Shown here: in pieces, positions 1 through 40,347 of the stretch
Layout: each line of letters begins with the position of its first letter
Position numbering within the stretch: the first letter of the stretch is position 1
IMG/VR virus record: IMGVR_UViG_3300036766_000337
Coordinates: 1 to 40,347 of that record
Source: a virus
Taxonomy: Duplodnaviria; Caudoviricetes
Reading direction: 5' to 3' (one strand)
Length of the DNA: 40,347 nucleotides
Position numbers and translations under genes: made by a program
Notes under the pieces: generated by a model
Database searches by the model: none
What the model saw: the letters and a program-made list of their open reading frames with translations, nothing else
Told to the model about the DNA's origin: nothing

Positions 1-570
1 ACCACTACTGGGCTGGTTGAAATAAAACACAGATTCACCGACGCGATTCTGTTTTCGCGGGAAAACAGCTCGCTGAAACTCTGCGTCGAGGCGGCGGTAA
101 AGAGCAGCGCGGACTTGGAAGGCGCGGACTTGGAAGGCGCGAACTTGACCGGCGCGAACTTGGAAGGCGCGAGCTTGACCGGCGCGAACTTGGAAGGCGC
201 GAGCTTGCGCAGCGCGAACTTGCGCAGCGCGAACTTGCGCAGCGCGTACTTGCGCAGCGCGTACTTGACCGGCGCGGACTTGGTCGGCGCGGACTTGGAA
301 GGCGCGAACTTGGTCGGCGCGGACTTTGGCGACGATACAAAACTCGTCGGAGAACGCCCGATCCTGCAAATTGGCCCAATCGGTTCGCGCTCGGATTATC
401 TCGTGGCGTACCTGACCAACAGAGGTACTTACATCCGGGCAGGGTGTTTTTTTGGGACGCTTGCCGAGTTCCAAGATCGCGTGAAATCCACGCACAACGA
501 CAATGAGCATGGGCGCGAGTATGCGGCTGCGATTGCGATGATCGAGGCACACGAGGAGGTATGGAAATGA
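1..570 (+). CDS. Pentapeptide-repeat protein, 5'-truncated
   Basis: Frame is open from base 1 ([19 protein letters not shown]...). About 14 A(D/N/S/Y)Lxx pentapeptides encoded by 15-nt tandem repeats, followed by a C-terminal IGPIGSR...AGCF domain typical of phage pentapeptide proteins. Confidence 0.9.
109..330 (+). repeat. 15-nt coding tandem repeat (gcg(g/a)acttgNNNggc-like)
   Basis: Directly visible; encodes the pentapeptide units. Confidence 0.9.
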
Positions 571-1604
571 ACGAAGAAGCGATTGAGATCATAAAGAGGT
601 TCGTAGCATACGAAATGGACAAACAAGAGCCAAAATGGGGCGGATGGAGTGCGCTTACCATTAACGCCCGCCAATTCCTCGCAGACTACGACGCGAAGAA
701 TGCCGCAGTACTGGGGTTTCCATCGTCTGCGGCACCTGCTACTCCTGCCTGCCGTAGCGACGGTAAACCATGTCCTACACCGATTGGAGGTATGGGTAGA
801 GGCAAATCACTGTGCGAGCAAAGTGGGATGTGCCAGCGAACTAATATGGAGGCCCTACCAACTGTACATATTGCACCTGCTACTCCTACGGATGGGACTG
901 TTAGAGCATTCCGCACGATAAAGGAAATTGTCTGCGGAGAACGTGCTCCGTATTGGAACAGTGAATCAGCAATCTACAACACGAGAGGATTGATCGCAGA
1001 TGTCTGCGACAACGCCATGCTCGCCGCAGCCCCTGATACTCCTGCGCCTGCGGCTACTGCTACAGCAATGGACGTGATGGTGCAGCGTTTTCTAGGCTGG
1101 CCTGTGCCGTTCAGCGTATGCGCCGACCTGTGCGCAACACGACAGGAGAAAGGTCGCAGCGGCACGAACCTGTTGAGCGCAATAGAGGCGCGAGAAATGT
1201 TGACCTATGTTCTAGCCGCCGCCCCTGCCAACGATGCGCGGGATGCTCAGAAACTAGTCGAGTGTAAACACCGAGGGAAAATCATTCGAGGGAATGACTA
1301 TGGAGAAGATAAGGCATGGTGCGATGAGTGCGGAGAGATAACCTTTCATTCAGATGCACCCAATGAAGGAGAACATTTTCGGACATTCTCCGATAGAAAA
1401 AATTGGTCCGACAAACGGGTAATTGCCTTTGGATGTCAGAATGAAGCCAACCCCGTCAATAAATTGAATGATGGAAAGCGATGCGAGATATGGTGCAATC
1501 ACAACTACTGTCCATCTAAATTACGTGCCGCCACACGCGAGGCACGTAATCAGTCCGGCCCTCCGCCGGGCAGGACCCCGGATCAAAACAGGGGGAACTC
1601 GTGA
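567..1604 (+). CDS. Hypothetical mosaic accessory protein with Cys-rich modules joined by AAP/APATP linkers
   Basis: ATGA overlap with the upstream stop; long ORF; repeated gcacctgctactcct linker; CxxC motifs. Confidence 0.7.
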
Positions 1605-1864
1605 GCCATGAAAGGGAACAAATGAAAACGGATGCACAGTTGCGAGATATTCGTTTGGACGCTGCGATGAAATCGCCAGAGGCTAATAATGCTTACGGCG
1701 ATCGCGCCGTCTACAACGCAGGCCGCAAGGACGCATTCGCCGATGCGCGGGATGCGGTGCTTGATTCCCCTGAGGTCGAGGGGGAAATATCCCCAAGTGA
1801 CCTGATCCAACGACTCATCGATGCGGAGAAGCCACCAGCGAGTCAGGAAGGGGGAAGGGGATGA
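1601..1864 (+). CDS. Hypothetical protein
   Basis: Overlaps both neighbours by 4 nt (translational coupling). Confidence 0.65.
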   Translation: MSHEREQMKTDAQLRDIRLDAAMKSPEANNAYGDRAVYNAGRKDAFADARDAVLDSPEVEGEISPSDLIQRLIDAEKPPASQEGGRG

Positions 1865-2682
1865 GCAAACTCTGTATTTATCACGGGAACTGTGCGGATG
1901 GTTTTTCTGGCGCGTGGGTTGTTCGCCGTGCGCTTGGTGAAACCACAAACTTTTACCCCGGTGTGTACCAAAACGCGCCGCCAGATGTGTCCGGGCGCGA
2001 CGTGGTATTGGTGGATTTTTCCTACAAACGTCCAGTGATGGAGCAGTTAATTTCTACTGCGAAGTCTGTACTAGTGCTTGACCACCACAAAACAGCCGCT
2101 GAGGATTTGCAGAATCTATCCGGCGCGGAAGTGGTATTCGACATGGGTCGCGCAGGTAGCAAGATTGCGTGGGACTATTACTTCCCGCATGAGGCTGCGC
2201 CGCCAGTATTGCTGCACGTCGAAGACCGCGACTTGTGGCGGTTTGCGCTGCCAAAGACGCGGGAGATTCAGGCCAACATCTTTTCCTATCCATACGAGTT
2301 TGCGATATGGGATAGATTGATGGCGAGTGATCCTGCTGTCCTTGCAATCGAAGGCGAGGCAATCGAACGCAAGCACTTCAAAGACATTGCTGAACTACTA
2401 GGCGTAGTGCAAAGACGCATGACGATCGGAGGCTATAACGTGCCGATCGCTAATCTACCATACACCCTTGTATCGGACGCAGCGCACAAGATGGCACAGG
2501 GCGAGCCGTTTGCGGGATGCTATTGGGACACCGCGAAAGGAAGAATCTTCGGGTTGCGCTCAACGGACGCCGGGATAGATGTTTCCGGCATCGCTAAACA
2601 ATACGGTGGAGGAGGTCACAGGAATGCCGCAGGGTTCACCGTTCCGTTCCACGTTGCTGCTGCATTCGAGATTACGCCATGA
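1861..2682 (+). CDS. DHH/DHHA1-family phosphoesterase (NrnB-like)
   Basis: YHxxCxDG, VDFSY, LDHH, DRDLW and GGGHRNAAGF motifs. Confidence 0.92.
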   Translation: MSKLCIYHGNCADGFSGAWVVRRALGETTNFYPGVYQNAPPDVSGRDVVLVDFSYKRPVMEQLISTAKSVLVLDHHKTAAEDLQNLSGAEVVFDMGRAGSKIAWDYYFPHEAAPPVLLHVEDRDLWRFALPKTREIQANIFSYPYEFAIWDRLMASDPAVLAIEGEAIERKHFKDIAELLGVVQRRMTIGGYNVPIANLPYTLVSDAAHKMAQGEPFAGCYWDTAKGRIFGLRSTDAGIDVSGIAKQYGGGGHRNAAGFTVPFHVAAAFEITP

Positions 2683-2864
2683 CCCCGCTAACCATGACCG
2701 AGTTGCGGCGACAGTTTGAGTCGTCCCATGCGCGACTCGGTTACAAGGATTTTTCTCGTTGGAATGGAGGCGCGACCTATTCTCACGGCGCCCTGCAATT
2801 ACGATGGGCTGGCTACCTAGCCTGCGCGCGGGCTAACGGGCTGCTGAAAAAAGGAAAATCGTGA
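2679..2864 (+). CDS. Small hypothetical protein
   Basis: ATGA-coupled to the DHH gene; 61 aa. Confidence 0.6.
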   Translation: MTPLTMTELRRQFESSHARLGYKDFSRWNGGATYSHGALQLRWAGYLACARANGLLKKGKS

Positions 2865-2959
2865 TGCCCGAAGACGAACGCGAAGCGCCTGACGAAGAAA
2901 CGGTACCCTGGGACTGCGACAATCAAGGTCCACAGGAACTAGGAACAACAGAGGAATAA
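2861..2959 (+). CDS. 32-aa acidic peptide (MMPEDEREAPDEETVPWDCDNQGPQELGTTEE), not in the ORF track
   Basis: GTGA overlap with the upstream stop; aagga RBS; stop lies 2 nt before the hammerhead. Confidence 0.45.
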   Translation: MMPEDEREAPDEETVPWDCDNQGPQELGTTEE

Positions 2960-2961
2960 CC

Positions 2962-3056
2962 GTCCACTGAGGAGCTAAACTAGCGAAACCTGTAGGCAGG
3001 GCTGGGCACCCTAGATGAGTTCTTACCTCCTTCTCATCGCGCCTACAGGTCTGGAC
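2962..3056 (+). ncRNA. Type I hammerhead ribozyme; predicted cleavage after C3051 (GUC)
   Basis: Stem I gtcca/tggac; core CTGAGGA (2967-2973); stem II gcta-aac-tagc; GAAA (2985-2988); stem III cctgtaggc/gcctacagg; GTC triplet. All conserved core nucleotides are present and the element is intergenic. Confidence 0.93.
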
Positions 3057-3079
3057 ACTCAACAAACCAGGAGACCACA

Positions 3080-3139
3080 ATGGCCTTTCATGACGAAGAA
3101 GATGATTGGGATGGCTTAGACGACTCACCAGATTTCTAA
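3080..3139 (+). CDS. 19-aa acidic peptide (MAFHDEEDDWDGLDDSPDF), not in the ORF track
   Basis: AGGAG RBS (3069-3073) 6 nt before ATG; stop is followed immediately by the next RBS. Confidence 0.45.
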   Translation: MAFHDEEDDWDGLDDSPDF

Positions 3140-3151
3140 CAGGAGTTGCAA

Positions 3152-3409
3152 ATGAGTGGAGTTACTGTAACAATCTTCATCAAGAACCCAGAATCTTTGG
3201 TGCCTGCTTGCCAGGTGTATGATATAGAGCTAGTTGGTCGTGGCTTTGGAAAGCTGGCAGAAGAGCTTCTAAATGCAGTTCTGGATGATTTTGAGATACC
3301 AGCCGCCAGGCCGATGATAAAACTGCCTGACACCAAACAAGCTCTGGACACGCTTATGAATCCTGACATTTCCATTAAAGGAGGTGATCCAACTCCAAAA
3401 ACCGATTGA
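3152..3409 (+). CDS. Hypothetical protein
   Basis: AGGAG RBS at 3141-3145 favours ATG 3152 over TTG 3146. Confidence 0.65.
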   Translation: MSGVTVTIFIKNPESLVPACQVYDIELVGRGFGKLAEELLNAVLDDFEIPAARPMIKLPDTKQALDTLMNPDISIKGGDPTPKTD

Positions 3410-3434
3410 CAACTTACCCAAATGGGTGTATTAT
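3406..3434 (+). promoter_or_regulatory. Sigma70-type promoter with an inverted repeat in the spacer
   Basis: TTGACA-17 nt-TATTAT; spacer contains ACCCA-aa-TGGGT. Confidence 0.75.
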
Positions 3435-3486
3435 AGCAATTCACTGGTAATATTGGTGAGAGACTAACCAACACAAGGAGCTACAA

Positions 3487-3834
3487 ATGGCTAAGCAAGA
3501 CGTGGCAAGCAAGTTGAAGGACAGCAAAGATGTTATTAAGGTGCAGTATGACTTTGGTGACAACCTGGCTGAGAGTGTAAAGTTGTTCGGTGAAGAGGTT
3601 GTCCATTCAAGAGCAAAGGCCGCTCTGGTGATCGACCTCCAGGCATTGGTTCGCAGGATGATCAAGGCGGGGAAGAAGTCCGACGAGATCACTGCCGCCG
3701 TTGCAAAGTGGAAACCGGACACTCGCGTGGTCGTTCACAAGACCGCCGCAGAGAAGGTGCAGGAAGGTGTTAAGCAGCTCACGAAGGAAGAGCGGCTGGC
3801 ATTGCTCAAGCAGCTCCAGGCAATCAAGGACTAA
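3487..3834 (+). CDS. Small basic hypothetical protein, possible paralogue of 39642..39986
   Basis: AAGGAG RBS, own promoter, Lys-rich helical sequence. Confidence 0.8.
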   Translation: MAKQDVASKLKDSKDVIKVQYDFGDNLAESVKLFGEEVVHSRAKAALVIDLQALVRRMIKAGKKSDEITAAVAKWKPDTRVVVHKTAAEKVQEGVKQLTKEERLALLKQLQAIKD

Positions 3835-3853
3835 CAGTCGGGTCTGTATTAAG

Positions 3854-3892
3854 TTCACCAGGGGTGTAACAATTTGTTACCCCTCTGGTGAA
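3854..3892. promoter_or_regulatory. Long imperfect hairpin centred on palindrome copy 1 (GTAACAATTTGTTAC, 3866-3880)
   Basis: ttcaccag...gtaacaa-t-ttgttac...ctggtgaa; intergenic. Confidence 0.7.
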
Positions 3893-3909
3893 TTCACCAA
3901 GAAATACAG

Positions 3910-4296
3910 ATGGCTAAGGTCTACATACTGAATAAGGGTGGGCATGACTACTCCGACGCTACACGCTTTGGAGAGCTAGTGTACTGCTCTGAAGGACTTA
4001 TTCCAAAGTTCAGCACTAGCCATATGGTTAGAGTCTTCCAAGGCGCCTTCCAGGATAGTCAGAACATTGACTATATTCTTCTTACCAGTCTCTCAACTAT
4101 GTGTTCCATAGCCTGTGCGATCTTCGCCAAAAAGCATGGAAGACTAAATCTCCTTATCCACCAAGCTGGTGTAGATGGGAAAGATAATCGCTACGTTGAG
4201 AGAATTGTAAAGTTAGGGGATCAAGATGAATCAACCAAAGATAAGAATAGTTCCAACTCCTCAGCCGAGAGAGGAAGAAAAACCGCTAAGGCTTGA
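3910..4296 (+). CDS. Hypothetical alpha/beta protein
   Basis: Well-formed ORF in the operon; VYILNKGGHDY and DYILL strands. Confidence 0.75.
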   Translation: MAKVYILNKGGHDYSDATRFGELVYCSEGLIPKFSTSHMVRVFQGAFQDSQNIDYILLTSLSTMCSIACAIFAKKHGRLNLLIHQAGVDGKDNRYVERIVKLGDQDESTKDKNSSNSSAERGRKTAKA

Positions 4297-4501
4297 GGAT
4301 ACAACTCCGGCCATGCGAAGAAATATGTCAGCTAGAGAACTCATCAAGCTGATGGGAAACAAGCATGTTTTACATAAGGACTATAAGGGCAATACAAAGA
4401 TCATTAAGAAAGTCCCCAACCTGGCAGGTCGATACTCCGTTCTGGATGCTGAGCCCAGCGCCTGGCAGACGTTCAAAAGTATTCTGTCTGGAGACGCCTA
4501 A
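4226..4501 (+). CDS. Hypothetical protein
   Basis: GGGGA RBS; fills the operon gap. Confidence 0.55.
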   Translation: MNQPKIRIVPTPQPREEEKPLRLEDTTPAMRRNMSARELIKLMGNKHVLHKDYKGNTKIIKKVPNLAGRYSVLDAEPSAWQTFKSILSGDA

Positions 4502-4502
4502 C

Positions 4503-4700
4503 ATGAGTCGACATTGGAAAGACCTGGGAGTAGATTTCACTATGCTTCTGTCAGGCAGTTTCCTCTGCTGGCTCTCTGGCTACTTCCGAGAACAGTTTAT
4601 CCTCAGTTTAGTCTCCTTCATTATAGGATTTATCTTCCTGGGATTGGGAGTGCTTGGAAGCTGGCATACCATTGTACAGATTGTAAAGGATTGGGAATGA
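4503..4700 (+). CDS. Small two-TM membrane protein (MSRHWKDLGVDF...)
   Basis: GGAG RBS; two hydrophobic segments; ATGA overlap with the next gene. Confidence 0.6.
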   Translation: MSRHWKDLGVDFTMLLSGSFLCWLSGYFREQFILSLVSFIIGFIFLGLGVLGSWHTIVQIVKDWE

Positions 4701-5671
4701 AAAACTACTACGACAACACGATGATCTCGACCTACAAAGAGTGCCCTCGGAAGTTTTACTTTGCCCACAAAAGGCATTGGCGGCTGGCAGGTGCAGCCAT
4801 GCCACTCATCTTCGGGCTAGCCTGGCATGAAGCGCAGAACGTGATCTGGGGAGGTTATCAGTTTGTCACATCTGACAAGATAACCGAAGATGATCTAGTT
4901 GAGAGCGCTATGGATGAGTTTAACAGAGTGTGGGCTGATGAAGGCCTAACGCCCTGGGGAGATATGTCTCCTGATGAACAGGAGAAGGTTGGTCAACGCA
5001 ATCCTATGGTTGCAAAGGAGATGCTGTATGCTTATCTTGATAAGAGAAGATTTATCCTTGAATTGGCCAAGATTATTTCAGTGGAACAGCCATTTGCTGT
5101 GCCCATCTATCCCAACAGGCCAGATCTCTGGTACATTGGGAGATTGGATAAGAATGTTGAGTTCAACGGGGAACATCTGGTTATCGAACACAAAACTACC
5201 TCCGAGTACAAGATTGATGGAGGTTTCAAAAACCAGTTTGTCGATAGCTTCTTCCCCAATTCCCAAGTTGACGGTTACATCTACGCTGCCAATATGCTAG
5301 ATTCAAAAGTCAAACAGGTATGGGTAGATGCTGCCCTGGTGCACAAAAAAGTACATGACGCTTTCAAGTTTATTCCTGTCGTGAAGAACCCTGAGCAGTT
5401 GGACGGCTGGCTATTCGACACGCAGGAGTGGATTCGTCGAATAGAAGAAGATACTGCCAAGTGGGAGGGTGAAGAACAAAGTGGCAGCACAATGCAGTGC
5501 TTTCCAAAGAACACAAATGCCTGTCAGGGAAAGTATGGAACCTGCACCTACCGATCTATCTGCACAGCGTACTCTAACCCAGAAGTGCATGATCTGCCGG
5601 AGGGCTTCATCGAGTTTGTCTGGGCTCCTTTCGACGTTCTACACATGGAGAAGATAGGATTGACAAAATGA
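4697..5671 (+). CDS. PD-(D/E)XK exonuclease, Cas4/RecB-like
   Basis: Start at MKNYYDN. Motifs CPRKFY, FGLAWH, VEQPF, GRLD, EHKT, QVDGY and C-terminal C-x6-C-x5-C, consistent with an Fe-S cysteine set. Confidence 0.88.
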   Translation: MKNYYDNTMISTYKECPRKFYFAHKRHWRLAGAAMPLIFGLAWHEAQNVIWGGYQFVTSDKITEDDLVESAMDEFNRVWADEGLTPWGDMSPDEQEKVGQRNPMVAKEMLYAYLDKRRFILELAKIISVEQPFAVPIYPNRPDLWYIGRLDKNVEFNGEHLVIEHKTTSEYKIDGGFKNQFVDSFFPNSQVDGYIYAANMLDSKVKQVWVDAALVHKKVHDAFKFIPVVKNPEQLDGWLFDTQEWIRRIEEDTAKWEGEEQSGSTMQCFPKNTNACQGKYGTCTYRSICTAYSNPEVHDLPEGFIEFVWAPFDVLHMEKIGLTK

Positions 5672-6030
5672 CTCGCTTTCAGCTTGGCTATGTTCTGTTG
5701 AGTTGCTATTTACCAGAGATACATGGGAGGATAGATGAGAAGATAGCCTTCAAGATTCGAATGCAGCAGCCTATGTCAGACTGGGACGTGTACCAGTGGT
5801 CGACTAAAGAGCTGAACTTGCCAGCCATCAGCGGGGAGATAGAAGAAAGTGCTGCTGGAGATATATTTGTAGTAGGAGTCTGCAAGAAGATTGCAGAGAT
5901 TTGTGGTGGAATGCTAACACAGCAAATTGTACTAACACAAGGAGATACAGATGGAACAGGTACTAACGATCCAGATTCGGATCAGGAAAAAGAGCAAGAC
6001 GACAGACAAGGCCCTCCTGACAGAAGTTAA
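5668..6030 (+). CDS. Hypothetical protein
   Basis: ATGA-type overlap with the upstream gene. Confidence 0.55.
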   Translation: MTRFQLGYVLLSCYLPEIHGRIDEKIAFKIRMQQPMSDWDVYQWSTKELNLPAISGEIEESAAGDIFVVGVCKKIAEICGGMLTQQIVLTQGDTDGTGTNDPDSDQEKEQDDRQGPPDRS

Positions 6031-6106
6031 GGACGCCCTGAAGATGCTTAACCTTGAGATGGAAGGTGGACCTAAAATTGTCAAACGGGAGATAACCTAT
6101 GCCTAA
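5951..6106 (+). CDS. 51-aa hypothetical protein (MEQVLTIQIRIRKK...), not in the ORF track
   Basis: AAGGAG RBS; stop overlaps the start of the next gene. Confidence 0.6.
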   Translation: MEQVLTIQIRIRKKSKTTDKALLTEVKDALKMLNLEMEGGPKIVKREITYA

Positions 6107-6938
6107 CGCTCGTGACGTTTCAGTTGAGACCGCTCACAGGATTCTGATGCTGGGAGCGACAGGAAGTGGAAAGACTACCCAGTTTCTAACACTACCCGGC
6201 AGGAAGTTCCTGTATATCTTCGATCCAAATGCAATCAGGTCTATCCAAGGTAACGATGTGGAGTATCAGGAGTTTCTGCCTGACACTCTGAACCTGAATA
6301 TTAGCTCGCTGAAGAAGGGGGTGGGAGATACGATTGGGAAGGTTAAGCCAGCCGACGTATATCTCGACTGGGAACGAGACTTTGAAGAGCGTCTATCCAG
6401 TGAATATTTCAAGGATTTTGATTGGATAGGCCTGGACTCCTTTACCACGTTCTCTGACATGGTAATGGATAGAGTGCTGACAATAAATGGGAGGACTGGA
6501 CAGTGGCCTCAACAAGATGACTACGGCCCTCAGATGAACACTCTCACCAATGTGATTAGAACACTAACTGGGACTGGCAAGGGGCTCTACGTAACTGCCC
6601 ATGTGGAAGTGATCAAGAATGAACTAACTGGCCAAGTGTTCAACCAGCCTGTTATGACAGGCAGACTACGTGTTAAGCTTCCCTTGTTGTTCTCCGAAAT
6701 ATTCTTCTGCGAGGCAGAGAATGATGGGAAGGGTAAGATTGGATACAATCTGCAGACCAAGCCATCTAGGATGATGCCTCTGATCAGATGTACAATAAAG
6801 GGCCTGGATGACAAGAATCAAGTAGTATCACTGGAACCGTTCGAGGATGTTACCCTGAACTTCAATGAGCCGCTGGAAGGCCAGGGATTGGGCGGAATTC
6901 TGAACTGGGAGCGGCGCTTTTTGCAAAGGAGTAAGTGA
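6099..6938 (+). CDS. AAA_24/Sak4-like P-loop ATPase
   Basis: Walker A GATGSGKTT, Walker B WIGLDS, TAH motif; sits between a nuclease and an SSB-like gene. Confidence 0.85.
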   Translation: MPNARDVSVETAHRILMLGATGSGKTTQFLTLPGRKFLYIFDPNAIRSIQGNDVEYQEFLPDTLNLNISSLKKGVGDTIGKVKPADVYLDWERDFEERLSSEYFKDFDWIGLDSFTTFSDMVMDRVLTINGRTGQWPQQDDYGPQMNTLTNVIRTLTGTGKGLYVTAHVEVIKNELTGQVFNQPVMTGRLRVKLPLLFSEIFFCEAENDGKGKIGYNLQTKPSRMMPLIRCTIKGLDDKNQVVSLEPFEDVTLNFNEPLEGQGLGGILNWERRFLQRSK

Positions 6939-7393
6939 TGGGATTCATTGATCTTGGTACAGACCTCGGAGATATCGAGGAAGCAAAAGCGGTGCCTCCA
7001 GGTCGATATGATCTGAGGGTTGTGCAGGTGAAAAACGAGCCAAGCAAGACCAGCGGCAAGCCTATGGTTTCTCTGCTACACGAGATCATAGGCCATCCAG
7101 AAGCAGCGCCAGTATCATACTATCTGTCGCTGCCAACGGAGGGAGATGAGCCGAAAGCTCGTACATTTAAGCTGTTGAACATCAGGCGTTATCTGTCACA
7201 GTTCAACACTCCCTTCGAGACTAACGGCTTCAACGAGGAGGACCTGTACGGTGCAGAAGGGAATGTGCAGCTGGGAATGTCTGAGCCGACAGAGCAGTAT
7301 CCAATCCCTCGGAATGAAATGCAGCTGGATAGACTGAAAGATGAACAAGTCCAGCAGAAGGCAACTGGGACTGGCAGCAAGAAAAAACGGTAG
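6935..7393 (+). CDS. DUF669-like putative single-stranded DNA-binding protein
   Basis: AVPPGRYDLRV...SKTSGKPM pattern; position in the recombination module. Confidence 0.7.
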   Translation: MMGFIDLGTDLGDIEEAKAVPPGRYDLRVVQVKNEPSKTSGKPMVSLLHEIIGHPEAAPVSYYLSLPTEGDEPKARTFKLLNIRRYLSQFNTPFETNGFNEEDLYGAEGNVQLGMSEPTEQYPIPRNEMQLDRLKDEQVQQKATGTGSKKKR

Positions 7394-7516
7394 CATACAA
7401 GAAAAGCCTCTCCTCAGTCGTTACAAACTGAGAAATCTCCTGAAAACTGGTTATCCCAGTTGACTGTTGGAGAGGCGATAAGGGCAATCGAGATACATAA
7501 CACGTAGAGGTGAAAT

Positions 7517-7681
7517 ATGGACTGGATTATTGTACTAATCATTGTAGCAGGTATTGTTGTCTATGAGTATCTGCACAATCAGAAGGTGAAGGCGATCGTT
7601 GATGGATTTACTAGCCATGCCAAAGCTGTAATTGGTGGAGATAATACCGGAGCACCTCCCAATGATGGCAGCAAGAGTTAA
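7517..7681 (+). CDS. 54-aa single-TM protein (MDWIIVLIIVAGIVVYEY...), not in the ORF track
   Basis: GAGGTG RBS; N-terminal hydrophobic helix. Confidence 0.65.
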   Translation: MDWIIVLIIVAGIVVYEYLHNQKVKAIVDGFTSHAKAVIGGDNTGAPPNDGSKS

Positions 7682-7847
7682 CTTTGAGCTGGACAAGGCG
7701 ATCAACGATGAGCTAAACTCACTACTTCCTCGGGGGACTAAGAGTATGGTCCTCCGAGGTTTCGTATGCAAGCTTATCAAGGAGTTGAGAGCCGGAAAGA
7801 TGGACTTGGTAAATGAGTGTAGCCGCTTGAGTCAGAGGAAGCCATGA
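7662..7847 (+). CDS. Small putative ribbon-helix-helix DNA-binding protein
   Basis: ARVNFEL alternating strand followed by two helices; GGAG RBS; exact start uncertain. Confidence 0.5.
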   Translation: MMAARVNFELDKAINDELNSLLPRGTKSMVLRGFVCKLIKELRAGKMDLVNECSRLSQRKP

Positions 7848-8080
7848 AACTATCTGCACTACTAAATCGCATCAGCGAGATGTCTGAAGATGAACTGCGG
7901 CAGCATGTTCAGGATGTTAGACATAGGAGAGAGATCATACGCCCTGCAAAGCAGAAGCACATAGAGAGGGAAGAACGATCTGACAGCCGCAGAGTTGTGT
8001 CGAAGCTGGAAAAACTGGCTGGCGAAATGTCTGAGGAAGAGCGTGCTAAACTGATTGCCCAACTACAACTGGAGGAATAA
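7844..8080 (+). CDS. Small helical hypothetical protein
   Basis: Coupled overlaps on both sides. Confidence 0.7.
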   Translation: MKLSALLNRISEMSEDELRQHVQDVRHRREIIRPAKQKHIEREERSDSRRVVSKLEKLAGEMSEEERAKLIAQLQLEE

Positions 8081-9384
8081 TGAGAGCTGCCGATGTACTG
8101 AAACAGGTCAAGATATCTGACATCTTGATAGGAGATAGATTTCGTGTGGACCTGGGAAGTATTGAAGACTTAACAGAGTCAGTAAAAGAGAAGGGAATTA
8201 TTCAGCCTATCACACTAGATGCTGGCTTGCATCTGTTAGCTGGAGGTAGGAGAATCGCGGCTGCTGTGAAGGCTGGGCTAACAAAGATACCAGCACTAAT
8301 AAGGGAGGTAGAGGGAGAGATTGATGCCAGGGAAATTGAACTGATTGAGAACTCCTTCCGGAAGGACTTCACCTGGGCTGAACAGGCAAAGCTGGTAGCC
8401 GAGATTGACCGGCTGTGTAGAGCAAAGGATATTGAGTGGTCTGGCAGAAAAACTGCCATGCTTATGAATCGAACTGCTATGGATGTTAGCAGAGCGTTAA
8501 GATTGGCAGACGCCCTGGAGCTGATCCCTGAAATGGAAGATATAAAAACACAAGATCAGGCTATCAAGTTCGTGAAGCAGCTGGAAGAGCGGGCTGTCAC
8601 AACTGAGATGAGAAAGAGACAAGAAAAAGATATCCACAAAAGTGAGCTAACGTTCCTGCAGAGAGCTAAGACAAACTACAACATTGGAGATGCCTTTGTC
8701 GAGATGGCATCTCTACGAACTGACGGCCGGGTAGACTTTATTGAGGTTGATCCTCCCTACGGGATTGATCTGAATGCGCAGAAAAGGACTGATGGCCCTG
8801 ATAAGGTGGATTCATATAAGGAAATTCCCAGCGCTGAATATCCTCAGTTTCTAGAAAAGATCGCAAGGGAAACCTTCCGGGTGGCAGACAGGAATAGCTT
8901 TATGATATTCTGGTTTGGGCCAACGCACTTCACAGCTGTCAAGCATGCACTAGTGTCGGCTGGCTGGGAGGTGGCAGATATCCCAGGTGTGTGGACTAAA
9001 GCTACCGGACAGACCATGCAGCCGAACTACAATCTGGCAAATTGCTATGAGATGTTCTTCTATTGCAGAAAGGGTTTACCAGCCTTGCACAAACCTGGCA
9101 GGTCAAATGTCTTTGCCTTTGCCACTGAATCTCCCAGCCACAAGTATCATCCAACACAGCGACCACTTGATCTGATGATGGAGCTGCTAGATACCTTTGT
9201 TAATCCCTTCGCTATTGTCCTCTGTCCATTCCTCGGATCAGGAGTTACGTTGAGAGCTGCGTATATGCATGGAATGAAAGCCTTCGGATATGACCTGAAT
9301 GGAGAGTACAAGGATAGGTTTCTACTAGCTGTTGAGGAAGATATGCGGCGGCTGGATGCAGACGCTGCTGAGGAGCCACAGTGA
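8080..9384 (+). CDS. ParB-like N-domain + HTH fused to a beta-class N6A/N4C DNA methyltransferase
   Basis: GIIQPI, LLAGGRR, ELIENSFRKD (ParB); WSGRKTA...DVSRAL (HTH); DPPY, HPTQRP, CPFLGSG (MTase). Confidence 0.9.
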   Translation: MRAADVLKQVKISDILIGDRFRVDLGSIEDLTESVKEKGIIQPITLDAGLHLLAGGRRIAAAVKAGLTKIPALIREVEGEIDAREIELIENSFRKDFTWAEQAKLVAEIDRLCRAKDIEWSGRKTAMLMNRTAMDVSRALRLADALELIPEMEDIKTQDQAIKFVKQLEERAVTTEMRKRQEKDIHKSELTFLQRAKTNYNIGDAFVEMASLRTDGRVDFIEVDPPYGIDLNAQKRTDGPDKVDSYKEIPSAEYPQFLEKIARETFRVADRNSFMIFWFGPTHFTAVKHALVSAGWEVADIPGVWTKATGQTMQPNYNLANCYEMFFYCRKGLPALHKPGRSNVFAFATESPSHKYHPTQRPLDLMMELLDTFVNPFAIVLCPFLGSGVTLRAAYMHGMKAFGYDLNGEYKDRFLLAVEEDMRRLDADAAEEPQ

Positions 9385-10394
9385 CCTTTATCTCCTCTGA
9401 GCTTGGGGCAAAGCACATCGTTCCTCCATCTGGGAAGAAGAGCTCCAAAATCTGCCTAATTGGAGAGGCTCCAGGTAGTGAGGAGGCTCGTCAACTCAAA
9501 CCGTTTGTAGGCCCAGCAGGTACCATCCTGGAGAGTTGTATGCACAGTGCAGGCTTCACTCGTAGTGAGGTGTATATGACTAACGTGGTGAAGGTGCAGC
9601 CGCGAGCAAACGATATAACTCCATTCTTCAATAAGAAAAGTTTCACAGAAGCTGGACATGAGTGGGTGGAAATTCTGCATGAGGAGCTGAAGGATGTCGG
9701 CGCGAATATACTTGTTCCCCTCGGAAATACTGCACTGGCAGCTATCACAGACTTCCGATCCATCACAAAATATAGAGGTTACATTCTGCAAGGAGGCGAC
9801 GCAGTTGATGGTAGAAAGGTTCTACCAACTATCCATCCAAGCGCTGCGTTGCGAGGGAACTATATGTACCGCTACTACATTGCCAACGACCTCAAGAAAG
9901 CGAAGGGTGAAAGTGGATTTCCTGAAATACTTAGACCGGCCAGAACTTTGGTATATCAGGGAGATTGTGAGGAGTTCTTAGCCTGGTGTGACTATTTTAC
10001 AAAGGTGGATATTGTCTCCTTCGATATTGAGGTAATCAACTATGAAGTCAGTTGTATATCTTTCTCCGACAGTCCAGAACGTTCTGTGTCCATACCTATC
10101 GCGGGTGGTCAATGGAATCTTGATGACGAAATTAGAATCTGGAAAGGGATTAGTCGTGTACTGGAAAACCCCAGATCAACAAAAGTTGGACAGAATCTCG
10201 TCTTCGATATCCACTTCCTCGCAACTCGCTGTGGAATCCTTGTGCAGGGCCCTATCCACGATACTATGATAGCTCACCACCTGATGTATCCTGATATGCT
10301 GAAAGGGCTAGGCTTTCTGGTGTCGTGTTACTGCGGCAGTCAATCTTATTATAAGGACATGGTGAAGTTTGAAAACATAAAGGAGGAGTCCTAA
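9381..10394 (+). CDS. Family-4-like uracil-DNA glycosylase domain + N-part of 3'-5' exonuclease (N-half of a split DNA polymerase)
   Basis: GEAPG..E, PFVG, TNVVK, HPSA (UDG); FDIE (ExoI); QNLVFD (ExoII). Confidence 0.9.
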   Translation: MTFISSELGAKHIVPPSGKKSSKICLIGEAPGSEEARQLKPFVGPAGTILESCMHSAGFTRSEVYMTNVVKVQPRANDITPFFNKKSFTEAGHEWVEILHEELKDVGANILVPLGNTALAAITDFRSITKYRGYILQGGDAVDGRKVLPTIHPSAALRGNYMYRYYIANDLKKAKGESGFPEILRPARTLVYQGDCEEFLAWCDYFTKVDIVSFDIEVINYEVSCISFSDSPERSVSIPIAGGQWNLDDEIRIWKGISRVLENPRSTKVGQNLVFDIHFLATRCGILVQGPIHDTMIAHHLMYPDMLKGLGFLVSCYCGSQSYYKDMVKFENIKEES

Positions 10395-10395
10395 C

Positions 10396-11904
10396 ATGGA
10401 TGAGAAGATGCTGCAGTATAATGCTCTGGACTCCGCCTGCACGTTGGAAGCACATAACTCTTTCTGGCCTGAGCTTAGCCTTGGCTATACCAAGACATAT
10501 GACTTCACAGTCAGACTGCTGGAACCGCTAATGTTCATGATGACTAGGGGAATAAAGGTTGATCATGCAGAACTTGAAACAACGAAAACAGAGATTAAAA
10601 GTTCCGAACACGAGAAACAACTCGAGCTTGATTCCCTCTGTGGTCGAGCGCTTAATGTTGCTTCTCCGAAAGATTGCCAACGATACTTCTACATTGAGAG
10701 AGGATATCCCCCTTATATCAATAGAAAGACTGGAAGTATTTCAACAGATGATGATGCCTTACAAAGACTCGTGCGGGGGACTGCCAGCCGGCCTCCGTTG
10801 CGAGAGGCGAAGCTCGTACAGGAGATACGCGGACTTAGAAAACTCTTTAGCACTTACCTTGACCTTGAATTTGATCAAGATGATCGTTTGCGATGTAGCT
10901 ATAACCCACGCGGAACTCGTTTTGGACGACTCTCTTCTAGCAAAACTGTCTTTGGAACAGGTACGAACCTTCAAAATCTTCCTCAGGCATTTAAGAAGTT
11001 TGCAGTGCCTGACCTTGGCATGTTCTTCTTCGAAGTTGATAAGCGGCAGGCTGAGTGGGTCGTTGTTGCATACCTGTCAGGCGATGCTAACATGCTTGAC
11101 GTTGTTGAGAAGGGCCGAGACCCTCATACCCACACAGCGAAGCTTATGTTTAGGTGTGAGGAAGAGCTGGTCGTTGAGGATAACAAGCTTGTTGGAGTTG
11201 CTACAGACCCAGATACCATACACGAGCTTAGACAACCCCTTTGGGCTCTCCTTGAGGATTTGAGTTTTGTCCCCAGGTCAATGTCAATGAGACAGTGTGG
11301 GAAGAAGTCTAACCACGGCCTCAACTATGATGAAGGTTATAAAACATTCGCACTGACAAACGAAATGGGAGAGGGAGAGTCAAAGGTTGTAATTGACCTG
11401 TACCATAGAATCTACCCTGGCATTAGACAATGGCATAGACACATACAGCAGCAGCTGGGGAAGGATAGAACGCTAGTTAACTGTTTTGGGAGGAAGTACC
11501 GCTTCATGGACGGCTGGGGAGATGAACTGTTCAAAGCCGCCTATGCGTTCCTCCCGCAGAGTACAATTGCAGATTGTCTCAACCAGGGAATTATTGATAT
11601 ATACTATGACAACGATTCGCTATTTGAGCCGCTCGAGATGCTGGCACAGACGCATGACTCTTGTCTCTTTCAGTATCCCTTGAATCTGCTGGATAGCCTG
11701 CCAGCCGTACTAACCAAAATATATGACTGTGTGTCTCCCGAGATGGAGTATGGCGGCAGGAAATTCAAGGTGCCTACCGACACAAAGATTGGTATGAACT
11801 GGGGCGGGGCAAGCAAGAGCAATCCCAACGGGCTGCAAGCTCTAAATGACATAACAGTACAAGCTGCTAAGGAGATTCTTTGTGTCGGACAGGGTGCTAA
11901 ATGA
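10396..11904 (+). CDS. polA: Family A DNA polymerase (C-half), beginning with ExoIII
   Basis: YNALD (ExoIII), TRFGRLSSS, NLQN, DKRQAE (motif A), RQCGKKSNHGLNY (motif B), THDS (motif C). Confidence 0.93.
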   Translation: MDEKMLQYNALDSACTLEAHNSFWPELSLGYTKTYDFTVRLLEPLMFMMTRGIKVDHAELETTKTEIKSSEHEKQLELDSLCGRALNVASPKDCQRYFYIERGYPPYINRKTGSISTDDDALQRLVRGTASRPPLREAKLVQEIRGLRKLFSTYLDLEFDQDDRLRCSYNPRGTRFGRLSSSKTVFGTGTNLQNLPQAFKKFAVPDLGMFFFEVDKRQAEWVVVAYLSGDANMLDVVEKGRDPHTHTAKLMFRCEEELVVEDNKLVGVATDPDTIHELRQPLWALLEDLSFVPRSMSMRQCGKKSNHGLNYDEGYKTFALTNEMGEGESKVVIDLYHRIYPGIRQWHRHIQQQLGKDRTLVNCFGRKYRFMDGWGDELFKAAYAFLPQSTIADCLNQGIIDIYYDNDSLFEPLEMLAQTHDSCLFQYPLNLLDSLPAVLTKIYDCVSPEMEYGGRKFKVPTDTKIGMNWGGASKSNPNGLQALNDITVQAAKEILCVGQGAK

Positions 11905-13093
11905 CTGGCTCAGTGCGTATATCAAGTACACAGAGAGGAGTGAACCGCCACTATCGTTTCATACCTGGGTGGGGCTTAGTGTTATTTCTGGAGCCCTTCA
12001 GAGAAGAATTCATCTCTCCTGGGGTTTTGAGAAGATTTTTCCTAACCTCTATGTCGTACTTGTTGCCCCTAGTGGACGAGCTCGTAAAGGAATTGCAATC
12101 AACACTGGTAAAGACATCCTCAAAGAGGTTACGAATGTTACTCTCACGTCTGAGAGCACGACGAGAGAAGCACTGATAAGGATAATGAAGGGAGCAATAT
12201 CCAACTACAGTGATCCTCTAACTGGTGTGGTTGCTTTCCACTGTGCAGTTACCTGCTTCTCTGAGGAACTGGCTGTATTCCTAGGACAGAGTGATATTAA
12301 GTTCCTGGCAAATTTGACTGACTGGTATGATAGTAAGGACAATTGGACCTATGAAACAAAGGGAACAGGCAGAGATCACCTGCAAGGATTATGCTTTAAC
12401 CTCCTTGGAGCCACAGCTCCTGACTGGATACAGTCTATGTTACCTCAAGAGGCAGTGGGTGGTGGTTTTACTTCACGAGTCCTATTTATCGTTGAGGAGA
12501 AGAAGAGACAGACTGTCCCTAAGCATGTACTTACGCAGGAGGAGATTGATCTTAAAGAGTCTCTTACGCAGGACTTGGTTAAGATATCCAATCTGTCGGG
12601 AGCGTTCTCATTCACACAGGCGGGGGAGAAGGCATATACAGAGTGGTATGCCAGTGAAGATAAGAAGATAGGAGAAGGCTACCAGCCGGTGGCCGATCCG
12701 CGCTTTGGTGGATACTGCGAGAGACGTGCTACTCACCTTCGTAAGTTGATGATGTTGATGAGTGTTAGTCGTGGCGACAGTTTACAGATTGACCAGATAG
12801 ACTTTGATCGCTCTCTAATAACCCTGGAAGCTGCAGAGCGTAAGATGTATAAGACCTTTGGAGGACTTGGCTCTGCCAGATACAGTGAGATCACAGAGAA
12901 GGTTCTGGACTATCTTCGGACGAAGAAGCTCGGAGCAAGATCAGAAATCTTAAGGAAGTTCCGTAGAGATATTGATCCAGGTATAATGAAGATTATCGAG
13001 GACCTCATGGTACAGATGAAGGTAGTCAAAATCTCCATTGTACCAGCTAGCGATGAACGAATCTACAACTGGCTTGGTGACGGGGAGGAGTAG
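11882..13093 (+). CDS. DUF3987/YfjI-like P-loop NTPase, putative replicative helicase
   Basis: PNLYVVLVAPSGRARKG, SEEL, LLGAT, GGFTSR motifs; directly follows polA. Confidence 0.75.
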   Translation: MSDRVLNDWLSAYIKYTERSEPPLSFHTWVGLSVISGALQRRIHLSWGFEKIFPNLYVVLVAPSGRARKGIAINTGKDILKEVTNVTLTSESTTREALIRIMKGAISNYSDPLTGVVAFHCAVTCFSEELAVFLGQSDIKFLANLTDWYDSKDNWTYETKGTGRDHLQGLCFNLLGATAPDWIQSMLPQEAVGGGFTSRVLFIVEEKKRQTVPKHVLTQEEIDLKESLTQDLVKISNLSGAFSFTQAGEKAYTEWYASEDKKIGEGYQPVADPRFGGYCERRATHLRKLMMLMSVSRGDSLQIDQIDFDRSLITLEAAERKMYKTFGGLGSARYSEITEKVLDYLRTKKLGARSEILRKFRRDIDPGIMKIIEDLMVQMKVVKISIVPASDERIYNWLGDGEE

Positions 13094-13094
13094 C

Positions 13095-13109
13095 ATAACA
13101 AATTGTTAC
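13095..13109. repeat. Palindrome copy 2 (ATAACAAATTGTTAC) between convergent stop codons
   Basis: Directly visible in the 20-bp convergence gap. Confidence 0.85.
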
Positions 13110-13113
13110 GCCA

Positions 13114-16100
13114 CTATCGCTGCTCATCACCAGTTCGTTTTAGCTCTTTCTTAAACGCCTGAGTAAACTCATCTGACTGGAAGCCTGGCATCTGCCCAGC
13201 TATCGCTTCCATCCTCCTCCTGTCAGGAGAGTCGGCTGATATCCACCTCTCGTGGAAGAGGGCAGCTCGTTCCTGTGCTGGCCGATGCGCTATGTTCACC
13301 CACCAGATCTTCGCAGGAATATTATCAGAAGCGTTATAGCGTTCCATTATCTTGTGGATGGTAATAGTATTGAGATAACGCTTATGGAGATTCTCTCTGT
13401 CTTCCGGAGGCTGGTTAGATACCCAGGTCTTGACAGCATCCACTCCACCTGGAAGTTTCCCTTGCCGCTCAAGGAATATCATCTCATTCAGCTTGTCATG
13501 CTGAATCTTGGTACGGTCATTCTGCTTCTGATCAGCAGCATTTATCTCCAGCATAACACTGGAGGCAGGGTGAGTCAGCTTGATAATTCTGCGAATGGCA
13601 GGAGACTGTGCAATCATTTCCTCTGTTGTGCGGCTGGCATCGTAGGGATTCTCTCCTACCACCATGTTCTTATAGGAGAGCCCAACTAGGTCTGTGTAGA
13701 AGTTGTCTGGCACAACAGCTCCAAAAGCTGCTTGACTTCTAACTGGAGAAAGTCCAGTGATCCCGCCAAACTGTTTCCATCCCTCTGGAGTTGGCCTACC
13801 AGGCAGGCCTTGATATTCCTTCTCCGGACTAACGTTCCCTCCCGCCTGTTTGTTCCATATTTCCCTGTCAGTCCAGAAATTGTAGTTCGCCGTGTACGTT
13901 GCAATGGCAGATACAGTTGGGATAGGAACGTTCCCAATAGGTACTATGCTAGAGAGTGATCCGAGAGTTTTCATCATCAGATCATCTGGCATCTTTCCAT
14001 ACGAATCCTTCTCTAACAACGCTATCATCGCAGCATTGAGAGGTGCAACTGTATTGTCCAGCCGGATAGTAGTGTACATATATCGCTTGTTGCCATCTGC
14101 ATCCAGAATATAATGGCCAGTCCCTAGGATAAGATTGTTAATTTTATCCTGAGTTGGAATCTGTTTCCACATCTCCTCGTTGACCATCATGTTAGCCAGT
14201 GCAACAGATGCTAGCGTCCCACCAAGCCAGGCTACCTTAGTTCCAAACTCTGCTGGATGAGTCTTAGCACGACTCCATGCAGTTTTGTACGCTTGTAGAG
14301 CTGCATTAAAGAATGGCACGAAGGTATCAATCCCCTTCGCTACTGTTCCTCCTTTGGAGAAGTCTAGATAGTTCCTAGCGATATGAGTAGCAGAGACCGA
14401 GTCTGCTCCATTTTTTAGTGCTCGCTCTCTCAACATCAGCCGAGTGAGAATCTCGCTGGTCTCATTTATGTAAGAGAGTCCCGTCTTAACATCTTCCATC
14501 TGCCGGGCTAGCCTGCCGCTAGGAGCCATGCCCTCTCCAAGCCCCTTTGGCAGAGATATGAGATCACGTCCTTGGTGAGTGAGAAAGCCCATCCCACCAC
14601 CTTCCATGATAAAGTCCTCATACCGACCAGTTCTCATAATGGCATCATGGGAGACCGCGGCCAGGTCTCGTGACATCTGAATCATAGCTAGTGGAAGGTG
14701 ACTAGAGTACTCACCTGTTGCTAACCAGATATGAACCAAATCTCGTGGTATGTTGGTAAGAGCGAACGCTGGATTGTAACTGGTAGCGAATGTCTTAACC
14801 ACAGCTGTCCCACTTGTCCACCTGAGGACGTCTGCCAATACAGGATCCATTGGCTTAGGTCTGGTTATCCACTCACCGGCAAAGTCCTCATGGATGAACA
14901 TAGGAGTTTGAAATCCCTCATCTCTGAAGTCGACACGGAGATAGTTCTTTGGAGCAGTAACTTCCGTTTTCAGATTTCCATTTGACTTGTACTCGAACTT
15001 GGAGATTGTTTCTTCAGTTGGCAACTTAACAATTCCATTGAGAGGGTGAGCGCTAGCAAATTCGTACAAGGATTTATTAGCTTTATTCTTTGCAATCCTA
15101 TTCTGTGCCCTACCAATAGCCTCTGCCAAGAGCTGGCGGCTAGACATCTTAGCAAAGTCGGTCTCCCCTCCCTTGATGAAGTCAATTCCACTCTCCCAGA
15201 CGGATACTCTCTTACCCTTTATATAATAAACTATTTCAGGGTCTAGTGTCTCAATATAGCGAGTTGGGCTATAATACATCTCTCTCATCGCACTCTCAGA
15301 GAACTCTGTTATCAGCCCCTCATCCCTCAACTGAAAAAGTTGATCTAGAAATACCTGCCCGTACTGCTCTGACTTCTGATATAGCCTGTCAAAGGCTTCC
15401 ACTCCTATCTTATCTCTCATAGTAGCAAGCGCGTTGGCAGCCTGCTCACCTGTTAATCCAGACTCATGCTTTATCTTGCCAGGTCCTTTGTACCTGTCCA
15501 GCTCAACTATCCGTCTCGCTCTGATGATGTTGTCCAGAGCTTGTTCTTGTTTAAGATTCAGATCATCGTATATTGGCTTGGAGGATTTCTCAAACACCAT
15601 TTTAGACCTGGCACTAGCTCCCTGTATCAGGTCATAGTCACGCATAGCATTACGACCTTCCAGGCCACCGTAGTTCAAGAGGCGAGCATTAATCTCTGGA
15701 TTGTGGTCGAGAGTTTTTCCCTTAGTGGCTATAACAACCTTTTCCCATGTTAGTTTATTGGCGGCTGCTTCTGCCTCTCTAGCCTGCTCAAACACCTTCG
15801 TTACCTTCTGATAGTCAGCCTCATTGACAGTTGGACGAGCAGCCGCAGCGATGGCCAGCTTCTCTGGATTCTTCGATAGAGCTTTTTCCAATCCCTGAAT
15901 ATCTATCATCCCCTTTTGCAACTTGAGCGGATCGAAGATAGGAACAATCTGACTATCATCATAGACATGGATGTTTAGTGCTCCCATCTCCCTCGTGAGG
16001 AATGCGTCATAGCCAAGATTTTTTATATTCTTAGCGCTACGTTCAATACTTACATAATCTCCGTCTAGTATTTCATTTCTAGCATAAGAATCAGCTACGT

Positions 16101-17910
16101 ATGGCAGAGATTCTATCAAGTGCTCTACATGATCTATCTCTCTGAAGTCAAACACGTTCTCTGCTTTTATGAAGGCTGGGATTATCCTGGCTGGAGTTAC
16201 ATTAGCTCCCTGCCTACTAATGATGGACTCTAGTCCTCCCTCCATCTTTAACAAGCGTTTTCCATATCCTACCCAATTATTAGAAAACTCAGGTTCGAAG
16301 GAGAATGATATAACTCCCAAGCCCTGTTTAGATGCATCCCAGTTTGTGAACATCTCTCTGGTCTGAGTTCCATGAAACACTGGGATTGGAGCCCCAGTCT
16401 TGTCCACTACCATTGTGCCAGCCAGATGCTCCTTAAACTTGTCCGTTGTACTATTCCAGTAAATCTGTGAATGCCTGACTAGATTCTTCACAGCCGCCAG
16501 ATTGTCTTCAATACCATCTATCTGTATCATTCCAGATTGGCTTTTCATCTTCTTCGACTTAGTCATATCAATGAGTTCATTCATTGAGATGTCTCCACCA
16601 AAGTTCATGAATCTCTCAAACGTCGTCTGCCGACGAGCCTGCAACTTGATAGGCACTTCAAACGTCTGCATGAAGTTTCTCTTCAGAGAGTTATAAGCCT
16701 TATTTGCTTCCTGCCAGTCTGCCTTGCTATCTGTCTTATCTGCCAAGGCCTTCAACCTGGAGTACTCTGAATACCGCTGTTGCAGTACTCCATACTCTGA
16801 CAAGCCAAGCTGATCTACTCTGTCCGACAGAGTTCCATCAGAGAACTTCTTGTCCAGCCCAAGCAGCTCTTCCACTGTCATAGAACGACCATCTGGAGTA
16901 ACAATAATAGGTTCCATTACCTGATGACCAAGCTTTGGAATGGTAGCATTTTGGATTTTCTCCAGCTCCTGCAACTTCATCATCTGGGAGTTGACAATCC
17001 TAGTACGATCAGCGTCAGAGATTTCTCCAGTTATATCTGACTTAGCTAGAACACCACGCAGCTTAACTGCCAGAGGCATATTTTTATCTGCCTTGTCTAT
17101 ACCAAGAGCTTTGTTCGCAGCCTCAGTTGCAGCGTCTATAACATTCCCCTCCATAGTGAACTGTATCTTGCCAAGATCACTGGCGGCTAGAGCCTTGAAT
17201 GTTTCAGGATAATTTTGCTGAATGTATGCAGGTCCATCATCTGGAGTTAAGATGCGAGGTTTTATATCTGCACGAGGAGGACGCCTGCCGCCAGCAAAGC
17301 CTCCAGCCCACAATGGAGCTGTTGTCACAGCCCCCTCTGTCAGTGCTGCCATAATAGGAGCAATATGCTTGAATAACATATCCTTAGATGCTGTCTCATA
17401 CACAGCATTTGAGGCAGCTTTGGAAGCTCTGCCAACTATAACATCCATAGCTTCCAAGGCTCTAGCTCCAGTTTCAGTACGTGGCTGCCAGTTAAAGTTG
17501 TCTCCTAGGTGTTGACTCCACTTTCCAAACTCTTCTTGGAAGATATCTGAGATGGATTCTCCAGCTCCAACTCCTGCCGCGGCGGCGATCATCATGTTAG
17601 TAGCGCCATGGAGAGCTGCCATTGAAGTTGTAAAGAGGGATGTGCCACCAGCTAGAAGGGTATCGGCAACTCCTCCCATAGCATTATCAAGAGGAGTCTT
17701 CAAATCCTTAGGAGACAGTATGGATGCTAACAATCCTAGCGAGGCACCCATAGGATTATCTATTGGATTTTCGTACTTTCTCCCATCAAGAGGAGCCTTC
17801 GGCTGTTCAAGCTTAGCTGGCTGTGTGGCTACAGTTTCCCATCCATCGCTTGGTTTAGCAGCCGAAGGTTTTGTTGAGATAGTTTCCCAACCTTCATTAC
17901 TGTCCGGCAT
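13114..17910 (-). CDS. Large internal virion/ejection polyvalent protein with ART-like and LPD38-like domains
   Basis: About 1600 aa, last gene of the structural operon. PIPVFHGT...ISFS...IIPAFI (ART-like); LDFSKGG...VPFFNAALQ (LPD38-like). Start at 17910 preferred over 17937. Confidence 0.75.
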   Translation of the reverse strand: MPDSNEGWETISTKPSAAKPSDGWETVATQPAKLEQPKAPLDGRKYENPIDNPMGASLGLLASILSPKDLKTPLDNAMGGVADTLLAGGTSLFTTSMAALHGATNMMIAAAAGVGAGESISDIFQEEFGKWSQHLGDNFNWQPRTETGARALEAMDVIVGRASKAASNAVYETASKDMLFKHIAPIMAALTEGAVTTAPLWAGGFAGGRRPPRADIKPRILTPDDGPAYIQQNYPETFKALAASDLGKIQFTMEGNVIDAATEAANKALGIDKADKNMPLAVKLRGVLAKSDITGEISDADRTRIVNSQMMKLQELEKIQNATIPKLGHQVMEPIIVTPDGRSMTVEELLGLDKKFSDGTLSDRVDQLGLSEYGVLQQRYSEYSRLKALADKTDSKADWQEANKAYNSLKRNFMQTFEVPIKLQARRQTTFERFMNFGGDISMNELIDMTKSKKMKSQSGMIQIDGIEDNLAAVKNLVRHSQIYWNSTTDKFKEHLAGTMVVDKTGAPIPVFHGTQTREMFTNWDASKQGLGVISFSFEPEFSNNWVGYGKRLLKMEGGLESIISRQGANVTPARIIPAFIKAENVFDFREIDHVEHLIESLPYVADSYARNEILDGDYVSIERSAKNIKNLGYDAFLTREMGALNIHVYDDSQIVPIFDPLKLQKGMIDIQGLEKALSKNPEKLAIAAAARPTVNEADYQKVTKVFEQAREAEAAANKLTWEKVVIATKGKTLDHNPEINARLLNYGGLEGRNAMRDYDLIQGASARSKMVFEKSSKPIYDDLNLKQEQALDNIIRARRIVELDRYKGPGKIKHESGLTGEQAANALATMRDKIGVEAFDRLYQKSEQYGQVFLDQLFQLRDEGLITEFSESAMREMYYSPTRYIETLDPEIVYYIKGKRVSVWESGIDFIKGGETDFAKMSSRQLLAEAIGRAQNRIAKNKANKSLYEFASAHPLNGIVKLPTEETISKFEYKSNGNLKTEVTAPKNYLRVDFRDEGFQTPMFIHEDFAGEWITRPKPMDPVLADVLRWTSGTAVVKTFATSYNPAFALTNIPRDLVHIWLATGEYSSHLPLAMIQMSRDLAAVSHDAIMRTGRYEDFIMEGGGMGFLTHQGRDLISLPKGLGEGMAPSGRLARQMEDVKTGLSYINETSEILTRLMLRERALKNGADSVSATHIARNYLDFSKGGTVAKGIDTFVPFFNAALQAYKTAWSRAKTHPAEFGTKVAWLGGTLASVALANMMVNEEMWKQIPTQDKINNLILGTGHYILDADGNKRYMYTTIRLDNTVAPLNAAMIALLEKDSYGKMPDDLMMKTLGSLSSIVPIGNVPIPTVSAIATYTANYNFWTDREIWNKQAGGNVSPEKEYQGLPGRPTPEGWKQFGGITGLSPVRSQAAFGAVVPDNFYTDLVGLSYKNMVVGENPYDASRTTEEMIAQSPAIRRIIKLTHPASSVMLEINAADQKQNDRTKIQHDKLNEMIFLERQGKLPGGVDAVKTWVSNQPPEDRENLHKRYLNTITIHKIMERYNASDNIPAKIWWVNIAHRPAQERAALFHERWISADSPDRRRMEAIAGQMPGFQSDEFTQAFKKELKRTGDEQR

Positions 17911-18982
17911 TTTTCTTCTTCCTTTGAAGCTCTCCATTCACCTCACGATAGTCGTAGGTTGGGTCATACTGAACATGGTACTTCTTTGCCAGCACCTCTT
18001 GATCTACCTGATCAACTTTCTTGTTCTCGGTAAAGGCAGATTTAATCCTCTGTATAACGCCTCCAGAGTCCTTCTTCTTCTCCGGCTCAACAACTTGTTT
18101 TCCTTTATGCTTAGCTGCATACTGCTTATCCACGTCAGTCTTGATCCTGTTGACAGACTTAACCTCTGGATGAGCATCCATGTAGTCAGCTACCAGCTCT
18201 TCCTTCTCACTAACATCTTGTTTTTTATCTTCCGATAGTGACCATGCACCATCTTTGAAGGTACTGTAATCAAGACGAATAAGGCCATTCACCCTATTCA
18301 TTCTTGTCTCAGTTGCCTGTGATTCCTTAGTTCCAACCATATCAGAGATTCTCTTCAGCATAGCGTTCTGAGCAACCGTCGCTCTGTCAGCGGCTTTCTG
18401 TGAGAGGTCCAACCTAACATCCTGTCTCTCAGCCGAATCAACTGCCCGTTCCTCTGAACGAGTTTGCCTCTCAATAGTCATCTCCTGAAAGGTTCTCGCT
18501 CCCTCAGGCCTCTTCCCAACAGGCTTCATGCCAAGAGTCTTCCCTTCTGCAGAATAGAACTCCTCTCTTTTTGGCCCTTCTCCCAGAGCAACATTCTTCC
18601 TACCAAAGATCTGGGCACGATAGTTAGCATCTGACAGCTTAAGCTCATCACCCTTCTTGACAAAGGTAGATACTTTCTCTCCTGTGTCCTGATCATATCC
18701 AGAGACCTCCACTGGAGTTTCATCTCTCGGAGGATGGAGACGGTCGGCAATCTGTATACCAAGCTGCCAGTGTTGAGGGTCCTTTGCCAGCCCGGACGCA
18801 GAGAAAATTGACATAGCAGATGACCGATCAGGAGCTTGCTTCATCACCTCCATCGTCTTGGTGAGTTGCTCCATCTCCTGTACCTGTTTATATCTCTCTG
18901 CAGCCGATTTGAAGAATCCTCCAATAGCCTGTCCCCAGGCTTCTGCTCGAACATCAGGTGCGCCTTGAACGACTGTTGCCAT
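17897..18982 (-). CDS. Putative internal virion (ejection) protein
   Basis: Helical, charged; lies between the pilot-like and large ejection genes. Confidence 0.6.
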   Translation of the reverse strand: MATVVQGAPDVRAEAWGQAIGGFFKSAAERYKQVQEMEQLTKTMEVMKQAPDRSSAMSIFSASGLAKDPQHWQLGIQIADRLHPPRDETPVEVSGYDQDTGEKVSTFVKKGDELKLSDANYRAQIFGRKNVALGEGPKREEFYSAEGKTLGMKPVGKRPEGARTFQEMTIERQTRSEERAVDSAERQDVRLDLSQKAADRATVAQNAMLKRISDMVGTKESQATETRMNRVNGLIRLDYSTFKDGAWSLSEDKKQDVSEKEELVADYMDAHPEVKSVNRIKTDVDKQYAAKHKGKQVVEPEKKKDSGGVIQRIKSAFTENKKVDQVDQEVLAKKYHVQYDPTYDYREVNGELQRKKKNAGQ

Positions 18983-18994
18983 ATGTCACCTATG

Positions 18995-19009
18995 CTAACA
19001 AATTGTTAC
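18995..19009. repeat. Palindrome copy 3 (CTAACAAATTGTTAC)
   Basis: Directly visible, intergenic. Confidence 0.85.
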
Positions 19010-19013
19010 GCTG

Positions 19014-19925
19014 CTACATAAACATCATATCTACTGCTTCCATTGCAGAGCTACCACCAAAAAGGCTACCTAGCCATCCAGAGCTTCCACCGCCGCCAGT
19101 TCCAGAGCCGAATGCAGTTTGTCCTAGTCCCTGACCAAGCCCGCCTGCCATACCTCCGAGGATGCCAGCACTTCCCGGCTGGACAGTCACAATGTTCTCC
19201 TGTCCTTTGATACCAAGAGATTTCAGAAGATCATCAATAAACTGTTGTTGTTGCTGCTGCTGCCTCTGAAATTCAGAGTACTGACCTGTCAACTGTAACT
19301 GTCGAGTCTGCTGATCTACTGCTCCACCAGAGAGGGATGCTAGGAGCTGCTGGATAGGCGCCATCCCGGCTGCCGGAGCCAAGCTGGCTGCCTTCAACGA
19401 TCTATCCTTCTGCGCGTTAAGCTGATCGAAGGATACCTTAGCTCTGTTAGCTTCCAGGCCAGTTCCGAAGTCTCGAGTTGTTCTGGCTTCCATATTCATC
19501 CTGTCGGAGCCAAAAGCTCCACTGCCACCAAATCTCTTCGTGATGGCTGGTAGGATGTTCTCGGTGAAGTCTCGTAGAGCTGGATCACGGACGTTTGTGT
19601 CAAAGTACTTCTCCGTGCTAGCCGGTGTGTCAGTCATTGTTTTCTGCAACGTGTCCTGAGCTGTCCTATTCAGCCCTTGTGCACTTGGGTCTACCAAGCT
19701 GGTTGCATAGTTTTGTAACCCTGTCAAGCTGGTTTGCTGCAGAGTAGATAGCGGAGCTGCGAACGATCCGCTGTAGGAAGTTGCACCTCCACTTGAGCTT
19801 CCCACAGCTCCTGTCAGCTTATCTAACAATTGCTTCAAGCCTGCCTGCTGCTCAGGAGTTAGAGTTGGTAATGTCTGTGTAGTTGTCTTAGCAGAACTAC
19901 CAAATAGAGAATCGAGAAAGCTCAT
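19014..19925 (-). CDS. Putative DNA pilot/ejection protein
   Basis: MSFLDSLFG N-terminus, Q-rich core, Gly-rich hydrophobic C-terminus. Confidence 0.65.
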   Translation of the reverse strand: MSFLDSLFGSSAKTTTQTLPTLTPEQQAGLKQLLDKLTGAVGSSSGGATSYSGSFAAPLSTLQQTSLTGLQNYATSLVDPSAQGLNRTAQDTLQKTMTDTPASTEKYFDTNVRDPALRDFTENILPAITKRFGGSGAFGSDRMNMEARTTRDFGTGLEANRAKVSFDQLNAQKDRSLKAASLAPAAGMAPIQQLLASLSGGAVDQQTRQLQLTGQYSEFQRQQQQQQQFIDDLLKSLGIKGQENIVTVQPGSAGILGGMAGGLGQGLGQTAFGSGTGGGGSSGWLGSLFGGSSAMEAVDMMFM

Positions 19926-19932
19926 GTTAACC

Positions 19933-21714
19933 TCAGTAGAGAGATTCCTTCTTGTACGAAAAGCCGTACCAGCTTAGCACAAAATCTGGACAGACTCCAC
20001 TCCATCTAAATCTGATGGATAGCCCTATATCCTGCATCCACAGCCGTACCCTTCCAATTGGACTCTGTGTTACCAGTACATGGTCAAAATTCTTCCATGT
20101 AAGTCCAGAATCCATACTATACTGAATAGCAACATCTGTTCCTGACATCCAACACTCTAACATATCAATTCTCAAATGTCCATCCGGTATGAAGAAGTCT
20201 TTGCTCTCCGCTACGAAAGGTATATCACTCTGCCAATCTTTTATTGATCTGTAATCATACTGATAGACATGATTTTCTCTAGCGTCACATAGGTGTACCA
20301 GCGGACTATTAGCTAGCAACACACGGGAGTTCCACGGGTACTTCTGATCAGCCCAAGTACCTGTTAGAGTATTCCACAACCTTGTAAGGCTTGTCTGATA
20401 CAGGCCATATCCAATTATCTCGTCGTCAAACTTTCTAATTGCCCAAGTATGATCTTCTACATTATAGCGTAGGAGTGTGTCTGAATATTCAGCTGCTCCG
20501 GCTGGATAGAAAAACCACGCTTCGTTTAGTTCTTCCACGAACGTTCCAAAGATCATGCTCTTCTTCGATATGTCTAGATTCCCAAGTGCTCCAAAGACGT
20601 TATAGTATATTGGATCACCCACCTTTGTAAGAGTAAAATCTCCAATGTACTTAAATATATTGGTAGTTCCGAAGAACAAGTGATAGTCATTTATAGCTAT
20701 CACAGAGTTGGAAGATATCGCTCCCTCTCCCACGATTGTAGTACTCCAGAGATACACAACGTCGGTAGCTCCAACATACTGGCCTCTAGCTATAGCACGC
20801 TCTGAGTACACGATGAGGTATGAGCCTAGAACCTTTCCAGCATTGATAGGACTTGGATGATCAAACAGCTCATCATAGCCTGCCGCACCAGAGTTCCAAA
20901 TTGCTGGAGCACCAATGTCAGATCGTCTCACTCTCTCTGGGTGAGCCTCTCCTCCTTCCGTACAGTTTAGAAGAAAGATAGATACGTTGAACACTAGGAT
21001 ATATCTGCATACCACTATCCCCACGTCCACAAGTCCTGGTAGCTCAACACAGTCCAGGCCGTCGTATCTCTTTGGAGTATCAACTCCATTTGTGAAGATC
21101 ATCCAGTCGGTGGCTGGATATGTATCTATAATTACCCGCTTATCTATAACTCCGTGAAGGACAAGGGCTGGTATAACAAGAGCACCATTGAGAATATCAG
21201 GTCCAACTGGCAATCCATTGTGAATAGTTAGCACCACTCCAACCACGTTATCTACTAGAACCTGAAACTCAGTTCCATCTGCCAGGATAATTCCAACATA
21301 GGTGCCAATGGTTATCCCACTTGCGCTGGCTACATGAATAGCGGTGGCTCCAGCCGTGTAGGTATTGGTGGTAGTGGTAGGAGTTCTGGCCGGGACAAAC
21401 TGCCATTGGCCTACCCTCCACCTATACAAGGTCTCCGTTGTTACAAGAGCAAGCTCGGACGTTCCATTCTTCTTATCAAACTCAAATGTCGCTTGTGGAA
21501 AGCCTCTAACTGTGCTGCCAAATAGCGTATATCCAGTATCCTTTTGCAACTGCTTCTTCTTCACAACTAGATTGGTTAGTGTGAGGAACTGATTGGATTC
21601 CAGCTTATCAGAACGAACATAGGTATTGATACCACCAGCTGTATCCTCCACCAGCTCGTAGTTCCAATTTCCCTGCTTGTTAGGCAGGAGTGGATATCCA
21701 ATACCTTGCGCCAT
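19933..21714 (-). CDS. Tail nozzle / packaged-DNA stabilisation protein (P22 gp10 / T7 gp12-like)
   Basis: GGIN N-terminal motif, beta-propeller-like composition, RVRRSDIG, EAWFFYP; genomic position. Confidence 0.7.
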   Translation of the reverse strand: MAQGIGYPLLPNKQGNWNYELVEDTAGGINTYVRSDKLESNQFLTLTNLVVKKKQLQKDTGYTLFGSTVRGFPQATFEFDKKNGTSELALVTTETLYRWRVGQWQFVPARTPTTTTNTYTAGATAIHVASASGITIGTYVGIILADGTEFQVLVDNVVGVVLTIHNGLPVGPDILNGALVIPALVLHGVIDKRVIIDTYPATDWMIFTNGVDTPKRYDGLDCVELPGLVDVGIVVCRYILVFNVSIFLLNCTEGGEAHPERVRRSDIGAPAIWNSGAAGYDELFDHPSPINAGKVLGSYLIVYSERAIARGQYVGATDVVYLWSTTIVGEGAISSNSVIAINDYHLFFGTTNIFKYIGDFTLTKVGDPIYYNVFGALGNLDISKKSMIFGTFVEELNEAWFFYPAGAAEYSDTLLRYNVEDHTWAIRKFDDEIIGYGLYQTSLTRLWNTLTGTWADQKYPWNSRVLLANSPLVHLCDARENHVYQYDYRSIKDWQSDIPFVAESKDFFIPDGHLRIDMLECWMSGTDVAIQYSMDSGLTWKNFDHVLVTQSPIGRVRLWMQDIGLSIRFRWSGVCPDFVLSWYGFSYKKESLY

Positions 21715-21715
21715 G

Positions 21716-22573
21716 TTAGTATTTGATTATCTTATTAAGCACGATTGCAGGGGGGACGTTCTGACTGTTTCCAGTCATCTCTCCACTTCCAGTGTCTGTC
21801 ATTGCACTAATACCAGTCTGAGATGATGTAGTAGGTGTTAGCCCGCCGCCTGGATTAGCTGCACCAACTGCAGAGTTCCAGGGAGGAGCAAAGGTATCTC
21901 CGGTACTAGCAGCATGAATATGGCCAGGATCATTTATAGATATAACGTGAGTATGTTGCTGTCCATGCTCATTTCCGCCAACAGCTCCTAATGTGAGACC
22001 ATCTACAGCTGATGCAGCCGTGGTTAGTCTGGCGGCTGCCGAACCTCCCATGTCGTCCTTGCCAAACGTAGTACGACCACGAAGATCTGGAACATTGAAT
22101 GTAGTTGAGGCATCCCCTGCTCCATACGTTGTAGCAATGACGATGAACAGATTGGCATAGTCTGCTCTGCTTACCTCCTGCCCATAGCACATTAGCCAAC
22201 CTATCGGCGCGCTTGTACCAGCGTAGTCTGCTATCATACCGATAGGATCAGAGGAGACAATCTTTCCAGCCGTGGTCAACTGCACAACATTTCCAGAGCT
22301 ATCCTCGTAGAATATCTCCTGTATGCTTCCAACTGTCTTAATGTATAGGCAGCCATCATCTGCATCCAGAGTTGGATCACTGCCTAATGTTCTCAGGGTA
22401 ACCTGATTATGCTTTCCATCTTGTGAGTCGCCAGCCCAGGCGTGGTCAACCTGCAACCTTTCCTTAATATCCAGTCTCATATTCCTGATTCTGGATGCAC
22501 CAAGGTCTACCTCCTCATCATCAGATGGTTGGGAGATGTAAGTATTATCCCAGTTTCTAGTAAAAGATGTCAT
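21716..22573 (-). CDS. Tail fibre protein with phage tail collar domain
   Basis: PIGMIADYAG..AP.GWLMCYGQ, FNVPDLRGR, NVPP..VLNKIIKY. Confidence 0.88.
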   Translation of the reverse strand: MTSFTRNWDNTYISQPSDDEEVDLGASRIRNMRLDIKERLQVDHAWAGDSQDGKHNQVTLRTLGSDPTLDADDGCLYIKTVGSIQEIFYEDSSGNVVQLTTAGKIVSSDPIGMIADYAGTSAPIGWLMCYGQEVSRADYANLFIVIATTYGAGDASTTFNVPDLRGRTTFGKDDMGGSAAARLTTAASAVDGLTLGAVGGNEHGQQHTHVISINDPGHIHAASTGDTFAPPWNSAVGAANPGGGLTPTTSSQTGISAMTDTGSGEMTGNSQNVPPAIVLNKIIKY

Positions 22574-23022
22574 TGGCAGACCTCATTAATGTACTGTTGC
22601 AGACCTCTCACCTGCTCGGCAAGCTTGAGGTAGGTGCCATAGTTTTTGGCAATGACTGTTGCTGCGGCAGCAGGATCAACTCCGGAGGGGCTGCCATCAG
22701 CGACGATGGAGGAGTTGGCCTTGTGTCCGACTGCGGCAGCGTTGTGCAACTCGATAAAGCCAATAGGCTCGCTAGGACAACTCCCAGCCGGGATATTCTT
22801 CGCATCATTTACATTCTCCTGAGTTACCTTCTCAACTTCCACTACTCGCTCAACGAAGACTTTAACAATCTTCTCCTTCACCCTATCCTTAGTTCTGACT
22901 CCCTGATAGTTAGCCTCAACGATATCTTTCATCTGAGCCTCCCAGCGGAGATGCTCAAAGTAGAATCCACTGCCAAAGCCAGCTATCAGGGAACCTAATA
23001 TAAGATATAACGTGATAGGCAT
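22570..23022 (-). CDS. Rz-like inner-membrane spanin
   Basis: N-terminal TM, coiled coil, C-terminal Cys; last gene of the lysis cassette. Confidence 0.8.
   Translation of the reverse strand: MPITLYLILGSLIAGFGSGFYFEHLRWEAQMKDIVEANYQGVRTKDRVKEKIVKVFVERVVEVEKVTQENVNDAKNIPAGSCPSEPIGFIELHNAAAVGHKANSSIVADGSPSGVDPAAAATVIAKNYGTYLKLAEQVRGLQQYINEVCQ
22608..22808 (-). CDS. Rz1-like outer-membrane lipoprotein spanin fully embedded in Rz
   Basis: Basic N-terminus, hydrophobic core, LSSC lipobox, Pro-rich mature part; different frame inside Rz. Confidence 0.82.
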   Translation of the reverse strand: MMRRISRLGVVLASLLALSSCTTLPQSDTRPTPPSSLMAAPPELILLPQQQSLPKTMAPTSSLPSR

Positions 23023-23381
23023 TATCTGTCTCTAATCTTTTTTCGCAGAGATTCTGGCTGGTCTATATGCAGCTTTTCTCTCTCAGCCGGTGTTAGAGAT
23101 ACAACGTAGGTAAATTCTGCCTGTGTCTCTCCGACCCTCTCCAGAGTCTTCAACATTGCCTGTTGATATTCCTTAGTATCTGTCTTATGTTCCCATAGAA
23201 TGTAAGCAGTACCTATGCAGATAGCAGCTACAAAGAGTAGAACAATGTCTGTTCCACGAGCTTTGAACTTTAGCCCTCCTGGCCCAGCTATCTCTAGTTC
23301 TTCCTGTTTTTGAGCTTCCATAACTGGACAGTCCTTTGGAAAGTTGCCAACGCTTTCTGATTCATTTTCGCTAGTGATCAT
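23022..23381 (-). CDS. Putative holin / lysis membrane protein
   Basis: Single TM (IVLLFVAAICIGTAYILW); lies between endolysin and spanins. Confidence 0.5.
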   Translation of the reverse strand: MITSENESESVGNFPKDCPVMEAQKQEELEIAGPGGLKFKARGTDIVLLFVAAICIGTAYILWEHKTDTKEYQQAMLKTLERVGETQAEFTYVVSLTPAEREKLHIDQPESLRKKIRDR

Positions 23382-23821
23382 ACTTCCTCCAGCAGGAGTT
23401 CACGCTCTGCCATTCTACGGTTATACAGACCCTTAGAAACTTTCCCGCTGTCATGACACCAGCCTGGTAGCAGGTTTGCTACCTGATCCCAATCTCCCTG
23501 TTGTATTGCATCCAGAGTGTGATGAGGAGGCTGCTTGATATTACCTATGCCAACGTTAAACAAGAGGGACGTCAGAGCATCAAACTTGTTCTGGTTAGTA
23601 TCTTCCGGTATGATAGAGTTAACTCCTCTAACTGCATCGGTAAGATCTTCTTCCAATATCGAGTTTGCTTCATCCTCTGTGATGGAGCCCGGAACTGGCT
23701 CTCCATGCTTCTGAGCATGTCCATAGCCCCAGGTCCATACTCCTCCAATATCCTTATATGGGTGGAGAGCAAGCTTCTCCCACTGTTTGATGAAGTCGAT
23801 ACCGCGCTCACTCACATTCAT
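23378..23821 (-). CDS. Endolysin, GH24 lysozyme
   Basis: E-X8-D-X5-T triad (WEKLALHPYKDIGGVWT), FNVG, GLYNRR; GGAG RBS before M at 23821. Confidence 0.93.
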   Translation of the reverse strand: MNVSERGIDFIKQWEKLALHPYKDIGGVWTWGYGHAQKHGEPVPGSITEDEANSILEEDLTDAVRGVNSIIPEDTNQNKFDALTSLLFNVGIGNIKQPPHHTLDAIQQGDWDQVANLLPGWCHDSGKVSKGLYNRRMAERELLLEEV

Positions 23822-24005
23822 TTGAACTCCAGTCATCTATTGGAAGACATAACTGTTCAGACCAGTCGGCTGTTAGATCAAGACATGGGTCAGGAGGCCA
23901 ATTACTATCCTCACCTATGTCAAATCCAGCACTGAAACTTCTAGCATCGAAAGAGCCTCCAACCTGGCCAGATATAACTGGAGGAGTAAATAGCTCCCAG
24001 GTCAT
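23808..24005 (-). CDS. Small hypothetical protein
   Basis: ATGA-coupled to the upstream small ORF. Confidence 0.5.
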   Translation of the reverse strand: MTWELFTPPVISGQVGGSFDARSFSAGFDIGEDSNWPPDPCLDLTADWSEQLCLPIDDWSSNECE

Positions 24006-24172
24006 TTCTGTACACGCTTTCCATTAACTATCTTATGAATATTCTCATCTGTATTATTATCACAGTCTTCCATAACAATCTCACCAGGTTTAGCTTGGAG
24101 AGACAAGAACTCTTCTGGACAGTTGCCATGTCGAAGAATTATTCCTTCTGGTGTATATACAAGAAATCTCAT
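24002..24172 (-). CDS. 56-aa protein (MRFLVYTPEGIILRHGNC...), possible tail-fibre-associated protein; not in the ORF track
   Basis: GAGGT RBS; exactly fills the gap after the fibre gene. Confidence 0.6.
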   Translation of the reverse strand: MRFLVYTPEGIILRHGNCPEEFLSLQAKPGEIVMEDCDNNTDENIHKIVNGKRVQK

Positions 24173-24174
24173 AG

Positions 24175-27100
24175 TTACCTCTTTAAGACCATTGAGACAA
24201 GGCTTGGAAAAAATACTGATCCATCACAGTACTGTGACAATGCTTTTAGATAGTACGTATATGTTCCAGCAGCTGGTTGATCAGTAAGAATTATGGATAT
24301 ACTAGCTAAATCTCCAGGTGGAGTAGTGGCTCTAGTATATCCAACAGCAGAACCACCCCTCCAAATTGATACTTGTATGATGCCACCAGAGTCAGAACTG
24401 CCAGAACATCCACCAATGAATAGGATTGGAGAGCCATCTGTAATAACAGTTACCTGTTGGATGGTAGTAATTACACCAGTACTTAAGCCAACACCACTAC
24501 CTGAGTATGCAGCAACTGGAAGTGTTACAGCATTAAGTGCAATACCCTGTGTCTTAATAGAGCCATCCACCACAAGATTACCATTCAGGCTGAGAGTGGT
24601 AACTCCACCAACTATACCAAGTGACATCATCTGGATTGGAGTTCCAGTTCCGTCCGGCTTTACCACTTTGAACTTATCTGCTGTGACTACAAAGTCTCCT
24701 AGACCAGAACCATTTATCAGTTCAAATCCGACGACGTGTCCATTGACATCTACATTGACAGAGTACTTAGCAAGAATACCAGTGATGGCACTGGCGCTGG
24801 CAGTCGCACTTGTCTTAACGGCAGCGTAGTCTCCGCTATCCAACCTGGCAGATATTGCTGTACTGGTAGATGCATTGGCAGAGTCCCCACTTGCCCTTGT
24901 GCTAGCCTCCGTGGTGATGGCGGCTGCGTTTGTGGCTATGTTAGTTCCCTGAGTCGTCACCGTAGATTGGAGAGTAGTAATCTGACTAGCCATCGTGGTA
25001 TCGGCAGAAGCTCTTGTAGTCGACTCAGTTGTTAGACCAGAAGATAGTGTAGCCAAAGATGTAGTATGACCAGTAACAACGGAGGTCAACGCTACCCTAG
25101 CCGTTGCCTCAGTTGAATCAGCCGTTGCTCTGGCAGTCGACTCAGTCGTGATGGCAGAAGCATTTACACTTATTGCATTTTCAGCCGTTGTAACTCTGGC
25201 AGCTAAGGTTGTGGTATCACTGGCCAGTGCATTATCCGCAGAGGTTCTTGCGGCTGCCTCTTTTACTACCGACGCATAGGAGGCTCCAGGCGCATCCCTG
25301 CCAACGCCAATCCAGTCTACGTCAAAGGAATCAGCGGCAGTTGCACCTAGCTCAATTCTGAGATTGGTAATTGTGTTAGTTACCCAATCAGTTCCTCCAG
25401 CCGTAAGGGTGGACATATCCCACTCAACCACAGCGTCCGATCCTATTGCAATGACAGGGTCTGCCACAGCCTTGTGATAGCTAGCACTGAAGCCATGAGA
25501 TCCAGTTGTGTACTGCACGTCTCCATGCCAGCCAGCACCAGCATTTCTCTTTATCCTGAGTTTAACAATGGCATACTGAGAGCCCAGTACCCCCGGCGCT
25601 ATATCAGATGCCAGAATCATACCAGGACTTGTACCTGTAGCTGCTAACGTAACCCAGCCAGCGTTCCACACCAGAGTGGAATCTCCAGCTGCAATCCATC
25701 CCTCTACATCTGTATCAAAGTACCATGTGGTAAAGGGATCGAATGCTCCTGGAGATGCTGCATATATCAGGGATATCTGAGCAGCCAGTGCATCATCTGC
25801 CGTAACACGAGCAGTTGTCTCAGTGGAAATACCAGCCGTATTGCTAGCTATATTCCCCTCAGCCGTGGTCATTCTAGCTGCTAGAGCCACTCTCAGTGTA
25901 GCTTCTGCACTATCCGCATTTGCTCGAGCTGTACTCTCGGTAGATATGGATGCAGTTAGAGTTGTTATATTCGTCTCAGCTGTTGTCACCCTAGATGACA
26001 AGCTGGTTATATTCGTTGCCAGTGCTGTATCAGCTGTAGCACGAGTAGTAGCCTCGCTTGTTATAGCTGCCTGTGCTGTTGTTATCTTCCCTTCGGCAGT
26101 TGTAACTCTAGAGGCAAGAGCTATCCTAGCGTTAGCCTCTGTTGTGTCAGCAGTAGCCCTTGTGGTAGCTTCGCTTGTTATGGCAGAGGAGTTGGTAGTT
26201 ATATTTCCCTCTGCCGTCGTCACCCTGGATGTTAGAGCAGTCACACTGCTAGATATCGCTGTGTCGGCAGTTGTCCTAGCTGTCGTCTCAGTTGATATTG
26301 CAGATGCGTTGTTATTTACAGTTGTTGTTAGTGATGTTATACTTGAAACGATAGCAGAGTCGGCTGTAACCCTAGCAGATATCTCCGCCAGCAGGCCAGC
26401 CTCTGAAGCCCCAGGAGCATCCCTACCAACAGCTATCCAGTCAATGTCAAAGGAGTCATCTGCATGATCTCCCAACTGAATCATTACGTTTAGAATGTTG
26501 TGAGCTATCCAATCGGTAGTACCGGCTGTCAAGCTGGACATATCCCACTCGAGGATAGTTGTATCTCCGATACTAATGCCTGGGTCTGGCAGGACCTTCT
26601 CATAGCTCGAACTGAATCCATGACCAGCAGTTTTGAACTGCACAATTCCTGCCCAGCCATTTCCAGCATTCCTTGTTACTCGCAGCTTTACTACAGGATA
26701 TTGAGTTCCAACTATAACAGGATTGAAGTCAGATGTTTGCTTAATGCCAGGAGTTATGTCTGTAGCTTCTACAGTTATCCAGCCATTGTTCCAGGTAACA
26801 GTGCTAGTGCCGCTGGCTATCCATCCCTCAACTGTTGTGTCGAAGTACCAGGTTTTGTAAGGATCAAATGCCCCTGGAACACCGGCTGTTATCAGGGAGA
26901 TTTGCTGAGCCAGAGCACTGTCAGCCGCAGCTCTTGTGTCAAACTCCAGCTTTATCAAGCCATAGGATAGCTGAGTTATATCGTCTCCAGTGTAGGAGCC
27001 TCTTAACTGAGCGGATAGAGTAAGGCGGCTAGTAGCTTCCGCGCTGTCAGCAGTTGCTCTGACAGACTGCTCGGTTAGAATATCTGCCTGAGCATGAGTC

Positions 27101-27240
27101 ATGCTGTCCTGAAGAGCAGTTACCTCTGCCAGCGTACCTGTTACTTCATGCTCATCATTCCAGTTAGATGGATTAACCTTAGTGGCATCCACAGACTCCG
27201 GCTTCGTACTGTGGAATTTATGTTTGATAGCCAGAGTCAT
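24175..27240 (-). CDS. Long tail fibre/host-specificity protein: coiled coil, duplicated beta domain and DUF1983-like region
   Basis: T/A/S-rich ExTxRAxAD repeats; two copies of the GAFDP..TWYFD...DWIxVGRDAPGAS domain; YSVNVD...FVVTADKF. Confidence 0.8.
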   Translation of the reverse strand: MTLAIKHKFHSTKPESVDATKVNPSNWNDEHEVTGTLAEVTALQDSMTHAQADILTEQSVRATADSAEATSRLTLSAQLRGSYTGDDITQLSYGLIKLEFDTRAAADSALAQQISLITAGVPGAFDPYKTWYFDTTVEGWIASGTSTVTWNNGWITVEATDITPGIKQTSDFNPVIVGTQYPVVKLRVTRNAGNGWAGIVQFKTAGHGFSSSYEKVLPDPGISIGDTTILEWDMSSLTAGTTDWIAHNILNVMIQLGDHADDSFDIDWIAVGRDAPGASEAGLLAEISARVTADSAIVSSITSLTTTVNNNASAISTETTARTTADTAISSSVTALTSRVTTAEGNITTNSSAITSEATTRATADTTEANARIALASRVTTAEGKITTAQAAITSEATTRATADTALATNITSLSSRVTTAETNITTLTASISTESTARANADSAEATLRVALAARMTTAEGNIASNTAGISTETTARVTADDALAAQISLIYAASPGAFDPFTTWYFDTDVEGWIAAGDSTLVWNAGWVTLAATGTSPGMILASDIAPGVLGSQYAIVKLRIKRNAGAGWHGDVQYTTGSHGFSASYHKAVADPVIAIGSDAVVEWDMSTLTAGGTDWVTNTITNLRIELGATAADSFDVDWIGVGRDAPGASYASVVKEAAARTSADNALASDTTTLAARVTTAENAISVNASAITTESTARATADSTEATARVALTSVVTGHTTSLATLSSGLTTESTTRASADTTMASQITTLQSTVTTQGTNIATNAAAITTEASTRASGDSANASTSTAISARLDSGDYAAVKTSATASASAITGILAKYSVNVDVNGHVVGFELINGSGLGDFVVTADKFKVVKPDGTGTPIQMMSLGIVGGVTTLSLNGNLVVDGSIKTQGIALNAVTLPVAAYSGSGVGLSTGVITTIQQVTVITDGSPILFIGGCSGSSDSGGIIQVSIWRGGSAVGYTRATTPPGDLASISIILTDQPAAGTYTYYLKALSQYCDGSVFFPSLVSMVLKR

Positions 27241-27932
27241 GAAGCACTCCTAACGAATGGATTGCTCTCGGCAGGGAGTAGAATGTTCAAAGCCTGAGCT
27301 GTTCCGCCAGCTTGGTAGTCCAAGTCTGGCTTGGTACTGTCGGCTGTTAGCGCCTCGAGATACAGCTGTCCAGCAATAGCCGTGTGCTTTGCTGCCTCTG
27401 TTTCCTTTCCAATGCTATTGAAGATATACACCAGGGTAAGCTCAACTAGAAGATCATCCTTGTTCTTAAATTCTGATTTTTGAGTCGGAGAGTTGAGGTC
27501 GGCTGGCCACTTTGTCCATCTCATCCTCAGGGGGTATCCAACGGTGGAGTCGGGGAGTTTCCAAATCTCCACAGTGTTATTCCAGATGATATAGTGAGAG
27601 GGTCTACCTCTAACCCAATACTCTGCCTTTGGAATCAACTGGTCAAAGCGTCTAGCAGATACCTGTACTAACTTCCTGCTGTTGGCATCATCGAGGAGGA
27701 CAAGAGAGTACACCTCCCGCACGTTTGGAAGCTGCAGATATCTGTCGCATGGATCACCAGTGTTCTGTGAGAGTCCAAGGGATATCTCTTCCATCTCGTC
27801 GAAGTCATGCTTACGAGCGAGTCTTTGTTGGGCAATGTTTAGAGATCGAGCTAGACGGCCATCCTGATCTGTCCTGCCGCCTAGTCCGATTCTAACTTCA
27901 TCTTCCAACTCACGTAGAGTTAGTGTTCCCAT
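27237..27932 (-). CDS. Head-tail adaptor (tail tubular A-like)
   Basis: TLRELEDEVR..LG N-terminus, LNIAQ, GRPSHY; follows the head genes. Confidence 0.65.
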   Translation of the reverse strand: MGTLTLRELEDEVRIGLGGRTDQDGRLARSLNIAQQRLARKHDFDEMEEISLGLSQNTGDPCDRYLQLPNVREVYSLVLLDDANSRKLVQVSARRFDQLIPKAEYWVRGRPSHYIIWNNTVEIWKLPDSTVGYPLRMRWTKWPADLNSPTQKSEFKNKDDLLVELTLVYIFNSIGKETEAAKHTAIAGQLYLEALTADSTKPDLDYQAGGTAQALNILLPAESNPFVRSAS

Positions 27933-27940
27933 CGCACTGT

Positions 27941-27957
27941 CGTAACAAATTGTTACG
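27941..27957. repeat. Palindrome copy 4 (CGTAACAAATTGTTACG, perfect arms)
   Basis: Directly visible, intergenic. Confidence 0.9.
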
Positions 27958-27960
27958 TCA

Positions 27961-28437
27961 CTATGCCATGATGCCGATAGCGATGTAGTCCACTAATCCT
28001 ACGTTCACATCGTTTGCTACCTCCACAGCTGCAGCCTTCGTCGCCGCTGTTCCGGTGAACGTTTGTGCAGCTACCGCCAGGTCTTGTCCGCCTGTGGAGT
28101 TCAACACTCCATTGTTGTTAGTAACTGCATCTCCAGCCGTACCTGCTGTTACCGCAACTACTCCAGCAGAGATAGTACCAGCCGGAACCGCCGCGCCATC
28201 GGGATAGTAACACTTGAATCCACCACTTGCACTATCCCACCTGACCAGGTATCCCAAGCTGGATACCCCGCTGCAGATTACCTGCTTCACCGTCTTGAAA
28301 TACGCGGCTATTCCCACATCTCCAATAGTGGAATTGTAGTTGGTAATGTTGACAGTACCAAATAACAGTCCTACCTTTGGAGACAGCTTCAGGACTGTTG
28401 GAGAGTCCTTTACCAGTGTTGCTGCATAAGCGCCCAT
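27961..28437 (-). CDS. Putative minor structural/decoration protein
   Basis: A/G/T/V-rich; AGGAG RBS; in the head cluster. Confidence 0.6.
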   Translation of the reverse strand: MGAYAATLVKDSPTVLKLSPKVGLLFGTVNITNYNSTIGDVGIAAYFKTVKQVICSGVSSLGYLVRWDSASGGFKCYYPDGAAVPAGTISAGVVAVTAGTAGDAVTNNNGVLNSTGGQDLAVAAQTFTGTAATKAAAVEVANDVNVGLVDYIAIGIMA

Positions 28438-28449
28438 TGGAGTCTCCTG

Positions 28450-28926
28450 TTAGAAAGGTGCGTTGAGGAGAACTTTCGTGGTACCATCCAGGGATACGCC
28501 AATCAACTGATCGTAGTCTGTAGCGCCAATCGCAGCTGTTTTGTCCGTGCCGGTCAGATAGAACGACTTCCCAGCCGCACCACTCGTGACTGAAGTATCT
28601 AGGGTAATTTGCCCCTTGATCTGCATCCACGCGTAGTAGGCTACATCCAACGTACCAGTGATAACCGCCAGTAGTGCACCTGCACCAACTGGGATGGTAT
28701 CAGCGTCGCTCAAGTCCACCACTACACGGCTGTTTGCCCAGCCTGTTCCAGCAAAGTATCCCACCAGACTTCCTACTGCTCCAGCAACGGTAGCGGTGTG
28801 ATTCTTTACCTGAACGTACTTATACACGTTTGCACCCTCAAAGCGGATAGTGCCAACACCATCTTTGTCGCTGGTGTCAACATCCGTCAGTCGGGTTACA
28901 AACACTTTCTTCACGCCTGCTGTCAT
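28450..28926 (-). CDS. Putative capsid decoration/cement protein
   Basis: Start MTAGVKK with AAGGAG RBS; YKYVQ and YAWMQIKG motifs; directly follows the capsid gene. Confidence 0.65.
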   Translation of the reverse strand: MTAGVKKVFVTRLTDVDTSDKDGVGTIRFEGANVYKYVQVKNHTATVAGAVGSLVGYFAGTGWANSRVVVDLSDADTIPVGAGALLAVITGTLDVAYYAWMQIKGQITLDTSVTSGAAGKSFYLTGTDKTAAIGATDYDQLIGVSLDGTTKVLLNAPF

Positions 28927-28973
28927 GTCAGATTGCTCCTTGGTTAAGGTTGGCCAATGACTAAGGCCGGGAA

Positions 28974-29987
28974 CTACGCCGTGTCGATGTTGTAGATGAC
29001 GCCCTGGCACTTCCGACGGCTGATCTTAAATGCACCAGCTGTGATGATCTGAGCTGCCCGATCGTTGACCTGATCCGGGATTGCCTTCCACTCAGTCATA
29101 TCGAAGAACATCATGGGGTCATAGGCGAACTTGATAAAGTTCGTATTCAGGAAGTACATCCTGGTGTTTGCCACGCTAGGAGCCCAGATCATCGGAATGC
29201 CTTTGTAGACGATGTTCTGAAATCCAAGGTCTGTCAGCTTGTTATTGCTCGTCCGATAGTACGTGAGGGTGTTATCCTCGTAGTACTCATAAGGAGTCTG
29301 TCCAGATAGAATGATATCTGGTGCATCCATCTTGAGGTTATTCATGCAGTTGTTCAGCATGGTCCTCATCAGGCTAACTCCATACGTTGCGAACGACTTG
29401 CCAGTAGCATTGGTAGCCTGATTTCTCCACCAGGTATTTTGACCAGCACTCGGGTCGATGCCACCAACAGTGTTACTAGCAGATGTTGGATCGTCAGGGA
29501 CAAGCCATTGCAGTCCATCAATGCTAGCTCCATTTGCAGTTGTGGTACCTGCAGTTACAGTTCCAGCGGCACCTGCCAGTCGAGTCTCCAGCTCGGTAAT
29601 CAGAGACATCTTGGTGTTCTCCATCTTGGAGTTCATCAAGGAGATGATCTCATTCTTACCCCTGTTTTGCTGATCGTCAACTCCAAACCTGACAAGCGAT
29701 CCAACCAGATAGCGCCAGCTGAACTGAGCAATGGTCATGAACTGGAAGTCCTGAAGGGACACCGTTCCGCCTTTGCCAATCCAGCCAATGTTATCGTTAG
29801 TTGCAAACTGCAAAGGTTCAGTTAGGAAGCGACCACCTTCTACCGGCTCCAACTTTCCTTTGTCCTTCAGCCAGAACCAGAAGGGCGTAGCACTGAAAAT
29901 GTTGTCTACCAGTGTGCTCTTCATATTCTGCCACGTCGAGGTATACAGGTTGTCCAGTACCTCGGTTAGCGTTAGTGCGGTTGCCAT
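28974..29987 (-). CDS. Major capsid protein
   Basis: 337 aa; DNIF..TP, IDGL, VGGID, WWRNQ, GFQNI.YKG, MYFLNT; follows the scaffold; GAGGAG RBS. Confidence 0.88.
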   Translation of the reverse strand: MATALTLTEVLDNLYTSTWQNMKSTLVDNIFSATPFWFWLKDKGKLEPVEGGRFLTEPLQFATNDNIGWIGKGGTVSLQDFQFMTIAQFSWRYLVGSLVRFGVDDQQNRGKNEIISLMNSKMENTKMSLITELETRLAGAAGTVTAGTTTANGASIDGLQWLVPDDPTSASNTVGGIDPSAGQNTWWRNQATNATGKSFATYGVSLMRTMLNNCMNNLKMDAPDIILSGQTPYEYYEDNTLTYYRTSNNKLTDLGFQNIVYKGIPMIWAPSVANTRMYFLNTNFIKFAYDPMMFFDMTEWKAIPDQVNDRAAQIITAGAFKISRRKCQGVIYNIDTA

Positions 29988-30012
29988 TGTTACTCCTCGT
30001 GATTAGGTGAGA

Positions 30013-30693
30013 TTACTGAACACGCGCATCAGAGGGGAGGCTACCCATTACAGATTCCCATGCCGCCTCTGCTGCATCCGTCGCCGTCATTTTGCTAGTG
30101 CTCACCGTCCGTGAGGAACTGGGCATAAGGCCCAGGAACGCCGGAGTTTCTTTCTTAACCTTCGGCATGTACTTCTCGTCCATCTTCTTTGCCTTGTCAG
30201 GAAACTCTTCTCTCACCAAGGCGTATGCCTGGCGCACAGTTAGCTTTGGATTAGCCTTGAGAGTGTCAGTTATTTCTGTCTTCCACTCCATGAAGTCTAG
30301 CTTCACCGCCGCCGTTTCCCTTACCTGTGTTTCAATACTGTTACGACCAAGATGCGTTGTAATTCCACCTACCTCGTCTTTGATAGGCTTTACTATCTCT
30401 GCCTGAATTCTGTCCATGATCTGTGATGTGATGTAGGCAGCGAAATCTTTTCGATCCAGTTTCTCCAGGTCCATATCTACCTGAATTTCCTTCACATCAT
30501 CTCTGGCAGCAATCTGTCTTCCGATCTGCTCTGCCATCTGCTGCATGTTAGACTGCATCCCCTGAACTGATCCAGCCAGGGTTTGCACAGCCTCGGCAAG
30601 GGCTGTCATTCTAGCCTCTGCCTTCTCAGCCTTTTCCTTGTCAGCTTGTTCTGCATCATCAGTGTTATCTTTGTTGTCAGCATCGTCTGCCAT
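30013..30693 (-). CDS. Capsid scaffolding protein
   Basis: Acidic, helical; immediately upstream of the capsid gene. Confidence 0.7.
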   Translation of the reverse strand: MADDADNKDNTDDAEQADKEKAEKAEARMTALAEAVQTLAGSVQGMQSNMQQMAEQIGRQIAARDDVKEIQVDMDLEKLDRKDFAAYITSQIMDRIQAEIVKPIKDEVGGITTHLGRNSIETQVRETAAVKLDFMEWKTEITDTLKANPKLTVRQAYALVREEFPDKAKKMDEKYMPKVKKETPAFLGLMPSSSRTVSTSKMTATDAAEAAWESVMGSLPSDARVQ

Positions 30694-30694
30694 G

Positions 30695-30907
30695 TTAAGC
30701 TCCTTGCTCTGTCAGCGTCTCTGACCGTTGTGTAACAGATTTGAGCTCGTCGTTAGCTCTGTGAATTGCATTCTGGCGGTTCACCTGATACTCCCGCAGA
30801 ATTGCCTGCAGTGATCTTTCGATCAATGCAACTGAAACACCATCCATATCGTGGAAAGTAACGATAGGAGCTGGATCAAACTTTACAACAATCTTCGGAG
30901 TACTCAT
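30695..30907 (-). CDS. Hypothetical protein
   Basis: Coupled to neighbouring genes. Confidence 0.6.
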   Translation of the reverse strand: MSTPKIVVKFDPAPIVTFHDMDGVSVALIERSLQAILREYQVNRQNAIHRANDELKSVTQRSETLTEQGA

Positions 30908-31170
30908 TCTGCATAGTCCATTGTTAGCCCACGTTCTCTACACTCAGCTCTCAACTGCCGCTTTGACTTGACGTAGACAGGTTCAAGTCCTAGATTTGGA
31001 TATAAGCCTTCACGGAAGATATGTACTGGCGTGCTGCTCACAAATATCTTCTCCATCGCCTCTCCGCAGACAGGACATATTGGTAGCAGAGGTTCGCTGC
31101 GCACAAATACATCCACTTCTAGCCCCTCACATGAGGGATACTTTTTACACCTAAAGTCAAAGATCGGCAT
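30904..31170 (-). CDS. FmdB-like zinc-ribbon protein
   Basis: MPIFDFRC...C...CPVCG..MEKI. Confidence 0.8.
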   Translation of the reverse strand: MPIFDFRCKKYPSCEGLEVDVFVRSEPLLPICPVCGEAMEKIFVSSTPVHIFREGLYPNLGLEPVYVKSKRQLRAECRERGLTMDYAE

Positions 31171-31175
31171 GTTCT

Positions 31176-31205
31176 ATATTACCATTGTGGGGTGTTGAGT
31201 AGCAA
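31176..31205 (-). promoter_or_regulatory. Possible extended -10 promoter giving a near-leaderless transcript for the head genes
   Basis: Minus strand reads TTGCTA-18 nt-TAATAT with TGn, 5 nt before ATG 31170; no SD. Confidence 0.35.
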
Positions 31206-31206
31206 A

Positions 31207-32916
31207 TCATGCGCCGGTTCCAGACCCCTTTTGTTGTTGATTCTGAGATAGCATCTGCACATATTGTTCTGTGGAGAGAGGCTGATCAGGATTCTGTCCC
31301 TGTCCCTGACCAAAGGTTTGTCCCAGTGAGCGCATCATGTTATCAAACTGCACCCCATGTAGCTCATGTAGATAGTATTTGGTTAGCTGCTCCGGGTCGA
31401 TCAGAGGGTTATCCTTCAGTACGTTGTACACTCCGTTAGCTCGTTCAGTTCTCGCCGCCTGTGTCATTGGCATAGCAGTGTCAGGGTCTATGTTTAAGTC
31501 GTAGCTAGCCGCCTTCAACATAGCTGGCTTGAATGCTACCCAAACTGGCAGGCCATTTGGCCCAGAAATACTAACCACCTGTTCTTCATTCCACTTGTCA
31601 AAGATCACCTTATGCAAGTCCTCAAACATATTCACCAGGATGTCCGCTATCATATCCTTCCGCTCATCCACTCTGATCTCGGCTGCCTGGGCGACTATCT
31701 GTGCCTCTGTAGCGGAGTGCCTGCCGCCACTCTCGGAGAAGTTCCCAGACTGATTTCGGCTAAAACCTAGATTCTCTCTCACATCATTCATAACCTCCAC
31801 GCCTGCCTGCCTCAGGGCCATTGGTATTTCAGATACCATCCTAGTCTCAATATCGGAGAGCTCACCATCTACCTGTACAACTGCTAGAACATCTTCTGAC
31901 AGGAGACGTTCGATCTCTTCCTGTTTTAGGCTATTCCGCTTGGCAAGGATTTTAGCGATGGACAACCTGCGATGTTTCATCTCCAAGGTTCTGATCTCAT
32001 TCAACTCTAGTTGCTGCGGTTCCAGAATCTGGGAATCTGCCACTCCCCAGAACACTTCATCATCATCGTTGAAGACAGCGGGGTAATAGGACAACCGACC
32101 ATTCAGCTGCATCTCATCATCATCTTCCAACAGCACCTTATCAGTTGCGAAAGGAGCTAGCAGGATCACCTTTTTGAACTTGGCATCTCTAATCTCTACC
32201 AAGTCAACCATGTCAGGTTTATCTCCTCCCTGCAACATAGGTTGATTCTGTGCTCCTGTCACCCGCTCTGCCGAAGCTTTCAGATTGGCGGTATGTTTAA
32301 GGCGTGGATCACTCTGCACGTCATGGAGAGGTCGTTGTATCCAGTTAGCCACCCATCTCGTATCTTCATAGTTCATCAGCCCGGCTGGGACTATAAAGTG
32401 CCCAGGATGGACTGACAAGAACCAGGGCATATTATCTCTAATGTTCATGTTGTACTCGAAGATTTCATCTCCACTGTGAGGATTGATAGTCTCTCCCAAG
32501 TCTGGAGTTGGAGTGAACTGGGCTCCAAAGCCAAGCTTTCCAATACCAGTTCCAAACATGAAACAGTTCTGTACAATCCTCTTAATCTGTTGTTTCACCT
32601 GCATTGTACGAATTAGCTTATTGTCGATACGCTCAATCAACTGAGAGAACGCCTGCTGCTCTGGGCCTGGCTTGTTGGCAGTCACACTGATGGAGGGGTT
32701 ACGAAAGTATATACGAGGAACAGTTGTCCTCATCATTCTGAAGAAGAGGTTAACCGGGAGAGTGCCGCTAACCCAGTTTCCACGATAGTAATTTCGCCAG
32801 GTATCCCACTTGTTCTCTCTTGCGAATTTCTTCCTAAAGGCGATCCCTTGCCGAATTTGTGAGATCCACCATGCCGGGTCTGGCTTACCTTTCACGTATC
32901 CCATCTGAGCACTCAT
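31207..32916 (-). CDS. Portal protein
   Basis: About 570 aa; FGTGIGKLG, SATEAQI motif, Q-rich tail; head-cluster position; ATGA overlap. Confidence 0.85.
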   Translation of the reverse strand: MSAQMGYVKGKPDPAWWISQIRQGIAFRKKFARENKWDTWRNYYRGNWVSGTLPVNLFFRMMRTTVPRIYFRNPSISVTANKPGPEQQAFSQLIERIDNKLIRTMQVKQQIKRIVQNCFMFGTGIGKLGFGAQFTPTPDLGETINPHSGDEIFEYNMNIRDNMPWFLSVHPGHFIVPAGLMNYEDTRWVANWIQRPLHDVQSDPRLKHTANLKASAERVTGAQNQPMLQGGDKPDMVDLVEIRDAKFKKVILLAPFATDKVLLEDDDEMQLNGRLSYYPAVFNDDDEVFWGVADSQILEPQQLELNEIRTLEMKHRRLSIAKILAKRNSLKQEEIERLLSEDVLAVVQVDGELSDIETRMVSEIPMALRQAGVEVMNDVRENLGFSRNQSGNFSESGGRHSATEAQIVAQAAEIRVDERKDMIADILVNMFEDLHKVIFDKWNEEQVVSISGPNGLPVWVAFKPAMLKAASYDLNIDPDTAMPMTQAARTERANGVYNVLKDNPLIDPEQLTKYYLHELHGVQFDNMMRSLGQTFGQGQGQNPDQPLSTEQYVQMLSQNQQQKGSGTGA

Positions 32917-34178
32917 ATCCAACCCCAGTCTTTTAATAGTGGTATCTCTCGTTCAGCCCGTTCTCCTATGTCCACTCTGTATTGAATATCAATAGCTTTG
33001 ATATTGTGAACAGTACGATAGACACGATCCCTTGTTTCTTTGATAGTGCGACCATGAGCGGTCACCTTCATCAGCACTCCATCACAGGCAGCATACCTGT
33101 ACGTATCCTTATCCTTATAGATATCCTTGAGGTAGATATGCTTCAGGTTATCTTCTGTTATACCAGACACTGGCATCCCTTCATCTGGCTCTTTCAAATC
33201 CTGCGGATGGCAAGCTGGCCAGGGATCACGAGAGATTGGGACAGCTATGCTGAAGTCGTTTGTGTAGTCTATGGTCTTCTTCACACCCATTGCAGTTTCG
33301 AACAACAGGTCTGCCATCGGCTCCTTCAATCCCTCCATCAGTGCATCTATCGCATCGTAGCCAAATCTGCAGGACATCTCCAGAGCGTAGGCCTTCTCCT
33401 TCGTCACAATACAGTTGATGTCAAAAGGACCTCGGTAGGAGCAGGCTTTCAAAGCTGGTGTCATCTTGAGTAAGGTCTCCTGCACCAACTTATCTCCCTC
33501 ATGTGCATTGACTACCAAGTTGCCCATGCAGCCAGTTAGCTTACCAACTTCTCCTATCATAAATCGCTTTTCTTCAAAGGTATGATTGAAAGGTTTGATC
33601 CAGTCTCTTCCATTAAACCATCCTTCGGTAGAGATTTCAACACTTCCAGCTTTGGGTAAGAGAGCCTGCACGATGAACTCTTGACCAGGCTTAAAGGTGG
33701 AAAGAGCCCATTCGTAAATCTCCGGAGTTTCGCAAAGATACGTCTTTCCGGTGTCAAGGTTACCACTCGGCTTGACAACATATCCTTCATCAGAGTTCCA
33801 ATCCTTTAAGATTTTCAACGCTTCGGAAACATTCTTGCAGTATGTGTATTCTGGTACTGTCACCCCAGCCTTTTTCAGAAGCTCTGTACCACGAACACGA
33901 TCCAGTTCCATTATGTCGGCAGCCTTGTTGCAGCAGAGATAAGGCTTTCCAGTTCCTCTCATCATATCTTCCAGGTGAGAGAAGCCTACCATATCGAAGA
34001 TGATCAAATCTGCCTTGTCGATGTAAGGACGAAAGCTGGTAACTCTGTTAATGATGCCCTTAAGTTCATTCTTCCCGTGAGGGTCCTTGATGTACATATC
34101 TACAACGTGTCCCTCTTTCTGCAGTCGATGTGCTATGACCAGACCATCTCCCTCCTTTGAGATAATCAAAATTCTCAT
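32913..34178 (-). CDS. PurD-like ATP-grasp ligase
   Basis: ELDR, VVKPSG, EIS.EG, EEKR, TGCMG, YRG...IN, LEMSCRFG follow the GAR-synthetase ATP-grasp layout. Confidence 0.8.
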   Translation of the reverse strand: MRILIISKEGDGLVIAHRLQKEGHVVDMYIKDPHGKNELKGIINRVTSFRPYIDKADLIIFDMVGFSHLEDMMRGTGKPYLCCNKAADIMELDRVRGTELLKKAGVTVPEYTYCKNVSEALKILKDWNSDEGYVVKPSGNLDTGKTYLCETPEIYEWALSTFKPGQEFIVQALLPKAGSVEISTEGWFNGRDWIKPFNHTFEEKRFMIGEVGKLTGCMGNLVVNAHEGDKLVQETLLKMTPALKACSYRGPFDINCIVTKEKAYALEMSCRFGYDAIDALMEGLKEPMADLLFETAMGVKKTIDYTNDFSIAVPISRDPWPACHPQDLKEPDEGMPVSGITEDNLKHIYLKDIYKDKDTYRYAACDGVLMKVTAHGRTIKETRDRVYRTVHNIKAIDIQYRVDIGERAEREIPLLKDWGWI

Positions 34179-35758
34179 TGCTCATACTCAAGGCTGACTT
34201 GAGGACGGATAGGATACACGTTGTTCCTGCCGTGCATCTCCTTAATGATGTAGTCCAGGGAGAAGATGTCTGGAGCCAGACTTGAAGGATTGACCGTCTT
34301 CATCTGTGGGATTATTAGAGACGCTCTCGGTAGTACGTACAGAGCCAGAGCGGCTGCTATAACCGTATCATCGTGCTGTCCCTCTACAGCTCCCATACTT
34401 CCATCCTCATGCTCAACGAACGTATTGCACTCATCCTTCAGGATTTGGCTGTGAATTAGGCCAGTTTGTGCAAGAGATTTTCGAAGCACTCCAATGATAT
34501 AAGGCTTGTTTCTTGCTGTGGTTCTTACACCATACTCAGCTAGACGAGTTACAATGTCAGGATTTCTACGAGGTTGTAAGGTTCGATGAATTAGAAAGGA
34601 TGGATAGAATTTCTTTAGTTCTCCAAGAGTAAGGATACCGTGGTTGTTGGCTTCCACAGCCGTATAGGCATTGCCATATGCTGCGGCGAGGTGTGCAATG
34701 TGAGTTGCAAATACATCAGGCTCAGTTCTATTACTTATCCATTCGGCAACCTGCTCTTCAGTTTCAATACAGAAGATCTCCATAACCGAGCTATCCTTCC
34801 CAACACCTGCCGCAACGTCGCAACCAACAACATAGTGCTTATCCGGAGAGGGATGACCTTCAAGTTGCCATAGAAACTGTGAGGTCTTCTTCCATCTGGC
34901 TGTATCTTCATATCGAACCCTTGTAAAAATTCCACTACCCGTCGCAGCAAAGCACTCATCGAGAGTCATTGGGTACTCTCGTTTGAAGCCATGCAGGTTG
35001 TAGTCTAGTTCGTCTAGCTTCTCCCGCCGCCAGGAGAGTTGTCCAGCCGTCAGGTGGAATTGGCTAACTAGATCAGGCTCTTCCAAACTATCATCCAGAT
35101 TGGACAGTATGTTGGAAGTCTGCTCCTGACTCAGTTCATGAGTATATTCCGGGAAGGTATGCCACGGCAGGAAGTGCAACTTAAAACGAGATTGCCCCTT
35201 CGCCGACCTTACACACATGGAGTGATAGTAATCTCCAGGACCATTCCCTGTGCTCTCAATACTAATTCTGCCGTTAGCTGCCGCTTGGAAAAGGCCTGTT
35301 GCCATTCTCCGTTGATCGGCCCAGTAAGCCAACTCTGAACAGTGAAGGTCTGTGATTGTATCACCACGTCCAAAATTCTTGCTCCCCGCCGTTCCAATAT
35401 AGAAAACGGAATTTGTCTTGGGGAAAGATATCTCATTCTTGGAATTGTTCTTAATGACAGCTTTCGGAGCCTTGATTGTGTCAAGATAGTATCGCACTTT
35501 GTCAAGCATCCGTTGAGTGGCATCGCTCTCATGGGAAATTACCACGGCAGTTGTATTATGTTGGCTCAGACACCTAACGGTGTTACGAGCGAGGAAGTAG
35601 GAGGACACACCCTCCCGACGGGCCTTTGGTACTAGGTCTCTACCAGTCAGATTATTATCCAGTAGTACCTGTGCGGAATTCAGTTTGAAGTCTACATCCA
35701 CACTGTCCTTGTTAACAATGCAGAGGAGGTTCTCGATGACTATTCGCTCAGGAGTCAT
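34175..35758 (-). CDS. terL: Terminase large subunit
   Basis: KARREGVSS (Walker A-like), GRGDT, LHCSE, IESTGNG, VGCDVA, VEANNHG, HDDTV. Confidence 0.93.
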   Translation of the reverse strand: MTPERIVIENLLCIVNKDSVDVDFKLNSAQVLLDNNLTGRDLVPKARREGVSSYFLARNTVRCLSQHNTTAVVISHESDATQRMLDKVRYYLDTIKAPKAVIKNNSKNEISFPKTNSVFYIGTAGSKNFGRGDTITDLHCSELAYWADQRRMATGLFQAAANGRISIESTGNGPGDYYHSMCVRSAKGQSRFKLHFLPWHTFPEYTHELSQEQTSNILSNLDDSLEEPDLVSQFHLTAGQLSWRREKLDELDYNLHGFKREYPMTLDECFAATGSGIFTRVRYEDTARWKKTSQFLWQLEGHPSPDKHYVVGCDVAAGVGKDSSVMEIFCIETEEQVAEWISNRTEPDVFATHIAHLAAAYGNAYTAVEANNHGILTLGELKKFYPSFLIHRTLQPRRNPDIVTRLAEYGVRTTARNKPYIIGVLRKSLAQTGLIHSQILKDECNTFVEHEDGSMGAVEGQHDDTVIAAALALYVLPRASLIIPQMKTVNPSSLAPDIFSLDYIIKEMHGRNNVYPIRPQVSLEYEQ

Positions 35759-35780
35759 AGTGATGTAACAATTTGTTATG
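35758..35780. repeat. Palindrome copy 5 within a 23-bp direct repeat (tagtgatgtaacaatttgttatg)
   Basis: 22/23 identical to 38385-38407. Confidence 0.9.
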
Positions 35781-35783
35781 TCC

Positions 35784-36512
35784 CTATGCTGGAAATGTTA
35801 GCGTTATGGTGTAGGTGACGGTGAGCTGTCCAGCGTTGAGTACCGAGACCGTGGCGCCGAGCAGCGAGCGCTCAATCATGAATGCTGCACTTGAGGCATT
35901 AAGGCCATAGGTGAAAACAGCGTAGATGCCGGTCTCTGCTACTACAATGGTGCCGCCAGAATTATTATTGAAAATTCTAGCTAGGGTCATAGTCCACAAT
36001 TTGGAGCCTGCCGTGTAAGCTGCGCCAGTTGCCGTTGATGCAGTATATGATAGTTGGCCACTACCGTTACCATGTGCAATTTTTGTGACGAGAGTATTAT
36101 TCTCAAAACTCTCTGCCGTTGATCCAGTCCCCACAACAATTCCTGCTGTGTCTATAGATATATTTGCACATAAAAATAACCCCGTTGTGACTGAATTCAA
36201 GGGGCTGCTAATCGCAATATAACCAATTCCCCGCACTGTTCCACCAGTATCTTTTAGGCCCAAAAACCCCGATCCAAATGTAGCTGCTGACACATAGTTG
36301 CTAGAGTTGAGCAATGTCGCGTTCCAGAAGTTACGGTTAAACGTCCGGCTGCGGCCTTCATAGTGCTCGCCTGGCGAGCCATCCGGGTTCGTTGCCTGGA
36401 CTGTGATGTACATCATCGGCACTGGAATGCCGAGCTTCGCGCCGAGGCGTTCCAGCTCAAGGTAGTCAGCTTCAGGTTTAGCAACACCTGGGATAAAAAG
36501 ATCTAAGTTCAT
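35784..36512 (-). CDS. Putative structural protein (beta-rich, fibre-like)
   Basis: GIVVGTG, FNNNSG...VAETGI, LTVTYTI; G/S/T-rich. Confidence 0.6.
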   Translation of the reverse strand: MNLDLFIPGVAKPEADYLELERLGAKLGIPVPMMYITVQATNPDGSPGEHYEGRSRTFNRNFWNATLLNSSNYVSAATFGSGFLGLKDTGGTVRGIGYIAISSPLNSVTTGLFLCANISIDTAGIVVGTGSTAESFENNTLVTKIAHGNGSGQLSYTASTATGAAYTAGSKLWTMTLARIFNNNSGGTIVVAETGIYAVFTYGLNASSAAFMIERSLLGATVSVLNAGQLTVTYTITLTFPA

Positions 36513-36754
36513 GGTGAATGTGCAGATACAGAGATGCCCGGCATTTCACTATCGAGCGTTAGCGTCGTTGTCGATGTATAGATATTCACAGCACCAAGAT
36601 TCGTTCCAACAGATATTCCAGTTACAAATGGATCAAGAACTATTATCGGAACGCCAATTCTATAGCTACCAATAGAGAACTTAACTTTCCCACTTTCCAT
36701 TTGCGGTAAGTTAACAGCTGGATTTATCCAAATTCGCTGACGAAAAAAGCTCAT
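36509..36754 (-). CDS. Hypothetical protein
   Basis: ATGA overlaps on both sides. Confidence 0.6.
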   Translation of the reverse strand: MSFFRQRIWINPAVNLPQMESGKVKFSIGSYRIGVPIIVLDPFVTGISVGTNLGAVNIYTSTTTLTLDSEMPGISVSAHSP

Positions 36755-37104
36755 GGCACAATTCGATTAGCAAAACCATGCATCTGAATTACGTTAGCAC
36801 TTCCTGCGTAGGCAGCCACAATTAAACCATTCTGCAGAGGCAGTCCAGGAATAATACATTTTAACCCATCTTTTGAAGAAACGGTATAAATGATATCATC
36901 GTCAGGACTAGTTGTTCCTCCCCATTGTACTGTTAGCAGAACATCGGTAGCTGCTGTATTGATCGCCCACAGCCATATTTCATCAAAGGACGACGTGCCA
37001 GCAATCGCTGTGTGGATAGTAGTTCCTGTACTAGCAGTCGCAACTACCTTGACTGGAAGACCATTTGCAGCACCACTTAGACAAATCTTTGTAAATGTAC
37101 TCAT
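36751..37104 (-). CDS. Putative small structural beta-sandwich protein
   Basis: GTTIHTA, DEIWLWAIN, VQWGG; coupled to neighbours. Confidence 0.65.
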   Translation of the reverse strand: MSTFTKICLSGAANGLPVKVVATASTGTTIHTAIAGTSSFDEIWLWAINTAATDVLLTVQWGGTTSPDDDIIYTVSSKDGLKCIIPGLPLQNGLIVAAYAGSANVIQMHGFANRIVP

Positions 37105-37718
37105 GTAAATATCTGTGCTTGTAAAATATCAAGGCTGACTACCACTTGCCAAGTAGCATCCTCTCGTAGGAACTTTGTCGTTCCTGTAGTTACCCCAGGG
37201 TCTGGAACAGCTCCTCTAGCATGACTTGATCCACTAGCCACAAAATCAGATATTGAGATGTTAGGAGTTGTACTACCGGATGAGGTGATAGGAGGAGTAC
37301 CACTAACACTAGCTACCTTTGCATCTGCAGCTCCAGCAGAATCAAAGTCTCCCACTGCATGAGTCGATGCAGTTCCAAGACCATGAACTGCAGTCCCAGT
37401 ATTTCCTATATGAGTTGTTAGATTACCCTGAACTGTGCTAGCGGCCCCAGCAGCATCATACGCACTGGACGCTGTAAATGCAGCACTTCCAAGTGCCCCA
37501 CCATCCTTTATAAGCTTTCCAGTAATCCCATCAAACACCGAGACGTGTCCATCTGTGGAAGACCCAGGTCCTACAACATCCCCACTCCCAGGTGGGGGCA
37601 CAGCATTCACTGCGGCTGTTATTGTCAAGTACCACTTTGCCCATATAGGCGTCAAGCTCCAGGCAACTGGCTGCTGCTGATTTTGATGAACTTCGATTGG
37701 AGGACGCTGGACTGTCAC
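37101..37718 (-). CDS. Fibre-like structural protein
   Basis: GDVVGP.SSTD...FDG.TGKLIKD and GAVPDP...KFLREDATW fibre-type motifs. Confidence 0.65.
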   Translation of the reverse strand: MTVQRPPIEVHQNQQQPVAWSLTPIWAKWYLTITAAVNAVPPPGSGDVVGPGSSTDGHVSVFDGITGKLIKDGGALGSAAFTASSAYDAAGAASTVQGNLTTHIGNTGTAVHGLGTASTHAVGDFDSAGAADAKVASVSGTPPITSSGSTTPNISISDFVASGSSHARGAVPDPGVTTGTTKFLREDATWQVVVSLDILQAQIFT

Positions 37719-37766
37719 GAACTCACCGCCGCATTACTCGCCGCCGACGCCGCTCCATAGCTCATA

Positions 37767-38372
37767 TTAATTTACCTGAGCGTAGAATGCGCAGTCTGTA
37801 CCACCGATAGTCTTGGTAAAGGTTCCTGTGGAGGAGTTACAAACTACAATACCAGTTGATGCTACCAGGGGAGCTGGCAGATCAAGGACAAAGATGGATG
37901 CCGCGGCTATCGGGATGGGAGGAAAGAGCAGGGTAACAGCGCCATTTGCAGGGAGAGTTGCAGAGTTCATCAGTAGGATAAACTGTGCGGCTCCACTATT
38001 GAAAATGGAGAGCTGACATAACTGCCCAGCAGATGCCTTCAATATGTGAGAGGCCTCCAGAGCTGTGCTAACAACTTGAGTTACGGCAGAACGTTGAATT
38101 GTGAATACAGTTGTGCTAGGAGTGAGAGCCGTGCCAATGGCGGCAGCTAGCAGCTTAACCAAGCCTCGAAGCTTTGCACTAACAGTTCCACTCGCATCAG
38201 TGGAAACCGCAGCATCAGCGACAGCTCCCTGCGTTGAATCTGCACCATTGGCAACTGTTATTCCTCCAATGGTAACAGAGCCTGTTATGTCTATACCACC
38301 GTTGGAGCCTGTCACCGCAGCCCAGATGCCCTTGACAGAATCAAAGTATCTCATATTCCCACCGTCGCTCAT
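37767..38372 (-). CDS. Putative structural protein
   Basis: A/G/S/T-rich with a C-terminal beta domain; GGAG RBS. Confidence 0.6.
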   Translation of the reverse strand: MSDGGNMRYFDSVKGIWAAVTGSNGGIDITGSVTIGGITVANGADSTQGAVADAAVSTDASGTVSAKLRGLVKLLAAAIGTALTPSTTVFTIQRSAVTQVVSTALEASHILKASAGQLCQLSIFNSGAAQFILLMNSATLPANGAVTLLFPPIPIAAASIFVLDLPAPLVASTGIVVCNSSTGTFTKTIGGTDCAFYAQVN

Positions 38373-38384
38373 GCTAGCTCCATG

Positions 38385-38407
38385 TAGTGATGTAACAAAT
38401 TGTTATG
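38385..38407. repeat. Palindrome copy 6 within a 23-bp direct repeat; contains the terS stop codon
   Basis: tagtgatgtaacaaattgttatg. Confidence 0.9.
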
Positions 38408-38867
38408 CACCTTGCTTGCCCATGTTGATCTGTACATTCTGCGCTATGATGGCAGCGTTGGACATTATCCTGCGGACTACATCCTCAGCCGTGTCACTCG
38501 GATTTACGGCGTGAGATTTCTTTCCATTCGCCTCTAACACAAGCTCAGCCGCCTTCAGCCTGTGCTGCGTTAGACTGCTGCTGTCCAGTGCATCTTCCAG
38601 GGCGTCTACTGCATTGCTGTACAAGCCCCGCATCTTATCATCTATCTCTTTCGACAGCCGAGAGAGTTCTGATTGCCCCAGCTCACACTCGGTTATCAGA
38701 GTTACCAGCATGGGAGTACACTTGCAGTGTCCAGCTATGATATCCCTGGACAGACCTGAGTGTTTCAGAGCGATGATCTCCTTATGCCGAGGCGACAGTC
38801 TGCGCGGCTGCCACCTCGGCTTTTCTCTTGTGAGAGCCAGATCCACTGGCAGATCAGACAGGTCCAT
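38403..38867 (-). CDS. Putative terminase small subunit
   Basis: N-terminal HTH (LSPRHKEII...GLSRDIIA), AVDAL and RLKAAELVL helices; near the start of the late operon. Confidence 0.65.
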   Translation of the reverse strand: MDLSDLPVDLALTREKPRWQPRRLSPRHKEIIALKHSGLSRDIIAGHCKCTPMLVTLITECELGQSELSRLSKEIDDKMRGLYSNAVDALEDALDSSSLTQHRLKAAELVLEANGKKSHAVNPSDTAEDVVRRIMSNAAIIAQNVQINMGKQGA

Positions 38868-39070
38868 CAGCCTTTGTTGTGGCCGCCGAACTTTGCCATA
38901 TTCCCAGTCAGGTTGACTGCCTCAGGTCCTGGACTATGGATTGGAGCTGGACTGGAGTTTGCTGCCGGGAGGGGGCCTCCCAGCACGCTCTTCTGGTAGG
39001 CTGCAAAGCCTCCACTCTCAGCTTCTCCATACACACAGGAACCACCACCAACTTCTTTACTCTTCGCCAC
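38867..39070 (-). CDS. Small hypothetical protein
   Basis: AAGGAG RBS + GTG; stop overlaps the terS start. Confidence 0.55.
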   Translation of the reverse strand: MAKSKEVGGGSCVYGEAESGGFAAYQKSVLGGPLPAANSSPAPIHSPGPEAVNLTGNMAKFGGHNKG

Positions 39071-39302
39071 AACTAACTCCTTTCTCCTGTTGTTGTTGAC
39101 ACACCTTGCTCAAGACCAATGCTCTGATCCTAGTCAAGTCCGCTTGGCTCTCCGCCTGGAGGTGGGTGCGCATGGCGGCCGACAGCTCCCTCACATCTTG
39201 CGAGCTATCCTCTCCACTCCACATATCTCTCACTAACGTCATGTCGTTATCATATCTTCCGCCGAGCCGGATGTCAACGATGGCATGAGTAAGGTTACTC
39301 AA
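39057..39302 (-). CDS. Hypothetical protein (start uncertain)
   Basis: First ORF of the late operon; overlaps the next gene. Confidence 0.45.
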   Translation of the reverse strand: MSNLTHAIVDIRLGGRYDNDMTLVRDMWSGEDSSQDVRELSAAMRTHLQAESQADLTRIRALVLSKVCQQQQEKGVSCGEE

Positions 39303-39390
39303 TAGTGAAGTGATCTAGATTTGGAAATGTAGTAGGACCCCCGCGCGAGGATACGCGATGGGGAGAGGGGGTGGGCTCTCACATCGTGGG

Positions 39391-39481
39391 CTATGACGTT
39401 TGCATAGGCAGGGGCAACTATGACAATGGCATAGTATGACACTGACATATATGACATCGGCATGACAGAGTGCATAGGCAG
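39391..39481. repeat. Cluster of (A)TGAC(A) short direct repeats plus two TGCATAGGCAG copies
   Basis: Six TGAC units and 11-mers at 39401 and 39471, in the divergent intergenic region. Confidence 0.6.
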
Positions 39482-39509
39482 AATGTATGGGGGCATAGAA
39501 TCTTTTCTG

Positions 39510-39538
39510 TTGACATGGGCTGGCAGCCGTGGTCTCAT
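39510..39538 (+). promoter_or_regulatory. Possible sigma70 promoter
   Basis: TTGACA-17 nt-TCTCAT; perfect -35, weak -10. Confidence 0.4.
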
Positions 39539-39564
39539 TGTATCACGTCAGATCACTCGACGAA

Positions 39565-39600
39565 CTGGGCGGCAACCCGGACTGTGCTCTCTAACAATTT
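39565..39600 (+). promoter_or_regulatory. rrn-type boxB-boxA antitermination-like site
   Basis: Hairpin ctggg-cggcaa-cccgg followed by TGCTCTCTAACAATTT, one mismatch to the E. coli rrn boxA region TGCTCTTTAACAATTT. Confidence 0.6.
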
Positions 39601-39641
39601 GGGCAAGCTCAGATTTTCTTATCAACTCATAGGAGATTCAA

Positions 39642-39986
39642 ATGTCCAAGCAGATCAAAGGCGATCTCGTTATCGCCAGTGTCAAAACTCGCAAAGAGCG
39701 AGGTGGGCAGGCCGTGGAGTGTGTATTCACGATGGACTTCTCGAAGGCCAACCGGGAAGATATTCTCGAACTGGCTTCCCGAGCGGTGGTTATCGGAACT
39801 CAAGCGCTCCTCCGCGAGGAGAAGGACATGACAAAGGGCGCTATGCAAACGGTGGACGTGGCCGAGTTCTGCAGCCGGGAACGTGGCTCATTCGTGGTCA
39901 CGCCTGACAACCTCGCCGCAAAAGCGAAGAAATCGCTAACCCCAGCAGAGCGGGCGACGCTGATCCGGCAACTGCAATCAATGTAA
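39642..39986 (+). CDS. Small hypothetical early protein, possible paralogue of 3487..3834
   Basis: AGGAG RBS; followed by a terminator. Confidence 0.85.
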   Translation: MSKQIKGDLVIASVKTRKERGGQAVECVFTMDFSKANREDILELASRAVVIGTQALLREEKDMTKGAMQTVDVAEFCSRERGSFVVTPDNLAAKAKKSLTPAERATLIRQLQSM

Positions 39987-40002
39987 CACAAGGTAATACA
40001 GG

Positions 40003-40030
40003 CCAGGAGCGTAAGCTCCTGGTTTTTTTT
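40003..40030 (+). terminator. Rho-independent terminator
   Basis: ccaggagc-gtaa-gctcctgg followed by T8. Confidence 0.92.
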
Positions 40031-40128
40031 CGCTCAGTTTTCGCTCAGTTTCCTCTCATCTTGTGAGCTGTCTGCAGATATGCATGAGTTATCATAGTGA
40101 ACACTCAGATAGATTCAGGTGGTGATAT

Positions 40129-40216
40129 AAAGTTATAATGTTATAAAGTTATAAGATCACAATGTTACAATGTTACAATATCATAATGTTACAATATCAT
40201 AATATTATAATGTCTA
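40129..40216. repeat. AT-rich 8-mer tandem array, about 11 units (consensus AATRTYAY)
   Basis: aaagttat aatgttat aaagttat aagatcac aatgttac aatgttac aatatcat aatgttac aatatcat aatattat aatgtcta. Confidence 0.85.
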
Positions 40217-40252
40217 GCGTTTTGAGACCCCCCCCCTCCCCCTAGCACTCCA

Positions 40253-40300
40253 CCACTTTACCACTATTCATCTATTCCACTTTTTCACTATTCCACTAAG
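40253..40300. repeat. Second 8-mer tandem array, 6 units (consensus CCACTATT)
   Basis: ccacttta ccactatt catctatt ccactttt tcactatt ccactaag. Confidence 0.75.
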
Positions 40301-40309
40301 CTTTCTTCC

Positions 40310-40347
<38 letters not shown>

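Follow-up and report, generated by a model that had tools for sequence, protein, structure and literature searches.

What does a hammerhead ribozyme do between the early genes of a tailed phage, and does it matter that one of its stems displays the anti-Shine-Dalgarno (anti-SD) sequence of the ribosome? The roles of bacterial and phage self-cleaving ribozymes are described as largely unknown (PMC6765202). Active hammerheads have been reported between phage genes, where processing of polycistronic RNA was proposed, and the 5′ end of a halovirus transcript maps to a hammerhead cut of this kind (Perreault 2011, PMC3088659). The locus studied here lies in a stretch of 40,347 nt of phage DNA, which was analysed at its full length and which we call the window. 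An original prediction, made from the letters alone, held that a loop in stem III of the ribozyme pairs with downstream ribosome-binding sites (RBSs) until self-cleavage separates the two, or, as an alternative, that the released 5′ product blocks SDs in trans.

Genomic setting

The window represents a 40-kb tailed-phage genome in which, by PHROGs assignment, the plus strand up to 13,093 encodes a DHH phosphoesterase, an exonuclease, a Sak4-like ATPase, a ParB-methylase, a DNA polymerase and a primase, and genes for the portal, capsid, terminase and tail lie on the minus strand. Among cultured phages, Desulfofustis phage LS06-2018-MD01 comes closest, its exonuclease being 25% identical. The hammerhead is flanked by same-strand accessory genes (115-2959) upstream and recombination-replication genes downstream, and would therefore lie in a long early transcript. 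Its immediate neighbours are as follows.

2864-2959, plus strand: predicted 31-codon acidic ORF; its start overlaps the preceding stop and its own stop is 2 nt ahead of stem I
3052-3082, plus strand: A/C-rich 28-nt leader of the 3′ cleavage product, with the SD AGGAG at 3069-3073 and ATG at 3080
3080-3139, plus strand: predicted 19-codon acidic ORF
3141-3409, plus strand: SD AGGAG at 3141-3145 followed by an 85-aa ORF (3152-3409)
3378-3393, plus strand: 16 nt exactly complementary to the 3′ end of E. coli 16S rRNA, start-less, within the closing codons of the 85-aa ORF; hairpin at 3365-3389
3406-3434, plus strand: near-consensus sigma-70 promoter by consensus match (11/12), with a palindrome in the spacer

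Two very acidic mini-ORFs (2864-2959 and 3080-3139, both plus strand) thus flank the ribozyme. The second ends in an acidic tail with a terminal Phe, which may resemble that of bacterial SSB. For the 85-aa ORF there is a single weak match, with Atlas scores of 0.80, and neither a family nor clear relatives. The candidate promoter would drive the genes from 3487 without the ribozyme, so that the cargo of the ribozyme would be mainly the 19-codon and 85-codon ORFs. The palindrome in the promoter-like spacer (3416-3427) occurs as a single copy in the window and is a possible operator.

Elsewhere in the window, the ORFs at 39642-39986 and 3487-3834 (both plus strand) may be distantly paralogous to each other (32% over 76 aa, E 2e-4). 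The DNA polymerase is encoded by two adjoining plus-strand ORFs, 9381-10394 and 10396-11904, which match successive parts of one PHROG; it is a single gene in Desulfofustis phage LS06-2018-MD01. At 40130-40347 lie short tandem repeats rich in A/T and a final run of A, and no direct terminal repeat was found at the window ends at the lengths tested (20-127 nt).

A type I hammerhead motif with an intact core and a branched stem III

The ribozyme motif comprises the following elements.

2962-3056, plus strand: type I hammerhead motif, with stem I at 2962-2966/3052-3056 (5 bp)
2967-2988, plus strand: catalytic core, made up of CUGAGGA (2967-2973), stem II (2974-2977/2981-2984, 4 bp with a 3-nt loop) and GAAA (2985-2988)
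2989-3049, plus strand: stem III, 9 bp (2989-2997/3041-3049), opening into a three-way junction with hairpins A and B
2998-3012, plus strand: hairpin A
3014-3038, plus strand: hairpin B, with a stem at 3014-3019/3033-3038 and a 13-nt loop at 3020-3032
3020-3032, plus strand: pyrimidine loop of hairpin B, 13 nt; its positions 3025-3032 read ACCUCCUU, the same as the anti-SD tail of 16S rRNA; opening cost 0.0
3049-3051, plus strand: GUC triplet, with the predicted cut between 3051 and 3052; U3050-C3051 lie outside stem III

Hammerhead cleavage follows an NUH triplet. The motif combines such a triplet with CUGANGA, GAAA and three stems of 5, 4 and 9 bp, and its ends lie in stem I, as in type I hammerheads. 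Every coordinate originally given checks, as does the opening of stem III into two extra hairpins; the isolated domain folds as drawn. The letters for the gag/ctc pairing suggested as a possible extension of stem I are there, but all predicted folds lack this pairing.

The motif was the sole match of a type I/II/III descriptor on both strands of the whole window. No motif as good arose in 300 dinucleotide shuffles of the window, and a loose motif arose in 14 of them. For 2960-3058 the hammerhead is the fold of lowest energy (z -1.89, equalled by 7 of 200 shuffles), and the z score of the 61-nt domain formed by stem III is -2.44 (4/200). Pair probabilities within this domain are 0.82-1.0 in isolation and 0.49-0.67 in contexts of 450-590 nt; stem III and both extra hairpins remain the main fold in the longer contexts. 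The Rfam hammerhead models, which had been proposed as a check, gave no match at gathering score; Hammerhead_HH9 (RF02275) reached 15.6 bits (E 1.2), short of its cut-off of 52 bits. This miss says little, since two short phage hammerheads that are clear cases, L090 and L107, escaped Rfam as well. We conclude that 2962-3056 is a real hammerhead motif with an intact core.

Position relative to start codons

A control scan with the core pattern returned 126 viral loci from 12 of the 64 parts of the collection (about 670 estimated overall). The 121 distinct matches comprise 84 type I hammerheads, 28 of type III and 9 that are neither, in a set that is biased to one stem II sequence and contains near-duplicates. 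Within this set, an SD-led start stands no more than 60 nt from the cut in 48 of the 84 type I hammerheads (median 31.5 nt), against a background of 319 of 1000 random positions and 14/84 on the opposite strand. The distance here, from the cut to the SD-led ATG at 3080, is 28 nt. An upstream reading frame ends within 25 nt of the core in 55 of the 84 controls (a count with no background set), and the same holds here. The position of the hammerhead ahead of an RBS is an ordinary phage layout.

Among loci L307-L432, the type I hammerheads with the stem II to which the set is biased form two sharp classes, one with 13-nt spacing between the core halves and mostly a 6-bp stem I, the other with 17-nt spacing and mostly a 5-bp stem I (36 each of the 84 controls); most stand 25-40 nt ahead of an RBS.

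The anti-SD loop

The original prediction that hairpin B exposes an anti-SD sequence holds: 8 nt of the loop match the terminal bases of E. coli 16S rRNA. It pairs with the consensus SD at -14.5 kcal/mol, compared with -7.5 for the best stem III loop among the 84 type I controls. None of these 84 has CCUCC in its stem III loop, and the ribozyme-before-RBS layout therefore needs no anti-SD loop. Stem III inserts of at least 35 nt occur in 10 of the 84 controls (the mis-parsed L333 dropped), and in one of them, L311, the insert is branched. Across the window, 68 of 80,668 13-mers are as anti-SD as the loop, and the sense strand of the early block (13 kb) has only three copies of CCUCCU. The appendage is real and unusual, and it is a singleton.

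Three type I hammerheads (L414, L356 and L382) have stem III inserts of 56-59 nt that end in a pyrimidine loop of 15 nt; these loops and the one in the window have UCUUACC in common. The three hammerheads precede a terminator-like hairpin, not an RBS, and may belong to a free-standing RNA.

Other uses of the loop were considered and rejected. It does not serve as the SD of an antisense gene, the minus strand having no start codon at the proper spacing. Read on the minus strand as an SD-N8-AUCU hairpin motif, it has equal spacing, but related phages are not enriched in such sites (2 of 130). Nor is there a general enrichment of anti-SD sequences upstream of phage hammerheads, with 4/84 real and 18/252 shuffled cases at -12 kcal/mol.

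A long SD sequence without a start codon

The search for partners of the loop turned up the complement of the 16S 3′ end at 3378-3393, a short way ahead of the candidate promoter. In 1.8 Mb of related phage loci (both strands) the longest such complement is at most 12 nt, compared with 16 nt here, a rarity figure that is post hoc, since the site emerged from the search for partners, and scored against the E. coli 16S tail, which may not be that of the host. No ATG, GTG or TTG stands at initiation spacing after 3385. The extended SD of rreB/rreR (PMC5711450) is similar in its length of 16-17 nt of 16S complementarity, mostly within a hairpin; in rreB a GUG start and a small ORF follow, whereas the site at 3378 has neither and lies at the end of another reading frame. 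A frameshifting role for the site was rejected, the shifted frames closing before 3487.

Among 77 distinct phage long-SD sites, 14 have a start codon at the proper spacing and none has a hammerhead beside it, within flanks of 1 kb for 80 of the 100 loci and up to 300 nt for the rest. Forty-two of the 77 form a recurrent hairpin closed by AUCU (for example L160, L173, L192, L196, L199, L202, L210 and L230), a count from a search pattern that fixed the first 16 bases. This hairpin often stands right at a stop codon, with another hairpin behind it; in the 16 loci scanned, Rfam did not match it at gathering score. The site at 3378 lacks the AUCU closure.

Searches for homologues

Homologues were sought by exact patterns or among distant relatives; the closest relatives, P0002 and P0003 (68% and 60% identical to the protein encoded from 3487), lie on contigs outside these searches. 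A blastn search of cultured phages and plasmids returned only chance pieces of 23-31 nt, and the strict core pattern had no match in viral contigs. A pattern combining the core with an anti-SD motif 15-45 nt after GAAA found 74 viral loci (57 distinct) and 42 metagenome loci, in none of which the motif lies convincingly inside stem III. In the viral scan, L090, L107 and L132 are clear hammerheads with the anti-SD motif 3′ of the ribozyme, and L149 is a weak one; L297 and L298, from the metagenome scan, also have the motif 3′ of the ribozyme. The GTDB pattern gave six loci and no hammerheads.

Related phages yielded no hammerheads in 83 loci (900,549 bases; 60 of 80 exonuclease loci reach 1.8 kb upstream). 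Across 39 whole related records there were 12 pattern matches, compared with 24 control matches, and a single hammerhead, of type II. The latter (L520:1459-1515, G038) stands directly ahead of an RBS and start codon. The DNA contigs of one sediment metagenome, which may be the source of the window, showed neither variants nor a second relative over 2869-3940. None of these searches found a phage homologue of the element, from which the original prediction had hoped to read covariation and conservation of the loop.

A literature search, mostly of papers outside subscription, found no natural hammerhead with an anti-SD loop, although Dataset S1 of Perreault could hold branched stems III. The available portions of PMC13725137 and PMC10085705 describe none.

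Proposed function and alternative explanations

Our preferred reading, held with slightly more conviction than doubt, is that the type I hammerhead processes the early message after C3051 and that the anti-SD loop is incidental or a non-specific damper, not a switch dedicated to 3069 and 3141. An early polycistronic RNA would be transcribed through the ribozyme from the upstream same-strand genes. Cleavage after C3051 in vivo would then provide the two small downstream genes with a fresh 28-nt A/C-rich leader and would leave the anti-SD loop on the upstream piece. The downstream product would start with a 5′-OH, the end chemistry of such cleavage (PMC6765202). The translation or stability of the pieces may change as a result. 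Against an incidental loop, the loop is rare and fully exposed in a stable hairpin, and 350 nt further along this strand lies another rare feature related to the 16S tail. Exposed anti-SD 8-mers are also reported to repress expression in vivo from 25 nt upstream or from hundreds of bases downstream, and to be depleted from genes and selected against (Gill et al., PMC12697547); keeping one may therefore mean use.

That use is unlikely to be the switch first proposed, in which the loop of the uncut RNA pairs with AGGAG at 3069 or 3141 and cleavage frees them. The loop is indeed unpaired and complementary to both sites over 5 bp, and the two SDs and their start codons, ATG 3080 and 3152, are confirmed to lie at these coordinates with both SDs 3′ of the cut. 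Anti-SD 8-mers placed 25 nt upstream of a start are reported to reduce mRNA levels in B. subtilis (PMC12697547), and engineered hammerheads free an SD upon cleavage (PMC5367253). However, the duplexes reach only -7.4 kcal/mol at 3069 and -6.9 at 3141, before opening costs of 3.1 and 5.2, which places them mid-rank among 47 start regions (automatically picked, some wrongly), and 8 of the 13 loop bases, including the AC that completes the full anti-SD, have no partner at either site. The loop pairs with its own hammerhead core at -8.3 kcal/mol. Nor does the cut change the predicted accessibility of the initiation region 3065-3085, whose opening cost is 6.4 before and 6.3 after cleavage in a nested-structure model that cannot score a pseudoknot. 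The anti-SD effect is described as falling with fewer complementary bases and as lost when the 8-mer lies between pairing segments or hairpins (PMC12697547), and the linker from stem I to the SD at 3069 is 12 nt (8 if stem I extends), by hammerhead geometry probably a short tether to the far stem III loop. It is also rather unlikely, if a little less so, that the 5′ product, with the loop at its 3′ end, damps strong SDs upstream (553-561 and 1846-1859) or escapes decay as a small RNA that targets host messages through its anti-SD. The two best partners of the loop among the 47 start regions, 567 (-16.2 kcal/mol) and 1861 (-12.9), are indeed found upstream, where they would stay on one piece with the loop, and are accessible, with an opening cost of 2.4-3.4; stem III forms a stable domain, and the icaR 3′ UTR (PMC3868564) and the cuckoo RNAs (PMC4615179) are precedents. 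Yet the sites are 1.2-2.5 kb away, and the target is unspecific: with 46 hand-listed starts, 234 of 1024 random 5′ halves of the loop pair as well with some start region, and 176/1024 match some upstream start region equally, for which reason we rejected a specific target at 567. The element also has a single loop compared with two to four in cuckoo RNAs, and a separate stable RNA is a proposal.

Equally improbable as the original switch is a role for the loop in masking the start-less site at 3378, which could otherwise trap 30S subunits or act as a pause site, until cleavage, or in pairing with it in trans afterwards. The duplex is strong, with 10 bp at -14.6 kcal/mol, or 15 bp at -19.4 if the 5′ arm of the hairpin takes part, and only 3 of 300 shuffled loops equal the pairing of the loop in the 400 nt downstream. 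The length of the site and its rarity speak for this reading too, as does the tight binding of 30S reported for the 17-nt SD of rreB (PMC5711450). Against it, the site is already paired within a local hairpin, costs 8.2 kcal/mol to open and would be cleared by ribosomes on that reading frame, and its predicted pairing probability with the loop is 0.01-0.03 in a model with no pseudoknots. A partner as good occurs in 12 of about 200 random 400-nt segments, 442 of 1024 random 5′ halves equal the loop at this site, and the other long-SD phage sites have no hammerhead in the flanks fetched. A wider version, in which the hammerhead is a timer with a 16S-tail mimic, is less probable still: before the cut the loop would close off the long SD at 3378 and also, though weakly, the RBSs closer by; the cut would yield two anti-translation RNAs early in infection, the downstream one gripping 30S through 16 bp and the upstream one competing with ribosomes for strong SDs through its loop. 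Very improbable, finally, is a slow or decayed ribozyme in an element that now serves no purpose. The 3-nt loop II leaves 11 nt between the core halves, which none of the 84 type I controls shares; no tertiary contact between loops I and II was found, nor a pseudoknot by eye, although the HH9 alignment has a similar 5′ flank. Together these suggest that cutting may be slow. With the leader present, stem I is predicted to be less secure than stem III, and a rival hairpin (3051-3054/3067-3070), which takes in the point of cleavage and the first bases of the SD, is favoured over the active fold by a predicted 1.3-2.3 kcal/mol; of 18 consensus hammerheads tested elsewhere, four were inactive (PMC3088659). 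On the other side, the core and three stems are perfect, the leader geometry is typical, and the 11-nt stem II class (87 loci, 62 distinct matches) contains 2 type I and 16 type III phage hammerheads, the latter with a 4-bp stem II and 3-nt loop. On the preferred reading, the rival hairpin over 3067-3070, itself weak, means that ribosome loading at 3069 may favour cutting, the energy difference being small. These considerations return us to the preferred reading, a ribozyme that would process the early message with a loop that is incidental or a non-specific damper.

Comparison with known systems

With the type I hammerheads of phages and prophages (PMC3088659; Rfam clan CL00010) the element has in common its core, its topology and its place between a stop codon and an RBS in an early operon. 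It differs from them in its 61-nt branched stem III, its anti-SD loop and its 3-nt loop II, and it scores below every Rfam gathering threshold.

Engineered switches of the Wieland and Hartig type reportedly hold the SD in an extended stem I. The SD-releasing aptazymes of Wieland and Hartig and the thermozyme (PMC5367253) are alike in placing a hammerhead before an SD and an extra module on stem III, where hairpin III has been swapped. In those described there the module controls cleavage; here it is an anti-SD hairpin, and the SD lies outside stem I.

The cuckoo/RSs0680 small RNAs (PMC4615179) likewise present an anti-SD motif in a hairpin loop. As described, they are free-standing and have two to four adjacent hairpins, each with CCUCCUCCC, whereas the present element has one loop, of another sequence, inside a ribozyme; it lacks the set of hairpins that defines them and has no Rfam match. 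Pairing of the icaR 3′ UTR with its SD (PMC3868564) and long-range anti-SD repression (PMC12697547) are similar in that an anti-SD blocks a distant SD on the same RNA. The accounts available of these systems feature near-perfect partners and no ribozyme, in contrast to the 5 bp formed at 3069 and 3141.

If the loop matters, the element would be a natural hammerhead with a built-in module for translation control, of a kind hitherto seen in engineered switches only. Should the loop have no effect, the locus still illustrates a layout common in phages, with stop codon, ribozyme, 25-40-nt A/C-rich leader and SD in this order, and this layout is itself a testable hypothesis for what such ribozymes do.

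Follow-up and report, generated by a model that had tools for sequence, protein, structure and literature searches.

The sequence AAAGGAGGTGATCCAAC, located at 3377-3393 on the plus strand of the 40-kb window (the whole stretch of 40,347 nt that was analysed), is a near-maximal SD without a start codon, and we tentatively propose that it works as a STAB-SD-type 30S roadblock that would bound the 5'-3' decay proceeding from an upstream ribozyme cut. The proposal, which we hold with somewhat less than even confidence, builds on the observed sequence, the observed lack of a start codon, the order and strand of the parts, and a predicted fold; it would further require cleavage, a single transcript covering 2860-3900, 30S binding, and a host with RNase J, all of which we infer. 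The window is a tailed-phage contig comprising a rightward early and replication block and a leftward structural block. The features surrounding the site are listed in Table 1.

Table 1. Positions of the features around the start-less site, numbered from the first base of the window
Feature	Position	Strand	Remarks
31-codon acidic mini-ORF	2864-2959	+	stop codon abuts hammerhead stem I
Type I hammerhead ribozyme	2962-3056	+	predicted; full core; cut expected after C3051
Exposed 13-nt loop in the stem III insert	3020-3032	+	anti-SD core UUACCUCCUU at 3023-3032
19-codon acidic mini-ORF	3080-3139	+	AGGAG RBS 3069-3073; first ORF of the predicted 3' cleavage product
Orphan 85-codon gene	3152-3409	+	AGGAG RBS 3141-3145; native codon usage
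Local hairpin over the site	3365-3389	+	predicted; 7-9 bp, -8.0 kcal/mol; buries GGAGGUG
Start-less 16S rRNA 3' end complement	3377-3393	+	encodes KGGDPT; 15-16 contiguous pairs
A-tract and sigma-70-type promoter of the next gene	3397-3434	+	TTGACA-17-TATTAT, 11/12
Conserved 115-codon gene	3487-3834	+	no function assigned; first gene 3' of the site
Long hairpin after the 115-codon gene	3842-3911	+	possible processing or termination signal

Match of the site to the 16S rRNA 3' end

The initial annotation had placed the motif at 3376-3393; the motif is present, but this interval takes in one base too many. The site was confirmed to lie in the frame of ORF 3152-3409 (codons K-G-G-D-P-T) and to lack a start codon, with no ATG, GTG, or TTG found 4-13 nt past its GGAGG; inspection by eye revealed no near-cognate start codon past the site either. 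A non-AUG start and a programmed frameshift at the site were both ruled out from the sequence. The 14-mer of the site has a single exact copy in the window.

Pairing was assessed with five 16S rRNA ends taken from fetched loci. Two of these ends (L169 and L170) formed 16 contiguous pairs with the site (3378-3393), and the other three (L147, L209, and L233) formed 15 (3377-3391) followed by a mismatch. The long complement described earlier is therefore real for these five ends, but it extends over 15-16 contiguous pairs rather than 17; pairing of all 17 nt requires a host tail with the helix-45 U and three terminal U. The claimed extension into helix 45 is likewise correct only for the three bases at the 3' end of the site, which were the only ones opposite helix 45 when the L233 end was folded, whereas 13-14 site bases face the single-stranded 16S tail. 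Invasion of helix 45 would depend on these three bases, and the conserved start-less SD family described below keeps only 13 single-stranded positions.

No other sequence in the window paired with a fetched 16S tail as strongly as the site, whose duplex energy was -30.4 kcal/mol compared with -23.9 kcal/mol for the next partner (a margin of 6.5 kcal/mol), and the duplex of the site with the 13-nt tail (-21.5 kcal/mol) exceeded that of the next-best window partner (-16.8 kcal/mol). The 22 gene starts checked in this genome match the 16S tail over only 3-7 nt. Against the -21.5 kcal/mol of the 13-nt duplex stands an opening cost of 8-9 kcal/mol at the site (8.3 kcal/mol for the local hairpin). 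This hairpin is no stronger than expected from synonymous recoding, 17% of 2000 recodings being equally stable.

The same match could be read as a fragment of host rDNA that was acquired through recombination or that serves as an attachment core, and its identity to the 16S end indeed continues beyond the part that is able to pair with mRNA. We consider this origin highly improbable, as the match ends at 16-17 nt, the flanks are not rRNA-like, the ORF continues across the match and keeps native codon usage, and no integrase was found among the 24 window proteins scanned (part of the gene set). It is also improbable that the site acts on ribosomes instead of nucleases, either by pausing those that are finishing the 85-codon gene or by soaking up free 30S subunits. 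The site does lie 5-10 codons before the stop codon, and intragenic SD-like sequences can, according to bioRxiv 2020.04.16.045807, slow translocation or stimulate frameshifts; however, one site per transcript would be a poor sponge, no canonical slippery heptamer is present 3' of the site, neither shifted frame reaches the next gene, and the site is predicted to be buried.

We further estimated how often such a sequence arises by chance. Markov models of order 1-5 gave a probability of 3-6e-5 per window for the 16-mer, which is rare for a single window, although several to tens of occurrences are then expected over approximately 250,000 windows. The 16-mer was found in approximately 150 IMG/VR stretches compared with approximately 130 for a control of the same composition and peptide, both numbers being estimates extrapolated from at least 120 matches listed per scan; because the 16-mer is barely commoner than its control, most such IMG/VR matches are chance. 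Three of the 120 16-mer matches listed were classed as rRNA and 12 had a start codon, the remaining 105 being neither. After dereplication of the matches listed, 51 of the 71 distinct 16-mer contexts lay within long ORFs and 11 lay outside any long ORF, whereas none of the 51 control contexts did so.

These figures bear on the possibility that the site has no present role and is either a chance product of the codons for a C-terminal tail (KGGDPT) under no constraint or a relic RBS whose gene has been lost. We regard this as rather unlikely, although the near-background frequency of the 16-mer, its placement within long ORFs, the number of occurrences expected over the whole scan, and the absence of the site from all relatives examined fit it well, as do two results given below, a 12-nt SD with a start codon in one relative and the failure of the site to match the model of the conserved start-less family. 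Against it, the codon choice alone has a probability of 0.006 given KGGDP, the real RBSs of this genome are much weaker, and no upstream ORF ends at the TAA before the site. Within 500 nt on one strand, moreover, the chance of the 16-mer is only approximately 2-4e-7 (approximately 1e-5 for a 13-mer), and the co-location with a hammerhead carrying an anti-SD loop is improbable if the two are independent. This position, noted post hoc in one genome, is what argues against plain chance.

The predicted hammerhead and its anti-SD loop

The predicted ribozyme lies 326 nt upstream of the site. Its core comprises CUGAGGA (2967-2973), stem II (2974-2984), GAAA (2985-2988), and a GUC cleavage triplet, so that CUGANGA, GAAA, and NUH occur in order; stems I, II, and III have 5, 4, and 9 bp, respectively, and stem III bears a two-hairpin insert. 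None of 300 first-order resampled windows yielded such a pattern. With the full core and three stems, this result supports well the upstream hammerhead predicted in the initial annotation. Rfam gave no match for 2962-3056 at the gathering cut-off, and the HH9 model scored 15.6 of 52 bits (E 1.7), below its cut-off; the low scores are attributable to the long stem III insert with the anti-SD loop, which is absent from the model. Opening the UUACCUCCUU loop costs 0.0 kcal/mol.

A loose scan for a hammerhead with an anti-SD returned chance matches, with none of the 120 listed loci reaching the type I hammerhead threshold. Tight hammerhead scans returned eight viral and nine genome matches, of which one viral match (L370) looked real and no genome match passed. 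The L370 match (1500-1600, minus strand) resembles a real type I hammerhead of another design, is directly followed by CCUCCU and then by an SD and ATG, and also scores below the Rfam cut-off. A pattern match in L585 was dropped, as it lies within the exonuclease gene and has a 2-bp stem III. No hammerhead homologue that could be used for covariation was found in the viral and genome pattern scans, the relative loci, or blastn; in phage and plasmid records, blastn with the region as query yielded short chance matches or none.

The 10-bp match between the site and loop positions 3023-3032, including one G-U pair, is real and has a duplex energy of -15.0 kcal/mol. Since any SD pairs with any anti-SD, this match is not independent evidence. 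The masking switch built on it, in which the loop would hide the site until cleavage, is not supported: 11 sites in the window pair with the loop as well or better, the site ranking 12th among its window partners and missing from the ten best partners of the longer hairpin, and nested folding, a model that leaves pseudoknots out, gave a loop-site pairing probability of only 3-4% (0.03-0.04). The loop would moreover stay on the 5' product, so cleavage at 3051 alone would not break the duplex, and co-folding of the cleavage products revealed no loop-site duplex. An extension of the duplex to 15 bp, in which 3017-3021 pair with 3391-3395, was rejected after four null tests, with 1596-5230 of 20000 randomised flanks (8-26%) matching it.

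The site could still be the dedicated partner of the anti-SD loop, which would mask it from 30S subunits, titrate the loop off the RBSs at 3069 and 3141, or refold the ribozyme. In support of such a switch, -15.0 kcal/mol is approximately twice what the loop gains with the three RBSs closest to it (-6.9 to -7.5 kcal/mol), the duplex can be drawn out to the 15 bp mentioned above, stem III is lost in a nested fold that contains the extended helix and exceeds the minimum energy by only 1.6 kcal/mol, and anti-SD-like sequences can, according to PMC12697547, pair in vivo with an RBS hundreds of bases away. The equal or better partners in the window, the low pairing probability, the randomised controls, and the co-folded products nevertheless make a dedicated partnership distinctly unlikely; furthermore, the site matches 16S rRNA better than it matches the loop. 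We grant similarly little probability to a three-part device in which the hammerhead with its 16S-tail mimic and the start-less super-SD would compete with the 30S subunit; the choice between cutting, retention, and decay up to a 30S roadblock would then depend on how available ribosomes are or on whether the orphan gene is being translated.

The predicted 3' product would start 28 nt ahead of the 19-codon ORF, which is followed by the 85-codon ORF and then by the site. The 85-codon ORF has a per-codon log-likelihood of -3.91 compared with -4.6 in the shifted frames. No homologue of it was found in IMG/VR, the sole match among two candidates in the homologue search being the gene itself; a comparison with 1.8 billion representatives returned only the gene and one repeat protein judged spurious. 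It belongs to no Pfam or PHROG family, and a weak, below-threshold likeness to the DUF5395 and DUF1902 clusters (Atlas matches of at most 0.80) provides only a lead. The 19-codon ORF has no homologue in 80 relative loci, and the 31-codon ORF may not be a gene.

No convincing promoter was found for 2860-3410. The stop codon of the 85-codon gene overlaps the -35 box of the 11/12 sigma-70 promoter, and relatives carry similar promoters ahead of the same 115-codon gene. A short inverted repeat within the promoter spacer (3416-3427) is possibly an operator. A probable paralogue of the 115-codon gene, with 28% identity, is present at 39642-39986 on the plus strand, with a strong terminator after it at 40000-40025. 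Short tandem repeats at approximately 40125-40215 precede a long run of A that closes the contig (40314-40347) and is probably an artefact of the assembly end. Immediately 5' of the ribozyme cassette, at approximately 2800-2860, the GC content falls from approximately 0.55 to 0.48, and contigs of the metagenome run meet there with loose ends and depths of 13.3 and 8.6; this location is either a variable junction or an assembly join. The contigs of the sediment metagenome DNA run that contains the stretch show no variant letters; this run, possibly the source sample, was the only one listed for the stretch, and no RNA run was among the listed ones.

Distant relatives and start-less SD elements of other phages

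The 115-codon gene and the exonuclease served as queries for retrieving relatives (9 + 5 + 80 loci, the last being 80 of 136), and the corresponding region of a Desulfofustis phage was added. The 115-codon gene is held by 63 of the 94 loci, 56 of which include 600 nt upstream (45 distinct). The co-occurrence of both motifs in related phages, which the initial annotation had put forward as a check, was not observed among the 95 loci, all of them distant: none has a match to the site of at least 13 nt or a credible hammerhead. The 85-codon gene is also absent from these 95 loci (80 + 15), all of which have at most 48% identity; the closest proteins, P0003 (68%) and P0004 (60%), are on contigs outside this set. 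As relatives at this distance do not have the parts, the cassette does not belong to the core of the group. The longest matches to the site in relatives reach 12 nt, each with a start codon; in L008, a 12-nt SD with an ATG and a 10-codon ORF lies 303 nt ahead of the 115-codon gene. Five whole relative records contain no exact 13-mer and no Hammerhead_1 match, and in two sets of relative loci, of 10 and 14, Rfam models matched tRNAs only. The A-tract with a TTGACA-type promoter occurs at the same position in 11 of the 45 distinct relatives under a strict pattern. One relative (L549:3648-3690, plus strand) carries an SD and its exact complement in a short hairpin over a start codon. Among named records, Desulfofustis phage LS06-2018-MD01 comes closest and has an equal gene order; its identity is only 25-36%, and it therefore does not identify the host.

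A conserved start-less SD element was identified in other phage contigs, consisting of AAGGAGGTGATCC, 3-4 variable bases, ATCTCCC, and then a GGG-looped stem. The element occurs in an estimated 330 IMG/VR stretches, mostly directly after a stop codon, and the spacer before CTCC has 5-6 nt in 107 of the 120 matches listed. Its members include L463, L495, L492, L459, L467, L424, L440, L387, and others (alignment A1, model R1), and its stem covaries, with a hairpin/pseudoknot switch being possible. The preceding genes are ones that we take to be holin or endolysin genes by their appearance. Weak similarity to SpF66 was found approximately 100 nt 3' of the element in 3 of 15 loci, and no Rfam family was found for the element itself. 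Start-less SD elements thus do exist in phages, with 13 positions kept and the helix-45 extension not kept. The element may already be among the motif descriptions in the supplement of PMC5737381.

The window site resembles this element in having a perfect 13-nt SD, no start codon, a position at the 3' end of a gene, and an SD core in a weak hairpin. It differs in lacking the 5-6 nt spacer, ATCTCCC, and the GGG stem, and in lying inside an ORF; its 2-nt spacer was found in 1 of the 120 element matches listed. Model R1 did not match the site at E values up to 10, and the site is, judged by these sequence features, not a member of the ATCTCCC/GGG family.

Among the 16-mer matches listed, ATCT follows in 26 of the 71 contexts compared with 0 of the 51 control contexts, and matches without the ATCTCCC signature are about at background. 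The 16-mer followed by ATCT was also found inside long ORFs (GGDPAS) in L131, L137, L152, L154, L161, L197, L200, L223, and L235, where AT-ending codons are kept in contigs of up to 68% GC while their neighbours diverge; this codon pattern suggests selection on RNA within the coding sequence. L138 and 20 related loci form a 21-member cluster with the 16-mer, no start codon, and low-GC contigs.

A possible 30S roadblock and its known counterparts

Under the roadblock reading, cleavage of the early transcript by the predicted hammerhead would occur after base 3051. RNase J, as the 5'-3' exonuclease of the host, would then remove the two small ORFs that follow the cut until a 30S subunit on 3377-3390 stopped decay near base 3372, sparing the downstream genes. 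A role for the anti-SD loop, which may modulate access to this site or to other SDs, would not be required; by analogy, the published parts would fit together without any loop-site pairing. Binding of 30S subunits or stabilisation of RNA by the site, as suggested in the initial annotation, is plausible by the same analogy. RNase J1 enters at the 5'-OH left by the glmS ribozyme, a strong SD stabilises RNA with or without a start codon, and RNase J is often present in delta-proteobacteria, according to PMC3997798. In yrzI, an upstream cut is followed by the arrest of RNase J1 8 nt before GGAGG (PMC12067863; see also PMC7509114).

The lead of the site among the 16S-tail partners in the window and the far shorter matches of the gene starts argue for a roadblock, as do the low chance of a 16-mer so close behind a full-core hammerhead, the conserved class of start-less 13-nt SDs after stop codons in other phage contigs, the 16-mer contexts outside long ORFs among the matches listed, and the Desulfofustis phage as the closest named phage. 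Against it stand the lack of conservation in the 95 distant loci, the overall frequency of the 16-mer in IMG/VR, which is not enriched, the position of the site in a coding frame and its predicted burial, the lack of a convincing upstream promoter for 2860-3410, and a closest named phage too distant to indicate the host. The strong promoter at 3406-3434 also makes a transcript without the site, and protecting the read-through RNA may therefore be redundant.

If the reading is true, a ribozyme cut and a 30S roadblock together would remove a defined mRNA segment in a timed manner while the downstream genes are spared, which would provide a concrete answer to the purpose of phage hammerheads and extend STAB-SDs from Bacillus 5' UTRs to a phage coding region. 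If the site is instead due to chance, the hammerhead with an anti-SD loop is still of note, and the start-less SD element after lysis genes is independent of it and widespread.

Hammerheads are common near phage genes, and their purpose is mostly open (PMC3088659, PMC6765202). Our literature search, made without supplements, returned no description of a natural case in which a hammerhead with an anti-SD loop is combined with a start-less SD, and the parts of PMC5737381, PMC2864571, and PMC13725137 drawn on here contain nothing specific to this arrangement. The predicted ribozyme resembles the type I hammerheads of phages and prophages (RF00163, RF02275; Perreault et al. 2011, PMC3088659) in its full core, three stems, and location between small early-region genes; it differs from those described there in the two-hairpin insert of stem III with its anti-SD loop, and the interval 2962-3056 has the type I core with a score under the Rfam gathering cut-off. 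Like glmS, it is predicted to leave a 5'-OH by self-cleavage ahead of downstream ORFs (PMC3997798, PMC6765202); unlike glmS, it has no known ligand, and glmS is not known to have a roadblock downstream.

The closest counterparts of the site are the STAB-SDs of cryIIIA in Bacillus thuringiensis and of yrzI and hbs in B. subtilis (PMC12067863, PMC3997798, PMC7509114), with which it shares a very strong complement to the 16S tail, a location downstream of an RNA cut, and a predicted 30S block to RNase J. No initiation codon is present at SD distance, a lack that the site has in common with the cryIIIA STAB-SD as described in these sources. By the same descriptions, STAB-SDs lie in 5' UTRs and their matches, including those of yrzI and hbs, cover 8-11 nt, whereas the site matches over 13-16 nt and falls within a coding frame, ORF 3152-3409, close to its stop codon and ahead of the separate promoter of the next gene; in addition, its upstream cut would be made by a ribozyme, and RNase J is presumed for its host. 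As proposed here, the cassette would work like a STAB-SD at a position other than the one described for STAB-SDs, and its predicted hammerhead varies on a class already known.
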